DNA from: an uncultured bacterium
GTDB lineage: Bacteria > SAR324 > NAC60-12
Assembly: GCA_964010765.1 (NCBI GenBank)
Contig: CAXGMD010000003.1
Span: 27,885-91,884 of the forward strand
Length of the DNA: 64,000 bases
Direction of reading: 5' to 3'
The stretch's first letter is position 1, and every line of letters begins with the position of its first letter. This document shows, one piece after another, positions 1 to 64,000 of the stretch. The notes under the pieces are model-generated. The model did not search any database, had not been told where the DNA came from, and was given only the letters and a program-made list of their open reading frames with translations. The translations under genes and the position numbers were made by a program.

Positions 1-531
1 ACCGCAATGGAACCGCTAACGATTGGCTACCGGTCTACCTACGAAATTATGGAGGTTGCCAGGCATGTCATTGGCCACCTAAGCGTAAATACCGTATGGG
101 AAGCCACAAGACATGGTGCGCCTGTGGAACGGTTTGGCTTTCAGCATCCAGGAGTACTGATTGCGTTTCTAGTAGACAGTCTCGGCAGTTTACTGAGAAG
201 AGAACCTTCTGCGAGTGTGGTTGTACTTACCCGTGAGCTACCGGAGGCTAGAAAAATTGCAGAGCAGTTAGAGCGAGCCGAAATACCAGGATTACGATTG
301 GTTGCCGATCAGGATTTTTCTTTCAGGGCCGGAGTTGAAGTGACTGATATTTCACAAACCAAGGGACTTGAATTTGACTATGTACTCTTAGTCGACGCAG
401 ATGCTTCCACTTATGGCCCAGATGATCTATCTCGGCACTTGCTCTACGTCGGGATCACTCGTGCTGCTCATCAACTGTGGCTGCTTCATTGCGGTAACCC
501 ATCTTCTCTCCTTCCAGACACCCTCCGCTGA
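1..531 (+). CDS. UvrD/HelD-like superfamily 1 helicase, C-terminal part (5' end lies outside the window)
   Basis: Frame is open from base 1; motifs YRSTYEI, KGLEFDYVLL and LYVGITRA match SF1 helicase motifs IV-VI. Confidence 0.85.
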   Translation, partial: TAMEPLTIGYRSTYEIMEVARHVIGHLSVNTVWEATRHGAPVERFGFQHPGVLIAFLVDSLGSLLRREPSASVVVLTRELPEARKIAEQLERAEIPGLRLVADQDFSFRAGVEVTDISQTKGLEFDYVLLVDADASTYGPDDLSRHLLYVGITRAAHQLWLLHCGNPSSLLPDTLR

Positions 532-3500
532 AGTCTGTGATCGCCCTTCCAGCAAGCGAGAAAACAGTGGAATTTCTCGGGGTAATTTGGAGTCAGGTAG
601 TGGTAAGAAGACTTCTGCGTTGCGCTCCGTGACCTCTCCCTCTAGCAAGCCATTTTTATCATTTATATTGAGTGGAGGAGACGTCGCATAGCTTAGAAGT
701 AGCTTTCCTTCGAGCGACTTGAGATTGGGATGATAGATTCGTAGGCGTTCTTGGTACTCACGAGTCTGAATCAAGTAGTAGGCGATACGCGACCAAACTG
801 GCAGAGCTCCACTGGAACCTGTCAGGCGGAACCGGTTTGCAGTTGCTTCGGCTTCCCCAGGTCGATCTGAGCCAACATAGACGGCGATTGTGTAACCTCC
901 TTGAGTTTGCATTCCCTGTCGTGTTGGAACTGGCAGATGACCAACAAAGGTCGCATTTGAATAATTGTTGGCAGTTCCCGTTTTGCCCAGAGCAGGGATT
1001 TGTACTGTCACCTGTCTTCCATCTTCACGCACATACTCTGTTTGTAGAAAGCGTTTTGCTCTTCGACCTGTTCCATACTCAACTACTGAACGCATGATTT
1101 CTTGCAAAGCTCGATTGACACCGGGATCTAGAACGTTACGAGATTGATGATTCGCTGCGTAAATAGTTCTGCCCCCGGTATCCTCAATCCGTTGAATCAA
1201 TGACCAATGATTTTTGGGTGATGTGGAATCTCCAAAAACTTGACCCGTGGCCAGTGACTGATAGAGCATTGCAAGATCTTGTAGCGTTACGTCATTCGCA
1301 CCAAGCGGAAACGAAAGCACCGGCTGAAGTGAGCTCTCGACACCTAGGAGGGCTGCTACTTCCACCACTGTCTGTAGGGAAAGCAGCATCCTGAAGTCAT
1401 GATTCCAATAAAGACGTGCCGTTGAATAGGGCTCCTGGCGCAATAAATCCTGCTGACGTTGTTGCATCAAGTCTTCAAGTCCCTGAAAAATCGTGGAACG
1501 GATCTTTCCGTGTAACCAAATATTAGCTGGCGAAAAGAAGCGCTCTCGCTGATTCGAAGTCCAGACCTGATTGTACAAGCGGAAGCGATAGGGAGTTATG
1601 GGAACCCAGCCTTTTGTAAGATCACGAGGGTTCTCTGCGTAAGCTAATCGTGGGGGTATTGGGGTTTTATAAGGATCTGTCCGCAGCGCACTCTCATGAA
1701 CATAAAAGTTTTGGATCCACTCTCCTGCCACCTGATCATCAGTTTTAAAACTACCGTTGAGGAAAGCATCTTCTGTTTGTACCAGTTGCTGTCGCAATCG
1801 TTCTTGCACCTCCTGAAGGCGCAAAAAGTTATGTTCCAATAACTCTCTTTCGCGGCTTACACGCGCAGAACCCGAACGCAAGCGTGAGCGCACCTCAGCA
1901 CGCCAGTTCCGACCATGATAAAGATTGCGTAGCGCCTGCTCTTCTTCAGGTGGTTCAAAGGCAGTGTTGCGTAAAAGTTCCTGCCGAGCCGCCTCCATCA
2001 AGTACGGCTGCATTCGATACTGAGTGTCAATAATTCCATAAGTATCTCGCAACCGGACAACGTAATCTGCACGGCTCTCATTCTCTTCTCGTGCAAAGCG
2101 GGCAAATTCCATTAGTCGTTCGAACTGCTCTAGGTCCAAGTAATCAAGCAGGTGTTCCAGCAAGTAGATACTGGCTAGATTCTCTGAAAGCGCGCCAGCC
2201 CAGACCATCGAACTTTGATTATCTGGTGGATTATGATCGGGCTTGGGAATGTAGATTTCACCCTGCCATTGATAAACCCGATACTCATTGGACAAGGCCT
2301 CCAACGGATTCCAACCCAACTCCATTGCCACCATGTACAGTAGCAACTTAAAGGTTGATCCAGGTTGACGATAGGCCTGCATGGCCCTGTTGAATCCACG
2401 AGGGTCAAATCCACCTGCAAAAGCCCGAACCGCACCATCTTGCAAAACCATCACACCACCGTCGAGGGTTGGCTGCTGTTCAATGCTTGCCTGCCAAATA
2501 GATCCGTCGTTATCACGTTGATGCAAGGCCACTAGAATTGAGCCACCAGTTTTCAGGTTCTCAAGCGCTTGCTGAAAATCTTTTTTTCGAAGTTTGTTGG
2601 GTGCTTGTGGATTTATTCGACGGACGAACTCTTCCAACAATAAACCCCGCACTTCTGCCCGATCAGTTCCCACTTGAACCTTTACGCTCGGGTTATCTCC
2701 CAGCAACACCTCTTCAATTCGGCCAGTGTAGAAATTTCCTGATTCAGGTTGTAATGAGGATGGCTCTGGATTCGTGACTGGAGCAGCATAGCCATTGCGC
2801 TGAAATTCTAAGCGAGAGAGATGTCGCCGCAACTCAAACTGCGCAAGATATTGAAGATTGGGGTCAAGTGTCGTCTGAATGCGGAGTTCTCCCTTCTCCA
2901 CACCCTCAGCACCATAGTCCTGTAAAATGGAGTGAAATGGCTCCTCGTTCATCTGCTGGCGGACCACCTCAATCTGGTGATTGTCTTGATAACGGAAAGA
3001 CCCTTGTCGAAAAGCTACCAAATCCTGGGAAGCATCAAGGAAACGCTCCTCAGAGATGAGTTCCATTTCCAGCATATTCCGTAAGACATAGTCTCGACGC
3101 TCCGTTGCTCTCTCAACAATACGCTGTATTTCCTCTGGATTCTGGGTTCGGAATGGATTGTAGTTTGCCGGCCCCTTAACCGAACCGGCAATGAAGGCGA
3201 TCTCAGAAAGATTCAGGTCTGAGACATTTTTGTTGAAATAGTAACGGGCCGCTATCGCCAATCCCTGTCCTGTTCCATGCACGTGGAAGAGATTGGTATA
3301 GAATTCTAGAATATCTCTTTTGCTGTAGCGAGCTTCCAGCCGCAGAGCATCCAGTGTCTCTAGGGCCTTGTTTGCCCAACGATCCTCTCCGTGTTCTGGC
3401 CGGTGTTCAAACAAAAGTTCTGAAGTCTGCTGGGTGAGAGTACTACCTCCCTGAATAACACGCCCTGCAAGCAAATTAGCCCAAGACGCTCGAAGGATTC

Positions 3501-3855
3501 CAATAGGATCGACGCCGATATGCTGGTAAAAAGATTGGTCTTCACTGGCAATGATTGCGTCAAAGAATGCTTCTGGAATCACCGCATCCAGATCAGAATC
3601 AATCCGAGTTGGCTGGTTAGCCTGCAGGTAAAGAAGATGGACTTGATCGTAGAAGGCGCCTAATTTCGTGCGTTGATCACGATAGTAGACAGTTGTTTCG
3701 GTAAGCAGACGCTGCTGGATCGCTTTACGATCAAGATGAGGGGCAGGAGCTAGAAACACAAGATAGCCCAGTACTGCTGTACCAGTCAGCAGTACTAGAT
3801 TGATCAGCGTGAAGAGCCCGAAGCAGGCTTTGGCGACATATCGTGGAACTGACAA
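427..3855 (-). CDS. Class A penicillin-binding protein (PBP1A-like transglycosylase/transpeptidase), 1142 aa
   Basis: N-terminal TM helix; GT51 motifs EDQSFYQHIG and GGSTLTQQ; transpeptidase motifs STFK, SEN and KTG. Confidence 0.9.
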   Translation of the reverse strand: MSVPRYVAKACFGLFTLINLVLLTGTAVLGYLVFLAPAPHLDRKAIQQRLLTETTVYYRDQRTKLGAFYDQVHLLYLQANQPTRIDSDLDAVIPEAFFDAIIASEDQSFYQHIGVDPIGILRASWANLLAGRVIQGGSTLTQQTSELLFEHRPEHGEDRWANKALETLDALRLEARYSKRDILEFYTNLFHVHGTGQGLAIAARYYFNKNVSDLNLSEIAFIAGSVKGPANYNPFRTQNPEEIQRIVERATERRDYVLRNMLEMELISEERFLDASQDLVAFRQGSFRYQDNHQIEVVRQQMNEEPFHSILQDYGAEGVEKGELRIQTTLDPNLQYLAQFELRRHLSRLEFQRNGYAAPVTNPEPSSLQPESGNFYTGRIEEVLLGDNPSVKVQVGTDRAEVRGLLLEEFVRRINPQAPNKLRKKDFQQALENLKTGGSILVALHQRDNDGSIWQASIEQQPTLDGGVMVLQDGAVRAFAGGFDPRGFNRAMQAYRQPGSTFKLLLYMVAMELGWNPLEALSNEYRVYQWQGEIYIPKPDHNPPDNQSSMVWAGALSENLASIYLLEHLLDYLDLEQFERLMEFARFAREENESRADYVVRLRDTYGIIDTQYRMQPYLMEAARQELLRNTAFEPPEEEQALRNLYHGRNWRAEVRSRLRSGSARVSRERELLEHNFLRLQEVQERLRQQLVQTEDAFLNGSFKTDDQVAGEWIQNFYVHESALRTDPYKTPIPPRLAYAENPRDLTKGWVPITPYRFRLYNQVWTSNQRERFFSPANIWLHGKIRSTIFQGLEDLMQQRQQDLLRQEPYSTARLYWNHDFRMLLSLQTVVEVAALLGVESSLQPVLSFPLGANDVTLQDLAMLYQSLATGQVFGDSTSPKNHWSLIQRIEDTGGRTIYAANHQSRNVLDPGVNRALQEIMRSVVEYGTGRRAKRFLQTEYVREDGRQVTVQIPALGKTGTANNYSNATFVGHLPVPTRQGMQTQGGYTIAVYVGSDRPGEAEATANRFRLTGSSGALPVWSRIAYYLIQTREYQERLRIYHPNLKSLEGKLLLSYATSPPLNINDKNGLLEGEVTERNAEVFLPLPDSKLPREIPLFSRLLEGRSQTSAEGVWKERRWVTAMKQPQLMSSTSDPDVEQVPR

Positions 3856-3864
3856 GATCTCACA

Positions 3865-4212
3865 TCAGGTAGCAGGAAATTCATTTGCGTGAATCGGGTC
3901 ACTCTTGGCAGCCATGATGAAATCACTCTCCACCAAGCCATCAATCTTGTGTGTCCAATAGCTCACACGTACGTTGCGGAAGGATAGTATCAACTCAGGG
4001 TGATGACCTTCTGATTCTGCTAGATTCGCAATTAAATTCGTGAAACGAAGAGCTTCTTGGTAAGAGGGAAAGACATAATCTTTCTGAAGATGATGCTCGT
4101 TGATCATCTTCCAGCCATTTTGCAATTCTTGGAGTAGCACTTCTAGCGCATCTCCTTTAAGCGGTGGAACACCTCCACGGCAAGGCGCACACTGCCTTTG
4201 GGACAACTCCAT
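3865..4212 (-). CDS. phhB: Pterin-4-alpha-carbinolamine dehydratase
   Basis: CAPCRGG N-terminus, AESEGHHPEL, WTHKIDGL, DFIMAAK. Confidence 0.9.
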   Translation of the reverse strand: MELSQRQCAPCRGGVPPLKGDALEVLLQELQNGWKMINEHHLQKDYVFPSYQEALRFTNLIANLAESEGHHPELILSFRNVRVSYWTHKIDGLVESDFIMAAKSDPIHANEFPAT

Positions 4213-4332
4213 TATTCTCTTCTCCTTGAATTCGCTTGCTGCAAAATAAAGCCCACTGCAAACTATTGAAACACTTGTATTTTGCCTGGGCTAACCAGTA
4301 TTTCGCAAATCAATTCCCCTGCATTCAGAAAT

Positions 4333-5190
4333 ATGACAACTCCTCAATCTCACTATGTGTTGTGCTGTGAACGAGAACTCCATGTAGAAGTTTGGAATCC
4401 TGCTGCGAGTGAAACTCTGGTCCTTTGGCACGGATTGACACGTACAGGAAGAGACTTTCGCACACTGGCAACCCATCTCCCTCCACACTATCGCCTGCTA
4501 ATTCCTGATACTCTTGGACGAGGTCATTCGCAGTGGGCACAAGATCCAATAGTGGAATATACCGTCCCATTCTACATGAAACAGGCAGTTGCTTTGTTAG
4601 ACCATTTTCAGGTCGAGCGTTGTGGCTGGATCGGAACTTCGATGGGTGGGATCATGGGCATGCTGCTTGGAGCCACCAGTTTACATAAGCTCTTGGTGGG
4701 ACTAGTGATCAACGATATCGGTCCAGAGTTACCCACCGGAGCGATTCAGAGGATTGCGAGCTACGTTTCCAGGCCCCCAACTCTCAACAATTTTCAGGAA
4801 CTGAAGCAGTACTTTCAGCAGGTCTACCAACCGTTTGGGTGGCTTAGTGATCAGGAATGGCAGGAATTAGCAATTTCCTCAGCTAGGAGGAAAGATGATG
4901 GGAGATGGACCGTTCACTACGATGTACGTTTATCAGAACCCTTTGCCCAAGCGTCCCAAGGAAGAGATCTGTGGGAGATCTACGAGCAGATTTGTTGTCC
5001 AGTGATGATTCTTCGAGGTGAATTTTCCGATATACTGACTCCCAGTGTTGCAGAACAAATGACAACTAGGGGGCCAATGGGAAAGTTGTTTACCCTCCCG
5101 AACTGTGGACATGCACCCTATCTGAACACTCCCGAACAAATCGGTCTTCTAAAGAAATTTTTGCAGGAGATTTTCCACCAAGCTTCCTAA
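4333..5190 (+). CDS. Alpha/beta fold hydrolase
   Basis: HGLTR oxyanion motif, GTSMGG nucleophile elbow, GHAP catalytic His; ATG 4333 preferred over TTG 4282. Confidence 0.88.
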   Translation: MTTPQSHYVLCCERELHVEVWNPAASETLVLWHGLTRTGRDFRTLATHLPPHYRLLIPDTLGRGHSQWAQDPIVEYTVPFYMKQAVALLDHFQVERCGWIGTSMGGIMGMLLGATSLHKLLVGLVINDIGPELPTGAIQRIASYVSRPPTLNNFQELKQYFQQVYQPFGWLSDQEWQELAISSARRKDDGRWTVHYDVRLSEPFAQASQGRDLWEIYEQICCPVMILRGEFSDILTPSVAEQMTTRGPMGKLFTLPNCGHAPYLNTPEQIGLLKKFLQEIFHQAS

Positions 5191-6989
5191 GCAGCTGCCT
5201 GTAACCGCTGCGACCAGTTACAAGCTTGCTGGAGATACTCTTTCTCCCCGTCTTCATTGAGGAGTGGTGAAATCTCTTCCCAAACTCGCTTGTGATAGTG
5301 CTGCAACCAATTCCATTCGTCTTCTGTAAGCAGTTCTTCGCAGACTAGCTTACGCTCAAAGGGGATCAGGGTCAGTGTGTCAAAGCAAAGCCACTTTTTG
5401 CCATCTGGATGCCTAGGATGCTGGGTAGCTGACTGCACAACATAGAGATTTTCCAAGCGAACTCCTCCCCAACCCGTGCGATAGTACCCAGGCTCATTGG
5501 AAATGATCATTCCAGACCGAAAACCAACATCTCCAGCAAAGGCCGATATGCGTTGTGGCCCTTCATGCACTCCAAGGAAGGCTCCTACGCCGTGACCCGT
5601 TCCATGTCCAAAATCAAGTCCTTCATTCCATAACAAAGATCGAGTCACACCATCCAGCACCGCACCATTCGTACCCTCAGGAAAAACCTGGCGAGCCAGT
5701 CGAATATGTGCTTGCAGCACCCTCGTATAGCATCGTTGTTGCTCAGCATCAGGCTCTCCCCAGATCATCGTACGAGTCGCATCGGTTGTTCCTCCTCCAC
5801 ACTGAATTCCAGAGTCGACCAATAGGAATTCGCCATCTGTCAGAATTTTCTCTGCACTCGGATTGCTGTAATGAACAATCGCTGCGTTAGCACCAGCTCC
5901 AGCAATTGTTTCAAAGCTCAAATCTGCAAAATCTGGTCGTTTCTCATAGTAGCTACGTAGCCATCCAGCATATTGTTGTTCACTTACCTTTTCACTATTC
6001 CGCTCAGCTTGCTTCAATCTAGCAAGACTCTGAACTTTTCCAACTGCTGCCTGTCGGTGAGCGTAGCGAATACGCTGCAATTCGACTTCATTCTTCAGAG
6101 CACGTGGCATGATAACTGGACTTTCTGCTTCCAATACCTGGGCAGATTGATCTTGTAATAATAGCAAGGTGCCCATTGTAACCCCCTGTGGGTCCAACCA
6201 AACATACGCAGAATCATCCGCTGCTAAATGCTTCAAGGTGGGAGCGTAGTCCTCATATGGATAGAACGTCCAATCCGTTAGTGATTTTAGTTCTGTGCTA
6301 GTAGGAAAATGACAAAAGCAGATTGCTTCTGTCTTGGAAATCAGCGCATAGGATTCGAAGACTGGATTACAAGGAACGTCCTTTCCCCGCAAATTAGTCA
6401 ACCAGGCAATCTCATCTAGCTGGGTCAACAATAAATGTGTAGCCTGATGTTTATCTAGTTGGTCACGCAATTCTGTCAATTTTTCTAAGGTGGAACGACC
6501 CGTCCAAGAAAGTGGCAACAAATTAGGTTCTACCCGTTCAGGCATCGCAATTGATCCGGTCTGATCAACTAAGTTACCAAGCACTGGTACCAACTCCGAC
6601 TGGCAGTTCATCAACGCCTGCGACCAACGTCGCCAACTCCGTGGGCTAACTGTAAACGGATCTACTCCGAAACGACATCCAATCGATTGCCCTGCGAGCC
6701 ATTCCACGACGTCTGGAACTCCGGCGAGCCCTAGTTTTCGGATTTCAAAATGATCTCCGCTTTGCGCATCTGCTTGAATATAGTAGCGAGAGTCTACAAA
6801 AAGCTGCGATCGTCCTTCCCGCAGAACAATCGCAATGCCAGCAGATCCATTGAATCCGCTCAATGCTTCCAAACGACGATGGTGCAGAGGCACATACTCG
6901 TTCAGGTGCTCATCTGTCGTTGGTACTAAATAGCCATCTAATTCAGATTCCTGAATCAACTTCTGTAGCTGAGACAGACGACTGGACAT
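5187..6989 (-). CDS. Xaa-Pro aminopeptidase (aminopeptidase P family, M24B)
   Basis: DEHLNEY, DSG..GGTTDATRT, HGTGHGVG..VHEGP, SNEPGYY, GVRLEN. Confidence 0.93.
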   Translation of the reverse strand: MSSRLSQLQKLIQESELDGYLVPTTDEHLNEYVPLHHRRLEALSGFNGSAGIAIVLREGRSQLFVDSRYYIQADAQSGDHFEIRKLGLAGVPDVVEWLAGQSIGCRFGVDPFTVSPRSWRRWSQALMNCQSELVPVLGNLVDQTGSIAMPERVEPNLLPLSWTGRSTLEKLTELRDQLDKHQATHLLLTQLDEIAWLTNLRGKDVPCNPVFESYALISKTEAICFCHFPTSTELKSLTDWTFYPYEDYAPTLKHLAADDSAYVWLDPQGVTMGTLLLLQDQSAQVLEAESPVIMPRALKNEVELQRIRYAHRQAAVGKVQSLARLKQAERNSEKVSEQQYAGWLRSYYEKRPDFADLSFETIAGAGANAAIVHYSNPSAEKILTDGEFLLVDSGIQCGGGTTDATRTMIWGEPDAEQQRCYTRVLQAHIRLARQVFPEGTNGAVLDGVTRSLLWNEGLDFGHGTGHGVGAFLGVHEGPQRISAFAGDVGFRSGMIISNEPGYYRTGWGGVRLENLYVVQSATQHPRHPDGKKWLCFDTLTLIPFERKLVCEELLTEDEWNWLQHYHKRVWEEISPLLNEDGEKEYLQQACNWSQRLQAAA

Positions 6990-7020
6990 TTATAAATCTC
7001 TTTTGATTTGCGATTAGTTT

Positions 7021-7048
7021 GTGTTGGCCTTCAAGGCCAACACTTTTT
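7021..7048. terminator. Intergenic hairpin with a T-tract on the + strand
   Basis: GTGTTGGCCT-TCA-AGGCCAACAC-TTTTT; perfect 10-bp stem. Confidence 0.5.
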
Positions 7049-7066
7049 GGGGAATGTAGGGAACAA

Positions 7067-7495
7067 TCAGAATAGTTTGATCGGTGATTTAACACCTTCG
7101 GTAGGATAACGCGGGCGTGGGCGACTAGATGGACGTGTCCCGTATTCAGGCTTTACTCTGAATGGATTGAAGTTCCGGCGTTGCGTATCATCATCTTCCA
7201 ACACAGATCGTCGGAGCGAACCGTAGTTCAGTGGATAAACCGGCGGACTTCCCGTATTGCTCTCCAACATGCTGTTCACTGAACGGCCCCTACGAACCTC
7301 AGCTTGGTATGCTTGATCATAGTAGCCACTTTGATAACCAGCACGAGACTGTGTTCGATGCTGCTGAAGTTGCTCATAGTTAATGCCTGGGCTTCGCGGC
7401 GCCATTGGCTTTCCACCGGTGATTCTTCGAGCTTCAGCTTCCTGTACTCCAAGATAGAGCAACACAAAGCACATCCATACAATCCATGGTTTCAT
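7067..7495 (-). CDS. Hypothetical exported, low-complexity protein
   Basis: Start at ATG 7495 gives a signal peptide (MKPWIVWMCFVLLYLGVQEAEA); the remainder is R/P/Y/Q-rich. Confidence 0.6.
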   Translation of the reverse strand: MKPWIVWMCFVLLYLGVQEAEARRITGGKPMAPRSPGINYEQLQQHRTQSRAGYQSGYYDQAYQAEVRRGRSVNSMLESNTGSPPVYPLNYGSLRRSVLEDDDTQRRNFNPFRVKPEYGTRPSSRPRPRYPTEGVKSPIKLF

Positions 7496-7585
7496 AATCC
7501 TATCTCTCTTCTTGGATTTCGATTTATGATAAAAGATGTGCAAATACCAAACAAATATTTTACCACCTTCTTCTATCGAAGATCT

Positions 7586-8182
7586 TTAGGTTAGACTACG
7601 AATCAAATCAATAGCCCATTCTTCTTCCTGATAAGCAGAAGAATCTGCAGCCACACCACCTTGTGAAATCAGAATTTCAGGGGCTTGGTCCAATGGCGGC
7701 TGTGTGGGCTTAGTACGCTTCGCGGCTGTACGAGGAACTATCATCCGGACTTCTTCTTCGCGCAGCGTCTGGATCATCTCACGCATCTTATAGCTGCGCA
7801 TCAATTGACCCAGTATGCGTTTGGTGTAAAGATCCAGAAGATTAGGCCCCTCACGATGGAAAAGAGCAAACCATTGTAACGGTTCTTGTGTATGGATCAT
7901 CGCTGTACCATTGAAAAGCGGAAGAAAGGTCGCTGGCACCTCATCATTCCAAGCAATCAATGTACAGTCGCCAAAAGCCTGTTCCGGCGTTGCATGGTCA
8001 TCTAAAAGCGTTTGAAGCAACTGCGGCGCAATATTGGGATAGGGCGTCAACAGGTTTCGCAGATGATCTCGGCGATTTCCTTGTTGCCAGGCTTCTACGC
8101 AATGCGCCTCACACTCTCCCTCAACATGGCAGATTGGACAAACGAGATCTATTCGACTGGTGATCTGACGTTGATTGATCAT
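7586..8182 (-). CDS. Hypothetical protein with an N-terminal Cys/His cluster
   Basis: CPICHVEGECEAHC; ATGA overlap with the miaB stop codon. Confidence 0.65.
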   Translation of the reverse strand: MINQRQITSRIDLVCPICHVEGECEAHCVEAWQQGNRRDHLRNLLTPYPNIAPQLLQTLLDDHATPEQAFGDCTLIAWNDEVPATFLPLFNGTAMIHTQEPLQWFALFHREGPNLLDLYTKRILGQLMRSYKMREMIQTLREEEVRMIVPRTAAKRTKPTQPPLDQAPEILISQGGVAADSSAYQEEEWAIDLIRSLT

Positions 8183-9519
8183 TTTGACAGTGGTTCTGCT
8201 TCCAGCAGGTAGGTTTTGGCTCCAGTGATCTGAACTGGCACTAATTCTCCTGGTTCAGCGGCACAGTTTGCAATCGCAACCGAATGGTAACCTCGACTCC
8301 TTCCGTTGAGTCGATTTGGGTCCTTCAAATAAGGGCCTTCGACCAAGACCTCCTGCGAACTACCGATCAAAGCCTTGTTTTTGGCTTTTACAATCGGTTC
8401 CTGTAATTCCAATAGCCGGCGCAATCTCTCGATCTTGACCTCTTCTGGCAACTGTCCCGAATATGCCGCCGCAGGTGTATCTGGCCGTGGGGAATACTTA
8501 AATGCGAAGATCTGGTCATAATGGACGGTTTGGATCGCTTGCAAAGTCTGTTCGAAATCCTCTTCTGTTTCACCAGGAAAGCCAACAATCATATCAGTTG
8601 ATAACGTTCCCTGTGGTACGTAGCGGCGATACAAGGCTACTTTTTCCAGATATTTTTCCAAGGTATACCAGCGACGCATTCGACGCAGCACACGATCTGA
8701 ACCCGACTGCAGAGGTAGATGGAGTTGTTCACATAAACTGGGCAACTCAGCAAATCCTTCCGCAAGTTCTTCTCGAAAATCTTTAGGATGTGGTGAAGTA
8801 AATCTTATGCGTTGCAATCCTTCAATCTTATCCATTCGCCTTAGCAATTCGACAAAATCGACACCATCTGCCTTGTACGAATTGACGTTCTGCCCAAGTA
8901 AACAAATTTCACGAACTCCCTGAGCAACCAGATTTCTAGCTTCCTGCAAAATATTTTTTGGTTCCCGACTCACTTCCAAACCCCGTGTCACTGGGACAAT
9001 ACAAAAAGAGCAAAAATTATTACACCCTTTGGTAATCGCAAGATGAGCTTTCAGGCTAGCTCCTTTTGATAAAGAAACTTCCTCTGGGATAAAATTTCTG
9101 ACTTTTTGACGAGGAGCTACACGATTCGTCCTTGCGATACGCTCTCCCTGAGCAACTTCTGCTAAAAGTTCAGGGAGTTCGAATAAATTATCTGTACCAA
9201 AGACCAAATCGACACTGCGTTCTCTTACAAGAATTTGCTGACCTTCCTGTTGTGCAACACACCCACCAACTCCAATTTTCAGCTTAGGATTAGCTTGTTT
9301 CAGTTTCCGCAGCCTGCCTAGCAAGCTATAAACTTTTTGTTCTGCCTTATCTCGAACAGAACAGGTATTCAGCAGAATCAAGTCAGCTTCTCCAGCCTCA
9401 TCTGTGTACTGATAATTTTCCTGATTCAAGATTTCGAGCATCTTATCGCTATCGTACTCGTTCATCTGACAACCAAAGGTTGCTATGTGCACCTTACGTT
9501 GAGGCAAAGTCGATTTCAT
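8179..9519 (-). CDS. miaB: tRNA 2-methylthio-N6-dimethylallyladenosine synthase
   Basis: TFGCQMNEYDS, NTCSVR, radical SAM CNNFCSFC, C-terminal TRAM domain. Confidence 0.96.
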   Translation of the reverse strand: MKSTLPQRKVHIATFGCQMNEYDSDKMLEILNQENYQYTDEAGEADLILLNTCSVRDKAEQKVYSLLGRLRKLKQANPKLKIGVGGCVAQQEGQQILVRERSVDLVFGTDNLFELPELLAEVAQGERIARTNRVAPRQKVRNFIPEEVSLSKGASLKAHLAITKGCNNFCSFCIVPVTRGLEVSREPKNILQEARNLVAQGVREICLLGQNVNSYKADGVDFVELLRRMDKIEGLQRIRFTSPHPKDFREELAEGFAELPSLCEQLHLPLQSGSDRVLRRMRRWYTLEKYLEKVALYRRYVPQGTLSTDMIVGFPGETEEDFEQTLQAIQTVHYDQIFAFKYSPRPDTPAAAYSGQLPEEVKIERLRRLLELQEPIVKAKNKALIGSSQEVLVEGPYLKDPNRLNGRSRGYHSVAIANCAAEPGELVPVQITGAKTYLLEAEPLSK

Positions 9520-9542
9520 GAAATGGTCAAATTGGTTAAGTA

Positions 9543-9938
9543 TTAGGCTAATTCAACAGACTGCAACGGACTTAGACCCATTTCTGCGGCACAGATAGAG
9601 CATGCGACATCCTGTAGATCCTGAGGATATTCCACATAGTGAGACTTACCATTATTTTGCCAGAGTGTCTCCTCGAGTTGTAAGCCGTGGGCTGTTGGAC
9701 GAACAAACTCGTACCATTCTGTGCGATACAAGTTCTGCAAGCTTTTCAGCACAAAGTATTGGCCACTCTCATCCCTGAATCCACGATCAGGCTGAGCCAT
9801 TGCTTTCGACTCCTCAGTACGTTCTAAGATCGCTCTAAAGTCAAATTTACCCCATAAGAAATGAACCGAAGGCGTAACAGGATCGCGATCAACTTGAAAA
9901 ACAAAATAGTTTTGACGTCGGAATGTATAAGAATTCAA
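9543..9938 (-). CDS. Hypothetical protein
   Basis: 131-aa ORF co-oriented with miaB, GAGG upstream of a TTG start; no family recognised. Confidence 0.55.
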   Translation of the reverse strand: MNSYTFRRQNYFVFQVDRDPVTPSVHFLWGKFDFRAILERTEESKAMAQPDRGFRDESGQYFVLKSLQNLYRTEWYEFVRPTAHGLQLEETLWQNNGKSHYVEYPQDLQDVACSICAAEMGLSPLQSVELA

Positions 9939-10147
9939 TGTAGCCTCTTTTACTCAGTACCAGTGGACTCAAATTTGATTAAATTGACCTAATGGATCTC
10001 TTTTTTGCAAGAAAAACTTTAGTCTACAAGCTGAATTAAAGCGAAAAACTCTTTTCTCTTTTGTGTCATTTATCTTGCAAGAAATCAGGTATATAGGAAT
10101 GATTTTTTGATTAATCCATTCACAAAAATGCTCTCTTCAAAGAGACA

Positions 10148-12025
10148 ATGACGCTTCGCTCACTGCAATTCCTCATTCTGCTAGTAATCTTTTGCTGGGG
10201 TTCTCCACTAACCGGTTTCGGAGAATCCTCGAACCAGATCAGCACAGGCAAAGGGAAACCTTCGCTCCAGGCCATTGCAGATCAAAGATACTACGACATT
10301 CCCATCAAGCTCAATGAGCGAGTGCAACAGATGCTACGCTACTACACCGAGCGTAAGCATTCCATTCTTAACCGTGGACTTGCTCGTTCTGGGCGATACA
10401 TGGATATGTTCCGCAGAGAACTACGAGCTTGGGGCCTTCCACAGGACTTAGTCTTCGTTGTTGCGGTGGAAAGTAACTTCAATGAACGCTCTGTCTCCGT
10501 CAAGCAGGCCGTCGGGCTCTGGCAGTTCATGTCAACCACAGCACAGCAATATCAGCTTAGGGTAGATCCTTGGATTGATCAACGCAGAGATCCTCTCAAA
10601 GCTACACGCGCTGCCGCACAGCACTTCAAATACCTTTACGAAATTTTTGGTGATTGGGAACTTGTGCTGGCAGCCTATAATGCTGGTGAAGGAAGAGTTC
10701 AGCGTGCGATGGAACGAGCCAAGCAGCGAAAAAAACCAACTGACTTCTGGTCGCTATCTTTACCTCGGGAAACGCGGAGCTACGTTCCAGCAATCATGGC
10801 TACCGCAATCATCTACAAGAACTTAGATTATTTCGGAATCACTGGTGTTGCACTAGAACCTCCAATGGAACAGTCACAGTTCCAAGTACCTGTCGACTTT
10901 TCCTTCCAAGAAGTCGCTCAGCGTGCGGGAATGCCACTAGACGAATTGCTCACCTACAATATGGCATATCTCCGAGAGATGCCGCCCATTGATCAGAAAC
11001 ATTACACTATCTACCTTCCACAGAAATATCAGCCTGCACTGTGGCAATCTCTTCGCCAGTATGGTGAGCCTTCTTCCCACTGGCTCCAGCACTACAATAG
11101 CATGTTGCAAGACACTCCAGAAAATCTACAAACTCTTGAGCGCCATGGTGACTTGAAATATGTGCGTGTGCAACGAGGAGAGAATCTATCGACAATTTCG
11201 CGCAAGTACAACACAACCATCACAAGACTATTGCGCTGGAACCGAATCCCTAAAAATCAGCTTCTGCAAGTTGGACAACGCCTCAAGATGTATGTTGTCA
11301 ATCGCAAGGTCTTGGAAGACGTTCGAGAAAAAAATCAAAACCTGGAAGAGCGTATCCGTGGGACACAGTTTGTCATCCGGGTTCCCAAAGGAGCAACCCT
11401 CTCTGAACTGGCAGAGCGATACCACACAAACATCAAAGAGCTAATGACGATCAATCGCTTACGCTCACCAATGGATCTGCAAGCTGGCCAATCTCTAAAG
11501 ATTTATGCTCGCCCCAAAACGATTCAAGTTCCCCAAGGAGCAACGCTATCCAACTTAGCACAACGCTATGATGTTTCTGTAAAGGAGTTGATGGCTTGGA
11601 ATAATCTTGCTGCTCCTAATGCTTTGCAGGCGAACCAGACACTAATCATTGCTCCACCACCCGAACCAACCTCTCAACAACTGGTTCAGGAAAAACAGGT
11701 CAGAATAAGGGTTCCCCAAGGAGCAACCCTCTCTGAACTGGCAGAGCGCTATAATGTGACTGTCAGTAAATTGATGGAATGGAACAATCTGAAAAGTTCT
11801 GATTCACTACTTGCGGGACAACAACTCACCGTATTTAGAGAGATCACACAAAACAACAAAGCAACCCACAGAATTATCCAGGTGCGTATGGGTGATACTC
11901 TCTGGGATATTGCTAGAGAACACAGGACTTCTGTTGAGCAACTCTTGGTTCTTAATGATCTTGAAGGAAACGAACCATTACGACTTAACCAAAAGTTAAA
12001 GGTACCCGTCCGACCAGATATTTGA
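10148..12025 (+). CDS. MltD-like lytic murein transglycosylase with five LysM domains
   Basis: SLT motifs VESNF, AVGLWQFM, AAYNAGEG, ETRSYVP; five LysM repeats plus one degenerate copy. Confidence 0.92.
   Translation: MTLRSLQFLILLVIFCWGSPLTGFGESSNQISTGKGKPSLQAIADQRYYDIPIKLNERVQQMLRYYTERKHSILNRGLARSGRYMDMFRRELRAWGLPQDLVFVVAVESNFNERSVSVKQAVGLWQFMSTTAQQYQLRVDPWIDQRRDPLKATRAAAQHFKYLYEIFGDWELVLAAYNAGEGRVQRAMERAKQRKKPTDFWSLSLPRETRSYVPAIMATAIIYKNLDYFGITGVALEPPMEQSQFQVPVDFSFQEVAQRAGMPLDELLTYNMAYLREMPPIDQKHYTIYLPQKYQPALWQSLRQYGEPSSHWLQHYNSMLQDTPENLQTLERHGDLKYVRVQRGENLSTISRKYNTTITRLLRWNRIPKNQLLQVGQRLKMYVVNRKVLEDVREKNQNLEERIRGTQFVIRVPKGATLSELAERYHTNIKELMTINRLRSPMDLQAGQSLKIYARPKTIQVPQGATLSNLAQRYDVSVKELMAWNNLAAPNALQANQTLIIAPPPEPTSQQLVQEKQVRIRVPQGATLSELAERYNVTVSKLMEWNNLKSSDSLLAGQQLTVFREITQNNKATHRIIQVRMGDTLWDIAREHRTSVEQLLVLNDLEGNEPLRLNQKLKVPVRPDI
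11379..11748 (+). repeat. Near-identical 40-nt direct repeat inside LysM coding sequence
   Basis: gggttccc(a/c)aaggagcaaccctctctgaactggcagagcg at 11379-11418 and 11709-11748, one mismatch; partial third copy near 11528. Confidence 0.85.
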
Positions 12026-12073
12026 GCAACATACCCATCAGCCTTCCTTTTCTCGTCTCATTCGAAATCCCCA

Positions 12074-12937
12074 ATGAAAATCAGCCCTCAGGACAAGAAA
12101 GATCTACTGATCGAGGCTCTATCTTACATTCAGCGCTTCCGTAACCAGATCATCGTTATCAAGTACGGAGGAGCCGCAATGATCGAGGAAGCCCTGAAAA
12201 CCAGCTTTGCCCAAGACATTGTGCTGCTGCAATCCTTAGGAATGCGACCAGTCGTTGTCCATGGTGGTGGTCCAGAAGTATCGAAGGTGATCCAGAGCCT
12301 AGGCCAGGAAGTGACCTTCGTTGATGGACTAAGGGTAACGACTGCAGAGAATCTGAAGGTCGCTGAGATGGTACTCTCAGGAAACCTCAATAAAGAGATT
12401 ATCGCTCATTTACAGACTTTCGGGGGGAAAGCAGTCGGACTTAGCGGGAAGGATGGAAATCTGATTCAAGCTGACAAGAAAAAGCACGCCAGTGGCATCG
12501 ACCTCGGCTATGTAGGCACTATCAGACAGATCAATCCCGAACTGTTGCACCTACTAATTCGAGAGCAGTTCATTCCAGTTGTCTCGCCAATAGGGATGGG
12601 GAGTAGTGGTGGGACCTACAACATCAATGCCGACACTGTCGCGGCTGCAATTGCAGTTGCTTTAGAAGCACGCAAGGTGATTTTCATGACTGATGTTGAT
12701 GGGGTACTATCAGATGGGAAAGAGTTGATTTCTTATCTGGACACGGCTACTGCAGAAAACTTGATCGCCAACAAGGTGATTTCAGGTGGGATGGTCCCTA
12801 AAATTCAGGCTGCGTTGGATTGCGTTAAAACCAACGTTCGTTCGGCTCACATCATTAACGGAACCGATCCGCACTCTGTGATTGCTGAACTATTTACGGA
12901 TCAAGGGATTGGAACACAGATAGTGAGGGCTGAATGA
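12074..12937 (+). CDS. argB: Acetylglutamate kinase
   Basis: VIKYGGAAM, VVHGGGP, GLRVT, NINADTVA, GGMVPKI. Confidence 0.95.
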   Translation: MKISPQDKKDLLIEALSYIQRFRNQIIVIKYGGAAMIEEALKTSFAQDIVLLQSLGMRPVVVHGGGPEVSKVIQSLGQEVTFVDGLRVTTAENLKVAEMVLSGNLNKEIIAHLQTFGGKAVGLSGKDGNLIQADKKKHASGIDLGYVGTIRQINPELLHLLIREQFIPVVSPIGMGSSGGTYNINADTVAAAIAVALEARKVIFMTDVDGVLSDGKELISYLDTATAENLIANKVISGGMVPKIQAALDCVKTNVRSAHIINGTDPHSVIAELFTDQGIGTQIVRAE

Positions 12938-12944
12938 AGGGGGC

Positions 12945-13922
12945 TTAGATTTCATCAGTTTCAGATTTGGAGGTATCAGCTGTTTTTGGAATAGTAGCTA
13001 GATTTTCATATGGTTCCCAATTTTCGCTGATAATTCGAAAATCCTGTACGTCTTCCTGAAACTCCAAGTACAAGGTCTTCCAACCTAAATCACTAAAATC
13101 TGAAGAACGGTATTTTTGGAGAAAATGGACGAAGTAAGTATCTTTGCTATATAGAAAGGTTAGATTCGAAGCTTGTATTTCCCGACTTTTATTCCGCAGA
13201 TTAATTCGCTTCTTGTAGTGTAGCCATCTCTTCTTATCGAAATTTTCGTTTGTAAACTTACTTGAATAGTAATTTATATAGTCTTCCACATTTGGATTTT
13301 CCCAAGCATCTATCCAGGTGACAACAAAATTTCTCAGCCTCTCTATTTCAGCTAGATGCTGATGTTCCTCCAATTTTTCTACTGATTCATCAATCAGGAT
13401 CATAGTGTTTGGCAGTTGTATATACTGCGCAATCTCTAGAAAATTTTCATTGCTGACTGAAACACATCCCTCTGTTGGAATGGGCTGATCGCCCTCTGTT
13501 CCGTGCAACCAAATTCCATAACCAGTCTTATTGTGGAAGAGACGATCCATCAAGTTTGGATAGTTTAGAGGAAATGCCCCTGCACCATAGGGTTTTGCTT
13601 CCTTAGGGCCATACATTCCTATCAAATCTTTCTCTGACCAAACATCCGTAAACCAGTAAATCCCCGTTGGTGTCTTCAGATCTCCTTCTTTGAACTTGTC
13701 ACCTGGCACTTTTCCGGTCGTACACGGGTAGGTAGCGATCATCTCCCACTTCGGATAGCCTCGATAGACTGCGATTTGGCAGTCTTTTTTATCAACAAGT
13801 AAAAATGTAAGGTCTGGATTTTCGGAAAGGAGAAGGTTGCGGGGTAGAGCGAGTGCTAAGCTTGTTATTGAAACAAAGAACAAAAGCGCAGGGATTGCCA
13901 AAAGATGGCGAGGAGGCAACAT
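12945..13922 (-). CDS. YkuD-family L,D-transpeptidase/carboxypeptidase with a C-terminal NTF2-like domain (Csd6/Pgp2-like)
   Basis: GDLKTPTGIY, LNYPN, GIWLHG..TEGCV catalytic His/Cys; WIDAWE..YINYYS and ISENW in the C-terminal domain. Confidence 0.85.
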   Translation of the reverse strand: MLPPRHLLAIPALLFFVSITSLALALPRNLLLSENPDLTFLLVDKKDCQIAVYRGYPKWEMIATYPCTTGKVPGDKFKEGDLKTPTGIYWFTDVWSEKDLIGMYGPKEAKPYGAGAFPLNYPNLMDRLFHNKTGYGIWLHGTEGDQPIPTEGCVSVSNENFLEIAQYIQLPNTMILIDESVEKLEEHQHLAEIERLRNFVVTWIDAWENPNVEDYINYYSSKFTNENFDKKRWLHYKKRINLRNKSREIQASNLTFLYSKDTYFVHFLQKYRSSDFSDLGWKTLYLEFQEDVQDFRIISENWEPYENLATIPKTADTSKSETDEI

Positions 13923-13946
13923 GTACTCGTCCTGACGGAATGAAGC

Positions 13947-14168
13947 TTAACTTTGATCAACCGCATCATGCTTCTGCTGCAGCTTCCGTACCCAGTAGAA
14001 TCCACCAATCAGCATTACTACTGGCAGTACCGTCAAGAAAGCTGTCGTCAGGTAAAATGCGGCTCTTGTATTCTCTGAGGAAGAGAAGCAAACCGCACAG
14101 GCGTGTACATCGAAATGCAGGAATAAACTAGCTAAGCCAGTAATCGCAATAGCAGGAACAGCTTTCAC
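13947..14168 (-). CDS. Small membrane protein with a CxxC motif at the end of the cox operon
   Basis: GTG 14168 preceded by GAGGA; signal-like segment ending VHA, then CAVC, then one TM helix. Confidence 0.7.
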   Translation of the reverse strand: MKAVPAIAITGLASLFLHFDVHACAVCFSSSENTRAAFYLTTAFLTVLPVVMLIGGFYWVRKLQQKHDAVDQS

Positions 14169-14173
14169 AATCC

Positions 14174-14773
14174 TCAAAGCAAGTAGACAAGTGTATATAA
14201 AACTGGCCAAACTCCAACCACAAAATACCAGAAGATTTGGGCTGCACGGAGGTTGTCAATTGTCAGTTGCTGGGAAGTGGAGTTGAGCCTCCTCAAACAA
14301 GCAAGCAAAGCGAGTAGTCCCCCAATCACATGAAGCCCGTGAGCTCCGATGATCAGATAGAAGACACCTCCATAGGTACTGGAAGTGATGGTCAACCCAA
14401 AACTGATCAACTGGACCCACTCGTATCCCTGCACACTGACAAAGACCGTCCCCAGAGCAATCGTAAGAGCAAGCAACTGCTTGGACTGTGAGGCCTGAGA
14501 AGAGAACACCTTTACAGACCGATGCAGACAGAAGGCACTCGCCAAGAGAGTCAAGGAATTTAGTGCTGTTGCAAACACAGGAAGCCGAGGCTGCCCCCAT
14601 GGAGGCCACTCTTCCGCACCAGAGCGGATGATCATGTAGGCACTGATTAATGCTGCAAAGAACATCACCTCTGTCATGATCAGAATGACAGTCGCAAAAA
14701 TGCTGCTTGAAACTAGTTGTCTACGTTCAGCATTCGAATTTGCTGGAATCTCAGGAGCTACGAGTAAAATCAC
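14174..14773 (-). CDS. Cytochrome c oxidase subunit III-like protein (second copy)
   Basis: TEVMFFAALISAY, QGYEW, GAHGLHV, FWYFVVGVWPVLY. Confidence 0.9.
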   Translation of the reverse strand: MILLVAPEIPANSNAERRQLVSSSIFATVILIMTEVMFFAALISAYMIIRSGAEEWPPWGQPRLPVFATALNSLTLLASAFCLHRSVKVFSSQASQSKQLLALTIALGTVFVSVQGYEWVQLISFGLTITSSTYGGVFYLIIGAHGLHVIGGLLALLACLRRLNSTSQQLTIDNLRAAQIFWYFVVGVWPVLYTLVYLL

Positions 14774-14776
14774 GAA

Positions 14777-15127
14777 TCACCGAAGTTGACCATCGACATA
14801 CCTTTGTTGCTCCGCACAGGTATTGTTAGAGATACAGTCTTGCCAGTTTTGGCCATCAGCCTTCATCACGTCACCGGCAACACCAAAAAAGAATACTCCG
14901 AGCAAAACAGTAGAAATTAGCAGTAAGAACCAGACGTATTTTTTCTCAAAATTGAGATGCATGAAGTAAGCGGCGACGTAATAGGTCTTTACGAGCGCAA
15001 TTCCGAAAGCAGTCAATAGCGTGAGCCACGGAATTCCTAGCTCTGGTCCAATGATACTGACCACCAAGAGTACTAAGAGAAGTACCCAAATCTTTACATA
15101 ATTTGGATGTGCGTGTGCTCCAGCCAT
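14777..15127 (-). CDS. Cytochrome c oxidase subunit IV family protein
   Basis: Start MAGAHAHPNYVKIW; three TM helices; K..VAAYFMHL motif. Confidence 0.88.
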   Translation of the reverse strand: MAGAHAHPNYVKIWVLLLVLLVVSIIGPELGIPWLTLLTAFGIALVKTYYVAAYFMHLNFEKKYVWFLLLISTVLLGVFFFGVAGDVMKADGQNWQDCISNNTCAEQQRYVDGQLR

Positions 15128-15129
15128 AT

Positions 15130-15723
15130 TCACTTTGCGATGTAGAGGAGTGGGAAAAGGAAAATCCAGACGATATCGACAAAATGCCAATACAGCCCGA
15201 TCAATTCAACCCTGTGTGGGTTGAAGCCTTTCCTGAGATCAAAGGAGATCAAAGCCATAATGACCATACCTCCGATCACATGCAGGGCATGTAGTCCTGT
15301 TGCCGTATAGTAAAAAGACCAATAAGTATTGGTCAAAGGCGTCTTCAGCAGCTCTGGATCATCAGTGAAAAGTTTTGAGGAATATTCATAATATTTGACC
15401 AGCAAGAAGACGAGGCCTCCACCAATTGTGTACCAGATAAATTTAAATGCCCGGTCAAAATCCTTCTTCTCTGCAGCGTCGTGTGCCAATACGATGAAAA
15501 GGCTGGAAGTCAGCAGGACGAATGTATTAAACGCACCTGCTGGAACTTTCGTAAAAACAGCTTCTCCGCCCCACCAAGGATTATTTAGTCGGTAAAGAAT
15601 GTAGCAAGCAATCAATCCACCAAAAATGAAAATCTCTGAGGCTAGTAGCCACCATACCGCGAGTCGTCCGGTTGGGATTCCAGTTGCTGAACGGCTGGTT
15701 GCCAAAGGTCCTTGCATAGACAT
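15130..15723 (-). CDS. Cytochrome c oxidase subunit III-like protein (first copy)
   Basis: LASEIFIFGGL, NTFVLLTSS, TGLHALHV, GLYWHFVDIVWIFLFP. Confidence 0.92.
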   Translation of the reverse strand: MSMQGPLATSRSATGIPTGRLAVWWLLASEIFIFGGLIACYILYRLNNPWWGGEAVFTKVPAGAFNTFVLLTSSLFIVLAHDAAEKKDFDRAFKFIWYTIGGGLVFLLVKYYEYSSKLFTDDPELLKTPLTNTYWSFYYTATGLHALHVIGGMVIMALISFDLRKGFNPHRVELIGLYWHFVDIVWIFLFPLLYIAK

Positions 15724-15778
15724 AATGATTTCTCAGAAGGTCATTCAGGGGAGAAACAAAGTTCTCCCTTGTTTATAA

Positions 15779-17494
15779 TCAGTTGCGATCGGGCATATTT
15801 TGAGGCCAGTAGTCTTCCTTATTACCAGGGACACTGTATTCATAGGGCCCACGATACACAGTAGGAAGTTCTGCAAAGTTGCCGTGGGGAGGAGGCGATG
15901 GAACTGTCCATTCTAGTGTATTAGATTTCCAAGGATTCGCTGGAGCCTTCTCTCCTTTGAACATGCTTACGAAAAAATTGTATGCGAAGACGAATTGAAA
16001 TAACAGCATGGTCACCATGGAAACCGTTGCAAAGACACGGATTCCTTGTAGATCAGCTGTAGCCAAGTCTGGAAAGTGCTGAAAATTATAAATTCGTCGA
16101 TGCTGTCCAGCCATTCCAACTAGGAAGAGAGGTAAGAATATACCATTGAAAGGAATGATTGTACCCCAGAAGTGGATCTTACCCAGCGTTTCATCCATCA
16201 TTCTTCCAAACATTTTTGGATACCAGTAGTACAAGCCTGCGAACATCCCAATGATCGCAATGGGGAAAAAGGTATAGTGGAAGTGTGCGATTACGAAATA
16301 ACTGTCATGAAAATAGATATCCAAGGCACTAGAACCAAGGTAGATTCCTGTGACACCACCAAGCAGAAAGGTAATTAAGAAACCCAGTGCCCACAGCATC
16401 GGGGTTCGGAATTCAATTGACCCTCCGTAAAGCGTAGCTATGTAACTGAATAAAATTTCGGCGATAGGAATTGAAATCAGCAGGGTTGTAACGAGGAAGA
16501 TGTTTGCCATGCGAGGGTCAATTCCAGCAATAAACTGGTGGTGGGCCCAAACAACAAATGCCAGTCCACCTGTTGCGAAGGTAGTGTAGAGAATTGTCTT
16601 GTAGCCAAAGAGTTTCTTGCGAGCAAAGGTTGTCATGATCTCAGCGACGATACCTAGGGCTGGAAGCAAGACCACATATACCTCTGGGTGACCAAAAAAC
16701 CAGAATAAGTGCTGCCAAAGTATTGGATCACCACCCCCAGAAGGCACAAAGAAGGTGGTACCAATTCGCTGGTCCATCAGAAGCATGATCGATCCAGCTA
16801 TCAATGGACCAACTGAAGCCATGAACATGATCGAAGCCAATACAATCATCCAGACTACCATGGGAATGTCGGTCATCCGCATTCCTGGCGCACGAGCGTT
16901 CATCGAAGTAGTTACAAAATTAATCCCTCCGATCAGGAACGCCACAAACTCAAGGGCGACAGCAATCAACCAAAGTGAGGCTCCCCAATCCGTCAGGTTG
17001 TATTCGGCGACTGCTGATAAGGGGGGATAAGAAGTCCAGGCTCCGCCAAATCCTCCACCTTGTACGAAGAAGGACATGAACAGGACCACTACACTGAGTA
17101 GAAAGATTTGGAAGGATAAACGATTCAGTCTTGGAAAGACCATATCGTCGCAGCCGATCATCAGTGGGATCAGGATGTTTCCGAAAGCGGCGATGAGTAC
17201 AGGCATCGCTACCCAGAAAATCATGATTGAACCATGGTTGGTGATCAGCATGTTGTATTCTCCCGGTCCGACCGTGCCATAGAGCGGGACTTCCATGCCT
17301 GGGAAGGCTAACTGCATACGGAAGGCATAAGCGAAATACCCTCCGACAATTGCCATGAACATTCCCGTAAACATGTACTGCAACCCAATGATCTTGTGAT
17401 CAGTAGAGAAGAAGTACTTCATCATGAAGCTTTGTTCGTGATGGTCATGTCCGTGAGCGGCATGACTATCATGGGTGACCGTCGTCTGTCCCAT
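15779..17494 (-). CDS. coxA: Cytochrome c oxidase subunit I, A1-type (GHPEVY)
   Basis: All six His ligands (TNHG, GHPEVY, WAHH, AHFH), cross-link Tyr, RR pair, D-channel residues. Confidence 0.96.
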   Translation of the reverse strand: MGQTTVTHDSHAAHGHDHHEQSFMMKYFFSTDHKIIGLQYMFTGMFMAIVGGYFAYAFRMQLAFPGMEVPLYGTVGPGEYNMLITNHGSIMIFWVAMPVLIAAFGNILIPLMIGCDDMVFPRLNRLSFQIFLLSVVVLFMSFFVQGGGFGGAWTSYPPLSAVAEYNLTDWGASLWLIAVALEFVAFLIGGINFVTTSMNARAPGMRMTDIPMVVWMIVLASIMFMASVGPLIAGSIMLLMDQRIGTTFFVPSGGGDPILWQHLFWFFGHPEVYVVLLPALGIVAEIMTTFARKKLFGYKTILYTTFATGGLAFVVWAHHQFIAGIDPRMANIFLVTTLLISIPIAEILFSYIATLYGGSIEFRTPMLWALGFLITFLLGGVTGIYLGSSALDIYFHDSYFVIAHFHYTFFPIAIIGMFAGLYYWYPKMFGRMMDETLGKIHFWGTIIPFNGIFLPLFLVGMAGQHRRIYNFQHFPDLATADLQGIRVFATVSMVTMLLFQFVFAYNFFVSMFKGEKAPANPWKSNTLEWTVPSPPPHGNFAELPTVYRGPYEYSVPGNKEDYWPQNMPDRN

Positions 17495-17519
17495 ACTTTC
17501 TCCTAAAACACTTCTTGGT

Positions 17520-18287
17520 TTAGAAGCTGCTGAGCAGCTTATCTGTGAAGGATTCGCTATTCGATGCCGTGCTGACTGTCATCTTCTGAAGTCGTTTTTG
17601 ATAATCACTTTCGTAAGTTCGGTTGCGGATCGATTCCATAGCAGCATCATAGGACTGCTGGTCCTCATGAACTACGATTGTTGCACCCATAATTCCGTGA
17701 CCATATCCACAAATTTCTGCGCATTGGATATCATATATGCCTGTCTTATTGGGCTCAAACCAGCCCGTGATTGTACGGCCAGGAATCGTGTCCTGCCGCA
17801 ATCGGAAGGCCGGAACAGAGAAATTATGCAGCACATCACGAGATTCTAGTTCGAAGTGATAGACTGTGTCTTTCTTCACATGCAGATCATTGACGGTAGA
17901 TATATCATCTTCGGTATCCAGCTTACCATCAGGGCCTGAGTGGATAAAGAACCAACTCCACTGCTGCCCCACTACTCGAATCTTATCCTCTGCCTGAGGC
18001 AAGGTTTGCTTCACATCCACCCAAACCATTACCGTAAAAACGATAATAACTACGTCAAGTGCGATCACGGAGTAGTGTGGATAGTGCGTCCATTTCTTCT
18101 GAGAATGTGGATCACCTGAGATGTAAGCGGCTCGCACACCTTCTTTTCGTCGGAAACGAACCATGAAATAGGTCATCACTGCCAATACCATCACGAACCA
18201 AAAGCCCACAATGACCGTGATCATATCGAACAGGAAATCTATGTCGCCAGCATACGTTGAAGCACCAGGCACAAAATATTCAATCAT
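17520..18287 (-). CDS. coxB: Cytochrome c oxidase subunit II (CuA)
   Basis: Two TM helices; QQWSW, DVLHNF, CAEICGYGHGIM CuA motif; no fused cytochrome c. Confidence 0.94.
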   Translation of the reverse strand: MIEYFVPGASTYAGDIDFLFDMITVIVGFWFVMVLAVMTYFMVRFRRKEGVRAAYISGDPHSQKKWTHYPHYSVIALDVVIIVFTVMVWVDVKQTLPQAEDKIRVVGQQWSWFFIHSGPDGKLDTEDDISTVNDLHVKKDTVYHFELESRDVLHNFSVPAFRLRQDTIPGRTITGWFEPNKTGIYDIQCAEICGYGHGIMGATIVVHEDQQSYDAAMESIRNRTYESDYQKRLQKMTVSTASNSESFTDKLLSSF

Positions 18288-18296
18288 TTTAACTCC

Positions 18297-18413
18297 CTAC
18301 AGCACATACAAGATAACGGCTATGATGAATAGCGCACACCCCGCAGCCACGAGTCTGAAGGCTTTACTGGCCAACTCGTCGCTATCGAGTTTTTTCATGA
18401 TATGATCTTCCAT
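18297..18413 (-). CDS. 38-aa single-TM protein in the cox operon (below the ORF track cutoff)
   Basis: MEDHIMKKLDSDELASKAFRLVAAGCALFIIAVILYVL; GAGGTAGG before the ATG; fills the ctaB-coxB gap. Confidence 0.75.
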   Translation of the reverse strand: MEDHIMKKLDSDELASKAFRLVAAGCALFIIAVILYVL

Positions 18414-18419
18414 CCTACC

Positions 18420-19322
18420 TCATAGAAATATTCGATCCAATGTCAACACCACACACCAGGCAGGCAAATAAATGATTGATGCGAAAAACACCTTTCTCGC
18501 ATTCTGCTCATTGCGGTGCAGCCAGAATTGAAGAGTTGGCATCAAGAAACCGACTCCCAAGAGTGTAGCAACAACAAGAAAGAAAGGTCCTGCCTGTTCA
18601 AACCAGAATACGGAAGCACTGGCTAGAATCAGTAGGGCGGTATGCAGTACCATGTGTACTGCAGTCAAGCGCCCATCTTCATCAACACTAGAGAGCATCC
18701 GGAATCCACCTTTACGGTATTCGTCCTGATACATCCAAGCGATGGCGAAAAAATGTGGCATCTGCCACAGGTAAAGTACTGCAAAAATTGGGAGTGCTCC
18801 CCACTCTAAAGCTCCGGTTGCTGCGCTCCAGCCCATCAGTGGAGGCAGAGCTCCGGTTATGGCACCAACCCAAGTGTTGGCAACCGTTTTTTGCTTCAAT
18901 GGAGTGTAGAGCAAAAGGTATGTCAGGTGCGTCGCAGCACCCAAAAATGCCGTAAGCCAGCCGGTGAATGCGAAAAGATAGCTAAAACCAACGATGCTTA
19001 GCGTAGCTCCTAATAGGATGGCTTCTTCTTCGCTGACTCGCCCCGTTGGGATCGGACGCTGACAAGTCCTGCGCATGCGGCCGTCCTGCTCACGCTCAAA
19101 CCACTGATTGAGTACATGCGCACCGCCACCAATCAGAAGTGTACCAAGAATCAAGTGAAAGATTTTAGTGGGATCGCTGGTAACTCCGGGCAGGTAGTAT
19201 CCCATCATCGCACTCAATACCACCATGCCCAATAAACGTGGCTTGCAGAGGGTCCAGTAGTCACCCAGGCGACTACGCCACTGATCAATGGGGGAGAGGA
19301 AGGTGATTGACTTAGTTCTCAT
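18420..19322 (-). CDS. ctaB: Protoheme IX farnesyltransferase (heme O synthase)
   Basis: LCKPR, NQWFEREQDGRMRRT..RP, YTPLK, WQMPHF, DEYRKGG. Confidence 0.95.
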   Translation of the reverse strand: MRTKSITFLSPIDQWRSRLGDYWTLCKPRLLGMVVLSAMMGYYLPGVTSDPTKIFHLILGTLLIGGGAHVLNQWFEREQDGRMRRTCQRPIPTGRVSEEEAILLGATLSIVGFSYLFAFTGWLTAFLGAATHLTYLLLYTPLKQKTVANTWVGAITGALPPLMGWSAATGALEWGALPIFAVLYLWQMPHFFAIAWMYQDEYRKGGFRMLSSVDEDGRLTAVHMVLHTALLILASASVFWFEQAGPFFLVVATLLGVGFLMPTLQFWLHRNEQNARKVFFASIIYLPAWCVVLTLDRIFL

Positions 19323-19658
19323 AAAATCCCTAGAGGTTTTTCAGAAATTGGATTACACAAAACCGGTGCGCTTCTCGCAAGATAAAAAACCAACTCTTTC
19401 TACTTTTCATAGAATCAAATATTCTAATTTCACTTTTTTAATTTTAGCAGCGGTTAGCAAATTCGCAGTTTTTTGGCGATGCCCAATTTTTATCTGGAAC
19501 TTCCGACCGCAAGCTGGAGAAATAAAGGAAGCTTTTTCCATAGACAGATTTTCCAAATCATTCTCGATCCTTTATCTTCTGCGGCATCTGTACCGAAACT
19601 GATTTACTCCCAGTCAGAAATATGAGGATTATCAAGTGAGCAACAAGGAAAGGTAATC

Positions 19659-20375
19659 ATGAAATTCAAGGTTGTTTCGGCTGATGCAACAGATTCATCA
19701 CAATCCAGTGACGATCCAAGAGTTCGTATTGAAGGATTGATTGAGACTAGCCCAGTTTTTCTATTCATGAAAGGCACCCCTGAAGCCCCACAATGCGGAT
19801 TTTCCTATCGCGTCTGTGAAGTCCTACGAGGATGGAACGTGCCATTTCGTTCCTTCAATGTTTTAGCAGATCCTGATATTCGACAAGGCATCAAAGAGTT
19901 CACAAACTGGCCTACCATCCCTCAACTCTATGTAAATCAAGAATTTGTTGGTGGGTGTGACATAATAGAGGAACTCTCACAATCAGGTGAACTACGAGAA
20001 TTACTGGAAGAAGCGTATCCTGAGCAAAACTTTGAGCCTCCTCCTCCTCCTGCCCAAGTTCAGGCCATTTCGCCTACACAAGCCAAGCAAATGCTGAAAG
20101 AAAACCCCGAGCTAACGGTACTGGACATTCGTGAGCCTGACGAGCGAGAATATGCAAAGCTGGAACGGTCTCAAGTACTAGATCACAAGCTCGCTGATGA
20201 AATTCTGAACCAATGGGATGCGAACACTCCCCTGCTGCTGATGTGCCACCGCGGTATCCGGAGTATGGAAGCTGCACAATTTTTTATTTCCCGTGGTTTT
20301 CAACAGGTTTTCAATATTGATGGTGGCATTGACCGTTGGTCTGACGAAGTCGATTCCAGTATTCCACGCTACTAA
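19659..20375 (+). CDS. Monothiol glutaredoxin (Grx4) fused to a rhodanese domain
   Basis: MKGTPEAPQCGFS, WPTIPQL, GGCD; proline-rich linker; LDIREPDE, CHRGIRS, GGIDRW. Confidence 0.92.
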   Translation: MKFKVVSADATDSSQSSDDPRVRIEGLIETSPVFLFMKGTPEAPQCGFSYRVCEVLRGWNVPFRSFNVLADPDIRQGIKEFTNWPTIPQLYVNQEFVGGCDIIEELSQSGELRELLEEAYPEQNFEPPPPPAQVQAISPTQAKQMLKENPELTVLDIREPDEREYAKLERSQVLDHKLADEILNQWDANTPLLLMCHRGIRSMEAAQFFISRGFQQVFNIDGGIDRWSDEVDSSIPRY

Positions 20376-20393
20376 GTATCTTCTGAAAACAAA

Positions 20394-20771
20394 ATGAACT
20401 CACCTACAATCGAACTGACACCGAGAGCAGCTGAGATTTTTCGAGAAGCTTGTTCAGCAGAACAGAAAAGCCTAGCAGAATCCCGTCTGCGCATTGGAGC
20501 CAAGCCCGGGGGTTGCTCCGGCTATAAATACGAATTGGAATGGAACGCCGCTACAGATCAACTGGAGAGCGATCTTCTGCTTGAATCACAGGGAGTCCAA
20601 ATTCTGGTTGATCAGCTCTGCCTAGAAGAGGTTCTCGGTCCTCTAAAGATTGACTACAGTGACGCCAACCTTGTTGAGCAGGGATTCGTATTCATTCAGC
20701 TCAGTAGCGGGCGCCAATGTGGCTGTGGAGAGTCATTCACTCCAGTTCGTGACCTCCCCGCTTATGCCTGA
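20394..20771 (+). CDS. HesB/IscA/ErpA-family A-type Fe-S carrier
   Basis: GGCSGYKY and CGCGESF motifs. Confidence 0.9.
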   Translation: MNSPTIELTPRAAEIFREACSAEQKSLAESRLRIGAKPGGCSGYKYELEWNAATDQLESDLLLESQGVQILVDQLCLEEVLGPLKIDYSDANLVEQGFVFIQLSSGRQCGCGESFTPVRDLPAYA

Positions 20772-21390
20772 TTTACTTGAACTGATCGCCAGCGGGACCT
20801 GCTTTGGTCTTTTTGTCTACAAGTGGATCATCATTATTGCCGTTGTCCTAACATGGGTCAGTGCAGATCCCTACAACCCCTTCGTGTCATGGATCAACCG
20901 AGTCACTCGGCCTTTCTGGTATTGGTGCGAAAGATGGTTACCGCTCACCATGAGGCATTTCAGCGCCTACTTTTCTCTGCTACTGGTAATTTTTGGACAG
21001 GCGCTCATTCCAGCGTCTGTCCGTTCGATCAATCTTTTTCTGCAGGGAATCATTGAAGTCGATGCTTTGGCACTTCAGTTTGGTGGGCATATCATCCAGT
21101 CTACTAGTATCATTGCCCAAAGTGTTTTCTTCTTCTTCATGCTGATCTTAGGTTTTTGGTTCTTCCTGACCCTGATCAATCCTGCTTACAACAATCCTAT
21201 TGTTCAGGTCCTCCATACTTTGGCAGATCCGCTGCTCTCTCCACTACAACGTTATCTTCCTCGAATGCGCTTCGACATCTCTCCCCTAATTGGTGTGGCG
21301 CTCTTCTATCTACTCAATGCCTATCTTGTACATCCTATCGCCTTCTACGGTGGGATGCTCTCCCAACCCGTCCAACTCTGTGTCTACTGA
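20764..21390 (+). CDS. YggT-family membrane protein (two YGGT domains)
   Basis: ADPYNP..RVTRP and YNNP..LADPLL..FDISP; ATG 20764 overlaps the upstream stop. Confidence 0.85.
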   Translation: MPDLLELIASGTCFGLFVYKWIIIIAVVLTWVSADPYNPFVSWINRVTRPFWYWCERWLPLTMRHFSAYFSLLLVIFGQALIPASVRSINLFLQGIIEVDALALQFGGHIIQSTSIIAQSVFFFFMLILGFWFFLTLINPAYNNPIVQVLHTLADPLLSPLQRYLPRMRFDISPLIGVALFYLLNAYLVHPIAFYGGMLSQPVQLCVY

Positions 21391-21456
21391 CTCTCCAGAA
21401 AAATGGTCGAATTTTTGAAAGGATTATAGCAGACGTCAACCCAAACTGACTGAGCT

Positions 21457-24213
21457 ATGAACCTTTCCCAACGCCTGCTTTCTACCCTACTGATCTGCCT
21501 TGGTATCAACCTCCCTTTCTCGACAGTATTGGGACAAGAAAGTTCACTTACACAGTGCTCTGTGGAAAAACGTCGTGAATTGCGACTGCAGGGTTTACTG
21601 GACGATGTCATTGCCTGGCGTTGTGGTGATTTTCCAAAAGCTCGCATTCTAGCTCACTTGGAGAAATCATCCGTGCTGGAGGGAGATGAGGGAACCAACA
21701 TCACAATTCAGCTAAACCGCCAACCTGCCTCCTCCGTCCGAATCAGCTTACGTAGCGCGCTGGATGATGAAGTAATTCTGGATGCAGACGAACTAACCTT
21801 CACTACAAGTGACTGGAATCACCCACGACACATTTCTGTCAAAAGTATTGATGACGATATTGCAGATGGTGATCGTGCAGTAACCTTACAACTTGCTGTA
21901 GCTGCTACCGAAGATACTCGCTTCCGACAGGCTGCCCCTGTTGGTCTTGTCCTACAAAGTTTGGATAACGATCTAGTTGATTGGTCCGTAACTCGCCAAC
22001 CTGGTCGACTACAAGAGGGAGGGGCTCCAGTCATATATGAAATCTCCCTACTCAGTCGCCCTATGCAGCCTATCACTTTACGGGTCGACAACAAGCATCC
22101 TGACTTCATCCGGGTTGCTCCAGATGAAATTCAAATTACTCCTGACAGCTGGCCTAAACCTGAATTACTTCGGGTCCAGGCAGTTGATGATCCCTTTGAT
22201 AATCCAGATCGTCCTGTAGAAATTCTTGCTTCAGTTAAATCAACCACAGATCAAAGCTACCTCAAGCTTCCTCCACTTCGCTTACAACTGCTGGTTGAAG
22301 ATGACGAAAATCCAGGAATTGTGATCAATCCAGAAAGAGGGGTAACAACTGAGGCAGGAGCCCAAGCCAACTTTGACTTGAGATTGCGAAGCCAGCCGCG
22401 CAGTCCAGTCCAGTTGAAAATTGAGTCTTCAGACGATACGGAAGGAAAAGTCTCTTCTCAGGAAATGCGCTTCACAGCTGCCGACTGGGATCGTACTCAG
22501 CAAGTAGTCGTAGAGGGACTTGACGACCTGCAGCGCGATGGTGACCAATCCTACGAGTTATCAATTACAATAGATTCAACGGATGAGGCCTATCAGCAGC
22601 TATCCGCCCTTCAAATTCCCTTGATCAACAGTGACGATGACATCGCTGCGTTGGAGTTGGAGAGCAGCTCAGACCAGATCAGTGAAGAGGGTGAAAGTTC
22701 TGAGATATCCATTCGACTACTTAGTGAACCAAAGGGAGAAGTAATTGTACAACTCTCTCTGGATAAAGCCGATGAAGCTACACTATTTCCAAACTCACTC
22801 ACCTTTGACAAAAGTAACTGGAACGTCCGTCAACGGCTGCTGATCGTTGGCAAAGATGATAATTTGGCAGATGGTGACCAAACCGTGACTGTTTTTGTGA
22901 GAGTACTTGGGAACAGTCCAGAGTACGTTGCACTGGCATCCCAACAACTCACTCTAACTAACCGTGATGATGATATCGCAAGCATTCTGATCCGAGCACC
23001 CGAACGGCTCAGTACCAGTGAATCTGGAACTATTGACCACTTTGAAGTGCTATTGCAGAGTAGACCCGAGGCTTCGGTACGTATTCCTCTGCGCACCTCT
23101 CAGCCAAACGAAGTCAGCATCAATCCAGAGGCAATCGTCATCCAACCCGAAGACTGGGACCAACCTCAGCGAGTAACCATCCAAGGTTTAGACGATGAAC
23201 GATTGGATAGTTCTCAATTTTTCTTGATAAATATTCTACCTGCTGAAAGTAACGATCAGCTTTACCAAGGTTTGGACGCAACAGATTTGGTTGGCACTAA
23301 TGAAGACAATGACCAACCAGGCATACTCACTTCAACAGGAAACCTACGAGTAAGCGAAAGTTTCGGTGAAGACCAACTAAAGATCCGCCTGAATAGCCGT
23401 CCTAATGAAGCAGTACGTATCCAACTAAAGTCATCTGCTCCAGATGAATTCTCTGTGCTACCAGAACAACTGATTTTCACCCCGGAAGACTGGAATCTTG
23501 AACAGAGCGTGACTGTTCGTGGCCTACCAGATGAGGTTGCAGAAGCTAGTTCAACCTACCAGCTGTTGGTTTCCGTTACGCAGGGTGAAGAAAACTACAA
23601 AGGGTTGGACACTATTGAGGTCATTGTTGCTGTTGAAGACCAAACTCCTGAACTACCACCAACGATGATCAGAGCCATGAGTGGCCTACAATATGTTGCT
23701 CTTGCGAGTCGAATGCAACGTGGTGAGTACTCAGAAACAGGAACAGATTTGAATCTCAGTGGACAAAGCCAAGGACTATACTACAACCATCATTGGGCCT
23801 CTCACCTAACGGCTGGGGTTGCCCTAGAAAGAGCAGAATTGACTGGGAAGAATCACACCCAGAATCGTAGTGTTGCAATTGAATTAGAAGAATACAGGCT
23901 GCAGGCGTCCGGAGGCTACGCTTGGTATTTTTCGCCCGAATGGAGACTACAACCAGAACTACGCCTCTCCTACAATTTTCTATCTGCTAAACGGACAGAG
24001 GAAGACTCCAACCAACGCCTTGAAGAAACATTGGATGGTGGAATTTTTACAGGTCAGTTTGGTTCCGGCCTGCACTATTTGGCAAATGAAACCTTCTTTG
24101 TTGGTGCAGGTATCTACCTTGAACCTAATAAGGTTTCTCTGGGATTCGCTGATGCAAATGGAAATTATAACATTATCTGGAGCAGTGAGTTCATGGTTGG
24201 GCTCCAATTCTGA
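21457..24213 (+). CDS. Exported protein with six Calx-beta-like repeats and a C-terminal outer-membrane beta-barrel
   Basis: Signal peptide; six repeats of about 110 aa (E.G..L..P..LTFT..W..Q....G.DD...DGD..D.D); amphipathic strands ending VGLQF. Confidence 0.82.
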   Translation: MNLSQRLLSTLLICLGINLPFSTVLGQESSLTQCSVEKRRELRLQGLLDDVIAWRCGDFPKARILAHLEKSSVLEGDEGTNITIQLNRQPASSVRISLRSALDDEVILDADELTFTTSDWNHPRHISVKSIDDDIADGDRAVTLQLAVAATEDTRFRQAAPVGLVLQSLDNDLVDWSVTRQPGRLQEGGAPVIYEISLLSRPMQPITLRVDNKHPDFIRVAPDEIQITPDSWPKPELLRVQAVDDPFDNPDRPVEILASVKSTTDQSYLKLPPLRLQLLVEDDENPGIVINPERGVTTEAGAQANFDLRLRSQPRSPVQLKIESSDDTEGKVSSQEMRFTAADWDRTQQVVVEGLDDLQRDGDQSYELSITIDSTDEAYQQLSALQIPLINSDDDIAALELESSSDQISEEGESSEISIRLLSEPKGEVIVQLSLDKADEATLFPNSLTFDKSNWNVRQRLLIVGKDDNLADGDQTVTVFVRVLGNSPEYVALASQQLTLTNRDDDIASILIRAPERLSTSESGTIDHFEVLLQSRPEASVRIPLRTSQPNEVSINPEAIVIQPEDWDQPQRVTIQGLDDERLDSSQFFLINILPAESNDQLYQGLDATDLVGTNEDNDQPGILTSTGNLRVSESFGEDQLKIRLNSRPNEAVRIQLKSSAPDEFSVLPEQLIFTPEDWNLEQSVTVRGLPDEVAEASSTYQLLVSVTQGEENYKGLDTIEVIVAVEDQTPELPPTMIRAMSGLQYVALASRMQRGEYSETGTDLNLSGQSQGLYYNHHWASHLTAGVALERAELTGKNHTQNRSVAIELEEYRLQASGGYAWYFSPEWRLQPELRLSYNFLSAKRTEEDSNQRLEETLDGGIFTGQFGSGLHYLANETFFVGAGIYLEPNKVSLGFADANGNYNIIWSSEFMVGLQF

Positions 24214-24457
24214 ACAAAACAAACCCCGTGAAAAAACCTACTCGCTTCATTCACAGATTTTACATACGTCTGTCTGAGCACAAAAATATCGTGTAAACCC
24301 TACCTTAGCTGACTCCCTTCGAGCAAATCATCTTATTCTTCGGCAATACCCAGGTAGCTTCTCAATATAGCGCATCAATTTGTCAAAAGATTGACTTTGT
24401 CAACTTCTTTGGCAAATCCTTTGACACCAGCCATTTTTTCTAACAATTAGAGCCCGC

Positions 24458-25619
24458 ATGGAATATTCGCAAAACGCAAGATTGGTTCTACAGTGCCTAC
24501 GACGCCACGGAGAACTGTCTCGTGCAGAAATCTCCAGGATGACAGGTTTGAGTGCACAAACCGCATCCGTGCCCATGAACAAACTATTGAAGGACGAACT
24601 GGTTGTTGAAACACACAAACGCTATGGGTCCATCAGCAAACCCGCAACCCAGATCCAACTTAATCCTCAAGGCGCTTACTCCCTGGGGATCGAGTTAGGA
24701 CGTAGGATATCACCATTGTATTAGTCGATTTCGCAGGAGTCGTGATTGATCGTGTTTTTCTACAGCAAGACCTCTCACAACCTGAGGCTGAGATGGAACT
24801 CATTCTCCAGCAAAGCAACCAATTATTTTCAAATAATCCAGGCAGTGCTCTTCGACTAGCAGGTATTGGATTGGCAGTCCCGTTTCAGTTGGAAGCATGG
24901 CACAATGAGTTAGGACTGGACCAGGAAACATCAAACCGTCTCGCTGCTTGGGCAGGTTTGATGTTGTTGATGCGCTGGAACAGAGTTTTGGCTGCGATGT
25001 ATTCATGGAAAATGATGGAACAGCCGCTGCGATAGCAGAGATGCTTTTTGGGGTTGGCAAACGAGTGAATGATTTCGTCTACCTGTTCTTGGATGTAGTG
25101 ATTGGGGGAGGAGTCGTTTGTGATGGAGACATCCTACGAGGAACCAACAGCAACGCAGGAGACTTAGCTCTGATGCGGATTGGTTCTCCAGGCCAGAGTG
25201 GCTTGCTGTTAGAGCACGCCTCCTTATTTCTACTGCTCAACAGACTAAGCAAAGCCGGAATCGAAAAACCCAAAATTACTCAACTTATTGAAGACAGTAG
25301 CGCACAGCGTCAAATTTTTGACCAGTGGGTCGAACAGGCAGTACAAGCTCTCTCCTTGGCTGTTATCAATATCCATAGTCTATTGGATACTGAAGCAGTG
25401 GAACTCGCCAGTCGGCTACCTCGTGAACTCATGCAGTATTTTATTCAGCGGATGGAGGTCATAATGGAACAAGAGCACCAACTAGATCCGGGTCAGGATC
25501 TTCCTAAGTTGCTGGAGGGAGAAAATCGGAGTGATGTTCATGCGCTCGGTGCAGCCATGGTCCCCTACTATCATCGATATGCGACTACTTCTTCAATTCT
25601 GCCGAGGCAAACTTTCTAA
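24458..25619 (+). pseudogene. ROK-family transcriptional regulator broken by two frameshifts
   Basis: HTH (LSRAEISRMTGLS), ELGRR/DITIVLVDFAG junction, MENDGTAAAIAE, NAGDL, ALGAA spread over three reading frames. Confidence 0.8.
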
Positions 25620-25754
25620 ATACCGACTCATCTCTCTACTTTTTGAATTTCATATATCTAATCAAAAAGAATAGGCCAGTGCCAAATAATTTAACAAATC
25701 TGCCAGCAGACCACACTAAAGACTAACTGGGCCAGGCCTCTCTTTCCAAAGCTT

Positions 25755-26438
25755 TCACAAAGCTGTTCCCCAGCGATAGCGTAGACCCACCCCAAGTATG
25801 TTAGAGCTAGTGTTGCGAACACCGTACAGACCATACCCAGCAGAGCGATGATGAATCCGGAATGACAACTCTGCTTCTGGAAGTTGTGGCGGAGCTAAAG
25901 TGATATCCAGCGTCAGCAAATTCATAAAGTGTTTGGAGGATCTGCCTTCGGTTCGCTCTTGATCTGGGATCTTGGAAGCGTAAGAGACTCCCTCAGCAAA
26001 GCCAATTGTGGTCTTCACATAGCGATCCCATCGAAAGTTCTTCCATCGGAATATTACAGAAGGGCCAATCTCGTTGATCACCTTCGTTTGACTTTCTCGA
26101 TAGTTGATGCTCAGGGCAGCTTCTAATTCCGTAACGTAAGGTTCCAAATAATGGAACCACCAAAGCTTCCTTGATATTCGACGTGCGACTTCCACTCCAT
26201 AAACTAGCTCATCTGTGTTTGGGTACGCCAAATCCAGAGCTTTGGAAGGATCATGTGAGTCCGTATAGTTGATCAAGCCGATATCATCTAGGTTGCTTTG
26301 AGCTGTCTGTCCCTTGAACAGCAACAACCCCCAGGCATCTTCGAAGACTTGAGCACAAACTGGTTGGACAGGCAGTAGGAAAAAGCCCAGGCCTCCCACT
26401 AGCAAAAGCAGAAGGCGAAGCTTTCGGGAGAAATACAT
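25755..26438 (-). CDS. Outer-membrane beta-barrel protein, PagL (lipid A deacylase)-like
   Basis: Signal peptide; EGVSYA, RIHHRS, SNILGVGLRYRW near the C-terminus. Confidence 0.6.
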   Translation of the reverse strand: MYFSRKLRLLLLLVGGLGFFLLPVQPVCAQVFEDAWGLLLFKGQTAQSNLDDIGLINYTDSHDPSKALDLAYPNTDELVYGVEVARRISRKLWWFHYLEPYVTELEAALSINYRESQTKVINEIGPSVIFRWKNFRWDRYVKTTIGFAEGVSYASKIPDQERTEGRSSKHFMNLLTLDITLAPPQLPEAELSFRIHHRSAGYGLYGVRNTSSNILGVGLRYRWGTAL

Positions 26439-26469
26439 GTAAGAAGAGAAGTGTCTTCGTAGGTAGGAC

Positions 26470-27990
26470 TTACTCAGGCAAATGGAAAGTTTTCAGTTTT
26501 TCTTCGGAGTACTCTTCACGATCATCATAGCACTTCTTTAACGCCTGCTGCGATACAGAAAGCACCTTAAACTCTTCAGATTCCTGATCCAATTTTCCTT
26601 CGGTGTCATAGTTATCCATGAACTTCATCAGTCCTCCAGCCCCCTGGAAGTCTTTGAAATACACTTTGAGCCTAAAGAGCAGTAGACAAGCCTTGATGAT
26701 CTCGACCTTATCCAGTTGTTCAAAAATTGGTTCGAGCCATTCAATGACTTTCTTCAGTGCTGACTTGGCTTCATCGATTCGACCTGCCTCCGAGAGCATT
26801 TCAGCTTTCACCATATTCAGTGAGGCCATTTTACGCACGTTGGCATACGGTGTGTCTGCAACCTCCGACAATCGTTTATGGGTCTCTATCGCTAAATCAT
26901 AGCTGAGCAATGCCATCTCAAGATCTCGTTCTTCACTGATGAATGCTGCTGGATCTTTAATTTTCTCTCGCAAGCTCTGCATTCGATCTTCCCATCCTTC
27001 CTGAAACTGTTCTACGTTGAAGGGAGCGTTCCGGTTAGACTGTGAGCGGAAATTCTCCAAAATATTGGTAGAGAATCCGCAGCTAGTACAACTCGTCACG
27101 TCCAGCAAATTAAAATCGCAGAAATCCATCGATCCGGAAGGGCTTAGGTACTTTGGAATCCCAAAAATATTCTGCTTGGTAATCATGCTCCTGGCACGCA
27201 AAGACCAAAAATGAACAGCATCATTGCCGCAAGCAAAACAGTTAACGATACGTCCAGTCAGTGAGGATTTCTTCGGTGTGAGCCGATCATTAACTGTTGT
27301 GACCTCATAACGATCTGGGAAGAGGATTTGAAGAATACCGTGTTGGTCCCCCAGTCGCTGGACGATGTCCACACGAATCGAGACGCTCTTCTCATCCCAC
27401 TTTTCCTGGCGTTGTCCGGTCACCCTGCCTTCAACACGATCATAGAATTCTTCCTCTGAACCTGATTTAGAAATCTGGATATAGACCGGCATATTGGGAA
27501 CCATCGCCCGAGGGTTCCGGAAAGTACAACGGGACTCTGAGAGCGAAGTGAGTCGTACTAGAGAGGCATTCTTACCAGCAGAGATTTTTGCCAGTGGTTT
27601 GGTTGCTTCCAGCATTGACCTTGCTGTCTTCCATAGCTTTGTGAGGATATTGCTGGTGAAGCCCAACAGACCGCCCGCATAGACGAAAAAGGTGATCTCT
27701 GTCTCTGACATTTTCCCATCTACAACCATCAACTCCGCAAGATACTTGAGGATAATGAATGATTGCTTAGGATCAATTTTTCGCGCTTCCAGCGATGGAG
27801 TCTTGCCTTGGCGCACAACAGCCATGATGCCGTTTACCTGATCACGATCTTCTAGAAAAGAAATAGCCTCCTTGAGAAATTCGAGTTCTGAGTCATCAAC
27901 TCGACCATCGGCCACAATCATGCCGGCAATAGCCCGTGCAAACCAAATTTTCTCCTCGATGGACATGGCTTCGGTGTTAGGCAATTCCAT
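26470..27990 (-). CDS. TerB-like + DUF2225-like (two CxxC, TPR-like helices) fusion protein
   Basis: ADGRVDDSE and VDGKMSETE TerB motifs; CFAC..CTSCGFS; helical C-terminus. Confidence 0.75.
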   Translation of the reverse strand: MELPNTEAMSIEEKIWFARAIAGMIVADGRVDDSELEFLKEAISFLEDRDQVNGIMAVVRQGKTPSLEARKIDPKQSFIILKYLAELMVVDGKMSETEITFFVYAGGLLGFTSNILTKLWKTARSMLEATKPLAKISAGKNASLVRLTSLSESRCTFRNPRAMVPNMPVYIQISKSGSEEEFYDRVEGRVTGQRQEKWDEKSVSIRVDIVQRLGDQHGILQILFPDRYEVTTVNDRLTPKKSSLTGRIVNCFACGNDAVHFWSLRARSMITKQNIFGIPKYLSPSGSMDFCDFNLLDVTSCTSCGFSTNILENFRSQSNRNAPFNVEQFQEGWEDRMQSLREKIKDPAAFISEERDLEMALLSYDLAIETHKRLSEVADTPYANVRKMASLNMVKAEMLSEAGRIDEAKSALKKVIEWLEPIFEQLDKVEIIKACLLLFRLKVYFKDFQGAGGLMKFMDNYDTEGKLDQESEEFKVLSVSQQALKKCYDDREEYSEEKLKTFHLPE

Positions 27991-28121
27991 GGGATTTCTC
28001 TCCTTTCGTGATTACAGAATAAGCATCTATGAGCCGCAAAGCTCATAGCAAACAACAATTTTTTAAGTTGAGCAAGAGTAACCCCATCTTTGGGGAGACG
28101 CAAAGAAAAAGCTGTATAACC

Positions 28122-29006
28122 TTAGAACTTGCCAGCTTCCCGGAAAGCAAAGGCGCTCCAACCTTCTGCCTCTGTCGAAGCACAAATACACAGTCCATAT
28201 TTCGCTAAGGCAGTTGCGAGCGGTACCTCCTGCTCTATCAGAAGACCGCTACAAATCAGGGTTCCACCAGCAGCTGTCAATCTTGCCAAATCTACCACCG
28301 CAGATTTTAGTTCCTCTAACAACATATTGCTGATTACCAGTGGCCCCGGTTCGTCAATAACGTTGGCCGTACCAACGACACCCCAAAAACATTGCTCCTG
28401 CTGATTCAATTCAAAATTGTGAAGGGCCTCTGGCAGGACTACCGGATCATTGTCACAAGCTACAATTTTTGAAATTCCAAGACGAGTCGCAGCCAAACCA
28501 AGAATGCCCGACCCTGTACCCACATCAACAAGACTGGCCGGCACCTGAGCTTCCTGCAAAATAACCAGTTCGAGCATCTCTAGTGCCAAGCGAGTGGAGA
28601 CGTGGGTTCCTGTTCCAAACGCTTGTCCTGGCTCCAGCCAGATTACCTGACGATTCTCAGGCAGGTCTTTTTCGTACCAGACAGGTGCAATCAATAGAGT
28701 TCGACCGATTTCTACAGGCTGAAAATGATCATGCCAACCTAAACGCCAATTTTCATTTGGGCAGAGTCGATGCTCCACTAACTCTAGTTTTCCAACTGCT
28801 TTTGGATACTCGTTCCGAAAACGAGAAATCCACTCATCAAGTTTTTGTGGTTCGGTCAGGTAGCATTTCAGTCTTTGTTCGCCATCAGCTTCTTGAAGAA
28901 TCTCACAGCCTGCTGCCCCCTGTTCAAAGCAAAAGCCTGTCCAGAGATCTGCTAGTTCTTCTGCCATGCTGAATACACCTTCCTGGTAGTTCTCCAAACT
29001 AGTCAC
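28122..29006 (-). CDS. prmA: Ribosomal protein L11 methyltransferase
   Basis: NWRLGWHDHFQP, EPGQAFGTGTHVST, VDVGTGSGIL, LICSGLL. Confidence 0.92.
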   Translation of the reverse strand: MTSLENYQEGVFSMAEELADLWTGFCFEQGAAGCEILQEADGEQRLKCYLTEPQKLDEWISRFRNEYPKAVGKLELVEHRLCPNENWRLGWHDHFQPVEIGRTLLIAPVWYEKDLPENRQVIWLEPGQAFGTGTHVSTRLALEMLELVILQEAQVPASLVDVGTGSGILGLAATRLGISKIVACDNDPVVLPEALHNFELNQQEQCFWGVVGTANVIDEPGPLVISNMLLEELKSAVVDLARLTAAGGTLICSGLLIEQEVPLATALAKYGLCICASTEAEGWSAFAFREAGKF

Positions 29007-29272
29007 TCGCGCGTCTTGTCAAGATAGACTTTAAAACCATCCTCCAAGAGTCCTCGTAAACGCGGATCTTTTTTTTCCTCTGCCGACTTGCATTGCTGAC
29101 AGCGGCAGCTTACATGATGTGTCTTTTGGAATCGTTTGATACGCACCCGAGTCAGGTCTTTTCCCTCCGTTTGCATCTGACGCAGCACCTTCTCCACTTG
29201 TTCCATGACCTTGTGCAGAACAATTTCCTCGTGCTTTGGGAAACCACGTTCTGTGGATTTACGGCCGAACAT
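29003..29272 (-). CDS. Small basic hypothetical protein with an HHxxCxCxxC motif
   Basis: GGAGAGG before the ATG; overlaps both neighbours; HHVSCRCQQC. Confidence 0.65.
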   Translation of the reverse strand: MFGRKSTERGFPKHEEIVLHKVMEQVEKVLRQMQTEGKDLTRVRIKRFQKTHHVSCRCQQCKSAEEKKDPRLRGLLEDGFKVYLDKTRE

Positions 29273-30446
29273 TTGCCTCTCCTGTTACCAGTTGGGACTG
29301 TAAGTGTTGCCAGCTTTGCTCGTAAACTGACAATGTCTGCTCTAGCAATTTATTCGGATCAAAACGTTCCAAAGACTGCTGACGGGCATTCTTACCGAAC
29401 TCTGAAATGCGTTCTGGACTTTCTAGCATCCACTCCAGAATTTCGGCCAGGGCTTCAGCACTCTTGTCTTTCGCGATCCGGCCTGTGACACCATCCTGAA
29501 TGATCTCAGGTAGAGCTCCGGTAGGAAAAGCAATCACAGGCTTCCCTACAGAGAAAAATTCAACAGCCACACGACAAATCACTTCAGAATCAACAGAGCT
29601 TACTACACCAATGTCAGTGTGACGCATAATTTCCAGAACATCCTCGCGATAACCATACAAGTAGACGCTCTGCTGGAGATTCGATTCAACCAAATCTTGC
29701 AAAAGCCCTTGCCATTCTGCCTCCGTCTCATTCGTGTCTCGATAGAGCATCAGCAGCACTATGTCTGGGAAACGCTTTCTTAGTGTAGCAAAACTTTTTA
29801 GAAGAATCCTTTGCCCCTTGACTGGCCGAATACGCCCGACAATACCAATGACTCGACATTGCCTTGGGATACCTAATCGATCAAGACACTCTAATCGAGA
29901 TTGTTGAGCTTCACTTTCTCCCTGTGAATCAATCGAACTTGGGTTAACAGGATAGTAGATGACCTGCAGACGCTCTGATGGAAGATTGAGGATCTGGCGA
30001 AGTTGGGAAGCGATCACCTGTGCAGGCACAATCACGGACTCAATCCAATCCTCATGTAACTTACGATTTAGCCAATGATCACGAAGTGGTCGAGTTGTAC
30101 CGCGAGTACGGATTAACGCAAAACTTTTCAGCCGTTGCCGAAGCAACACGAGCAGGGGGAATCCCTCAGATCGGTGAGCATTGACAATCTGAATCTGCTG
30201 TTCCTCAATCAGGGATTGCAACCGTCGGTAGGCCCGCCAAAGTTGCCAGGGATTTGAAGAACTAAGTGGGATATCCGTAATGATTGGCAGGTTCCAATTA
30301 CGCAGCTTGGTCTCATTCAAGGAATTGGGGAGGGTCAGTACCCAAACTTTATGCCCAGCATTCAGTAGTTCTCTTGCAAGGGTAGCTGCATAGGCGGCCT
30401 CCGCATTCCACCAGCGAACGTTGCTGGTGATCAGGATCCGCATCAA
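29259..30446 (-). CDS. Glycosyltransferase family 4 (GT-B)
   Basis: MRILI, VNAHRS, VGRIRPVKGQ, SEVICRVAVE (E-x7-E), GALPEII.DG.TG. Confidence 0.9.
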   Translation of the reverse strand: MMRILITSNVRWWNAEAAYAATLARELLNAGHKVWVLTLPNSLNETKLRNWNLPIITDIPLSSSNPWQLWRAYRRLQSLIEEQQIQIVNAHRSEGFPLLVLLRQRLKSFALIRTRGTTRPLRDHWLNRKLHEDWIESVIVPAQVIASQLRQILNLPSERLQVIYYPVNPSSIDSQGESEAQQSRLECLDRLGIPRQCRVIGIVGRIRPVKGQRILLKSFATLRKRFPDIVLLMLYRDTNETEAEWQGLLQDLVESNLQQSVYLYGYREDVLEIMRHTDIGVVSSVDSEVICRVAVEFFSVGKPVIAFPTGALPEIIQDGVTGRIAKDKSAEALAEILEWMLESPERISEFGKNARQQSLERFDPNKLLEQTLSVYEQSWQHLQSQLVTGEANVRP

Positions 30447-30449
30447 TCC

Positions 30450-31841
30450 CTAGAAATCGGCATGGCCAGGCACTCGTGGGAAGGGGATCACGTCACGGAT
30501 GTTCTTCATACCTGTCACGAATTGAACAATCCGCTCAAAGCCAAGACCAAAACCGGAGTGAGGCACAGAACCGTAGCGACGCAGATCTAGATACCAACCA
30601 TATTCTTCCTCCGGCAAATCTAACTCGCGGAGACGCTTTTGTAATTGTTCAAGGTTGTCTTCACGCTGGGAACCTCCGATGATCTCCCCAATTCTTGGAA
30701 ACAAGACATCCATTGCCGCCACTGTGCGATCATCTGGATTCTGCTTCATATAGAATGCTTTGATGTCACGTGGGTAGTCTGTCAAAACGACGGGGCAGCC
30801 ATAGTGCTGCTCTGTCAGATAACGTTCATGTTCTGACTGTAGGTCTGCACCCCATTCTACTGGAAACTCGAAGGGCTGTTTTGATTGCTGGAGGATCTCA
30901 ACCGCTTCCGTATAAGACACGGTCTGGAATTCGGATGAAACGATGTGCTCCAACGTTGCACAAAGCTCTGAATCATACATCTTCTGCAGGAATGCCAAGT
31001 CTTCTGAGTGGCGTTCGAGGCAATTGCTGAGCAGGAATTTTAGGAAGTCAGTAGCTAGTTGAACCAGATCTGGCAACTCGCAGAAAGCCACCTCTGGCTC
31101 AATCATCCAAAACTCTGCAAGATGCCGGGATGTATTGGAATTTTCTGCACGAAACGTTGGTCCAAAGGTGTAGACATCGCCAAACGAGCACGCGAATGCC
31201 TCTACATTCAACTGGCCTGACACTGTCAAGAATACAGGACGACCAAAGAAGTCAGCGCTGTAGCCGGGCTTACTCTGAGAAGTTAGGGGTAGTCGTTGAT
31301 CTAGTGGCAGAGTCGTAACTTGAAACAATGCCCCTGCCCCTTCTGTGTCGCTGGCAGTGATGATTGGTGTGTGAATGTAAAGAAATCCACGTTCCTGAAA
31401 GAAACGATGGACCGCATCAGCAAGTGTATTCCTGATTCTGAAGACAGCACCAAAAGTATTGGTTCGTGGTCGGAGGTGGGCAATTTCGCGCAGGAATTCG
31501 AGGGTGTGACCTTTTTTTTGGAGTGGGTAGTCCTCTCCCGGTGACCTGCCGTAGATTCGGATTTGCTGAGCTTGTATTTCGAAAGTTTGTCCCTTGCCAG
31601 GAGACTCAACCAGTTGGCCAATCACTTCAACCGCGGAGCCCGTTGTTAATTTGGCGATCTCTTCGTAACCGGGCAACTCTGCATCAGCAATAATTTGGAT
31701 TCCTGACTGTGTCGAGCCATCATTCAAATTGAGGAAAGAAAATTTCTTTGAATTTCTTACTGTTCGTAGCCAACCTCGTAGACAAATCTCCTGACCAACC
31801 AAATCTGAAGACAGCGCTGCCAGACGAGTCCGTTGACTCAT
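30450..31841 (-). CDS. asnS: Asparagine--tRNA ligase
   Basis: [45 protein letters not shown]. Confidence 0.96.
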
Positions 31842-33190
31842 AGCATGCCCCGCAGTTTCTTAGACACATCAATCTCAATACTCTCGACCAGGCCCGACAA
31901 TTCTTTGACGTCCATCAACATGCTCTTGCGATCCGGCATGATTGCGTAAAGGTACTTGACGTACTCGGGCAGCATCTTCAAATAGACCTGATTTCGGTCA
32001 AAGCGAATTTGCTTACTCAGGAAAAGCTCCAGTTGTCCTCTGGACATGTGCTTAAAGACATCAATGAAACCTGTTGAGCAGGTCTCTAACTCCTTACTGA
32101 CATCTTTTGGATAGAAGTCCGAAAACCGCTTACGAGAAGTCATGATTCTAGAAAACAGAAGCATCGTGATACAGACCACTGTACCGTTCACCCAATCAAT
32201 CCCGTACATCCCCAAATATCCGATTAAGAAATAGCATGCACCGATGATTGAACCCGTCAACTGAAGAGCAAGACGCACTCTTTCCACAGCCAAGAACTTG
32301 AAATTATATTTGCGCTCTTTGACGAAAAACCCGAGGCCGTCTGTGAAACTGTCAACCCCCATCACCAACTCTTCTGCTGAAGCCAGTCGATTCTGGAGTT
32401 CTGTCTCAAGTTGTTTCTTTTTCTCGGCTGCGCGCGCATTAAGAATTTCCTGGGAGACATAACGCTTCGTAGCCTTCAGTTTCTCGACCAGCACTCCAAG
32501 GAATTCGAATGGGTTCTCCGAACTCATCTGGTTTTGCTTGAACTGTGACTTAGCCTGTAGATAGTTGATGACCTCATCATAAAGGCGCAGGCGTTTCTTG
32601 CGTGCCTTCTTAGAACCTGTACGGCCACTGCGAGCCTCATACTCCGCATCTTCCTGAGCTTCAATGACCATTTCCTTGCGAATCAGAAGCGTAAAGATTT
32701 CGGAACAGACGTCACCATGATTTTTGTTCATGTCGAACATCTTGGAGAAGATCTCACATATCACATAACTGGTTCCCGAAAATTTGCGATCACCAATCTC
32801 TACGTCTGACTTCTCCATGTTGTAGAAAGACTCCAACAGGTAGTCGAGCATGTCCTGTACGTAGCCAACGTAGTCCTCCGTGTTGACACTTTCATTGATG
32901 AGAGCCACCCAACTGAGAGCTGCAAAACGCTGTGTCTGCTCGTTGTCGAGCAGCATCTCGAGGGCATCAATGAAGTAGGGAAGCTTCTTGAGTGTATTCG
33001 TACTGGTGTAAACAAAGTCAGAGACCGTGACAGCTGCCGCTTTTGGATCTACCTCTTTCTCAAAAAGAACGACCATTCGGGTCGCTAGATCTTTGGCAAA
33101 ACTCTCCGGAATCGCATCCTCGTCAGGCCCTCCGGCCCCTTCACCTTCTTCATCCAGAAGATCATCATCAAAATCAGTATCTTCTCGCAT
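31838..33190 (-). CDS. Hypothetical membrane-anchored protein (450 aa)
   Basis: GAGGAAG ribosome site; acidic N-terminus; helical body; two TM helices near the C-terminus; ATGA overlap with asnS. Confidence 0.8.
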   Translation of the reverse strand: MREDTDFDDDLLDEEGEGAGGPDEDAIPESFAKDLATRMVVLFEKEVDPKAAAVTVSDFVYTSTNTLKKLPYFIDALEMLLDNEQTQRFAALSWVALINESVNTEDYVGYVQDMLDYLLESFYNMEKSDVEIGDRKFSGTSYVICEIFSKMFDMNKNHGDVCSEIFTLLIRKEMVIEAQEDAEYEARSGRTGSKKARKKRLRLYDEVINYLQAKSQFKQNQMSSENPFEFLGVLVEKLKATKRYVSQEILNARAAEKKKQLETELQNRLASAEELVMGVDSFTDGLGFFVKERKYNFKFLAVERVRLALQLTGSIIGACYFLIGYLGMYGIDWVNGTVVCITMLLFSRIMTSRKRFSDFYPKDVSKELETCSTGFIDVFKHMSRGQLELFLSKQIRFDRNQVYLKMLPEYVKYLYAIMPDRKSMLMDVKELSGLVESIEIDVSKKLRGML

Positions 33191-33225
33191 ACTTCCTCAT
33201 GTTCAGCACATGTATGGAATTGGCT

Positions 33226-35169
33226 TTATCGCAAAGCTGGTGGTGTCGATTCCGCTTGCAATTGAACTAAAAAATCTTCGAAGAGTAACGTCTGTTGCTC
33301 TTTAGAACCTAGTCGCCGAACCGTCACAGTTTTTTCTTCGGCCTCTCGTCTTCCTAGTGCTAGTAGTACCGGCACTTTCTGTAGGCTGTGTTCTCGAACT
33401 TTGTAGCTAATTTTCTCATTGCGCAAATCAACCTCAGCGCGCAGGCCCGCAGCCAATAGTTGGTTTTGCAAATCCAGTGCATAGTCATTGGCTTCTGTGA
33501 CGATCGTTGCCAAGACAGCCTGTGTCGGAGCCAGCCACAGTGGGAAGCGTCCGGCAAACTGTTCAACCAAAATACCCAAAAACCTCTCAAAGGAACCAAG
33601 AATCGCACGGTGCAGCATCACAGGTCGATAACGCTGTCCATCTTCTGCGACATAGCTTGCATCCAGGCGTTCTGGCAAAACAAAATCCACTTGCAGAGTT
33701 CCACATTGCCAATCCCGACCGATTGCATCACGCAACACGAACTCTAGTTTTGGCCCATAGAAGGCACCTTCTCCTGGATTCAGAGTGTAATCCTGACCAG
33801 CAGTTCTTGTTGCTGCTAGCAGCGCTGATTCTGCACGATCCCAAATCTCATCAGAACCAGCACGAACCTCAGGTCGGTCTGAAAATTTTACGTGGAAACT
33901 TTCGAAGCCAAAGTCCTGGTAGATTGTCGAGAGCAATTCAATAAAAGCCTTGGTTTCTCCTTCAATCTGGCTCTCTGTGCAGAAGATGTGCGCATCATCC
34001 TGAGTAAAAGCACGTACGCGCATCAACCCGTGTAGCGCTCCATGTGGTTCATAACGATGGCAAGAACCAAACTCGGCAAGACGTAACGGCAGGTCACGGT
34101 AGCTCTTGATCCCCTGGCGGAAGATCTGCACATGCCCTGGACAGTTCATAGGTTTGAGAGCCAAAGAGCGCTGATCCTCGCTATGTCCTTTGCCACCTTC
34201 ATCCACTTCGGCAATGAACATATGCTCCCGAAATTTTTCCCAATGGCCTGATTTCTCCCAGAGCAATCGGTCCACTAACTGTGGGGTCTTAACCTCTACA
34301 TAGCCTGCTTTTTCCAACCGCTGACGCATGTACTGCTCACAAATTCTGTACAACGTCCAGCCCTTTGGATGCCAGAATACAGATCCCAAAGCCTCGTCTT
34401 GGAAATGAAACAACCCCATCTCACGACCAAGTCGTCGATGATCTCGCCGCTCTGCTTCCTCCAGTTGATGCAGATAGCCATTGAGTTCTTTCTCATTGGA
34501 CCAAGCGGTGCCATAGATGCGTTGAAGCATCGCGTTCTCAGACTTCCCACGCCAATAGGCTCCTGCCAGTTTCATTAACTTAAAGCCCTGCCCCAAACGG
34601 CCTGTTGAAGGTAGGTGGGGCCCTCGACATAAGTCGATGAACTCTCCCTGGCGATAGAGGGAGATCACCTCATCTTCTGGGAGATCACGAATGATTTGTG
34701 CCTTGTAAGTCTCTCCTTGCTCTTCAAAAAAAGTGATCGCTACGTCCCGCTCCCAGACCTCTCTTTGAATAGAGATATCTTCTTTCACTAACTCTCGCAT
34801 CCGGTCTTCAATCCGTTCCAAATCATCAGGAGTGAAAGACTCTTCACGAGCAAAATCATAATAGAACCCATTCTCAATCACCGGACCAATAGTGACCTGA
34901 GTTTCTGGGTAGAGTTCTTTAACAGCCTGGGCCATCACATGTGCCGCATCATGGCGCAGCAACTCTACGCCATCGGGCTGAGTTCGTGTTACAATTTCGA
35001 TCTGTGCCTGATTGGGCAATTCTAGATAAATATCACTAAGCTGTTCATTGATACGAACAGCCACTGCATCTTGTGCTAAGCGGCGACCGATGCTGTTAGC
35101 CAGGTCCAATCCTGTAGCACCTTCAGGCAATTGACGGGATGAACCATCGGGCAAGAAAACTTCAATCAT
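33226..35169 (-). CDS. thrS: Threonine--tRNA ligase
   Basis: TGS domain, [40 protein letters not shown]. Confidence 0.97.
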
Positions 35170-35217
35170 GGAAAAATATTATTGCGGGCTATTGGGGAAA
35201 ATATCGTTGTGATCTGG

Positions 35218-37614
35218 TCAGGCAACCGTTTCAGTACCATCTGTCGGAAGTTCTTCTCCGGCAGTGGTTGGTACCTCAAGCAAGGCTGGGTGATGTTCCA
35301 AGGCAATGTTAAGGGCGTCATTCACGTTATATACCGCTCGAATCCGCAGTCCATCTGTAATTTCAGCTGGAATTTCAGCCAGATCTTTCTCATTTTCCAC
35401 AGGGATTACAACCGTTGAAAACATGCCCCGACGAGCAGCTAGTAGTTTCTCCTTCAACCCACCTATTTCTGTGACATGTCCCCGGAGAGTGATCTCACCC
35501 GTCATCGCTACTTCGTTGCGAACTGGGATCTGGGTAAAAGCACTAACAATTGCTGTAATCAACGGCAACCCAGCAGACGGACCATCTTTGGGAGTCGCTC
35601 CTTCCGGCAAGTGAATATGTAGATCTCGCTTTTTGAAGAGCTTATGATCGATGCGAAGTGACTCCGCATTGCTGCGTACCCATGAATATGCAGCTTTGGC
35701 AGACTCCTGCATCACATCACCCAATTTACCAGTCAGGGACAATTTACCACCTCCCGGCATCAGTCCAACTTCCACCAGCATGGTTTCTCCGCCCAGTGAA
35801 GTGACACCTAAGCCCATTGCTACGCCCACCTCGTTGTGATCATTCTTGCGATCCCTCGGTGGGTGTGGCACTCCCAAGCACTTGTGTACCAATTTCGGCG
35901 TCACCATCATGTTCTTCTTCTCTTCAGAACGAACCAACTGGGTGACTACTTTCCGACAAATCTTGCCAAGTTCCCGCTCCAGATTACGCACACCGGCCTC
36001 ACGAGTATAGCTTCGGATCACTTCTTCCACCGCAGCCTTGCGGAAACGTAACTGTTCGGCTATCAAACCGTGCAGTTTTCGTTGTCTTGGAATGATAAAA
36101 TCTTCTGCGATTCGAACTTTCTCCAGTTCAGTATAACCCGACAAGCGAATCACCTCCATCCGGTCCAGCAAAGGAGCAGTGATCTGCTGAGTAGAATTGG
36201 CCGTACAGATGAACAGTACGTCTGACAAATCGTATTCAACTTCCAGGTAGTGATCCGTGAAGGTGTTGTTTTGTTCTGGATCCAAAACTTCAAGCATGGC
36301 TGCTGAAGGATCACTGATCACGCTTTGGTAGAGTTTATCGATCTCATCAATCAACAGTACTGGATTATTGCTACTCGCCTTGCGTAAAGACTGGATGATC
36401 TTCCCTGGTAAGGCACCGATGTATGTTCTACGGTGACCACGGATCTCTGCCTCGTCACGCACGCCTCCCAGGCTCATCCTGACAAATTTTCGATCCAACG
36501 CTCTTGCAATTGACTTTGCCAATGACGTCTTACCCACTCCTGGAGGACCAGTCAAACAGATGATCGGCCCTTTCAAAGAACCTCGCAGGTGAGCTACCGC
36601 AAGATATTCGACGATGCGCTCCTTGACCTTCTCCAGTCCATAGTGATCCTCATCCAAGATTTTCTGCGCACGAATCAGATCAAAGTTATCTTGGGTCTTC
36701 TTGCTCCAAGGCATAGAGACGAGCCACTCCAGATAATTCCGAACCACGTTAGCTTCGGAGGACAGTGGCGACATCATCTGTAATTTTTTCAGTTCCTTAC
36801 GAGCCTCTTCCTCCACACCCTCAGGCATTTTTGCTTCTGTAATCTTTTGATCCATTTCCTCCGACTCTGTCTGCCCATCGTCGGCTTGGCCTAATTCTTT
36901 CTGAATGGAACGTAGTTGATCCTGCAGGTAAGTTTCTTTCTGCGAGCGAGAAATTTGCTCTTCCACCTGCTTTTTCAGTTTATCTTCCAAGCGGTTGATC
37001 TCCAACTCGCTTCTCATAAATTGACGCACAAGTTCAAGGCGATGACGAAGTTCAAGGGCTTCGAGGAGCTGTTGTTTCTGCTCTCTACCAATATCCAAAA
37101 CCGGGGCAATCAGATCGGCTACTAAAAAAGATGAAGCTTTCTGCAGGCGTTTGCGAGCTTCCTCTCGAGCCTTATTTTTTACCAATTTAGTGTATTCATC
37201 GAACATCTTCCGAACATCATCTACCAGGCTCCGCATGCCGTCTTCCTCCCCTTCTTCCAGTTCAATCAGACGAATTCTAGCCAGGTATTCATTACGCTCC
37301 AAACTGCTCTCGAGGAGCTGTGCTCGCTGCTCTCCCTCGAAGAGGGCCTTGACCGTTCCATTTGGCAACCGCATTACCTGTAACACTTTCCCAAGAACAC
37401 CATACTCGTAAAGATCTGACTGTTTTGGGCTCTCGACATTTGGATTGCGCTGAGTAACAACAAAAATATGACGATCTTCGCTAAGCGCACGGTCCAAGGC
37501 TTCCATCGAAGCTTTTCGGCCTACGAAAAAAGGTGTAGTCATCCCTGGAAAAATGACTTCTTCCCGCATTGGGAGCATCGGCACGGTTCTGATCTCAGCG
37601 TTCGCAACAAACAT
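35218..37614 (-). CDS. lon: ATP-dependent protease La
   Basis: LON N-domain, GPPGVGKT, RRTYIGA, PKDGPSAG, GGLKEK. Confidence 0.96.
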   Translation of the reverse strand: MFVANAEIRTVPMLPMREEVIFPGMTTPFFVGRKASMEALDRALSEDRHIFVVTQRNPNVESPKQSDLYEYGVLGKVLQVMRLPNGTVKALFEGEQRAQLLESSLERNEYLARIRLIELEEGEEDGMRSLVDDVRKMFDEYTKLVKNKAREEARKRLQKASSFLVADLIAPVLDIGREQKQQLLEALELRHRLELVRQFMRSELEINRLEDKLKKQVEEQISRSQKETYLQDQLRSIQKELGQADDGQTESEEMDQKITEAKMPEGVEEEARKELKKLQMMSPLSSEANVVRNYLEWLVSMPWSKKTQDNFDLIRAQKILDEDHYGLEKVKERIVEYLAVAHLRGSLKGPIICLTGPPGVGKTSLAKSIARALDRKFVRMSLGGVRDEAEIRGHRRTYIGALPGKIIQSLRKASSNNPVLLIDEIDKLYQSVISDPSAAMLEVLDPEQNNTFTDHYLEVEYDLSDVLFICTANSTQQITAPLLDRMEVIRLSGYTELEKVRIAEDFIIPRQRKLHGLIAEQLRFRKAAVEEVIRSYTREAGVRNLERELGKICRKVVTQLVRSEEKKNMMVTPKLVHKCLGVPHPPRDRKNDHNEVGVAMGLGVTSLGGETMLVEVGLMPGGGKLSLTGKLGDVMQESAKAAYSWVRSNAESLRIDHKLFKKRDLHIHLPEGATPKDGPSAGLPLITAIVSAFTQIPVRNEVAMTGEITLRGHVTEIGGLKEKLLAARRGMFSTVVIPVENEKDLAEIPAEITDGLRIRAVYNVNDALNIALEHHPALLEVPTTAGEELPTDGTETVA

Positions 37615-37804
37615 GGAACTGTCTCGGTTGAAGGACTCAAGATTGATTAGAAAGACTTATTATATTAGAGAAAATATGCTTAAGGAACAAGTTCTGGAAT
37701 TCAGTCACTGATCATGAGTTGCATTGTTTTATCGACATTCCCCCAGCAAGCCGATAAAGTAATTTTCTACTGATTTTGCTAAGTTTTCAATATGGAGAAC
37801 TACT

Positions 37805-39637
37805 ATGAAGCGACTACTCTGCTGGGGATTCTGTGCCCTATCGTTTTTGTGGGTCAGCTCGGTTGCTGCCAACGAAGAATTACCATTACGCCATGCACTG
37901 GCCATGAATGGTGAACCTAAATATTCAGCGGACTTCACCCACTTCGAATATGCGAACCCAAACGCACCCAAAGGAGGCCAACTTCATCAGAGCGTGATTG
38001 GCACCTACGACAGTTTTCACCCTTTCATTCCGAAAGGTGTCGGTGCTGAGGATATCGGGCTGATCTATGAAACCCTAATGATTAGTTCGCAGGATGAGCC
38101 TTTCACCGAATATGGCCTCCTCGCAGCACATGTTCAGATGCCTGAAGACCGATCCTTTGTGATTTTCCATCTGCACCCAGATGCCAAGTTCCATGATGGA
38201 GCATCAGTCAAGCCTGCCGATGTGATTTTCACCTTCAACTCACTGTTAGAGAAAGGTGATCCCTTTTACAAGAAATATTACAAAGATGTGCAGTCTGTGA
38301 CTGATCTTGGTGAAGGACGAGTACGCTTTGACTTCGGGGATAGCACTAACCAGGAATTACCTTTGATTGTCGGCCAACTCCCAGTGCTTCCACAGCACTA
38401 TTGGGAGAATCGAGACTTTGGAGAGTCAACGCTGGAACCTCCCTTGGGAAGTGGTCCTTACCGCATTGCCGAGTTCGAAGCAGGCAAGACAATTACCTAC
38501 GAACGTGTGCCAGACTATTGGGGTAAAGATCGACCTGCGCAACGTGGCCATTACAACTTTGACCGCATTCGTTACGACTACTACCGCGACAGCACTGTTG
38601 CTCTAGAAGCCTTTAACGCCGGTGAGTACAACTTCCGCCAAGAAAACACCTCCAAAGACTGGGCCACGATGTACAATGGCCCCAAATACGAACAACAATT
38701 GATCATTAAGGAAGAGATTCACCACGAACTTCCCCGTGGAATGCAAGGCTTCGCATATAACTTGAGACGACCCATCTTCCAGGACGCTCGAGTTCGGGAA
38801 GCACTGGGCTATGCTTTCGATTTTGAATGGAGCAATCAGAACCTCTTCTATGGCCAGTATCGCAGAAGTACTAGCTACTACACCAACTCTGAAATGGCTT
38901 CCTCCGGCCTACCTTCAGAAGCAGAGCTAAAGTATCTAGAACCCCTGAAGGATCAGCTACCTCCAGAAGTTTTTACTACGGAATTTAGGGTTCCAGTCAG
39001 TGATGGATCCGGGAATTTACGTTCCCAATTGCGTCAAGCTGGTGCGCTACTAAGCGCTGCTGGCTGGCAAGTAGATGCTAATAGTCGCAAGCGCGTCAAC
39101 AACGCCGGCGAATCCTTCAGCTTTGAAATCCTGCTGGTTTCTCCAGCTTTCGAGCGCATCGTACTGCCCTTCAAGAAAAATTTGGAGCGTTTGGGAATTG
39201 ACATGAGCGTGCGAGTCGTGGACCCCTCACAATATGTCAACCGCCTACGTAGCTTCGATTTCGACATGGTTGTCACCGTGGTCGGACAATCGCTCTCACC
39301 TGGCAATGAACAGCGCGAGTTCTGGCACTCGGAATCTGCGGATTTAGAAGGCAGCCGCAATCTGATGGGAATCCGTAATCCAGCTGTCGATCAACTTGTT
39401 GAATCGCTAATTGCTGCACCAAATCGCCAGGAATTGATCACTCGTACGAGAGCCCTTGACCGAGCCTTGCTCTGGAACCACTACCTGATTCCACATTGGC
39501 ACATCAACTATTTCCGAGTGGGCTACTGGAATCGATTCTCTCGCCCCGCGATCACACCCAAGTATGGTCTTGGACTGCTGACCTGGTGGGAAGACCCAAC
39601 CAAAGCTGCCAAGGTTGACAGCCAGAACAAAAACTAA
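37805..39637 (+). CDS. ABC transporter substrate-binding protein, family 5 (YejA-like)
   Basis: HALAMNGEPKY..FTHFEYANPNAPKGG, PPLGSGPY, SPGNEQREFW, RALDRAL. Confidence 0.9.
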   Translation: MKRLLCWGFCALSFLWVSSVAANEELPLRHALAMNGEPKYSADFTHFEYANPNAPKGGQLHQSVIGTYDSFHPFIPKGVGAEDIGLIYETLMISSQDEPFTEYGLLAAHVQMPEDRSFVIFHLHPDAKFHDGASVKPADVIFTFNSLLEKGDPFYKKYYKDVQSVTDLGEGRVRFDFGDSTNQELPLIVGQLPVLPQHYWENRDFGESTLEPPLGSGPYRIAEFEAGKTITYERVPDYWGKDRPAQRGHYNFDRIRYDYYRDSTVALEAFNAGEYNFRQENTSKDWATMYNGPKYEQQLIIKEEIHHELPRGMQGFAYNLRRPIFQDARVREALGYAFDFEWSNQNLFYGQYRRSTSYYTNSEMASSGLPSEAELKYLEPLKDQLPPEVFTTEFRVPVSDGSGNLRSQLRQAGALLSAAGWQVDANSRKRVNNAGESFSFEILLVSPAFERIVLPFKKNLERLGIDMSVRVVDPSQYVNRLRSFDFDMVVTVVGQSLSPGNEQREFWHSESADLEGSRNLMGIRNPAVDQLVESLIAAPNRQELITRTRALDRALLWNHYLIPHWHINYFRVGYWNRFSRPAITPKYGLGLLTWWEDPTKAAKVDSQNKN

Positions 39638-39660
39638 CCACACCTCCTAAGACCACAGAT

Positions 39661-39691
39661 CAGAGGCTTTTTCTCTAGCAAAGAGCCTCTG
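39661..39691 (+). terminator. Hairpin after the yejA-like gene
   Basis: CAGAGGCTTTTT...AAAGAGCCTCTG; no clear U-tract. Confidence 0.4.
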
Positions 39692-39753
39692 CCATTCCAC
39701 AGTTGTTGGATAATCCGTTTTCTTCAAGATCGTCTTCATTCGAATTGGAATGA

Positions 39754-39780
39754 TTAGCACTCATTGATGGATAGTGCTAT
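39754..39780 (+). promoter_or_regulatory. CIRCE operator 1 (HrcA site)
   Basis: TTAGCACTC-N9-TAGTGCTAT; two mismatches to TTAGCACTC-N9-GAGTGCTAA. Confidence 0.88.
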
Positions 39781-39787
39781 TTTTCTC

Positions 39788-39816
39788 TTGATTTCTCAAA
39801 CTGGCTTGGATAAGTT
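39788..39816 (+). promoter_or_regulatory. Sigma70-type promoter of groESL
   Basis: TTGATT-N17-TAAGTT lying between the two CIRCE elements. Confidence 0.65.
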
Positions 39817-39817
39817 T

Positions 39818-39844
39818 TTAGCACTCACTTCAACCGAATGCTAA
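39818..39844 (+). promoter_or_regulatory. CIRCE operator 2 (HrcA site)
   Basis: TTAGCACTC-N9-GAATGCTAA; one mismatch to consensus. Confidence 0.92.
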
Positions 39845-39895
39845 TACTGGCATTCACTTGGAGCTAACCTTAAAATCGTTCGCAAAAGGAGAACC

Positions 39896-40177
39896 ATGAT
39901 TCGTCCACTGCAAGATCGCATTTTGGTGAAACGCATTGAGGCGGAAGAGAAGACCTCCGGCGGTATCATCATTCCAGACACCGCTAAGGAGAAGCCACAA
40001 GAAGGTGAAGTCGTTGCTGTCGGTAAGGGCAAGCGTCTGGACAATGGCAATGTGATTGAGCCAGATGTGAAAGCTGGTGATCGCGTTCTTTTCAGCAAGT
40101 ACGGCGGCACCGAAGTCAAGGTAGATGGTCAGGATTATCTGATCATGCGTGAAGATGACATTCTCGGCGTCCTCTGA
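39896..40177 (+). CDS. groES: Co-chaperonin GroES
   Basis: [35 protein letters not shown]. Confidence 0.98.
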
Positions 40178-40194
40178 TTCAATCCTCCCGCTAA

Positions 40195-41874
<1,680 letters not shown>

Positions 41875-41930
41875 TTCATGCCCAGACGTCGTGACAGTAT
41901 CTAGGTACTGTCAGCCGGCTGAAAGCCTCG

Positions 41931-41966
41931 AAAGGTGGTTCGTCTAAAGGCGGACCACCTTTTTTT
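41931..41966 (+). terminator. Rho-independent terminator of groESL
   Basis: AAAGGTGGTTCGTC-TAAA-GGCGGACCACCTTT followed by a T-run. Confidence 0.85.
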
Positions 41967-42015
41967 ATGCCCACCAACGAGTAACCAGCCACGATTATTG
42001 CTCCTCAACATTGCC

Positions 42016-42987
42016 ATGAGCCAACTACAGCAACAATTCTCCAAACTTCAGCAACACCTTAACGAAGCTATCATTGGGCAAGCCCAGCTGACTGAACGCA
42101 TCCTGATTGCCCTACTTGCTAACGGGCACCTCTTGGTCGAAGGAGCTCCAGGGCTCGCCAAAACCCGAGCAATTCGCACAGTTGGCGATTTACTGGAATG
42201 TGATTTCCATAGAATCCAGTTCACACCTGATCTACTGCCAGCGGACATCACCGGTACAGAAATTTATCGACCTCAAGATGCGAGCTTCCATTTCCAAAAA
42301 GGACCGGTCTTCCACAATCTTGTCTTAGCAGATGAGATCAACCGTGCTCCTGCCAAGGTTCAATCCGCGTTGTTGGAAGCGATGGGTGAGCGACAGGTTA
42401 CCGTAGGGCAAGAGACCTATCCGCTGCCAGAGCTTTTTTTGGTAATGGCAACCCAGAACCCTCTCGAACAAGAAGGTACCTATCCACTTCCAGAGGCTCA
42501 ACTGGATCGTTTCCTCATGTTGGTACTGGTCGATTATCCTCAGGCTGAGGACGAGTTACAGATTCTCCAACTGGCTCGGCAGGAAACAGATCAAAACTTC
42601 TCCAAGCAACGCAAGAGCTATTCGCCCCTACCTCAAGAAGTAGTCTTTGCAGCTCGACAGGAAGTACTCTCAATCTATATTGCACCAGAATTAGAGCGTT
42701 ATCTGGTGGAATTAATACTAGCTACCCGTAAACCACAGCGATATTTACCAGAACTGGCTACAAAGCTCCAAGTAGGAGCTAGTCCAAGAGGGACAATCGC
42801 CTTAGATGCCTGTGCACGCTCACGAGCCTGGTTACAGGGTAGAGATTTTGTGAGTCCGGATGATGTGCAGGAAATTTACGCAGATGTGCTGCGTCATCGC
42901 ATTTTGCTGAGCTATGAGGCTGAGGCAGATGGTTGGACAGCAGATCAAATTCTTCAAAAACTACTACAGCACGTGCCCGTTCCTTGA
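42016..42987 (+). CDS. MoxR-family AAA+ ATPase
   Basis: EGAPGLAKT, RIQFTPDLLPADITG, DEINRA, ATQNPLEQEGTYPLPEAQLDRF; ATG 42016 chosen because GTG 41935 lies inside the terminator. Confidence 0.93.
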   Translation: MSQLQQQFSKLQQHLNEAIIGQAQLTERILIALLANGHLLVEGAPGLAKTRAIRTVGDLLECDFHRIQFTPDLLPADITGTEIYRPQDASFHFQKGPVFHNLVLADEINRAPAKVQSALLEAMGERQVTVGQETYPLPELFLVMATQNPLEQEGTYPLPEAQLDRFLMLVLVDYPQAEDELQILQLARQETDQNFSKQRKSYSPLPQEVVFAARQEVLSIYIAPELERYLVELILATRKPQRYLPELATKLQVGASPRGTIALDACARSRAWLQGRDFVSPDDVQEIYADVLRHRILLSYEAEADGWTADQILQKLLQHVPVP

Positions 42988-42991
42988 CACA

Positions 42992-43729
42992 TCAATTCAT
43001 GTCACCAAATCGATGCTGAAAGATTGTCATAGCAGATATGGCAGCCGTTTCTGTACGTAGAATTCTTGGGCCTAGCGTAAGTGATCTGGCTTTTGCCTGA
43101 TGTGCCAGTGCAAGCTCAGAAGCATGCCATCCCCCCTCAGGACCAATCCAAAGGGTGTGTTTTTGCCCCACCATTTCTTCTCTGGAGATCGGCCACTCCG
43201 AAGAATCTAGCAAAGGAGCAAAGATCCAATGCTGATCTGTGGCAGTTGTCTGGCCCAGTGCTGCTTCGAGTGATTGAAACCATTTCCAAGTTGGTGAAAA
43301 CTGACGACCCGACTGCTTGCAAGCTTCGCTCATGATGCGTTCCCAGCGCTGCTGAGTATTTATCGTAGGAGTTTCGTCACGACCGCTCGAAAATTCTCCT
43401 TGAAAGAGCACTACACGGCTTACCCCCAGCTCCACACCCTTCTGTAGTATCAGTTCCAAAGCTTTCTCTTTAGGCAAAGCCAACCACAACTCCAGCAATA
43501 ACGGCGATGGCTCCGGCACAACGACGGCTTCCAGAACTTCAAACTCTAATCGCTGTCTTATTTGGTTTAGCAGTTTCACACGAAATCGCTGCCCAAGCCG
43601 ATCCTGCAGTAGAAAGTCATCTCCCGGTCGTAAGCGTCTAGATTGGCTGATATGCCGAACTTCCTCTCCTTGCATTTCAGCGCGCAGAGCAAGGCGCAGT
43701 TCACCCTCAAATTTGAAATAAGCAGACAT
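42992..43729 (-). CDS. rsmE: 16S rRNA m3U1498 methyltransferase
   Basis: QKGVELGV, EACKQSGR, IGPEGGW, LGPRILRTETAA; ATG 43729 is the likely start. Confidence 0.93.
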   Translation of the reverse strand: MSAYFKFEGELRLALRAEMQGEEVRHISQSRRLRPGDDFLLQDRLGQRFRVKLLNQIRQRLEFEVLEAVVVPEPSPLLLELWLALPKEKALELILQKGVELGVSRVVLFQGEFSSGRDETPTINTQQRWERIMSEACKQSGRQFSPTWKWFQSLEAALGQTTATDQHWIFAPLLDSSEWPISREEMVGQKHTLWIGPEGGWHASELALAHQAKARSLTLGPRILRTETAAISAMTIFQHRFGDMN

Positions 43730-43767
43730 TTTGGACAAAACTTGTTGAAATACTATATACTGGTGGG

Positions 43768-43920
43768 AAAAAATCGGAAGGGAAGTTGCAACGAGGTACT
43801 TGATAACCTGTACCCCGTAGCATCTTAAAGAGAAGTCAGAGGCCCTTGCGGACGGCAACTTCCATTGGCGTCAATCGATGACGGCACTTCCGACGTATGT
43901 AAAGCCGTTGGGTCGGAAGC
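43768..43920. ncRNA. Candidate structured RNA or leader (no family recognised)
   Basis: Nested and alternative helices, a GCAA tetraloop and a U6 tract on the - strand; see findings. Confidence 0.4.
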
Positions 43921-43981
43921 AGATAACGTTTGGGCGTTTTCATAGATCCCCATGTACAAGAGATTGCGACAAGCACTCATA

Positions 43982-44001
43982 GATAACACGAGTTTGTTAT
44001 C
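43982..44001. promoter_or_regulatory. Inverted repeat, candidate operator
   Basis: GATAACA-N6-TGTTATC, 40 nt upstream of an RHH-like gene. Confidence 0.45.
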
Positions 44002-44041
44002 GGCAGGAGATCACAGAACTTTAGTAGAATGATGAGGTACT

Positions 44042-44311
44042 ATGCCGCGGGGAGGATTTCGAGAAGGCGCTGGGCGCAAGAAGGAATACACTGAACCAGT
44101 GCGAAAGATCCTGTTGGGCTTGCCTGAGTCGGTGCTGCAGGAGTTGGATCAATATGCCAATCAACGCAATTTATCACGTCCAAAAGCAATCGCTGCTTTG
44201 TTGAAACAAATCCATCGTCCAGAAGAACCGGCCCGGCAAAAAACACAACACAAGGTTGTCCTGCAGGAGCTCAAGTCACTTCGAGAGAAACTCAAGAAGA
44301 GTTCCGACTGA
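44042..44311 (+). CDS. Small DNA-binding protein, ribbon-helix-helix/CopG-like
   Basis: GAGG ribosome site; RGGFREGAGRK arm followed by LPESVLQELDQYA...LSRPKAIAALL. Confidence 0.72.
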   Translation: MPRGGFREGAGRKKEYTEPVRKILLGLPESVLQELDQYANQRNLSRPKAIAALLKQIHRPEEPARQKTQHKVVLQELKSLREKLKKSSD

Positions 44312-44465
44312 GCTGAATTGGTTCCTCTGCATCATCAGCAGAATTTTTCTGCAACTGTTGGAGTCGCTGGCGAGATGCTTCAAAACGCCTTCTTGAGATA
44401 CGCCGTTCAATGATGCCCAAAGTAACCATCGACACGAATATCATCAATATTAGCACCAATCCCAT
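44292..44465 (-). CDS. 57-aa single-pass membrane protein (below the ORF track cutoff)
   Basis: MGLVLILMIFVSMVTLGIIERRISRRRF...; GAGGTTAGG before the ATG. Confidence 0.55.
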   Translation of the reverse strand: MGLVLILMIFVSMVTLGIIERRISRRRFEASRQRLQQLQKNSADDAEEPIQLSRNSS

Positions 44466-44490
44466 TTTACCTAACCTCTAGATTATAACT

Positions 44491-44892
44491 ATGCTCTGGA
44501 AACTGTTTCTGGCCTTTACAATCATTCCTGTCAGTGAAATCTATATTCTGATCGCAATCGGGGGACAGATTGGAATTCTGCCTTCTATTGGTTTGGTCAT
44601 TTTAACTGGAATTGTAGGAGCTAGTCTTGCTCGCAGTCAAGGACTACAGACCTTGGGACGAATTCGGGATTCTTTTCAACAGGGAGTGGTTCCGGGAGAA
44701 GAGTTACTCAACGCTCTATTGATCGCTGTCGCTGGGATTGTCCTGCTCACACCTGGATTTTTGACTGATGCTGCAGGGTTATTTTTGCTCATTCCAGCAA
44801 CCCGAACTCTATGCCGAGAATGGCTTAAACGTCGCATAGAATTAGTATATGCCCAACGTAATGTGGGCAACGGTCCAATTATCTATGGCTAG
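44491..44892 (+). CDS. fxsA: FxsA family membrane protein
   Basis: IPVSEIYILI, ARSQG, LLTPGFLTDAAGL..LIP.TR. Confidence 0.92.
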   Translation: MLWKLFLAFTIIPVSEIYILIAIGGQIGILPSIGLVILTGIVGASLARSQGLQTLGRIRDSFQQGVVPGEELLNALLIAVAGIVLLTPGFLTDAAGLFLLIPATRTLCREWLKRRIELVYAQRNVGNGPIIYG

Positions 44893-44921
44893 GCATCTTC
44901 ACTGATTTTTACGCAGGCAGC

Positions 44922-45140
44922 ATGGACGCAAAATCTCCCGCCCTAATTGTACAGCAAGCCTCTAAGGTACTGAGTCTGGAGACTGTCAAACGAGGCAAGC
45001 GCCCGTATGACAACGCTTTGATCACAGAACAGTTGGATCTAGTGGAAAAGTTGGTGAGCAGGGATCATGCAAACGAATTGATTCGACTCTATCGTCTGCA
45101 AGATCCCAATGTGGATGGAACGTCTTGGCCACTGCGTTGA
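44922..45140 (+). CDS. Hypothetical protein (72 aa)
   Basis: ATG ORF filling the gap after fxsA; no family recognised. Confidence 0.55.
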   Translation: MDAKSPALIVQQASKVLSLETVKRGKRPYDNALITEQLDLVEKLVSRDHANELIRLYRLQDPNVDGTSWPLR

Positions 45141-45153
45141 GGACAGTAACGCT

Positions 45154-45534
45154 TCACATGAACAGACTGGACAACCGAGGAGCAGGCTGTCCATTTCGGA
45201 AATCAGCGCCTGACATCAACTCCCGATGAAGCATCAGGCTCAATGGCACCGCTTGGGGTTGTGATCGCAAAAACAACTGGGACAGCGCAGGCTTCGGATC
45301 TTCCTCTGATTGAAAGTCCTTACCCGACATCAAACGAACCTTCGTCTTGGGAACCGTTTCCTGGACAGTAACCGGACGATGATTCTCGGTGTTTTGAACG
45401 ATCTGCAACAGCAGTTCACGTTCTCGCTGGTCTTGGCCGCGCTGCTCGATCAGACGTTCATTCATGTCGATCAGGCGGTTGTTCAGACCAATCAACCACT
45501 CTTGTTGTTGCGATTGCAACAGGTTGCTCTGCAT
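45154..45534 (-). CDS. Hypothetical protein with a coiled-coil N-terminus and a duplicated LMSGxDF...LSxLF motif
   Basis: GGAG 8 nt before ATG 45534; internal repeat visible in the translation. Confidence 0.65.
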   Translation of the reverse strand: MQSNLLQSQQQEWLIGLNNRLIDMNERLIEQRGQDQRERELLLQIVQNTENHRPVTVQETVPKTKVRLMSGKDFQSEEDPKPALSQLFLRSQPQAVPLSLMLHRELMSGADFRNGQPAPRLSSLFM

Positions 45535-45819
45535 TTTCGTCACTCCATGACTACTCGGTTCTCATCCTGAAAACCGTACTACATTGGGTACGCCCCCGCC
45601 CTGCCAAAGGAAGTACCAAACTAACTCTCTGATCCCAATATCTAGAGTCAGAACACAGCAAAAACTCGAGCTACTGGCTCCATGCCGCTAGCAACGCCGT
45701 GTTGAACGATTCTGGAAGAAACTTTGGTTTCGGAGAATTTGTAAGGCGAGAATAAACCGGTTGGGAGGGTGCAGGGTCGATCAAAGCGTGTCGTGTCCAA
45801 TGACAGACTGGTTAGCATC

Positions 45820-45937
45820 TTGCTGTTCTCTTGAGACTAGCCTGCCTCCGATGGCAGGTGGATTATGCGACAGATTTTGGATGACTCTGACGCTGATGGG
45901 ATGGCTCAGACTAAGCACTCCCGCCGATGGGGAGTGC
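45820..45937 (-). ncRNA. Candidate tandem-hairpin RNA (sRNA or 5' leader)
   Basis: Two units of [hairpin with CAUCGG]-YUAG-[hairpin starting UCU], 74 nt apart, directly after a predicted promoter. Confidence 0.45.
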
Positions 45938-45941
45938 ACAA

Positions 45942-45970
45942 AACCTATGCAAAAAGGGTTCGGACTGCAA
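45942..45970 (-). promoter_or_regulatory. Predicted sigma70-type promoter
   Basis: TTGCAG-N17-TAGGTT on the - strand. Confidence 0.45.
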
Positions 45971-45971
45971 G

Positions 45972-46000
45972 AAAAAAATCTGACTTATTCAGATTTTTTT
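45972..46000. repeat. Perfect 12-bp inverted repeat (operator or weak terminator)
   Basis: AAAAAAATCTGA-CTTAT-TCAGATTTTTTT. Confidence 0.6.
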
Positions 46001-46085
46001 TATTTCTACAACTCTTCTAACTCAATTTTTCTCTCCGTTTCAGGATTCAAAGTTACCGTGGATGGTATTTTTCGATAGCTAGCAG

Positions 46086-46772
46086 ATGGATTTACAACAA
46101 GAACAACAGCAATGGTGGGCTCGCTGGCAAGAGGGCCGAATTGGCTTCCATCTTCCAGAAGTCAATCCTCTGCTTATTCGCCATGTACACGCCCTGGCAA
46201 CCGAAACTCACCCCAATGAAACATCCTGTATCCTTGTCCCACTCTGTGGCAAATCAAAGGACTTGATCTGGCTTCAAAGTTACTTTCATCAGGTCATCGG
46301 AGTGGAGCTAGTTCCTCAGGCTGTTAAGGCTTTTTTTGAAGAGAACCAAATCACTCCGACTCACTCCCTAAGAGATCCCTTCGCAACCTACCAACACGGC
46401 AATCTAACCTTGCTACAGGGCGATATCTTCCAAATGAGTTCCAAACATCTGGAGGATCAACCGATTCGAACGGTTTTTGATCGGGCTTCCCTGATTGCCC
46501 TACCTAATGAATTACGGAAAAATTATGTAGCGTTACTTCGTAGCCTGGTTTCTCCCAACACGAAGCTGTTGTTGGTGACGCTCGCTTATGAAGACGGTGT
46601 GATCAGTGGTCCGCCACATTCAGTTCCAGAAAATGAGATCTTCGATTTGTTTGCCTTCGCTACCAACATCGAACTGCTGGAAAAACAAGATATCCTCCCT
46701 GAATCTCCCAACTTCCAGAAAGCTCGACTACGTTGGGCCTACGAAGCTGTTTACCTGATTACCTTCCCATGA
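46086..46772 (+). CDS. Thiopurine S-methyltransferase family protein
   Basis: WQEGRIGFH..VNP.L, LVPLCGKSKDL, DRASLIALP, GPPHSV. Confidence 0.92.
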   Translation: MDLQQEQQQWWARWQEGRIGFHLPEVNPLLIRHVHALATETHPNETSCILVPLCGKSKDLIWLQSYFHQVIGVELVPQAVKAFFEENQITPTHSLRDPFATYQHGNLTLLQGDIFQMSSKHLEDQPIRTVFDRASLIALPNELRKNYVALLRSLVSPNTKLLLVTLAYEDGVISGPPHSVPENEIFDLFAFATNIELLEKQDILPESPNFQKARLRWAYEAVYLITFP

Positions 46773-47506
46773 AAATTCTTGCTGTCATCCCAGCTCGTTA
46801 TGAGTCTTCACGATTCCCTGGCAAACCACTGGTTGAACTACATGGGAAGCCAATGATTCAGCATGTATACGAACGAGTTCAACAAGTTCTCTCAGTAGAT
46901 CAGGTCCTCGTAGCTACCGATGATGAGCGTATCATCAACGCTGTCCAGGCCTTCGGCGGTCAAGCCTGTATGACTTCGCCTGATCACCCAACAGGGACAG
47001 ATCGAATCGTGGAGGTGATTCAGAATCAGCCCTGTGAGTGGGTGCTCAACGTCCAGGGAGATGAACCAACCATCGCACCTAATGTTTTAGAAACACTCAT
47101 CCAGCGTGCACTTACAGATGGCAGTTGCCCCATGGCAACTCTCGTTTTTCGCAGTGATGATCCCAATACTTGGCGAGATCCGCATGTTGTCAAGGCCATA
47201 CTGGCACAAAATCAACGAGCTCTCTATTTTTCACGATCACCGGTACCTTATGTCCGAGATCAGGTGTTTCGTGGTTGCTGGAAGCACTTTGGGGTCTACC
47301 TATACCGTCGTGACTTTCTGCTGGAATTTGCCAACTGGCCCTCAACCCCTCTTGAACAGCAAGAGCAGTTAGAACAATTGCGGGTTCTGGAGAATGGATA
47401 TTCGATCCTTTGCGTAGAATCTCCCGTGGACAGCATTGGAGTGGATGTGCCAGAGGACCTTGCGCACGTTGCTCAACTGATCGCCACTGGAATGATACCA
47501 GATTGA
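46769..47506 (+). CDS. kdsB: 3-deoxy-manno-octulosonate cytidylyltransferase
   Basis: IPARYESSRFPGKPL, NVQGDEP, ALYFSRSPVP, EQLEQLRVLENG; ATGA overlap with the upstream gene. Confidence 0.95.
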   Translation: MKILAVIPARYESSRFPGKPLVELHGKPMIQHVYERVQQVLSVDQVLVATDDERIINAVQAFGGQACMTSPDHPTGTDRIVEVIQNQPCEWVLNVQGDEPTIAPNVLETLIQRALTDGSCPMATLVFRSDDPNTWRDPHVVKAILAQNQRALYFSRSPVPYVRDQVFRGCWKHFGVYLYRRDFLLEFANWPSTPLEQQEQLEQLRVLENGYSILCVESPVDSIGVDVPEDLAHVAQLIATGMIPD

Positions 47507-47835
47507 TTCTTACTAATTTAAATAATTTAAATTCTTTTTATTGAGAAAGCTTTTTGTATTTCACTACTTCACTCTCTCTCATTATGTAACTTTTTACTAG
47601 AAGTTACAGTCTTATCAGGTCATCAATTTTTCTTCATTTTTTCAATAGAAATAAAGATTTTTTATCACACCAACACACTCGAAATTTAGACTCTAAAAGT
47701 TACAGTTACATTTTTAGCAAAAACGCATCTCTACCGAAATTGACTGGATTCTTCCTCATAACTACGGTTTGTTTTTCTGTTTGAAGACAAACCAAATCCT
47801 CATATTCATTTTTCAAATTTATCAAGAGACGTTCT

Positions 47836-48897
47836 ATGGCAAAATTAGATGCGATCTTAAGCCAAGGGGGCCAACCTGTCGAAGAGTTGGTCAAATTCGA
47901 AAATCCCCGATTTGGCAAAGAGCGCCTGCATCTACCTGGTCCTGATTGGACAAACAGGATTTGGCAACAAAGTGATCGCAGTCCACAGGTTTTGCGATCT
48001 CTGGGGCAGCTATATGGCACTGGACGTCTAGCAAATACGGGCTATCTCTCTATCTTGCCAGTAGATCAAGGAATCGAGCATTCAGCGGGTGCTTCTTTTG
48101 CGGCCAATCCGATCTACTTCGACCCTGAAAACATTATAAAATTAGCGATCGAAGCCAACTGTAACGCTGTTGCCTCCACTCTTGGTGTGCTGGGGATTGT
48201 TTCTCGCAAATACGCTCATCGCATTCCGTTCCTGGTCAAACTCAACCACAACGAATTATTGAGCTATCCTAACCAGCACGATCAGACGCTCTACGGCAGT
48301 GTAAAGCAGGCCTGGAACATGGGTGCTGTGGCGATCGGAGCGACTGTCTACTTTGGCAGTCCAGATTCACGTCGCCAACTCTGGGAAGTCTCGCAGATGT
48401 TTGCAGCGGCACATGAGCTTGGCATGGCAACTGTGCTATGGTGCTACGTGCGCAACTCTGGCTTCTCCAAGGATGGAGTGAACTACGAAACAGCAGACGA
48501 CTTGAGTTCACAGGCCAATCATCTTGGCGTCACCATAGAAGCTGACATCATTAAGCAAAAGCTTCCTGAAGTTTCCAACGGCTACGGTGCCGTCAAGTTT
48601 GGCAAGACCGATAAGAAAGTTTATGACTCACTGACCTCTGAACACCCTATCGACATGACCCGCTACCAAGTACTCAACTGCTACGCTGGCCGAGCTTCCC
48701 TGATCAATTCGGGTGGAGACAGCAAAGGTAGCAGTGATCTAGGCGAAGCACTCTACACTGCTGTTGTCAACAAACGTGCTGGAGGCTCTGGCTTGATCCT
48801 AGGGCGCAAGGCTTTCAAACGAGAAATGAGTGAAGGTGTTGCCTTACTGCAATCCGTGCAGGACGTATATCTTTGCGATCAAATCACGATCGCCTGA
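47836..48897 (+). CDS. fbaB: Class I fructose-bisphosphate aldolase (DhnA type)
   Basis: [39 protein letters not shown]. Confidence 0.95.
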
Positions 48898-48950
48898 TCT
48901 TGCCTTGGGGTAGGCTAGCTTGCCCCACTTCATCTGCTCCCAATAACCCA

Positions 48951-49769
48951 ATGCCCGAATTACCCGAAGTCGAAACTGTTGTTCGTGGTCTACACAGCTT
49001 GATCACTGGCCAGACGATCCAGCGGGCAGAGGTCTATCGTGAAAAAACAGTTCCAGGTTCCACTCCCCAAGCCTTTGCTGCTGCTATTCAGGGACACACT
49101 ATCAAGAGCGTGACGCGCAGAGCCAAGTATCTGCTGTTTCAGCTGGAGCCCAAATCTGTGTTGCTAGGTCACTTACGAATGACAGGGAAATTCGTGGTGG
49201 CTGATCCTCCTTCAGAACCCGCCCCTCATGATCGAGCTTGGTTCTGGTTGGGCAATGGTCAGGTTTTGATATTTACCGACATGCGTAACTTTGGGACCCT
49301 AGAACTCTTCCCCTCAGCAACTGAAATTCTCAAACTCCAAGTACTGGGGCCCGAACCTCTTACAGAAGATTTCGATGCTCGCTACCTATATCCTCGATTG
49401 AAAGCCAGCTCAAAAGAGATCAAACCGTTTCTACTGGATCAGCGGCTGGTTGCTGGAATTGGCAATATCTACGCTTCTGAGATCCTATTTGCTTCTGGTG
49501 TGCTCCCTCAACGCAGTTCGCATTCTCTGAAAAAGAAGGACGTTCAGGCTATCGTAGAAAATACTCGTCGGATTCTGCTGTCTGCTATCGAATATAACGG
49601 TACCTCGGTTTCTGATTTTCGGCAGGTTGATGAGAAGACCGGAGAGTTTCAGAATTTTCTCCAGGTCTACGACAAAGAGTCTCAGCCCTGCCCACGCTGT
49701 GAGGTTCCCTTGCAACGCATTGTGCAGCAGCAACGCAGTACTTTCTTCTGCATCGGATGCCAAAAATGA
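48951..49769 (+). CDS. mutM: Formamidopyrimidine-DNA glycosylase
   Basis: MPELPEVE, HLRMTG, GIGNIYASE, zinc finger CPRC..CIGCQ. Confidence 0.96.
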   Translation: MPELPEVETVVRGLHSLITGQTIQRAEVYREKTVPGSTPQAFAAAIQGHTIKSVTRRAKYLLFQLEPKSVLLGHLRMTGKFVVADPPSEPAPHDRAWFWLGNGQVLIFTDMRNFGTLELFPSATEILKLQVLGPEPLTEDFDARYLYPRLKASSKEIKPFLLDQRLVAGIGNIYASEILFASGVLPQRSSHSLKKKDVQAIVENTRRILLSAIEYNGTSVSDFRQVDEKTGEFQNFLQVYDKESQPCPRCEVPLQRIVQQQRSTFFCIGCQK

Positions 49770-50686
49770 ATTCCCTCTTCTTGCGTTGTCTTGGGATTCT
49801 GATGCTTCTGGTGTGGGCAGCTACGCCAGTCCTGGCACAGGTTAGCCTGAAAACCAAGCAATACCTGTTACTCAGTGGTCCTGAAAACACAGCCTCCCAT
49901 CAATTTGCAGAGGATCTGGCAGAAATTTGGAGTATGCCAGGTGTCAGCTTTGGAAGCGATCTTCAGCCTGTTTCCGTTATGGATGGAGTTGCTCGACTGG
50001 AGCAGATGAGGGATCAGCGAGGGCATCTGGCGATCATCAATGGGCAGGAAGCTTGGCAGTTGCTCCCAGAATATCCTCAATTGAAGGTGGTGAGTGTGCT
50101 CTGGCCGAACGTGCTATATCTGATCAGCCGCTTGCAGCCACCTCAGATTGTGCCCTTGACAGCTGCACGTACTGTACGGGCTCCACTACAAGCTCTGGAA
50201 GTCATTAGAGCTTGGGACGAACAGTCACCCGTTTCACTGTTGCAGGAGACAAACTGGTTCCACCAGAAAGAAACCATTCAGGCTCTTGAAGGGTTCAAAG
50301 AAGATGTTTTTCTCAGTTGGGGTAGCTATCCCCTTCAGGAGATTCGAGCATTGCTGAACTTCCCCGGATATTATCTGACAGAAGCCCAGGATACTCTGCA
50401 GAAAGTTTGGACACAGCAACTGCCCTGGACGCGCTCTTATACGCTCCCTGCAGAAACCTACGCTGGACAACCAGCCTTGCAGTTGCTGGCAGAGTTCCCA
50501 GTACTGGTTGTTCACGAGACTGTTCCTGACAGCTTAGTGAATAACCTGCTACGCAGTCTGTTTGGTCACGCTGAATCTTCTAATCCACGCTTTCTGTTTC
50601 GAAATCTCTCTCCTCAACACAATCTGCTGTATCAGCAAAAGCTCCCATATCATCCGGTAGCTCGTCGTTTCTATCGTTTCCCCTGA
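49766..50686 (+). CDS. TAXI-family TRAP solute-binding protein, divergent
   Basis: Signal peptide; LPAETYAGQ, VLVVHETVPDSLV, LPYHPVARRFY C-terminal motif. Confidence 0.65.
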   Translation: MNSLFLRCLGILMLLVWAATPVLAQVSLKTKQYLLLSGPENTASHQFAEDLAEIWSMPGVSFGSDLQPVSVMDGVARLEQMRDQRGHLAIINGQEAWQLLPEYPQLKVVSVLWPNVLYLISRLQPPQIVPLTAARTVRAPLQALEVIRAWDEQSPVSLLQETNWFHQKETIQALEGFKEDVFLSWGSYPLQEIRALLNFPGYYLTEAQDTLQKVWTQQLPWTRSYTLPAETYAGQPALQLLAEFPVLVVHETVPDSLVNNLLRSLFGHAESSNPRFLFRNLSPQHNLLYQQKLPYHPVARRFYRFP

Positions 50687-50688
50687 CC

Positions 50689-51666
50689 ATGTCTAAGCCC
50701 TGTTTTCGACACATCCCCGTGTTGTTGGCAGAAGTAGTGGCATCTGCGCCCACAAATAGCCAAAGCCTACTTGATTGCACTCTCGGTGGGGCTGGTCACT
50801 CACAGGCTTTGCTGAAGAAATTTCCAACAGCCACCCTGTACGGGATTGATCGTGACCCTACGGCCTTAGCGGCCTCACGCCACCGACTCGCTGAATTTCC
50901 AGGAGTCACAGCAATTGAACAGGCTAGTTTTCTGGAGTTGTCGTACTGGGCTGGGCGGTGGGACACTTCCTTCGATTTCATACTTGCAGACCTGGGGATG
51001 TCCTCAGAACAGTTGGCAGCTCCAGAGCGTGGTTTTTCCTTTTTGCAGGAAGGGCCTCTCGACATGCGAATGGATCCATTTAGACAGGTGGAAACAGCCG
51101 CACAGATCCTTCAGCAACGAAGTGAATTTGAAATCCGCAGACTGCTGCAAACTTACGGAGAAGAGCGTTTTGCTCCACAAATTGCTCGTGCCATTGTGAA
51201 GCATCGTACCAATACTCCACTCATCACAACCAGAGATTTAGCTGAGTTAGTGGAACGTGTGATTCCAAGAAAATTCCAGAAGCCCAACTTCCACCCAGCT
51301 ACCCAAACCTTTCAAGCACTGCGGATGGAAGTAAATCAGGAACCCGAAGAAATCAATGCCTTGCTCGACTTCGCGATTGAGAATTTGAGGCCCGGAGGAC
51401 GCCTAGCTATCATCTCCTTCCACTCCTTGGAGGATCGTCCCGTTAAGCAGAGATTTCGGGAATGGGAGCGACCCTGCCGCTGTCCATCAGACTTGCCACG
51501 CTGTGTTTGTGGTCGACAGGCTCTTGGGGTCTCTCTGCAGCGTAAGCCAATTGTTGCAGGTGCCGAGGAAATCGAGCAAAATCCTCGGAGTCGTAGCGCT
51601 CGTCTGCGTGTTTTCGAACGCAATGCTGTCTGCTTTCCAGGATCTGACAAGGAGTCTGAGGACTGA
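50689..51666 (+). CDS. rsmH: 16S rRNA m4C1402 methyltransferase
   Basis: HIPVLL, DCTLGGAGHS, GPLDMRMD, SFHSLEDR, NPRSRSARLR. Confidence 0.96.
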   Translation: MSKPCFRHIPVLLAEVVASAPTNSQSLLDCTLGGAGHSQALLKKFPTATLYGIDRDPTALAASRHRLAEFPGVTAIEQASFLELSYWAGRWDTSFDFILADLGMSSEQLAAPERGFSFLQEGPLDMRMDPFRQVETAAQILQQRSEFEIRRLLQTYGEERFAPQIARAIVKHRTNTPLITTRDLAELVERVIPRKFQKPNFHPATQTFQALRMEVNQEPEEINALLDFAIENLRPGGRLAIISFHSLEDRPVKQRFREWERPCRCPSDLPRCVCGRQALGVSLQRKPIVAGAEEIEQNPRSRSARLRVFERNAVCFPGSDKESED

Positions 51667-51667
51667 A

Positions 51668-51943
51668 ATGGCCAAGAAGGAACGCCTGGATGTGATCATC
51701 AATGACATGAACCGGAACCCACACCACTGGCGACTGGATCAGTTTCGTGCGATGCATCGCAACGGCATGAAGATCTGGATTGGCAACGGCTTCTTTGGCT
51801 ACCACGTGGAACAGCCCAATTATTATGAACCTACTCTGCGTGAAAAATGGCAGTTGCATAAAGCCCTCCGACGATTACGTGCCTACATTGCCGATTACAT
51901 CGCCAACAAGCAGACTCCTCCAAAGCCTCCTACCACCTCATAA
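51668..51943 (+). CDS. Hypothetical protein (91 aa)
   Basis: GAGGA before ATG 51668, which follows the rsmH stop by one base. Confidence 0.65.
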   Translation: MAKKERLDVIINDMNRNPHHWRLDQFRAMHRNGMKIWIGNGFFGYHVEQPNYYEPTLREKWQLHKALRRLRAYIADYIANKQTPPKPPTTS

Positions 51944-51981
51944 GCATTGTATCCAAATATCTTTTTCATTCTGGAAGAACC

Positions 51982-53103
51982 ATGGCTCGTTTGTTCGAAC
52001 CCTTGACCCTAAAAAGTGTCACGACACTCAATCGGATCGTGATTTCTCCCATGTGCCAGTACTCTGCAAAGGAAGGCCTTGCCAATGATTGGCATTTTGC
52101 TCATCTCTCGACCTTTGCGCTAGGAGGAGCTGGGATTATCTTCACTGAAGCAACCGCAGTTTTACCTGAAGGACGCATTACTCATGGTGATCTAGGCTTG
52201 TGGTCTGATGAACACGCAGCAGCTCTGAGACCTATCGTTGCCTTCCTCAAACAACAAGGCGCCCAACCTGCAATTCAATTGGCTCATGCTGGTCGCAAAG
52301 CAAGTACGCAGCGGCCCTGGTATGGTAACGGCCCTTTAGAACCAGCGGATATTGAGCGTGGGGATCTACCTTGGGAGATTGTCGGACCCAGCACTGAGCC
52401 AGTTGGTCCGAACTGGTTGATTCCACATGAGCTAGACCAAGTGCAGATAAGAGAGTTACCCAAGGCCTTTGCGGAAGCGGTGCAGCGCGCGTGCTCTATT
52501 GGGTTCACAATCGCTGAGGTACACGGAGCTCATGGCTATCTTCTGCATAGTTTTCTCTCCCCCATTTCCAATAAACGTACAGATCAGTATGGTGGTTCAC
52601 TGGCGAACAGGATGCGCCTACCTTTGGAAGTGACAGAGGCTGTTCGTAATGCTTGGCCCGAAGAACTTCCGTTGTTCTTCCGAGTTTCTGCAATTGATGG
52701 GATGGAGGGTGGTTGGGAGTTGGAAGACTCTGTGAGCCTGGCCAAAGAACTCAGGGAGCGAGGTGTGGACGTAATCGATTGTTCTTCCAGGGGAATTGCT
52801 GGTCCAGCAACTGTTGGCCAAGCACCGGCCTTGGGGCATCAAGTCCCTTTTTCAGAGCGAATTCGTAGAGAAGCAGAACTCGCAACAATGGCAGTTGGGC
52901 TCATCATCGATCCGCAGCAAGCTGAGAAAATCCTTGCCGAAGGGAAGGCCGATCTGGTTGCTCTTGCACGCGAAGCCTTGCGTAATCCCTTCTGGCCACA
53001 TCATGCCTATCAGTCATTAGTCAGTGAACAAGATTTTAGTACTTGGCCCGTTCAATATGGTTGGTGGTTAGAACGCAGGCGCTACTCACGGGATAACGCC
53101 TGA
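51982..53103 (+). CDS. NADH:flavin oxidoreductase (Old Yellow Enzyme, YqjM/NamA-like)
   Basis: SPMCQYSA, QLAHAGRKAS, HGAHGYLLHSFLSP.SN.RTDQYGG. Confidence 0.93.
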   Translation: MARLFEPLTLKSVTTLNRIVISPMCQYSAKEGLANDWHFAHLSTFALGGAGIIFTEATAVLPEGRITHGDLGLWSDEHAAALRPIVAFLKQQGAQPAIQLAHAGRKASTQRPWYGNGPLEPADIERGDLPWEIVGPSTEPVGPNWLIPHELDQVQIRELPKAFAEAVQRACSIGFTIAEVHGAHGYLLHSFLSPISNKRTDQYGGSLANRMRLPLEVTEAVRNAWPEELPLFFRVSAIDGMEGGWELEDSVSLAKELRERGVDVIDCSSRGIAGPATVGQAPALGHQVPFSERIRREAELATMAVGLIIDPQQAEKILAEGKADLVALAREALRNPFWPHHAYQSLVSEQDFSTWPVQYGWWLERRRYSRDNA

Positions 53104-53155
53104 TTCCAGCATTTTTGGAGGAGTAGAGAGAGAAGCGGAAAGCAAAAATTTAAAC

Positions 53156-54244
53156 TCAGCTACCCAGAGGATTGGGAATGGTAACACTAAGTTCCGTTGA
53201 AATCTCGATCAACTGATCACAAATCGACTGTCCGAGTTCAATGCCATTCATCTTAGCAGCTCTGCGCCTTGTACGCTCTGGGTCACCGGGCATGAGCACA
53301 GGCTGATCCTGATGGCGTGGTGCTGAATTTCTGATTGCGGTGACAAAATCTTCAACCTCTTGTCGCATTCCGTTGCCTTGGTCAAACTTTGCAGGATCAA
53401 AAACAATCGAGAGCATTCCGTTACAGAAAGGCCTCTCATACGCATTGGTGCCGGAACCAGTCAGCGCTCCTGCCAACAACTCACAGGCAAGACCAAGCCC
53501 TGATCCTTTGTGTTCTCCAAATGTCTGAATGGCTCCTGTCCCTCCCCTTGGGTTGGGCACCCCAGAAGTCGCAGTTTCACCGTAGATCGTTACTGGATGG
53601 TCGGAGTCAGCTCCCGTTTCATCAACCATTGCATCAGGTGGGAGAGGTGTTCCTGTCTTTAGGCTGACTAGGATCTTGCCCTCGGCAACACGACTTGTCG
53701 CGAAATCAAGAATGAAATGATCTGACTCTCCGGAATCCAGAAATCGCGGAACACCGATCGCAATCGGGGCAGTTGATAATTGAGCCTCACGTCCTCCGAA
53801 TGGAGCAACGATTCGTGAGCCTGCAACATTGACGAAGTGCAGGGAAATCAGCCCTTGATCTGCCAGCAGTTCGGCCCAACCACCAATACGGCCCAAATGA
53901 CCTGCGTGGCGCAACCCAATCAGCGCAAGCCCCTCTGACTGAACGATCTCACAGGCTTCGCGAACCACGTGATGTCCGAGCACCTGACCAAAGCTGTATT
54001 GCCCATCGAAGAGGCGTAAAGAACCAGAAGACATCAACGTTGTATAAGCGCAGACTGGTCGCACTTTCTGCTGCTTGATATAGTCCATGTACCGGGGTAC
54101 TCGTACAATTCCATGGCTTGGGTGCCCAGAGGCATCAGCGTCCACTAGATGAATTGCGATCAGGCGAGCTTCTTCTCCAGGACACCCAGCCACGGCGAAG
54201 AGTTGGGATAGCCAGTCTTCCAAAATCGTTTGCTGAACCAGCAT
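53156..54244 (-). CDS. Ldh_2 family (malate/lactate/ureidoglycolate) dehydrogenase
   Basis: GHPSHG, HLGRIG, LDFATS.VAEGK, HKGSGL, MPGDPE. Confidence 0.9.
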   Translation of the reverse strand: MLVQQTILEDWLSQLFAVAGCPGEEARLIAIHLVDADASGHPSHGIVRVPRYMDYIKQQKVRPVCAYTTLMSSGSLRLFDGQYSFGQVLGHHVVREACEIVQSEGLALIGLRHAGHLGRIGGWAELLADQGLISLHFVNVAGSRIVAPFGGREAQLSTAPIAIGVPRFLDSGESDHFILDFATSRVAEGKILVSLKTGTPLPPDAMVDETGADSDHPVTIYGETATSGVPNPRGGTGAIQTFGEHKGSGLGLACELLAGALTGSGTNAYERPFCNGMLSIVFDPAKFDQGNGMRQEVEDFVTAIRNSAPRHQDQPVLMPGDPERTRRRAAKMNGIELGQSICDQLIEISTELSVTIPNPLGS

Positions 54245-54346
54245 GGCTGAATTCCTTTCTGTATTGTAATCAATGTCCTAAAGATTCAGGACTCGCGGAA
54301 ATACGATCTTGGAACAAGAATGCTTCGACCAAGTATGAACCGCGGA

Positions 54347-55273
54347 TTATACAGCAAGACTTCTTGAACGGAACCCTCTAATCTGAGGAACCAGTACTCC
54401 AAGAATAACCAGAGAACCACCCAACAGCAGGGGAGGGGTGAGCGGTTCGTTCAGCAGCAACCATGACAGAATACAGCCCAGTGGAATGGTGAGTATGATC
54501 ATCAAGCTGGCCACACCCATCGGGAGTTGACGTAGAGCCCGATTGTAGAGAAGAAACGGCAGTGCGATAGAACTCATCAGGTAAACAACCAAGACCCAAT
54601 CATAAGTTGAGCTCATGGTAGGAAACAGAAATATTTCTTGATCAAACCACAAAACTCCTAAAGTCACTAAAGAAGCCATGGTCATCTGACAAGCAGTGGT
54701 TGGTAACAGGGCACGCTCAGCTTTCATTACCCTTCTGGTCAATAACTGATTCACTCCTGCCAGAAGGTAGCAGAGTAGCAGCAGAGCGTTCCCCAACCCC
54801 ATGTTCCAGTCCAGTTCCTGTCCCTGAAGGAAGATCAACATGCCTGCGATGGCTAACGTACCACCAATCCATACAGAGGCCTGAAAGGGCTCCTTCAGAA
54901 AGAAGCGACCCAGCAGCGACTGAATAAAGGGGAGTAGGCAACTGAAAAGAATCACATTCGGCAACGGAACCATCGTCATCGCCAACAAAAACAAAATGGA
55001 GTTGATACCTGGTTCAATCAGGCCCATTAGAAAAGGTTCAAAGCCAAGCTCGCGCCAGCTAAACTTGATTTTCCATACCAACATAAGCCCCCAAATCAGC
55101 AACGCTGCTGAGATCACCCGAGCTGTTGCGATCAGGTTGGGAGAGGCGTGCTCCAACGCAATTTTCATGGCCACTGGATTGAGTGACCAGAAAAAGACCG
55201 CAAGGAGCATAAAAACGTTTGCTCGGGAATCTGTTAATGATTTTTCGAAGACGCTAACGGATTGCACGCTCAA
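54347..55273 (-). CDS. DMT/EamA family transporter
   Basis: About ten TM helices in two repeats; FLKEP and LLNEP motifs. Confidence 0.88.
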   Translation of the reverse strand: MSVQSVSVFEKSLTDSRANVFMLLAVFFWSLNPVAMKIALEHASPNLIATARVISAALLIWGLMLVWKIKFSWRELGFEPFLMGLIEPGINSILFLLAMTMVPLPNVILFSCLLPFIQSLLGRFFLKEPFQASVWIGGTLAIAGMLIFLQGQELDWNMGLGNALLLLCYLLAGVNQLLTRRVMKAERALLPTTACQMTMASLVTLGVLWFDQEIFLFPTMSSTYDWVLVVYLMSSIALPFLLYNRALRQLPMGVASLMIILTIPLGCILSWLLLNEPLTPPLLLGGSLVILGVLVPQIRGFRSRSLAV

Positions 55274-55352
55274 GACTTTCCTTGCCCAAAGTTGTTTGCA
55301 GAAGAATTGAAAATAAACTTTGAACTACACTGGAAATTGAGCAGGAATAGAA

Positions 55353-55390
55353 ATGATTAGTTTTCATCAACTTCATAAATAAAATTTATG
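55353..55390. promoter_or_regulatory. Two LysR T-N11-A boxes
   Basis: ATGATTAGTTTTCAT (55353-55367) and CATAAAT-AAA-ATTTATG (55374-55390), 22 bp apart, between divergent eamA and lysR. Confidence 0.65.
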
Positions 55391-55392
55391 GT

Positions 55393-56286
55393 ATGTGGGA
55401 TGACCTTCCTTCCTTAGAGCTATTACGAACTTTTGAGATCGTAGCCCGTCATCAAAGTTTCACCGGAGCTGCCTCTGAACTACACATCACTCAAGCGGCA
55501 GTGAGCCATCAGATTCGCACCTTGGAAGAATTTCTGGGCTATCGTCTGTTCATTCGCAAAGAACGTCCAATCAGCCTTACGCCTGAAGGACAAGTGTTGC
55601 TACCCCAAGTCTTATCTGGCTTGCAGGGGATCAAAGCCGCCTTGGATCAACTGCAGGAAGAAGCTACGGCAGAGACCCTGGTAGTGAGGGTGGGACCGAT
55701 GTTTGGTGCCAATTGGCTGGCCCAACGGATTGGAGGATTTTATCGCCTGCACCCGGAAGTCAGTCTGCAACTAAAGATCACTCTGATCGATACGCTACCT
55801 GACTTTGTCCGAGAGAAGCTTGATGTTGCGGTGGTTTGGGGGGATGGCCACTGGGAAGATGTAGTCGTTGAACGACTGTTACCACTCAGCTATACACCAG
55901 TGTGTAGTCCTGATTTACTGCGCGCCGAACAACCAATTCATAGTCCGGAAGACTTGAAGAATTATCCTCTTCTCCATGGCTATAGTTATGACGAGTGGAA
56001 AAACTGGCTGAAAAGAGCAGGGAAACCCTACCTACCCTGTCGAAGAGGACCGGTGATTGATGACTTCAACGTTGTCATGAACTCTGCGATTGACGGGCAA
56101 GGAGTTGCTTTGTGCGGGCTGGAAATGGTTCGAAAGCACTTGGAAGCCGGCAGGCTCGTACAACTGTTTGAGACCACGATCACCAGTGAAGAAGCCTATC
56201 ACCTTGTATACCCTGAAGCCGCGCTGGAGCGTGAGGTTGTCAAGGTTTTCCGAGATTGGCTACTCTCTATGATACCTAATAGTTAG
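55393..56286 (+). CDS. LysR-family regulator, GcvA-like
   Basis: LPSLELLRTFE..ARHQSFTGAASELHITQAAVSHQIR; AIDGQGVAL. Confidence 0.93.
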   Translation: MWDDLPSLELLRTFEIVARHQSFTGAASELHITQAAVSHQIRTLEEFLGYRLFIRKERPISLTPEGQVLLPQVLSGLQGIKAALDQLQEEATAETLVVRVGPMFGANWLAQRIGGFYRLHPEVSLQLKITLIDTLPDFVREKLDVAVVWGDGHWEDVVVERLLPLSYTPVCSPDLLRAEQPIHSPEDLKNYPLLHGYSYDEWKNWLKRAGKPYLPCRRGPVIDDFNVVMNSAIDGQGVALCGLEMVRKHLEAGRLVQLFETTITSEEAYHLVYPEAALEREVVKVFRDWLLSMIPNS

Positions 56287-56692
56287 AATCAAAAATCTAC
56301 TCAGATGAACTAATCTCAAAGCAACATAAAAATCCAAAGCAGTCTTCGCTAATGCACCCACTCTACTTGACTCTCACAGAAAAACAGCAATTGCCCTCTT
56401 TCCTGCAGACGTTGATGGGAGTTGACATAGACAAGTTGGTGGATGATGCGATGAACACTCTGATTGGAGATCATCAAGTGACTTACTCAGTGAAATTCTT
56501 CAGTAGCCAGAAGTATTGTAGCTAGCAACCGCGAAATCGCTGATCAGCCAACTTTTGTACAAACCTACTGAATGAACGAAACACTTGACAAAATTTACCA
56601 TTTAATTGATTTGTTTCATTTTCAGGAGAATAGTTACTCAAACCACTTTGGTTTTTCCCCAGAAAATAGGAAGCAGAGAGTCGAAAACATCC

Positions 56693-57502
56693 ATGCCAAT
56701 GCACAGATCTCTTGAAAAGGTTCTGCAATATGACCGTTGGGTAATTATTGCGCTTTTGGTGACTGTTACAATCAGCAGTTGGCTGTTTGTAATCAAAGGT
56801 GCCGGTACGGGAATGTCTGCTGCGATGATGACAGGGATTGACCTTGCTACTGGAGGTGGTATGCGAATGCCCGCTGAGATGCCCTCCTGGACATTTGCGT
56901 ACGCGATAATTATGTTTTTCATGTGGTGGATCATGATGATCGCCATGATGCTGCCAAGTGCTAGTCCAACTATTCTACTCTTTGCTCGCGCCAGACATGA
57001 CAAGCAAGAGACAGATAAAGCCCATTTACCTTCAACAGTTTTTGCTTCAGGTTATCTCCTTGCTTGGGCCGTGTTCAGTGCGATTGCGGTCATTGCTCAG
57101 TGGGCCCTTGAAGGAGTACAACTCCTGAATAAGATGATGGTTTCGACGTCGCCTGTACTCGGAGGTGGGCTACTACTTGTTGCAGGACTATGGCAGTTTA
57201 CACCTTGGAAACACGCATGTTTGCGTCATTGCCGTTCGCCACTTACATTTCTGATGACACGCTGGAGGCCGGGGTTGAAAGGCGCGCTTATCATGGGGGT
57301 TGACCATGGCTCATTTTGCCTTGGTTGCTGTTGGTTCCTGATGGCACTGCTCTTTTTCGGTGGGATCATGAATTTGTGGTGGATTGGGGGCTTAGCACTC
57401 TATGTTTTAGCTGAAAAAACCTTACCCTCAGGGCATTGGGTCGGGTATGGATTTGGTCTCATACTAGTCATCTGGGGCGGCTGGATGATGATTTCCGTTT
57501 AA
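56693..57502 (+). CDS. DUF2182 predicted metal-binding membrane protein
   Basis: MWWIMMIAMMLPS, QFTPWKHACLRHCRSP, CLGCCWFLM..GIMNL, EK. Confidence 0.9.
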   Translation: MPMHRSLEKVLQYDRWVIIALLVTVTISSWLFVIKGAGTGMSAAMMTGIDLATGGGMRMPAEMPSWTFAYAIIMFFMWWIMMIAMMLPSASPTILLFARARHDKQETDKAHLPSTVFASGYLLAWAVFSAIAVIAQWALEGVQLLNKMMVSTSPVLGGGLLLVAGLWQFTPWKHACLRHCRSPLTFLMTRWRPGLKGALIMGVDHGSFCLGCCWFLMALLFFGGIMNLWWIGGLALYVLAEKTLPSGHWVGYGFGLILVIWGGWMMISV

Positions 57503-57522
57503 TCTTCAAAAAAGGATAGAAA

Positions 57523-58134
57523 ATGGGATGGAATATTGAAGGACAGTATGTGGAAACCTGTAATTGTGCTTTCCTCTGTCCGTGTATAACTTCAAACTTG
57601 TCAGCAAAACCAACTGAAGGTGATTGTAAAGCGGCTCTCGGGATGAGGATTGATAGCGGCGAAAAAGATGGGGTGAGTCTCAGTGGATTATCCTTTGTTG
57701 TCTTACTGCACTCCCCAGGACCCATGGTAGATGGCAACATCAAAGTTGGTTTGATCATTGATGAGAAAGCTGACGATGCTCAAGCTGACGCGATCAGTCA
57801 GATTGCATCAGGCTCAGTAGGAGGCCCAATGGCTGCTTTGGCACCCTTGGTTGGAGAAATGGCGGGCATCGAAAAAAGAGCCATCTCCATTGAAGGAGAA
57901 GGCCTTACATTTTCGCTTGAGGCTGGAGAACTTGTAAACCTATCAGTGGAGGGACTGCCGGGGGCAAATGAAGATGGTGAGCCTATTTACCTTGAGCACG
58001 TACCTCATCCAGCCAATTCCCGACTTGCTTTAGCTAAAGCCACTAACAGTGCATTTCATGCATTTGGCATAGACTGGGATGATTCTACTGGATTGCGGAA
58101 TGGCCATTTCCAAAAATTTTCTTGGGCAGCTTGA
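57523..58134 (+). CDS. DUF1326 family protein
   Basis: W.IEGQYVETCNCAFLCPC, PTEGDC, PGPMVDGN, IDEKA, C-terminal FSWA. Confidence 0.9.
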   Translation: MGWNIEGQYVETCNCAFLCPCITSNLSAKPTEGDCKAALGMRIDSGEKDGVSLSGLSFVVLLHSPGPMVDGNIKVGLIIDEKADDAQADAISQIASGSVGGPMAALAPLVGEMAGIEKRAISIEGEGLTFSLEAGELVNLSVEGLPGANEDGEPIYLEHVPHPANSRLALAKATNSAFHAFGIDWDDSTGLRNGHFQKFSWAA

Positions 58135-58194
58135 ACAAGCTTGCTCACTCTGATGACTTCATCACAGCAGAATCTTAGCTAAGAAAAATTCTTC

Positions 58195-58232
58195 TGATGG
58201 CAGGCGATTCAAAAAAATCTGGTCTGCCATCA
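58195..58232. terminator. Hairpin between convergent genes
   Basis: TGATGGCAGGC...GTCTGCCATCA. Confidence 0.55.
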
Positions 58233-58241
58233 CTAATGTAT

Positions 58242-58580
58242 TCAGTAAAAATCAACCCACTCCTCAAACTGCTCTAGGTCTTCGTAAGAGCATGAGCCTG
58301 GCCCTTCCGCTTCGGACAGATAGCGGAACACCACCATCGGTCCCCAGCACTCTCGTTCTTGCAGATACCAACGGGTCTGACGTTCCTGCCACTCTCCCTC
58401 GCCATCCACATAGCCCAGAAACGGCTCGTTCAGCTCAATCAGATCCGTTGCGTCACAGCGGAGCAGCTCACACAACGTGTCCAGATCCAAATCTAGATCC
58501 ACCAGTTCAACAAGGTGTTCATCAGGATCAATGTAGATCCACCAGCCCTGATATTCAGGGCTTGCATCGTCGGGGTCCAT
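58242..58580 (-). CDS. Acidic hypothetical protein, DUF3846-like
   Basis: IDP, LDTLCELLRC, YVDGEG, GPMVV; 11 nt downstream of the sbcC stop. Confidence 0.6.
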   Translation of the reverse strand: MDPDDASPEYQGWWIYIDPDEHLVELVDLDLDLDTLCELLRCDATDLIELNEPFLGYVDGEGEWQERQTRWYLQERECWGPMVVFRYLSEAEGPGSCSYEDLEQFEEWVDFY

Positions 58581-58591
58581 CCGTGTTCCAG

Positions 58592-61500
58592 CTAGGAAGA
58601 GACAAATTGTTTGGGTTGATTTTCAACTAATGGTTTTGGGATCACAGCCAGAGTGCTATTTCCACTATTATTCTTGCGCACCTGAATCTGTGTCGTCAAG
58701 CGCTCCTTGAGGGCTTCCACGTGAGAGATAATCCCAATCGTCTTGCCTCCGGCCTGTAGTGTCTCCAATGCAGCCAACGCGGTGTCAAGGGTGTCGGCAT
58801 CCAGCGTACCGAAACCTTCATCAATGAACAGAGAATCAATCGGGTGGTTACGACGTGCCAGGTCAGACAAGCCCAGCGCCAGCGCCAGACTAACCAGAAA
58901 AGTCTCTCCACCGGAAAGGCTCTCCAGTGATCGCACTGCATCTGCCTGATAGCGATCCACGATGTCCATCTCGACACAGGCTCCTTGTCGCTTTTGCAGC
59001 TGATAACGATCTGAGAGTTTCTGCAGGTGTCGATTGGCCAGCTTGACCAAATGCGCTAACGTCAGGCTCTGGGCAAACCGAGAAAATTTGGTTCCATCTG
59101 CTGAGCCAATCAGTTCAGACAGGGACGCCCAGCGGCGGTGTTCCTGCTGCTGCTGCTCGATTTGATCAGCAAGTACTCGCTGGTTTTGACGCAGTTCTGC
59201 GTCTTTTGCCAGTTGAACCTGCACCCCTCCCAGTTGCTGTGACAACTCATCCTGCTGCAAACGCAGTTGTTCTAGCTGTGCCTGAAGTTCTTCCTCGGTA
59301 TGTGTTGTACGTGCCTCCTGCTCCAAAGAGGCACGGCGCATCTGCTCATTACCCAAGTCGTGACGGCTGATCGACAGGCGCTGATTCAACTGCTGGTCTT
59401 GCTGATTCAATTCTTCCGCTTCGATAGAGTCGAGGCATCCCATTTCAGCTTCTGCAATCGAAGCATATCCCAAAGCCTGCAGCGCAAAAAGTAGCTCTTC
59501 CTGGTTCTGCGTGTGCTCCTGCTGCCCACGAGCGTACTCTTCCTCCATCCACTGCAGACGTTGCTGCTCCTGCTGGAGTGCCTGGATTTTCTCTTCAAAA
59601 CTTCGGCGGCTGGCTGCCTGTTTTTCCTGACAGGCCTGAAGCTGAGAAAGCTGCTCCTGTTCCAAAGCTTTGGGGTCTGGATGCTCCAAAATCTTGAGCC
59701 GCTGCTGTTGGAGAAGTTGGAGCTTCGTCAATTCCTGCTGCTGCTCTTCCGCTAAGCTTTGTTGCTGTTGCTCCTGCTGGCCCAGTGTCGCTTGGTCTCT
59801 CTCCAGTCGTTGCTGGCGTTGAGACAGTTCAGGGCCTTCTCGATCTTCAGCCTGCTGCTGTTTTTGGAAGGCTTGCCACTGCTCTTGCAATCTAGCCAGC
59901 AAAGATTCTGGCTCAAGTGCTTTCTCTGCTGAACCAACAGCTTGTGCTTGCTCCTGCCAAGAATCTTGCAATTGAAGCACAAGCTGTTGCTCTTCTTTGG
60001 CCTGTTTTTCCAAGTCTTTTTGTTGCCGTTGATGAAGCTTTTGGCGCTCATTCAGCGCAGCTTGTCTCTCCTTCAATTCAGCGCGTTTATTCTGCAGGAC
60101 GATTTGCTCTTCCTGAAGCTGACGCCGCATTCCATCTAACTTTTCAACAGCGCCCAGTTTCTGCTCAGTCGCCTGAAATTGTTCTTGCCAAGACAAATAC
60201 AGTGTTTGGACACCTATCCGGTCTGTAAGTAGCCTGACACTCTCTGGAGGAATTTGTGAGTTCACATCATCAAATGCTGACTGAATTTTTTGTGCTTCCT
60301 GTTGAAGTTGCTCGGATCTTTCGTGAGTAATTTCTGAGCGGGCCTTGAGTTGAGTCTGCTCTCGCTGAAGGTTTGTCAGCTCTTGCTCAATTTCTTTGCA
60401 GCGCTGCTTCAGGTGCTCCACCAACTCCGCTTCTTGTTCCACAGAAGGAATCTTGTTCGAAATCACAAAAGGATGCTCGGTTGAACCACAGAGCGGACAT
60501 GGCTGATTTAGCTGTAGTTGCGTACGAGCCGCTTCGTAATCCCGAATCAGTCGGCTCTGTTCTAACAGGCGCTGTTTGTCGTGCAAGTGTTCCTGAGTTT
60601 GTTGCAGTAAGTGATCTTGATGAAGATGTTGTTCTCCTAACTGCACTAGTTTCAACTGAAACTCCCTCTCCTGTTGCTCGAACTTGGAACGCTCCAACTG
60701 AACATCCTGAAAACGTTGGCTCAATTCGGTCAGTTTCTCTCCCAAACGGAGGAGACGTTGTGCTTCCCGTTGAGTTACTTGCCAATCTCCAAGAGGTCGA
60801 TCTTCCAATAACACCTCTTCTTGCTCTCGAAGTGACTGAGCACGTTGTTCCAACGGCAGGGATTCTTCGGCAAGGTCATTTTCCAATTGCTGAAGCTCTG
60901 AAGACTGCTTGACTTCTTCGGCTTGTTGTCTCTCAAATCGATGAAGGGCAGCCTGACTCTGTTGCCATTGCTGCTGCTTTTGTTGCCATTGCTGCCAAAT
61001 ATCACGTAACTCTGGAAGTGCCAGTTCCAACTGCTGACAGCTACGCTGCTCCACTAGCCACTGCTGGCGTTGCTGTTGGCGTAGTAAAGCCTGCTGGACC
61101 CAGGTATCTTCCTGGAGGAGTTGCTGACGTTGTTGATGGATGGTTTGTTCAAGGCGGGTTTGTTCCTGTTGACGAGACTCCCAACGCACCTGCTGTGTTT
61201 GGATCTGTGCATCCACTTCCAAAGCCAAACGGATGGGTTCAATTAGCTGTTGATATTGCTTTTCCTGATCCTGCAAACGTTCCTGATCCTGTTGTGCAGA
61301 CACCTCTAATTGCTGCACTTCCTGCTGCTTGATGCCCAGTTCCTCTCGTATGCGCTGCTGGTTGAATTGTTGCTGCTCCAACTGCTTTGCCTGCTTTTGC
61401 TGGGATTGCCACTGAGGCTGGAAAGGCTGAAGTTGATGATGCCTTTGCAAACGTTGCTGCTGTGGGGCAAAGGATTCAAGAGCCTGCTGAGCAGCTGTAA

Positions 61501-62290
61501 TCTCCTGTTCCAGTCGAGAACAAGTCGCTCGGCTCTCTCGTAACTGACGCAACCATCCGAGTTCACCTTGCAGTCGTTGTTCTGTAGCCTGCAGTTTCGG
61601 ACGCTGTTCCAGATATTCGTCAAGGCGCTGCCGCAGAGTGCGCAATGCTTCTTCTTCCAGCAGGGGAAGTGTGCCCAGTTGCTGCTGGAGTTTTTCCAGC
61701 GCTTCTCGAGATTCCCGGCTACAGCTGAAGGCCAGCTCGCTCAGCTCAGAGTAAACATGCAGACCCGTCAACTCCTCCAGCAGCTCTCCCCGTTCCTTTT
61801 CCTTGGCTCGAAGGAACGCGGCAAAGTCCCCTTGTGGCAGAATGACAGAGCGGAGAAAACGCTCCATGTTCAATCCCGTGAGCTTCTCGACTTCCTTGGG
61901 AACATCACTGGAGCGCAGGTCCAGGGTTTGGTTGGTTTCCAGATCTTGGAGTTCATGACGCGCCGGCTGAATTCTTCCTGTTGCTTGACCACGGGCTCGA
62001 CGTAGGTTCCAACGTGCTCGGAAGCGACCCTGCTGCACAGCAAAATCCAGCTCTATCAGTGTCTCTGCGGTATGCCGTGTCATCAACTCCGTAGGTGTGT
62101 TGTGTCCATACCGTGGAACTCGGCCATAGAGCGCAACAATCATCGCGTCCAGCAGACTGCTCTTGCCTCCACCCGTTGGACCCGTGATCGCAAACAAACC
62201 AGCTTCATAAAGTGGAAATTGATCGAATTGAATCGTCCACTGGTTGCGCAAGGCGTGCACATTCTGAAGGTGCAGGCGTAGAATTCTCAT
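58592..62290 (-). CDS. sbcC: Exonuclease SbcCD subunit C (Rad50-like ATPase)
   Basis: GPTGGGKS, LPQGDF Q-loop, CPLC hook, LSGGE, LFIDEGFG, IISH. Confidence 0.95.
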   Translation of the reverse strand: MRILRLHLQNVHALRNQWTIQFDQFPLYEAGLFAITGPTGGGKSSLLDAMIVALYGRVPRYGHNTPTELMTRHTAETLIELDFAVQQGRFRARWNLRRARGQATGRIQPARHELQDLETNQTLDLRSSDVPKEVEKLTGLNMERFLRSVILPQGDFAAFLRAKEKERGELLEELTGLHVYSELSELAFSCSRESREALEKLQQQLGTLPLLEEEALRTLRQRLDEYLEQRPKLQATEQRLQGELGWLRQLRESRATCSRLEQEITAAQQALESFAPQQQRLQRHHQLQPFQPQWQSQQKQAKQLEQQQFNQQRIREELGIKQQEVQQLEVSAQQDQERLQDQEKQYQQLIEPIRLALEVDAQIQTQQVRWESRQQEQTRLEQTIHQQRQQLLQEDTWVQQALLRQQQRQQWLVEQRSCQQLELALPELRDIWQQWQQKQQQWQQSQAALHRFERQQAEEVKQSSELQQLENDLAEESLPLEQRAQSLREQEEVLLEDRPLGDWQVTQREAQRLLRLGEKLTELSQRFQDVQLERSKFEQQEREFQLKLVQLGEQHLHQDHLLQQTQEHLHDKQRLLEQSRLIRDYEAARTQLQLNQPCPLCGSTEHPFVISNKIPSVEQEAELVEHLKQRCKEIEQELTNLQREQTQLKARSEITHERSEQLQQEAQKIQSAFDDVNSQIPPESVRLLTDRIGVQTLYLSWQEQFQATEQKLGAVEKLDGMRRQLQEEQIVLQNKRAELKERQAALNERQKLHQRQQKDLEKQAKEEQQLVLQLQDSWQEQAQAVGSAEKALEPESLLARLQEQWQAFQKQQQAEDREGPELSQRQQRLERDQATLGQQEQQQQSLAEEQQQELTKLQLLQQQRLKILEHPDPKALEQEQLSQLQACQEKQAASRRSFEEKIQALQQEQQRLQWMEEEYARGQQEHTQNQEELLFALQALGYASIAEAEMGCLDSIEAEELNQQDQQLNQRLSISRHDLGNEQMRRASLEQEARTTHTEEELQAQLEQLRLQQDELSQQLGGVQVQLAKDAELRQNQRVLADQIEQQQQEHRRWASLSELIGSADGTKFSRFAQSLTLAHLVKLANRHLQKLSDRYQLQKRQGACVEMDIVDRYQADAVRSLESLSGGETFLVSLALALGLSDLARRNHPIDSLFIDEGFGTLDADTLDTALAALETLQAGGKTIGIISHVEALKERLTTQIQVRKNNSGNSTLAVIPKPLVENQPKQFVSS

Positions 62291-63510
62291 TGGCTCTTTG
62301 CCTCCTCATGGCGCTCCAACAGCTCTCCAAAAGTGCTGAGCTGACGCTGGGTTTCGTCCTCTGCCAGCTCATGAGACAAGCACAACTCTTGAAAGACTTC
62401 TCTGGGCTGCAGGTCTTCCAGATTCTGGACAGGCGCTTGTTCCTCCAGTCCACTTGCCTGGCGTGTGTACTCCGTGCGCACCTGGAGCAAATGGAGTCGA
62501 GGCTTGGCTTCGGCGATCTCCTGTAATTTGCGATCAATCTCTGGCTCAGGGGCCTCCAACTGGACCCGGGCTTCCATCCAGTCTTCAAATTCACCTGCTG
62601 GCTCCTCCAGCGCCTGGAGCTTTTCACAGACTTCTTCCACCGTTCCCTGCAAACGCAACAGTCGACGTGGAATTGGCAAAGGTAGCTCACGAACCTGCTG
62701 CAGTGTTCCTTTTTCCACTTCCAGCAGCAGAACCGACTTGGAATCCTGACGCTCGCTGAAGCTCAGCGGTAACGGAGATCCGGAATAACGAACATGATTC
62801 ATTCCTGCCACTCGCTGAGGTCGATGCAGATGCCCCAGCGCGAGGTAGTCAAAGAAGTCTGGAAAGTCTGCCACAGGAAAGCGATCCTGTAGGCCAATGT
62901 GAATTTCCTTTTCCGAATCGCTAGACTGACCATTGGCCACGAACAGATGCCCTGTTGCGCAGACAAATTGACCACGTTGCTTCCAGGGAGCAGCCAATTG
63001 CGCTAGTTTTTGGTAGTGTGTAGCGATACCTTCTCGCAGACGTTGCTGGCGCGCTTCATAGCTCTCTCCGGGTAGAATGTTGCGCAAATCAGCATCACGC
63101 AGGAAGGGAACCGCACAAACCAGGGCTTCTTCTCCATCCGCCCCCTGAATTGGGATCAATTGCTCTTCAGGGTCAGTTGGAAGTCCACCAACGACATGTA
63201 CCTGTAGGACTTCCAACAAGCGTTGTGGTGCCTGGAGGGTCAGCACAGAGTCGTGATTCCCTCCGACTAGAATCGCCTGTCGGCAGTTGGTTTCTTCGTG
63301 AAGTCGGCGCAGGAAGTTGAAGTATTGGCGCAGTGCCTGGTTCGGTGGGTTAGCTGTATCGAAAATATCACCAGCGTGGAGCAGACAATCGACTTGCTGC
63401 TCTCGAATCAGTTGCAGTAGATGTTCGAGGAAGAAATCATGCTCGGCAAAGCGCTCCAGGTTGCAGAGCTTTTGACCAAGGTGCCAATCCGAGGTGTGGA
63501 GAATACGCAT
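62287..63510 (-). CDS. sbcD: Exonuclease SbcCD subunit D (Mre11-like nuclease)
   Basis: HTSDWHLG, AGDIFD, GNHDS, ALGHLH, YSGSP. Confidence 0.96.
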   Translation of the reverse strand: MRILHTSDWHLGQKLCNLERFAEHDFFLEHLLQLIREQQVDCLLHAGDIFDTANPPNQALRQYFNFLRRLHEETNCRQAILVGGNHDSVLTLQAPQRLLEVLQVHVVGGLPTDPEEQLIPIQGADGEEALVCAVPFLRDADLRNILPGESYEARQQRLREGIATHYQKLAQLAAPWKQRGQFVCATGHLFVANGQSSDSEKEIHIGLQDRFPVADFPDFFDYLALGHLHRPQRVAGMNHVRYSGSPLPLSFSERQDSKSVLLLEVEKGTLQQVRELPLPIPRRLLRLQGTVEEVCEKLQALEEPAGEFEDWMEARVQLEAPEPEIDRKLQEIAEAKPRLHLLQVRTEYTRQASGLEEQAPVQNLEDLQPREVFQELCLSHELAEDETQRQLSTFGELLERHEEAKSQ

Positions 63511-63623
63511 GAGAGACTGTCACCTGAACAAGGTCCAACCGCTGAATCACAAGATGTAGCAACAAAGGTCAGGAACTAGGTTCTTACGGGACCTGCGAAC
63601 AATCAAGTAGCCTCAGGAGGATT

Positions 63624-64000
63624 TTGCAAGATTCCAGAACACAGGTGGAGATTTATACGGACGGAGCCTGCTCTCCCAATCCAGGAAATGGGGGCTGGGG
63701 AGCCATTCTGATCATGGGCGAGCACCGACGGGAATTATCTGGAGCGGAAACGGAAACCACCAACAACCGGATGGAATTACTGGCTGCGATTCGGGCCCTG
63801 CAAGCCCTGAAACGCCCCTGCTCCGTTGAGCTGCACACCGATTCCAGTTATCTGCGAAACGCCTTCGCACAGGGGTGGCTGGAGAATTGGCAACGCAACG
63901 GCTGGCGCACCAAAGGCGGGAAGGGGAAGGTACTGAATCAGGATCTCTGGCAGGAACTCATTCACCTGACAACAACCCATCAGGTCCAGTGGCACTGGGT
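63624..64000 (+). CDS. rnhA: Ribonuclease HI (3' end lies outside the window; absent from the ORF track)
   Basis: Hand translation: [51 protein letters not shown]; start is TTG 63624 or GTG 63645. Confidence 0.95.

Follow-up and report, generated by a model that had tools for sequence, protein, structure and literature searches.

An A1-type cytochrome c oxidase from a SAR324 bacterium with the K-channel residues replaced and a conserved glutamate in helix VIII

In the window studied here, which is the whole 64,000-nucleotide stretch of DNA from an uncultured SAR324 bacterium, a gene cluster on the minus strand encodes the only recognisable O2 reductase of its genome. The enzyme belongs to the A1 type of the heme-copper oxidases, has lost the K-channel residues, and carries a new set of polar residues that is conserved across its clade. 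We tentatively regard it as a functional aa3-type oxidase whose protons take a rewired route without Lys, a reading in which our confidence stops somewhat short of even. Judged from the sequences, the cluster's enzyme belongs to a distinct, CuA-containing A1 subfamily in which the hydrophobic A284, I344 and I347 of subunit I and Q63 of subunit II close the canonical K-channel. More doubtful is the possibility that a new inter-subunit proton pathway, comprising a hydroxyl ladder on helix VII, the E346/S341 face of helix VIII, and H71 and D78 of TM2 in subunit II, functionally replaces the K-channel beside the D-channel. If true, this would be a third proton-delivery architecture in heme-copper oxidases, found in some of the most abundant deep-ocean bacteria. 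The new residues may form a proton path, and the enzyme may pump.

Gene cluster and genome context

The cluster is made up of the following open reading frames, with those of subunits I and II at the positions given in the preliminary description of this DNA:

18420..19322, minus strand: heme O synthase (ctaB/cyoE), which opens the cluster (Pfam UbiA, E 2e-57)
17520..18287, minus strand: cytochrome c oxidase subunit II, 255 aa, with CuA site (Pfam COX2, E 1.8e-14)
15779..17494, minus strand: cytochrome c oxidase subunit I, 571 aa, A1 type (GHPEVY) (Pfam PF00115, COX1, E 1.4e-129)
15130..15723, minus strand: subunit III-like protein a, 197 aa (Pfam COX3, E 8.1e-16)
14777..15190, minus strand: subunit IV, caa3 type (Pfam COX4_pro; TIGR02229, 44.8 bits, cut-off 37.25)
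14174..14773, minus strand: subunit III-like protein b, 199 aa, second of the COX3 doublet (Pfam COX3, E 5.3e-19)
13947..14210, minus strand: small hydrophobic ORF, 87 aa, at the cluster end, tentatively a member

The true start of subunit IV is probably the ATG at 15125-15127. Heme O synthase scores above the cut-off of NCBIfam TIGR01473 (275.8 against 210.3 bits), subunit II, which is without a cytochrome c domain, slightly below that of TIGR02866 (140.4 against 147.7 bits), and subunit I below that of the equivalog TIGR02891 CtaD_CoxA (577.7 against 670.75 bits). The two ORFs that match PF00510 constitute the COX3 doublet by which A1 subtype a-III, or CoxMNOP, is recognised. Subunit III-like protein a comes after cox1 in 17 of the 17 core-clade loci that reach that far, and the gene order around protein b is likewise conserved among core loci. 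The small hydrophobic ORF gave no match in Pfam or NCBIfam; in 13 of 17 core loci phmmer found a counterpart downstream of cox3b, in some cases within a long overlapping frame.

Subunit I is the only PF00115 match in the source genome (G000, 92.44% complete), in which a search for cytochrome bd (PF01654) gave no match and a heme A synthase gene is present. Exactly one PF00115 match was found in 12 of the 31 genomes of the same family, including the single-contig genome G018. This match is the clade enzyme (71-100% identity) in eight of the 12, G018 among them, with the other four (G046, G048, G050 and G052) left untyped. Five single-match genomes of the family had no cytochrome bd match.

Subunit I and the lost K-channel

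Among PDB chains, the top phmmer match of subunit I was the Rhodobacter sphaeroides chain 1m56_A (E 4.4e-130). Residues 281-383 align with 296-398 of that chain without a gap, and the ungapped offset of 15 proposed in the preliminary description was reproduced by the HMMER alignment. The AF2 model of subunit I (pLDDT 93.2) had A-family structures as its top Foldseek matches, the best being Paracoccus denitrificans 7ate_A (TM 0.88/0.93, identity 39%). H269, E271, Y273, H318 and H319 correspond to H284, E286, Y288, H333 and H334 of R. sphaeroides, and the heme ligands H87, H404 and H406 are conserved. Of the features of type A (Sousa et al. 2011, PMC3084760), the enzyme has the PF00115 fold, the His ligands of CuB and the hemes, and Tyr-I for the cross-link; it also has the helix VI Glu of subtype A1 (E271 within FGHPEVY) rather than the YS motif of A2. 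Alignments to 1m56 and to the clade bear out that the cross-link Y273, the His ligands and the CuA site are kept. With these elements retained the enzyme resembles an O2 reductase, and as the only PF00115 match in its genome it is presumably needed.

The residues discussed below are located as follows:

16643..16645, minus strand: A284, at the K-channel S299 position (alignment to 1m56_A)
16571..16597, minus strand: helix VII hydroxyl ladder T300, T304 and T308, with a fourth rung at 312 that is Ala in the query and Ser in most of the clade
16535..16537, minus strand: Q320, right after the CuB ligands H318 and H319; Met in K-bearing enzymes (134/137)
16472..16474, minus strand: S341 in helix VIII, Ser throughout core and sisters; Ala or Gly in K-bearing enzymes
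16454..16465, minus strand: helix VIII turn I344-A345-E346-I347 (R. sphaeroides T359-G360-I361-K362), Lys and Thr lost and Glu gained
16937..16951, minus strand: remodelled upper D-channel, helix IV E182/A185/F186, at the S197/S200/S201 positions by alignment
18099..18101, minus strand: Q63 of subunit II, where R. sphaeroides has E101, the Glu at the K-channel entrance (alignment to 1m56_B)
18075..18077, minus strand: H71 of subunit II, in a 'PH' motif at the start of TM2 (subunit II alignment and predicted complex)
18054..18056, minus strand: D78 of subunit II, a TM2 Asp adjoining a 4-residue insertion (alignment and predicted complex)

The preliminary description had read the K-channel positions as hydrophobic and had placed a new Glu one residue before the lost Lys. 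The phmmer alignment to 1m56_A agrees on both counts: S299 is replaced by A284, T359 by I344 and K362 by I347, and E346 (GAA codon at 16457-16459, verified) stands at I361. No canonical Lys or Thr is found at the K-channel positions in a proper alignment to R. sphaeroides, and of the residues K354, T351, S291 and Y280 (P. denitrificans numbering; PMC3084760) the Tyr alone is present. H300 and G360 are also replaced, by E285 and A345. E285 was considered as a second new Glu and rejected, as K-bearing enzymes also have E, H, Q or D there. Gln at position 320 was counted in 137/137 core and 8/8 sister sequences by construction, since these groups were chosen by H-H-Q at 318-320; independent evidence comes from the loci, in which WAHHQF occurs in all 18 of the core clade and in sister loci L022-L024, L026 and L028, and WAHHMF in L025.

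Subunit II had been described as having no obvious equivalent of E101, and R. sphaeroides E101 indeed aligns to Q63 in the comparison with 1m56_B. This position varies within the clade and is Glu in 4/4 K-bearing relatives (L027, L029, L030 and L034). The CuA motif H..C.E.C...H..M is present; its ligands (H154, C189, E191, C193, H197 and M200) and W112, which we take to be the electron-entry Trp, are invariant in 23/23 clade sequences. H71 is His in every core-clade row and missing from sister rows L022-L028, and D78 is invariant in all 23 sequences (core, E-less lineage and sisters) and missing from K-bearing relatives. Another feature of subunit II specific to the clade is the acidic loop GPDGxLDTxDDI, in which three Asp are invariant.

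D-channel

The type A D-channel of P. denitrificans comprises D124, N199, N113, N131, Y35, S134, S193 and E278 (Sousa et al. 2011, PMC3084760), which we converted to R. sphaeroides numbering with an offset of 8. Seven of the eight are present, as D117, N192, N106, N124, Y40, S127 and E271, whereas the eighth, S193 (R. sphaeroides S201), is F186. The earlier statement that the D-channel is intact therefore holds for its lower part only, since the helix IV serines are replaced (S201 by F186, S200 by A185 and S197 by E182). The preliminary interpretation is supported in part: the K-channel residues are gone from both subunits and the marks of an O2 reductase are kept, and the loss marks a conserved, widespread clade. 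The core and most sisters share E182 and F186; Ser occupies the S201 position in 118/137 K-bearing sequences. E182 was discarded as a general mark of Lys loss, since L or I stands at this position in the 'PSVII' group, a K-less neighbour of the clade.

Conservation across the clade

Conservation was assessed in the best 120 of 8000 scored homologues (73-98% identity) together with the query. E346 is present in 121/121 of these sequences, so that K-loss with E346 marks a conserved clade and is not unique to this assembly. Position 344 is I, L or V in 121/121, A284 is kept in 120/121 (K-bearing sequences have Ser there in 133/137), and position 347 is M in 98, I in 10, L in 10, V in 2 and T in 1, with Lys in none. 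Clade members were found in MAGs labelled SAR324, Myxococcota, Bdellovibrionota, Gemmatimonadota and others, and their DNA is present in many marine metagenomes; a search of a plasmid collection found none, the best match being 45% identical. Within the genus, 91-99% identical copies occur in 7/8 other genomes, one of them split into two pieces. The conservation, the copies in the genus and the presence in many independent runs led us to reject an artefact or pseudogene. Contigs that cover the operon at 95-100% identity, all with the same E346 codon, came from four metatranscriptome runs of three studies; they lend weak support to the need for the enzyme, as such libraries can contain DNA.

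Sequence comparison shows that E346 does not stand alone but belongs to a larger set of polar residues specific to the clade, among them T300/T304/T308, S341 and E182, with H71 and D78 in subunit II. K-bearing enzymes have A or G at 300, A at 304 and I at 308 (Ile in 136/137). In the core group, T304 is found in 137/137, T308 in 134/137 and S341 in 137/137 sequences. The pairing of T308 with E346 is not absolute, because three of the 137 combine L308 with E346.

Sister lineages (52-64% identity) have neither Lys nor Glu. Lys loss evidently preceded Glu gain, so that E346 cannot have been what first compensated for it. In a nested lineage, which comprises 24 clusters, E346 has been lost again from an otherwise conserved enzyme, and the fold can therefore do without the Glu. 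In this E-less lineage, the Puniceicoccaceae K14 type, T300 became L or M, T304 S or A, T308 L and E346 I or V together, while S312, S341 and K294 stay. The one genome of the lineage examined, L008, has three PF00115 matches. The gain and the loss of Glu are one evolutionary event each, and related sequences are not independent counts. The FastTree tree was midpoint-rooted and read without support values, its deep order being tentative. Among 146 representative clusters, D or E at positions 344-348 occurs in 0/91 K-bearing and 10/55 K-less clusters, six of the ten lying outside the clade.

Predicted complex of subunits I and II

The predicted I+II complex reached an ipSAE of 0.87 (best control 0.00), with a partner pLDDT of at least 84 and at least 97% of contacts shared between runs, a prediction that may largely recall solved A-family structures; the score mark used was reached by 116/157 solved complexes and 2/215 mismatched pairs. 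The preliminary description had suggested modelling where E346 points, and in the complex it lies on the face of helix VIII towards subunit II, opposite the K-channel positions. Residues 341-342 and 345-346 contact subunit II and 344 and 347 do not, and E346 therefore points off the old channel lumen. According to this model, E346 does not replace Lys in place. From subunit II, residues 70-71 and 78 contact subunit I. H71 lies on the TM2 face contacting subunit I and S341 on the helix VIII stripe facing subunit II, and T300, T304 and T308 are outside the list of subunit II contacts. Counting 1.5 A per residue from the helix ends that DSSP assigns in the AF2 model, we estimate that T308 is at a similar depth to E346 and that S312, S341 and D78(II) are at a similar depth to one another; the orientations rest on the interface residue list and the helix register. 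Many relatives have Ser at 312, Glu at 375 and Glu at position 35 of subunit II, where the query has Ala, Thr and Leu, and parts of the proposed network are therefore dispensable.

Discussion

In the reading that we favour, the rewired route would supply the K-channel protons during reduction of the heme a3-CuB site. Its path would follow the cleft bounded by helix VII, by helix VIII on its outer face and by subunit II TM2. From the cytoplasmic surface upward, protons would pass T300 and T304, with H71(II), then T308 paired with E346, then S341 (with S312 in most relatives) and D78(II), and would reach the level of T336/T337 beneath the active site. The retained, modified D-channel, with the extra D116 and E182, would still carry the pumped protons. 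We favour this route because the new polar residues are conserved and specific to enzymes without Lys, because several of them lie at the predicted interface or at similar estimated depths, and because the recurrence of carboxylates at 344-348 only in K-less clusters suggests convergence. The lower ladder and the Glu appear to be one unit, since they are lost together in the E-less lineage. There is also a precedent in the Lys-free alternative K-channels of B- and C-family oxidases, and in the 'KC-channel' proposed for K-less A1 enzymes (PMC8239418). Against the route, the E-less lineage keeps an otherwise conserved enzyme and the ladder threonines are absent from the subunit II contact list.

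The main rival is an oxidase that relies on the D-channel alone, which we consider rather unlikely. All chemical and pumped protons would then enter through the retained D-channel, reinforced by D116 and by E182, which by position in helix IV is near E271. E346, the Thr ladder and D78(II) would serve as packing or hydrogen-bond residues of a remodelled interface between the two subunits, an explanation that we likewise judge improbable. The D-channel of canonical A-type enzymes is not known to rescue K362M, which speaks against this rival. The full retention of the lower D-channel, here and in most other K-less lineages sampled, agrees with it, as do the loss of Lys before the appearance of E346, the persistence of a lineage without E346 and the location of E346 and D78 on the interface where TM2 carries its insertion. 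Degli Esposti et al. read the K-less oxidases of iron oxidisers in the same way (bioRxiv 10.1101/2020.03.01.968255). However, Phe at the position of the conserved S201 is unlike an upgraded D-channel, invariant buried carboxylates would be costly as mere packing, and acidic residues in the helix VIII turn are seen only in K-less lineages. Furthermore, all five genomes with E-less forms that were examined have further PF00115 matches, whereas E-bearing forms are often the sole one.

It is distinctly less probable that E346, H71(II) and D78(II) form a cluster that binds a cation, a lipid or a quinone head group for regulation, sodium coupling or assembly. Glu, His and Asp on facing helices at a subunit interface, the acidic loop of subunit II and the marine origin of the organism would suit such a site, but no known cation-site motif was matched. 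As H71 is missing in the sisters and E346 in one lineage while D78 stays, the three do not behave as one obligate site, and CuA together with W112 points to cytochrome c rather than quinol as electron donor. Least probable of all, and very improbable in our view, is a main substrate other than O2, as in a NO reductase, or a role as a low-turnover scavenging oxidase. Shifts to NO reduction, accompanied by altered channels, have occurred repeatedly in other heme-copper families (PMC11214002). However, the clade enzyme has CuA and the cross-link Tyr, and many genomes of the family have no other recognisable O2 reductase. Its HPEVY and HHQFI do not fit the NOR motifs H-X-Arom-X-E and H-H-X-Arom-Arom (Sousa et al. 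2011, PMC3084760), and the fuller cNOR/qNOR pattern (H-H-X-Arom-Arom-X17-E, no Tyr-I) is contradicted by the presence of Y273.

The textbook proof that active-site reduction in A-type oxidases requires the K-channel comes from mutants of K362. The clade enzyme is a natural, conserved protein with the equivalents of K362M/I, T359I, S299A and E101Q, often the only recognisable oxidase in its genome and spread across phyla including SAR324-labelled lineages, and it may show how an oxidase works without a K-channel. The candidate compensating residues are defined (E346, T300/T304/T308, S341, E182, H71(II) and D78(II)) and the E-less lineage provides a natural 'revertant', which together make the minimum proton-delivery machinery of A-type oxidases a testable question. 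For annotation it matters that the clade does not reach the cut-off of the CtaD equivalog and that the label 'cbb3-type' stands on several of its public records.

Comparison with known systems

The clade enzyme shares with the canonical aa3 oxidases of R. sphaeroides (1M56) and P. denitrificans (7ATE/1AR1) the fold, GHPEVY, Tyr-I, the His ligands and CuA, and it keeps the lower D-channel residues D132, N121, N139, S142 and N207. In contrast, canonical K362, T359, S299 and E101(II) have become I, I, A and Q, and S201/S200 have become F/A. New with respect to these enzymes are E182, Q320, S341, E346, T300/T304/T308, H71(II), D78(II) and the TM2 insertion. Two short proteins take the place of subunit III, and subunit IV is of the caa3 type. 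In its operon of subunits II and I, two COX3 homologues and subunit IV, the cluster resembles the CoxMNOP type (A1 subtype a-III), defined by its COX3 doublet in PMC6431628, although the order of the III, IV and III genes differs. Ralstonia solanacearum coxN (AP024104) is 43% identical over the full length and shares the C-terminal tail, but it keeps the K-channel (PTALK, GIVSD), and the clade forms a separate, K-less branch in the midpoint-rooted FastTree tree.

The alternative K-channel of ba3 oxidases includes a Glu of subunit II. The ba3 and cbb3 channels are Lys-free input routes of Ser, Thr and Tyr (Sousa et al. 2011, PMC3084760), located in the same region of subunit I as the clade's residues. 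However, the B and C families lack the D-channel that the clade enzyme keeps, the B-type pattern (K to T, T to S, S to Y) is not matched by its I, I and A, and it has no Tyr-II of the C family.

The expectation that K-less A-family sequences might already appear in surveys proved correct, as A1 types of this kind were tabulated by Degli Esposti et al. (2020/2021). The Fig. S7 table of PMC8239418 includes three A1 subclades with K354, T351, S291 and COX2 E78 replaced (P. denitrificans numbering). Its Calescamantes HR19 row (Y F T F S) corresponds to our sister sequence L028 and its Elusimicrobia GWA2_38_7 row (Y A I S C) to the neighbouring 'PSVII' group; the pattern of the core clade (A, then I or M, then I) occurs in none of the table's rows. 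Two rows name myxobacterial taxa, Nannocystis included, both K-bearing A2 types; 'SAR324' and 'Myxococc' are absent from the five supplementary files searched. The same authors proposed a 'KC-channel' in K-less A1 enzymes, made of helix VII positions equivalent to the C-family channel, which include ladder T304 and S312. At these positions (CcoN S240, S244, H247 and Y255) the query has G297, I301, T304 and A312, one of four being protonatable, and most of the clade G, I, T and S with Lys lost; the threshold for the label is not stated in that source. E346, T300, T308, S341 and D78(II) are outside the positions scored there, and our literature search found no paper on the core clade or on a Glu at position 346. 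Lys-less A1 oxidases are already known, and it is the Glu-bearing clade that is new here.

Gene cluster

The oxidase genes form a single cluster on the minus strand at window positions 13947-19322.

18420-19322 (-): heme O synthase
17520-18287 (-): oxidase subunit II
15779-17494 (-): oxidase subunit I
15130-15723 (-): short subunit III homologue (IIIa)
14777-15190 (-): caa3-type subunit IV, likely start at 15127
14174-14773 (-): second subunit III homologue (IIIb)
13947-14210 (-): small hydrophobic ORF of 87 aa, without family match, last in the oxidase cluster

The gene order II-I-IIIa-IV-IIIb is kept in all 17 related loci that reach far enough. The 87-aa ORF, which has weak matches after cox3b in 13 of 17 related loci, may encode an extra small oxidase subunit. 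A glutaredoxin-rhodanese fusion gene (19659-20375, +) is the divergent neighbour of the cluster, and at 56606-58134 (+) a gene for a PpoB2-type copper chaperone precedes a DUF1326 gene.

Loss of the K-channel residues

Among all PDB chains, subunit I is best matched by the Rhodobacter sphaeroides enzyme (1m56_A, E 4.4e-130, phmmer). The preliminary description had proposed an ungapped alignment to this enzyme, and phmmer indeed pairs query residues 281-383 with 1m56_A 296-398 without a gap. The K-channel losses read by eye were recovered as S299 to A284, T359 to I344 and K362 to I347, so that isoleucine, not Lys or Thr, occupies the last two canonical positions; the new Glu directly before the lost Lys is I361 to E346, accompanied by G360 to A345, and the codon positions given for these residues matched on checking. 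Active-site residues are kept at the H284, E286, Y288, H333 and H334 positions. In subunit II, the entrance Glu E101 aligns with Q63, and the CuA ligands are present, in line with the first description of no obvious E101 equivalent and an intact CuA site. The AlphaFold2 model of subunit I is confident (pLDDT 93.2, pTM 0.92), and A-family oxidases head its structural matches, with 7ate_A on top (TM 0.88/0.93).

A conserved and widespread clade

The query belongs to an A1-type oxidase subfamily that is conserved and widespread and lacks the canonical K-channel. The loss of Lys together with the gain of Glu, raised earlier as a possible clade mark, is not peculiar to this assembly: among the query and the best 120 of 8000 scored homologues (73-98% identity), E346 occurs in 121 of 121 sequences and A284 in 120, while position 347 is M (98), I (10), L (10), V (2) or T (1). 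In a search of 1.84 billion cluster representatives, the clade corresponds to about one 50%-identity cluster (P0121; 72% identical, 954 bits), beyond which there is one outlier at 64% and then a fall to 46-47% identity and 531 bits. Species-representative genomes hold 18 loci at 69% identity or more, 17 of them with Glu at 346, in MAGs and isolates labelled Bdellovibrionaceae, Archangiaceae, Gemmatimonadaceae, Longimicrobiales, Puniceicoccaceae, Myxococcota, Bradymonadia, Polyangiales and Eisenbacteria. An 804-member cluster at 78% identity contains a member source-labelled SAR324.

A MAG that bears the label Klebsiella pneumoniae includes a contig with a core-clade operon at 69% identity (L017, CAMASI010000044.1); probably the contig is mis-binned or the MAG mislabelled. 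One related genome carries two diverged clade subunit I genes about 4 kb apart on the same contig (G016:C62:4701-6377 and 10784-12442; 72% and 80% identical to the query). In several public records, clade members go under the name 'cbb3-type cytochrome c oxidase subunit I', a generic mislabel that the clade's score below the CtaD equivalog cut-off may account for.

Order of the residue changes

The K-channel site was covered in 146 of 150 listed representatives, a sample skewed to relatives of the query. Lys is present in 91 and absent in 55 (Q 14, L 12, I 12, M 5, V 4, others). No Asp or Glu stands at 344-348 in any of the 91 K-bearing representatives, against 10 of the 55 K-less ones; four of these ten belong to this clade and six lie elsewhere, five with D/E at 345 and one with E at 347. 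A carboxylate in this helix VIII turn is thus seen only where Lys is gone, among sequences that kinship makes non-independent. Gln replaces the Lys in a large, distinct group of long (~650-920 aa) A-family subunit I proteins (14/146; P0163, P0184, P0192, P0204, P0211 and others), and two further representatives have His.

The sister sequences, at 52-64% identity, are P0122 and others from MAGs with the labels Fibrobacteria, Oligoflexia, 'delta proteobacterium' and Calescibacterium. Like the core clade, and with the exception of L025 (HHM, M284, D182), they read HHQ behind the CuB ligands and carry E182; most also have A284. Sisters lack both Lys and Glu in the helix VIII turn, reading PFAVT, PFSLI, PFAIT and similar. 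In a FastTree tree (157 sequences, 509 columns, midpoint root, branch supports not considered), the core clade is followed outward by successive sisters, a K-less 'PSVII' group, and then K-bearing 'PSAIK' enzymes from Acidobacteriota, Binatia and others. This placement, with sisters lacking both residues, indicates that Lys was lost first and E346 gained later. Some sisters (L022, L023, L024) have a CxxCH cytochrome c domain at the subunit II C-terminus (caa3-like); the core clade does not.

Polar residues and the predicted subunit interface

Table. Polar residues of the core clade, compared with 137 K-bearing sequences (groups were set by residues 318-320, 346 and 347, so that counts at these positions, though not at others, follow by construction)
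Helix VII, core clade: i+4 ladder T300-T304-T308-S312 (K-bearing: A/G, A, I in 136/137, G)
Helix VIII, core clade: S341, E346
Directly after the CuB histidines, core clade: Q320
Near the D-channel, core clade: D116, R125, Q129, E182
Subunit II, core clade: H71 and invariant D78, adjoining a 4-residue insertion in TM2

Ladder position 312 is Ala in the query itself. K-bearing relatives lack the TM2 insertion and the adjoining Asp, and all 4 of 4 still have the entrance Glu. The Asp is invariant in 23 of 23 subunit II sequences (core, E-less lineage and sisters; L025 and P0122 outside the set).

Buried acidic residues differ among members, as judged by helix IX position 375 (16370-16372, -; Glu in many, Thr in the query) and subunit II TM1 position 35 (18183-18185, -; alignment A2; Glu in many, Leu in the query). 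In the periplasmic domain of subunit II, residues 116-130 (17898-17942, -) form an acidic loop peculiar to the clade, GPDGKLDTEDDI, in which all 23 of 23 sequences keep D120, D127 and D128; it may bind a metal.

The predicted complex of subunits I and II reached an ipSAE of 0.87 (best control, 0.00), with at least 97% of contacts agreeing between runs and a partner pLDDT of at least 84. Of 157 solved complexes, 116 attain this ipSAE mark, as do 2 of 215 mismatched pairs, and the pass here may partly reflect memory of solved A-family complexes. Where E346 points, a question raised in the preliminary description, was read from the list of predicted interface residues, which sets it on the subunit II face, with the former channel positions on the other side of the helix. 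The helix VIII stripe (334-335, 338-339, 341-342, 345-346, 348-350, 352-353) includes neither 344 nor 347, so E346 and S341 are predicted to face subunit II; the TM2 stripe (63-64, 66-67, 70-71, 74-75, 78, 81-82) likewise suggests that H71(II) and D78(II) face subunit I. Depths estimated from DSSP helix limits of the AlphaFold2 model and our own figure of 1.5 Å per residue would layer these residues from the cytoplasm upward as T300; T304 and H71(II); T308 and E346; S312, S341 and D78(II); and T336/T337, the top layer, beneath the active site.

Function and proton input

The K-less subfamily is apparently functional. The query is the sole PF00115 match in its genome (92.44% complete), which has a heme A synthase gene and no match to cytochrome bd. 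PF00115 matches occur in 29 of 31 genomes of the window's taxonomic family, with exactly one in 12, among them a single-contig genome; 8 of these 12 are typed as the clade enzyme, and five of the single-match genomes have no bd match. Contigs from four metatranscriptome runs of three studies cover the operon at 95-100% identity, which attests its presence in RNA libraries and is not proof of transcription.

Protons may enter by a rewired, Lys-free route at the interface of helix VII, helix VIII and subunit II, our preferred reading, put forward tentatively at slightly under an even chance. The residues concerned behave as a module. In a nested E-less lineage (24 clusters around a Puniceicoccaceae K14 sequence, inside the core clade), E346 to I/V, T300 to L/M and T308 to L are lost jointly and T304 becomes Ser/Ala, while S312, S341, K294 and D78(II) are retained. 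No mixed states at 308/346 occur among the 131 sequences of this comparison; in a separate one, L308 accompanies E346 in 3 of 137 core sequences. The five genomes examined with E-less forms all hold 2-5 PF00115 matches. The main rival, which we consider rather unlikely, is an enzyme that uses the D-channel only, as Degli Esposti et al. proposed in their preprint (bioRxiv 10.1101/2020.03.01.968255) for the iron-oxidiser enzymes discussed below. The D-channel, first described as intact, does keep D117, N106, N124, S127, N192, Y40 and E271, but helix IV S201, S200 and S197 are F186, A185 and E182.

Comparison with known oxidases

In the definition of Sousa et al. (2011, PMC3084760), the type A K-channel comprises K354, T351, S291 and Y280 (Paracoccus denitrificans numbering). 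The literature already contains K-less A1 oxidases and the suggestion of substitutes in helix VII. In section 7 of their preprint, Degli Esposti et al. describe iron oxidisers, and relatives, whose A-family enzymes have other residues in place of the Lys and the COX2 Glu, and the supplement of their later paper (PMC8239418) lists K-less taxa in Elusimicrobia, Calescamantes, Methylacidiphilaceae and Bacteriovorax. The novelty appears to lie in this particular set of residues, in the way the set behaves as a module, and in the enzyme being the sole recognisable oxidase of its genome. The supplement table has no row for or mention of the core-clade pattern or a Glu at 346; 'SAR324' and 'Myxococc' are absent from five supplement files, in which two K-bearing A2 rows name myxobacterial taxa. 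Full-text searches of the accessible literature turned up nothing on the clade itself. Two of the K-less rows in the supplement match sister groups of this clade, and the KC positions used there correspond to query G297, I301, T304 and A312. CoxN of the coxMNOP type, 43% identical, likewise has a COX3 doublet but keeps the K-channel.

Follow-up and report, generated by a model that had tools for sequence, protein, structure and literature searches.

A stretch of the minus strand situated between a 126-residue orphan ORF and a divergent thiopurine S-methyltransferase (TPMT) gene most likely specifies the structured 5' leader of the orphan protein's message. (The window referred to below is the whole 64,000-nt stretch of DNA that was analyzed, from an uncultured SAR324 bacterium whose genome is designated G000; G001 is a distant member of the same genus.) A σ70-type promoter would direct synthesis of a ~830-nt minus-strand mRNA for the orphan protein, with the hairpins that first drew attention to this locus constituting the 5' domain of its ~404-nt leader. 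The structured leader is a real, uncatalogued element restricted to one genus of aquatic bacteria, and probably a long variant of the CsrA-controlled kind. CsrA-type translational control through the candidate GGA sites is the likeliest mechanism, one in which, judging from sequence, we place middling confidence. The sequence features, their retention in G001, the RNA-library contigs and the csrA gene are observations; the start site and its strand, a single transcript for leader and ORF, the folds and CsrA binding are deduced from them. Coordinates of the leader and its surroundings are collected in Table 1.

Table 1. Features of the leader region and its flanks (window coordinates; G001 is the distant genome of the genus)
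Feature	Position	Strand	Remarks
A/T tracts 5' of the -35 box, UP-element-like	45972..46001	-	12-bp palindrome in G000 only
-35 box, TTGCAG	45965..45970	-	identical in G001
-10 box, TAGGTT	45942..45947	-	TACTTT in G001; predicted start about 45935-45937
Predicted structured 5' leader, ~404 nt	45535..45937	-	408-410 nt in G001; RNA contig 45103-45932
P1, 5'-terminal hairpin	45915..45937	-	position conserved, sequence not; CIRCE-like stem, 11-nt spacer
CCCAUCA linker, single-stranded	45894..45900	-	identical in G001
P2 hairpin	45867..45893	-	sequence varies
Conserved 58-nt core: P3, purine-rich linker, P4, 5' arm of P5	45801..45858	-	41/58 identical to G001
P3 hairpin, loop AUCGGA	45841..45858	-	part of core; one compensatory pair
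P4 hairpin	45814..45824	-	part of core; contains AUG at 45818
P5 helix	45785..45809	-	in G001 two compensatory pairs, one one-sided change, one broken pair
Possible upstream ORF, 56 codons	45648..45818	-	62-63 codons in G001; peptide sequence not conserved
Small AUGGA-loop hairpin, candidate CsrA site	45676..45687	-	exact 11-nt match in G001, equally far from the start
8-bp AGGAU-loop hairpin, candidate CsrA site	45556..45576	-	AAGGAU in G001; stem covaries
AUGGAG, ANGGA over predicted Shine-Dalgarno	45543..45548	-	21 nt after previous GGA
ORF of 126-residue orphan protein	45154..45534	-	predicted N-terminal helix of ~50 residues; two SGxDF...LSxLF motifs
TPMT gene, divergent neighbor	46086..46772	+	Pfam PF05724; followed by cytidylyltransferase, PF02348

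The promoter

The preliminary description of the locus, checked here on the minus strand of the window, had proposed a promoter consisting of TTGCAG (45970-45965) and TAGGTT (45947-45942) separated by 17 nt and followed 4 nt later by a first hairpin (P1, 45937-45915), with a second hairpin (P3, 45858-45841) downstream and the word UAGUCU after each. All of these are present. So is the inverted repeat placed beside the -35 box (12 bp, 45972-45983/45989-46000, one base from the box), and the gene start expected at about 400 nt is the next ATG, at 45534, 404 nt from 45938. The 74-nt spacing given for the two hairpin units needs correction: the CCAUCGG words begin at 45930 and 45854 and are thus 76 nt apart.

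A generic promoter scan did not report the predicted minus-strand promoter; its support is comparative. In G001 the promoter block, A/T tracts included, is identical at 43/60 positions without gaps, and the spacer is likewise 17 nt. (The TTTTGCATAG context with a 17-nt spacer has two matches in G000, the other being the promoter of tRNA-Thr.) The 12-bp palindrome is unpaired in G001, where only its A/T tracts are retained, again ungapped. Because pairing is lost while the tracts are kept, we infer that the palindrome may serve as an upstream promoter element rather than as a terminator. TPMT homologues outside the genus have different upstream neighbors, and the motif is absent.

Distribution among relatives

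In seven of the eight genomes of the genus the stretch is present and 92-97% identical. G001, the remaining one, is much more diverged: its TPMT is 56% identical, and the fourfold-degenerate sites of 11 syntenic genes agree at 257/1008 positions (25.5%) and are therefore saturated. A covariance model finds the element in 8 of 88 genomes of the phylum, all of this genus (g1), with one copy in each and two in G007. (The G006 assembly is 68% complete and its contig begins past the core.) In G000 a core HMM matches only itself, which speaks against a dispersed repeat. Nine loci came out of a pattern scan of metagenomes, four belonging to near-identical members of the clade and five judged to be chance matches. 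The GTDB scan yielded at least 119 loci and the viral scan 4; genus-type cores are found in 4/123 among the matches listed, the others being at most 33/58 identical. Homologues of the core outside the genus were accordingly found neither in the 88 phylum genomes nor among the metagenome loci and the GTDB and viral matches listed. When the hairpin pattern is searched with one mismatch in the 88 genomes, the result is mostly background, resembling a reversed control.

Restriction to one genus means that covariation rests on two lineages, and the presence of the leader in only two independent lineages counts against the reading of a CsrA-controlled leader. A further point against that reading is that in genera g2 and g12 homologues of the orphan ORF lack the leader and have other, shorter upstream regions. 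The comparison with Rfam that had been suggested for the hairpins assigned no family: Rfam 15 gives no match in the window at the gathering threshold, and of seven sub-threshold matches (E up to 10) six involve the A/T palindrome, while P1-P5 have none. 6S RNA (RF00013) is not encoded here, the genome's copy lying at G000:C53, and tmRNA is on C6. A literature search, outside whose range lay motif-catalogue supplements and subscription papers, found no description of such an RNA.

The hairpins and the conserved core

The alignment of close homologues comprises 12 loci and the window (one locus is represented by the TPMT side only, one is partial, and G007 contributes two). In it, 2/59 columns of the core are variable, versus 10-24% in other segments, and none of the 32 pairs of P3, P4, P5 and two GGA hairpins varies. 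In G001, P4 is invariant and P3 retains its loop, with one G-C pair changed to A-U on both sides. Across five named helices, which were picked after the G000 and G001 sequences had both been seen, both partners are changed in 4/26 pairs, and pairing holds in 99% of cells.

The occurrence of two CCAUCGG hairpins is not due to chance, since only 2 of the 448 CCGATGG heptamers of G000 (both strands, Watson-Crick pairing) close a stem of at least 6 bp, both of them at this locus; for ten control heptamers the count in such stems is 4/3660. The cluster of CAUC words in this region is not exceptional (in the genome, four CCATC fall within 85 nt at nine places, and groups of five CATC number 113).

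That the two hairpins mark a conserved RNA element is borne out in part. What is conserved is the 58-nt core at the second hairpin, whose ungapped identity of 41/58 to G001, like the 43/60 of the promoter block, stands out against the 25.5% at fourfold-degenerate sites; the sequence of the first hairpin and the UAGUCU repeats are not kept in G001. Conservation of the loops in relatives, likewise, holds for P3 but not for P1, whose loop is mutated in 3/9 close rows and whose place is taken by an unrelated hairpin in G001. UAGUCU is missing from G001 altogether, and the UCUGA/UCAGA helix is disrupted in 4/8 rows. Because only the promoter block and the second-hairpin core are kept in G001, neither a tandem of equivalent modules nor the pairing of CAUC loops with start codons that went with it finds support, and the tandem symmetry is a feature of the G000 clade only. 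Start-codon regions complementary to the loops are not enriched: counting perfect complements, CCGATGG spans none of the 3187 start codons of G000. The other option in the preliminary description, a leader, is supported, as are the minus-strand promoter and transcription. The conserved GGA loops further 3' in this leader had been overlooked.

GGA sites and the case for CsrA

The leaders of G000 and G001 share five collinear exact matches of at least 7 nt, and the longest three all hold GGA: they are the P3 loop, the AUGGA loop at 45681 and the AGGAU loop at 45567. In 300 shuffles the mean is 0.05 and the maximum 1. GGA overall is not enriched (the 404 nt contain seven, four of them conserved, where simple arithmetic predicts about 6), and the 3' half of the leader is 26/58 identical to G001 in ungapped comparison, no better than shuffles. 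The GGA of the small hairpin at 45676-45687 is predicted to be 97% and 99% unpaired in the two genomes. The stem of the AGGAU hairpin has, in G001, one compensatory and two one-sided changes in six pairs, a comparison of two lineages only. AUGGAG (45548-45543) lies 8 nt before the ATG; its AUGGA is kept in G001, farther from the ATG, and the spacing of the GGAs proximal to the ribosome-binding site (RBS) is 21 nt in G000 and 23 nt in G001. A GGA-loop hairpin of at least 7 bp within 60 nt is found for 29 of the 2724 long ORFs of G000.

The genome has a csrA gene (PF02599 at G000:C13, 87.9 bits), with flanking genes that, going by names drawn from their translations, we take to be flgL-like and fliW-like. 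Its presence does not discriminate, csrA being found in 83 of the 88 phylum genomes.

CsrA binding at the conserved GGA loops would repress translation of the orphan protein. One CsrA dimer would bridge the RBS-proximal GGA pair with its 21-nt spacing, and the upstream GGA loops (at 45681 and in P3) would supply extra sites; P1 and P2, whose position is kept but not their sequence, would mainly shield the 5' end. Several observations tell against CsrA. Local folds give the RBS-proximal GGAs of G001 unpaired probabilities of only 0.36 and 0.32, pairing probability of the G001 stem is 0.16 in the global fold, and the P3 loop, AUCGGA, does not match ANGGA. CsrA also leaves the rest of the 58-nt core in part unexplained. 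A more elaborate proposal, to which we attach low probability, is that the RNA serves two functions: the message, non-flagellar and very abundant, would have a leader whose four GGA loops act as a dedicated CsrA sponge, replacing Csr sRNAs in a lineage with FliW-type CsrA, and the 58-nt P3-P5 core would be a new sensor module with a gating role.

If CsrA control holds, this uncultured lineage would gain a first candidate target of CsrA beyond the flagellar genes (the literature search found no paper combining SAR324 and CsrA), and this target sits on a transcript present in many metatranscriptomes. An abundant multi-site leader could, moreover, titrate CsrA, an activity known from few mRNAs. 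Distribution in one genus, the orphan nature of the protein and thin covariation limit the weight of the proposal.

Comparison with known RNAs

The E. coli ompA and cspA messages are abundant and have a 5'-terminal hairpin at the start of a long stabilizing or regulatory leader. The leader described here likewise begins with a 5'-terminal hairpin and is long, exceeding theirs ~2-3 times. The Cuckoo and alpha-r14 modular sRNAs consist of tandem hairpins with C-rich loops; unlike these, the loops here lack an anti-Shine-Dalgarno repeat, the modules are non-equivalent in relatives, and there is no Rfam match. The CsrB, RsmY and RsmZ sponge sRNAs are dense arrays of GGA sites that end at a terminator. 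In contrast, the leader has four conserved GGAs over 300 nt and neither a dense array nor a terminator nor an Rfam match, and its transcript would run on into a coding gene. The likeness lies in several hairpin-loop GGA motifs on one RNA (PMC4894983).

The flaA leader of C. jejuni carries a pair of ANGGA loops separated by 21 nt; CsrA represses it and is titrated by it (PMC4894983). Resemblances extend to a csrA locus of the FliW type, a GGA pair ~21 nt apart made up of a hairpin loop and a Shine-Dalgarno sequence, stems kept by compensatory change and an apparently abundant mRNA. The differences from flaA are that a ~404-nt leader of a σ70-type orphan gene stands in place of a 45-nt leader of a flagellin gene, that extra upstream GGA loops and the conserved 58-nt core are present, and that the CsrA sites here are candidates.

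Transcription

Contigs from RNA libraries cover the locus; metatranscriptomes make up 18 of the 24 listed libraries that carry it. In run X10 a single contig, 45103-45932, has 0 differences from the window, covers the whole 126-residue ORF and ends 3-5 nt inside the predicted start. No X10 contig lies over 46021-47826, on the TPMT side (a weak hint, from one study). In three of the four runs contigs pass the promoter, reaching 46235 in X11, 46450 in X17 and 47692 in X1; since X1 and X17 have cover in every one of the 30 bins, DNA or background may be included. Contigs reveal neither strand nor start, and the X10 evidence is therefore a hint from one study. Depth of the X11 contig is 234, versus 12-27 for groEL pieces, although depths cannot rank genes and are not taken as proof of abundance. 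A scan of the leader for minus-strand terminator-like sites between the promoter and the ORF found none.

Summed depth in X17 reaches 13,579 in the bin 45118-45418 (the 3' part of the ORF), several-fold over the leader, again a quantity that cannot rank genes; this excess could come from a stable 3' fragment, from an internal RNA or from contigs of several strains stacked on one another. Two further unannotated ORFs were noted nearby. One, of 72 residues (44922-45140, plus strand), is 70% identical in G001 and its 3' end overlaps the end of the leader-transcript contigs; the other, of 57 residues (44292-44465, minus strand), is conserved and has a hydrophobic N-terminus.

The orphan protein

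The 126-residue ORF is a real gene: synonymous and non-synonymous changes among close homologues stand at 24:12. Homologues of its product are found in 14 of the 88 phylum genomes, in three genera, and have one or two SGxDF...LSxLF motifs; two intermediate homologues, P0005 and P0011, are 75% and 47% identical. The protein belongs to no Pfam or NCBIfam family and has no usable Atlas match; a profile search gave 12 matches, three of which are unrelated repeats, and the structure model is one long helix with a low-confidence tail (pTM 0.33). It offers no clue to the signal.

Upstream of the orphan-ORF homologue in g2 and g12 there is a conserved A/T palindrome with a ATTGTCAAYAAT core (L037 ~1345-1370 and equivalents in L038-L042), a candidate repressor site. 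The ATTGTCAAYAAT palindrome is absent from the g1 leader, and matches in G000 with one mismatch look like background. A 13-nt word is common to the short g2 upstream region (L038, ~1440) and the linker/P2 junction of G007; the match is probably fortuitous but possibly reflects shared ancestry. An unannotated 35-residue ORF at ~43836-43943 (minus strand), ending in ...EVxxRKGL/F and equipped with a σ28-like promoter (~44024-43997), is divergent from an 89-residue gene at 44042. By eye, it is conserved in g1, g2 and g12 (L037-L042, L100), and its place in g2 and g12 is immediately 5' of the orphan-ORF homologue.

Alternative interpretations

The ORF might be controlled, without involvement of CsrA, by the 58-nt core (P3-P4-P5) acting as a new kind of ligand- or protein-binding module, either riboswitch-like or autoregulatory. 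The core is the most constrained part of the leader by the column counts given above, its unpaired and loop bases are kept as well, and it is without an Rfam match; a possible switch is offered in G000 by an alternative partner for the 5' arm of P3, a G-rich tract near 45605. That alternative pairing, however, has no compensatory counterpart in G001, there is no terminator, the RBS of the main ORF is 270 nt away, and one copy per genome in one genus ahead of an orphan target gives no clue to a ligand. We consider such a module possible but doubtful; it is compatible with CsrA binding further down the leader.

Alternatively, the core might be the initiation region of the upstream ORF, with AUG 45818 sequestered in P4 and translation remodeling the leader or coupling to the main ORF. 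Both the AUG and the purine-rich stretch ahead of it are conserved; in each genome the frame stays open (56 codons in G000, 62-63 in G001) and contains an in-frame G-M-E, and none of 16 close variants gains a stop. Nevertheless, synonymous and non-synonymous changes are 6:10, versus 24:12 for the 126-residue ORF, the peptides do not align and no codon run is common to both lineages; G-M-E can be accounted for equally well by an AUGGA loop. Translation from this AUG thus appears an unlikely basis for conservation of the core.

A stand-alone or 5'-processed minus-strand sRNA of ~150 nt, acting in trans through C-rich CCAUC loops, was the original idea, and a strong conserved promoter, several hairpins and the keeping of the CCCAUCA linker and P3 loop in G001 are consistent with it. 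What makes it improbable is that a terminator was not found and RNA contigs continue unbroken into the ORF, that the P1 loop is mutated or replaced, and that the best 9-mer complements match at most 4 of 3187 start regions, with the P3 loop not in the top 12.

It is very unlikely that the palindromes are DNA operators, P1 for HrcA (CIRCE) and P3 for another dimeric regulator, and not RNA hairpins. P1 does resemble CIRCE: its six-base arms (GCACTC/GAGTGC) are identical, they lie one base after the -10 box in the register of the groES CIRCE, and G000 has an hrcA-like gene and seven CIRCE sites. Yet each of the 7 genuine sites combines a 9-nt spacer with the TTAGCACT half-site, whereas P1 has an 11-nt spacer, differs in its outer bases, fits with neither half and is missing from G001. 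The genome has a single copy of the P3 palindrome, conserved in its loop as well as its arms.

A plus-strand RNA ending at the 45972-46001 hairpin, or a TPMT attenuator, is most improbable: the plus strand with its palindrome folds better in G000 (z -3.31; folding is modest on the minus strand, z -1.43), a U-tract follows the hairpin, and of three wobble-type polymorphisms in close strains two preserve G-U pairs only on the plus strand and one favors the minus strand, but the hairpin is broken in G001 while promoter spacing is kept, X10 shows nothing past 45932, G-U pairs of P5 and the GGA hairpins (G000, G001) are possible on the minus strand only, and the plus-strand 105-residue ORF is interrupted by TAG in 4/8 rows. 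This ORF (45761-46078) was dropped as a candidate gene for its stops in relatives. Two readings of short motifs were also rejected: GCCGAUG as a σ28 element has a -35 spacing unlike that of the 10 σ28-like sites found, and a plus-strand GG-N10-GC at ~45809-45823, whose spacing we take to be σ54-like, is intact in neither G001 nor G007.

Other observations

Two of the CIRCE sites precede groES (window ~39754-39844) and five more are in G000 contigs C12, C24, C35, C52 and C80, where they stand before genes that are presumably hrcA-like, protease-like, clpB-like, small heat-shock-like and unknown; the seven sites outline an HrcA regulon. ARAGORN reports a tRNA-Sec at G000:C1:1049-1147 (minus strand) and a tRNA-Pyl at G000:C64:16896-16980 (minus strand), which may be spurious. 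A GC-rich, hairpin-like CCAUCGGAGG repeat occurs at three places in G034 (L056, on C31, and on C318 and C332), two of them near contig ends; its flanks are unrelated and it is probably a separate repeat family.
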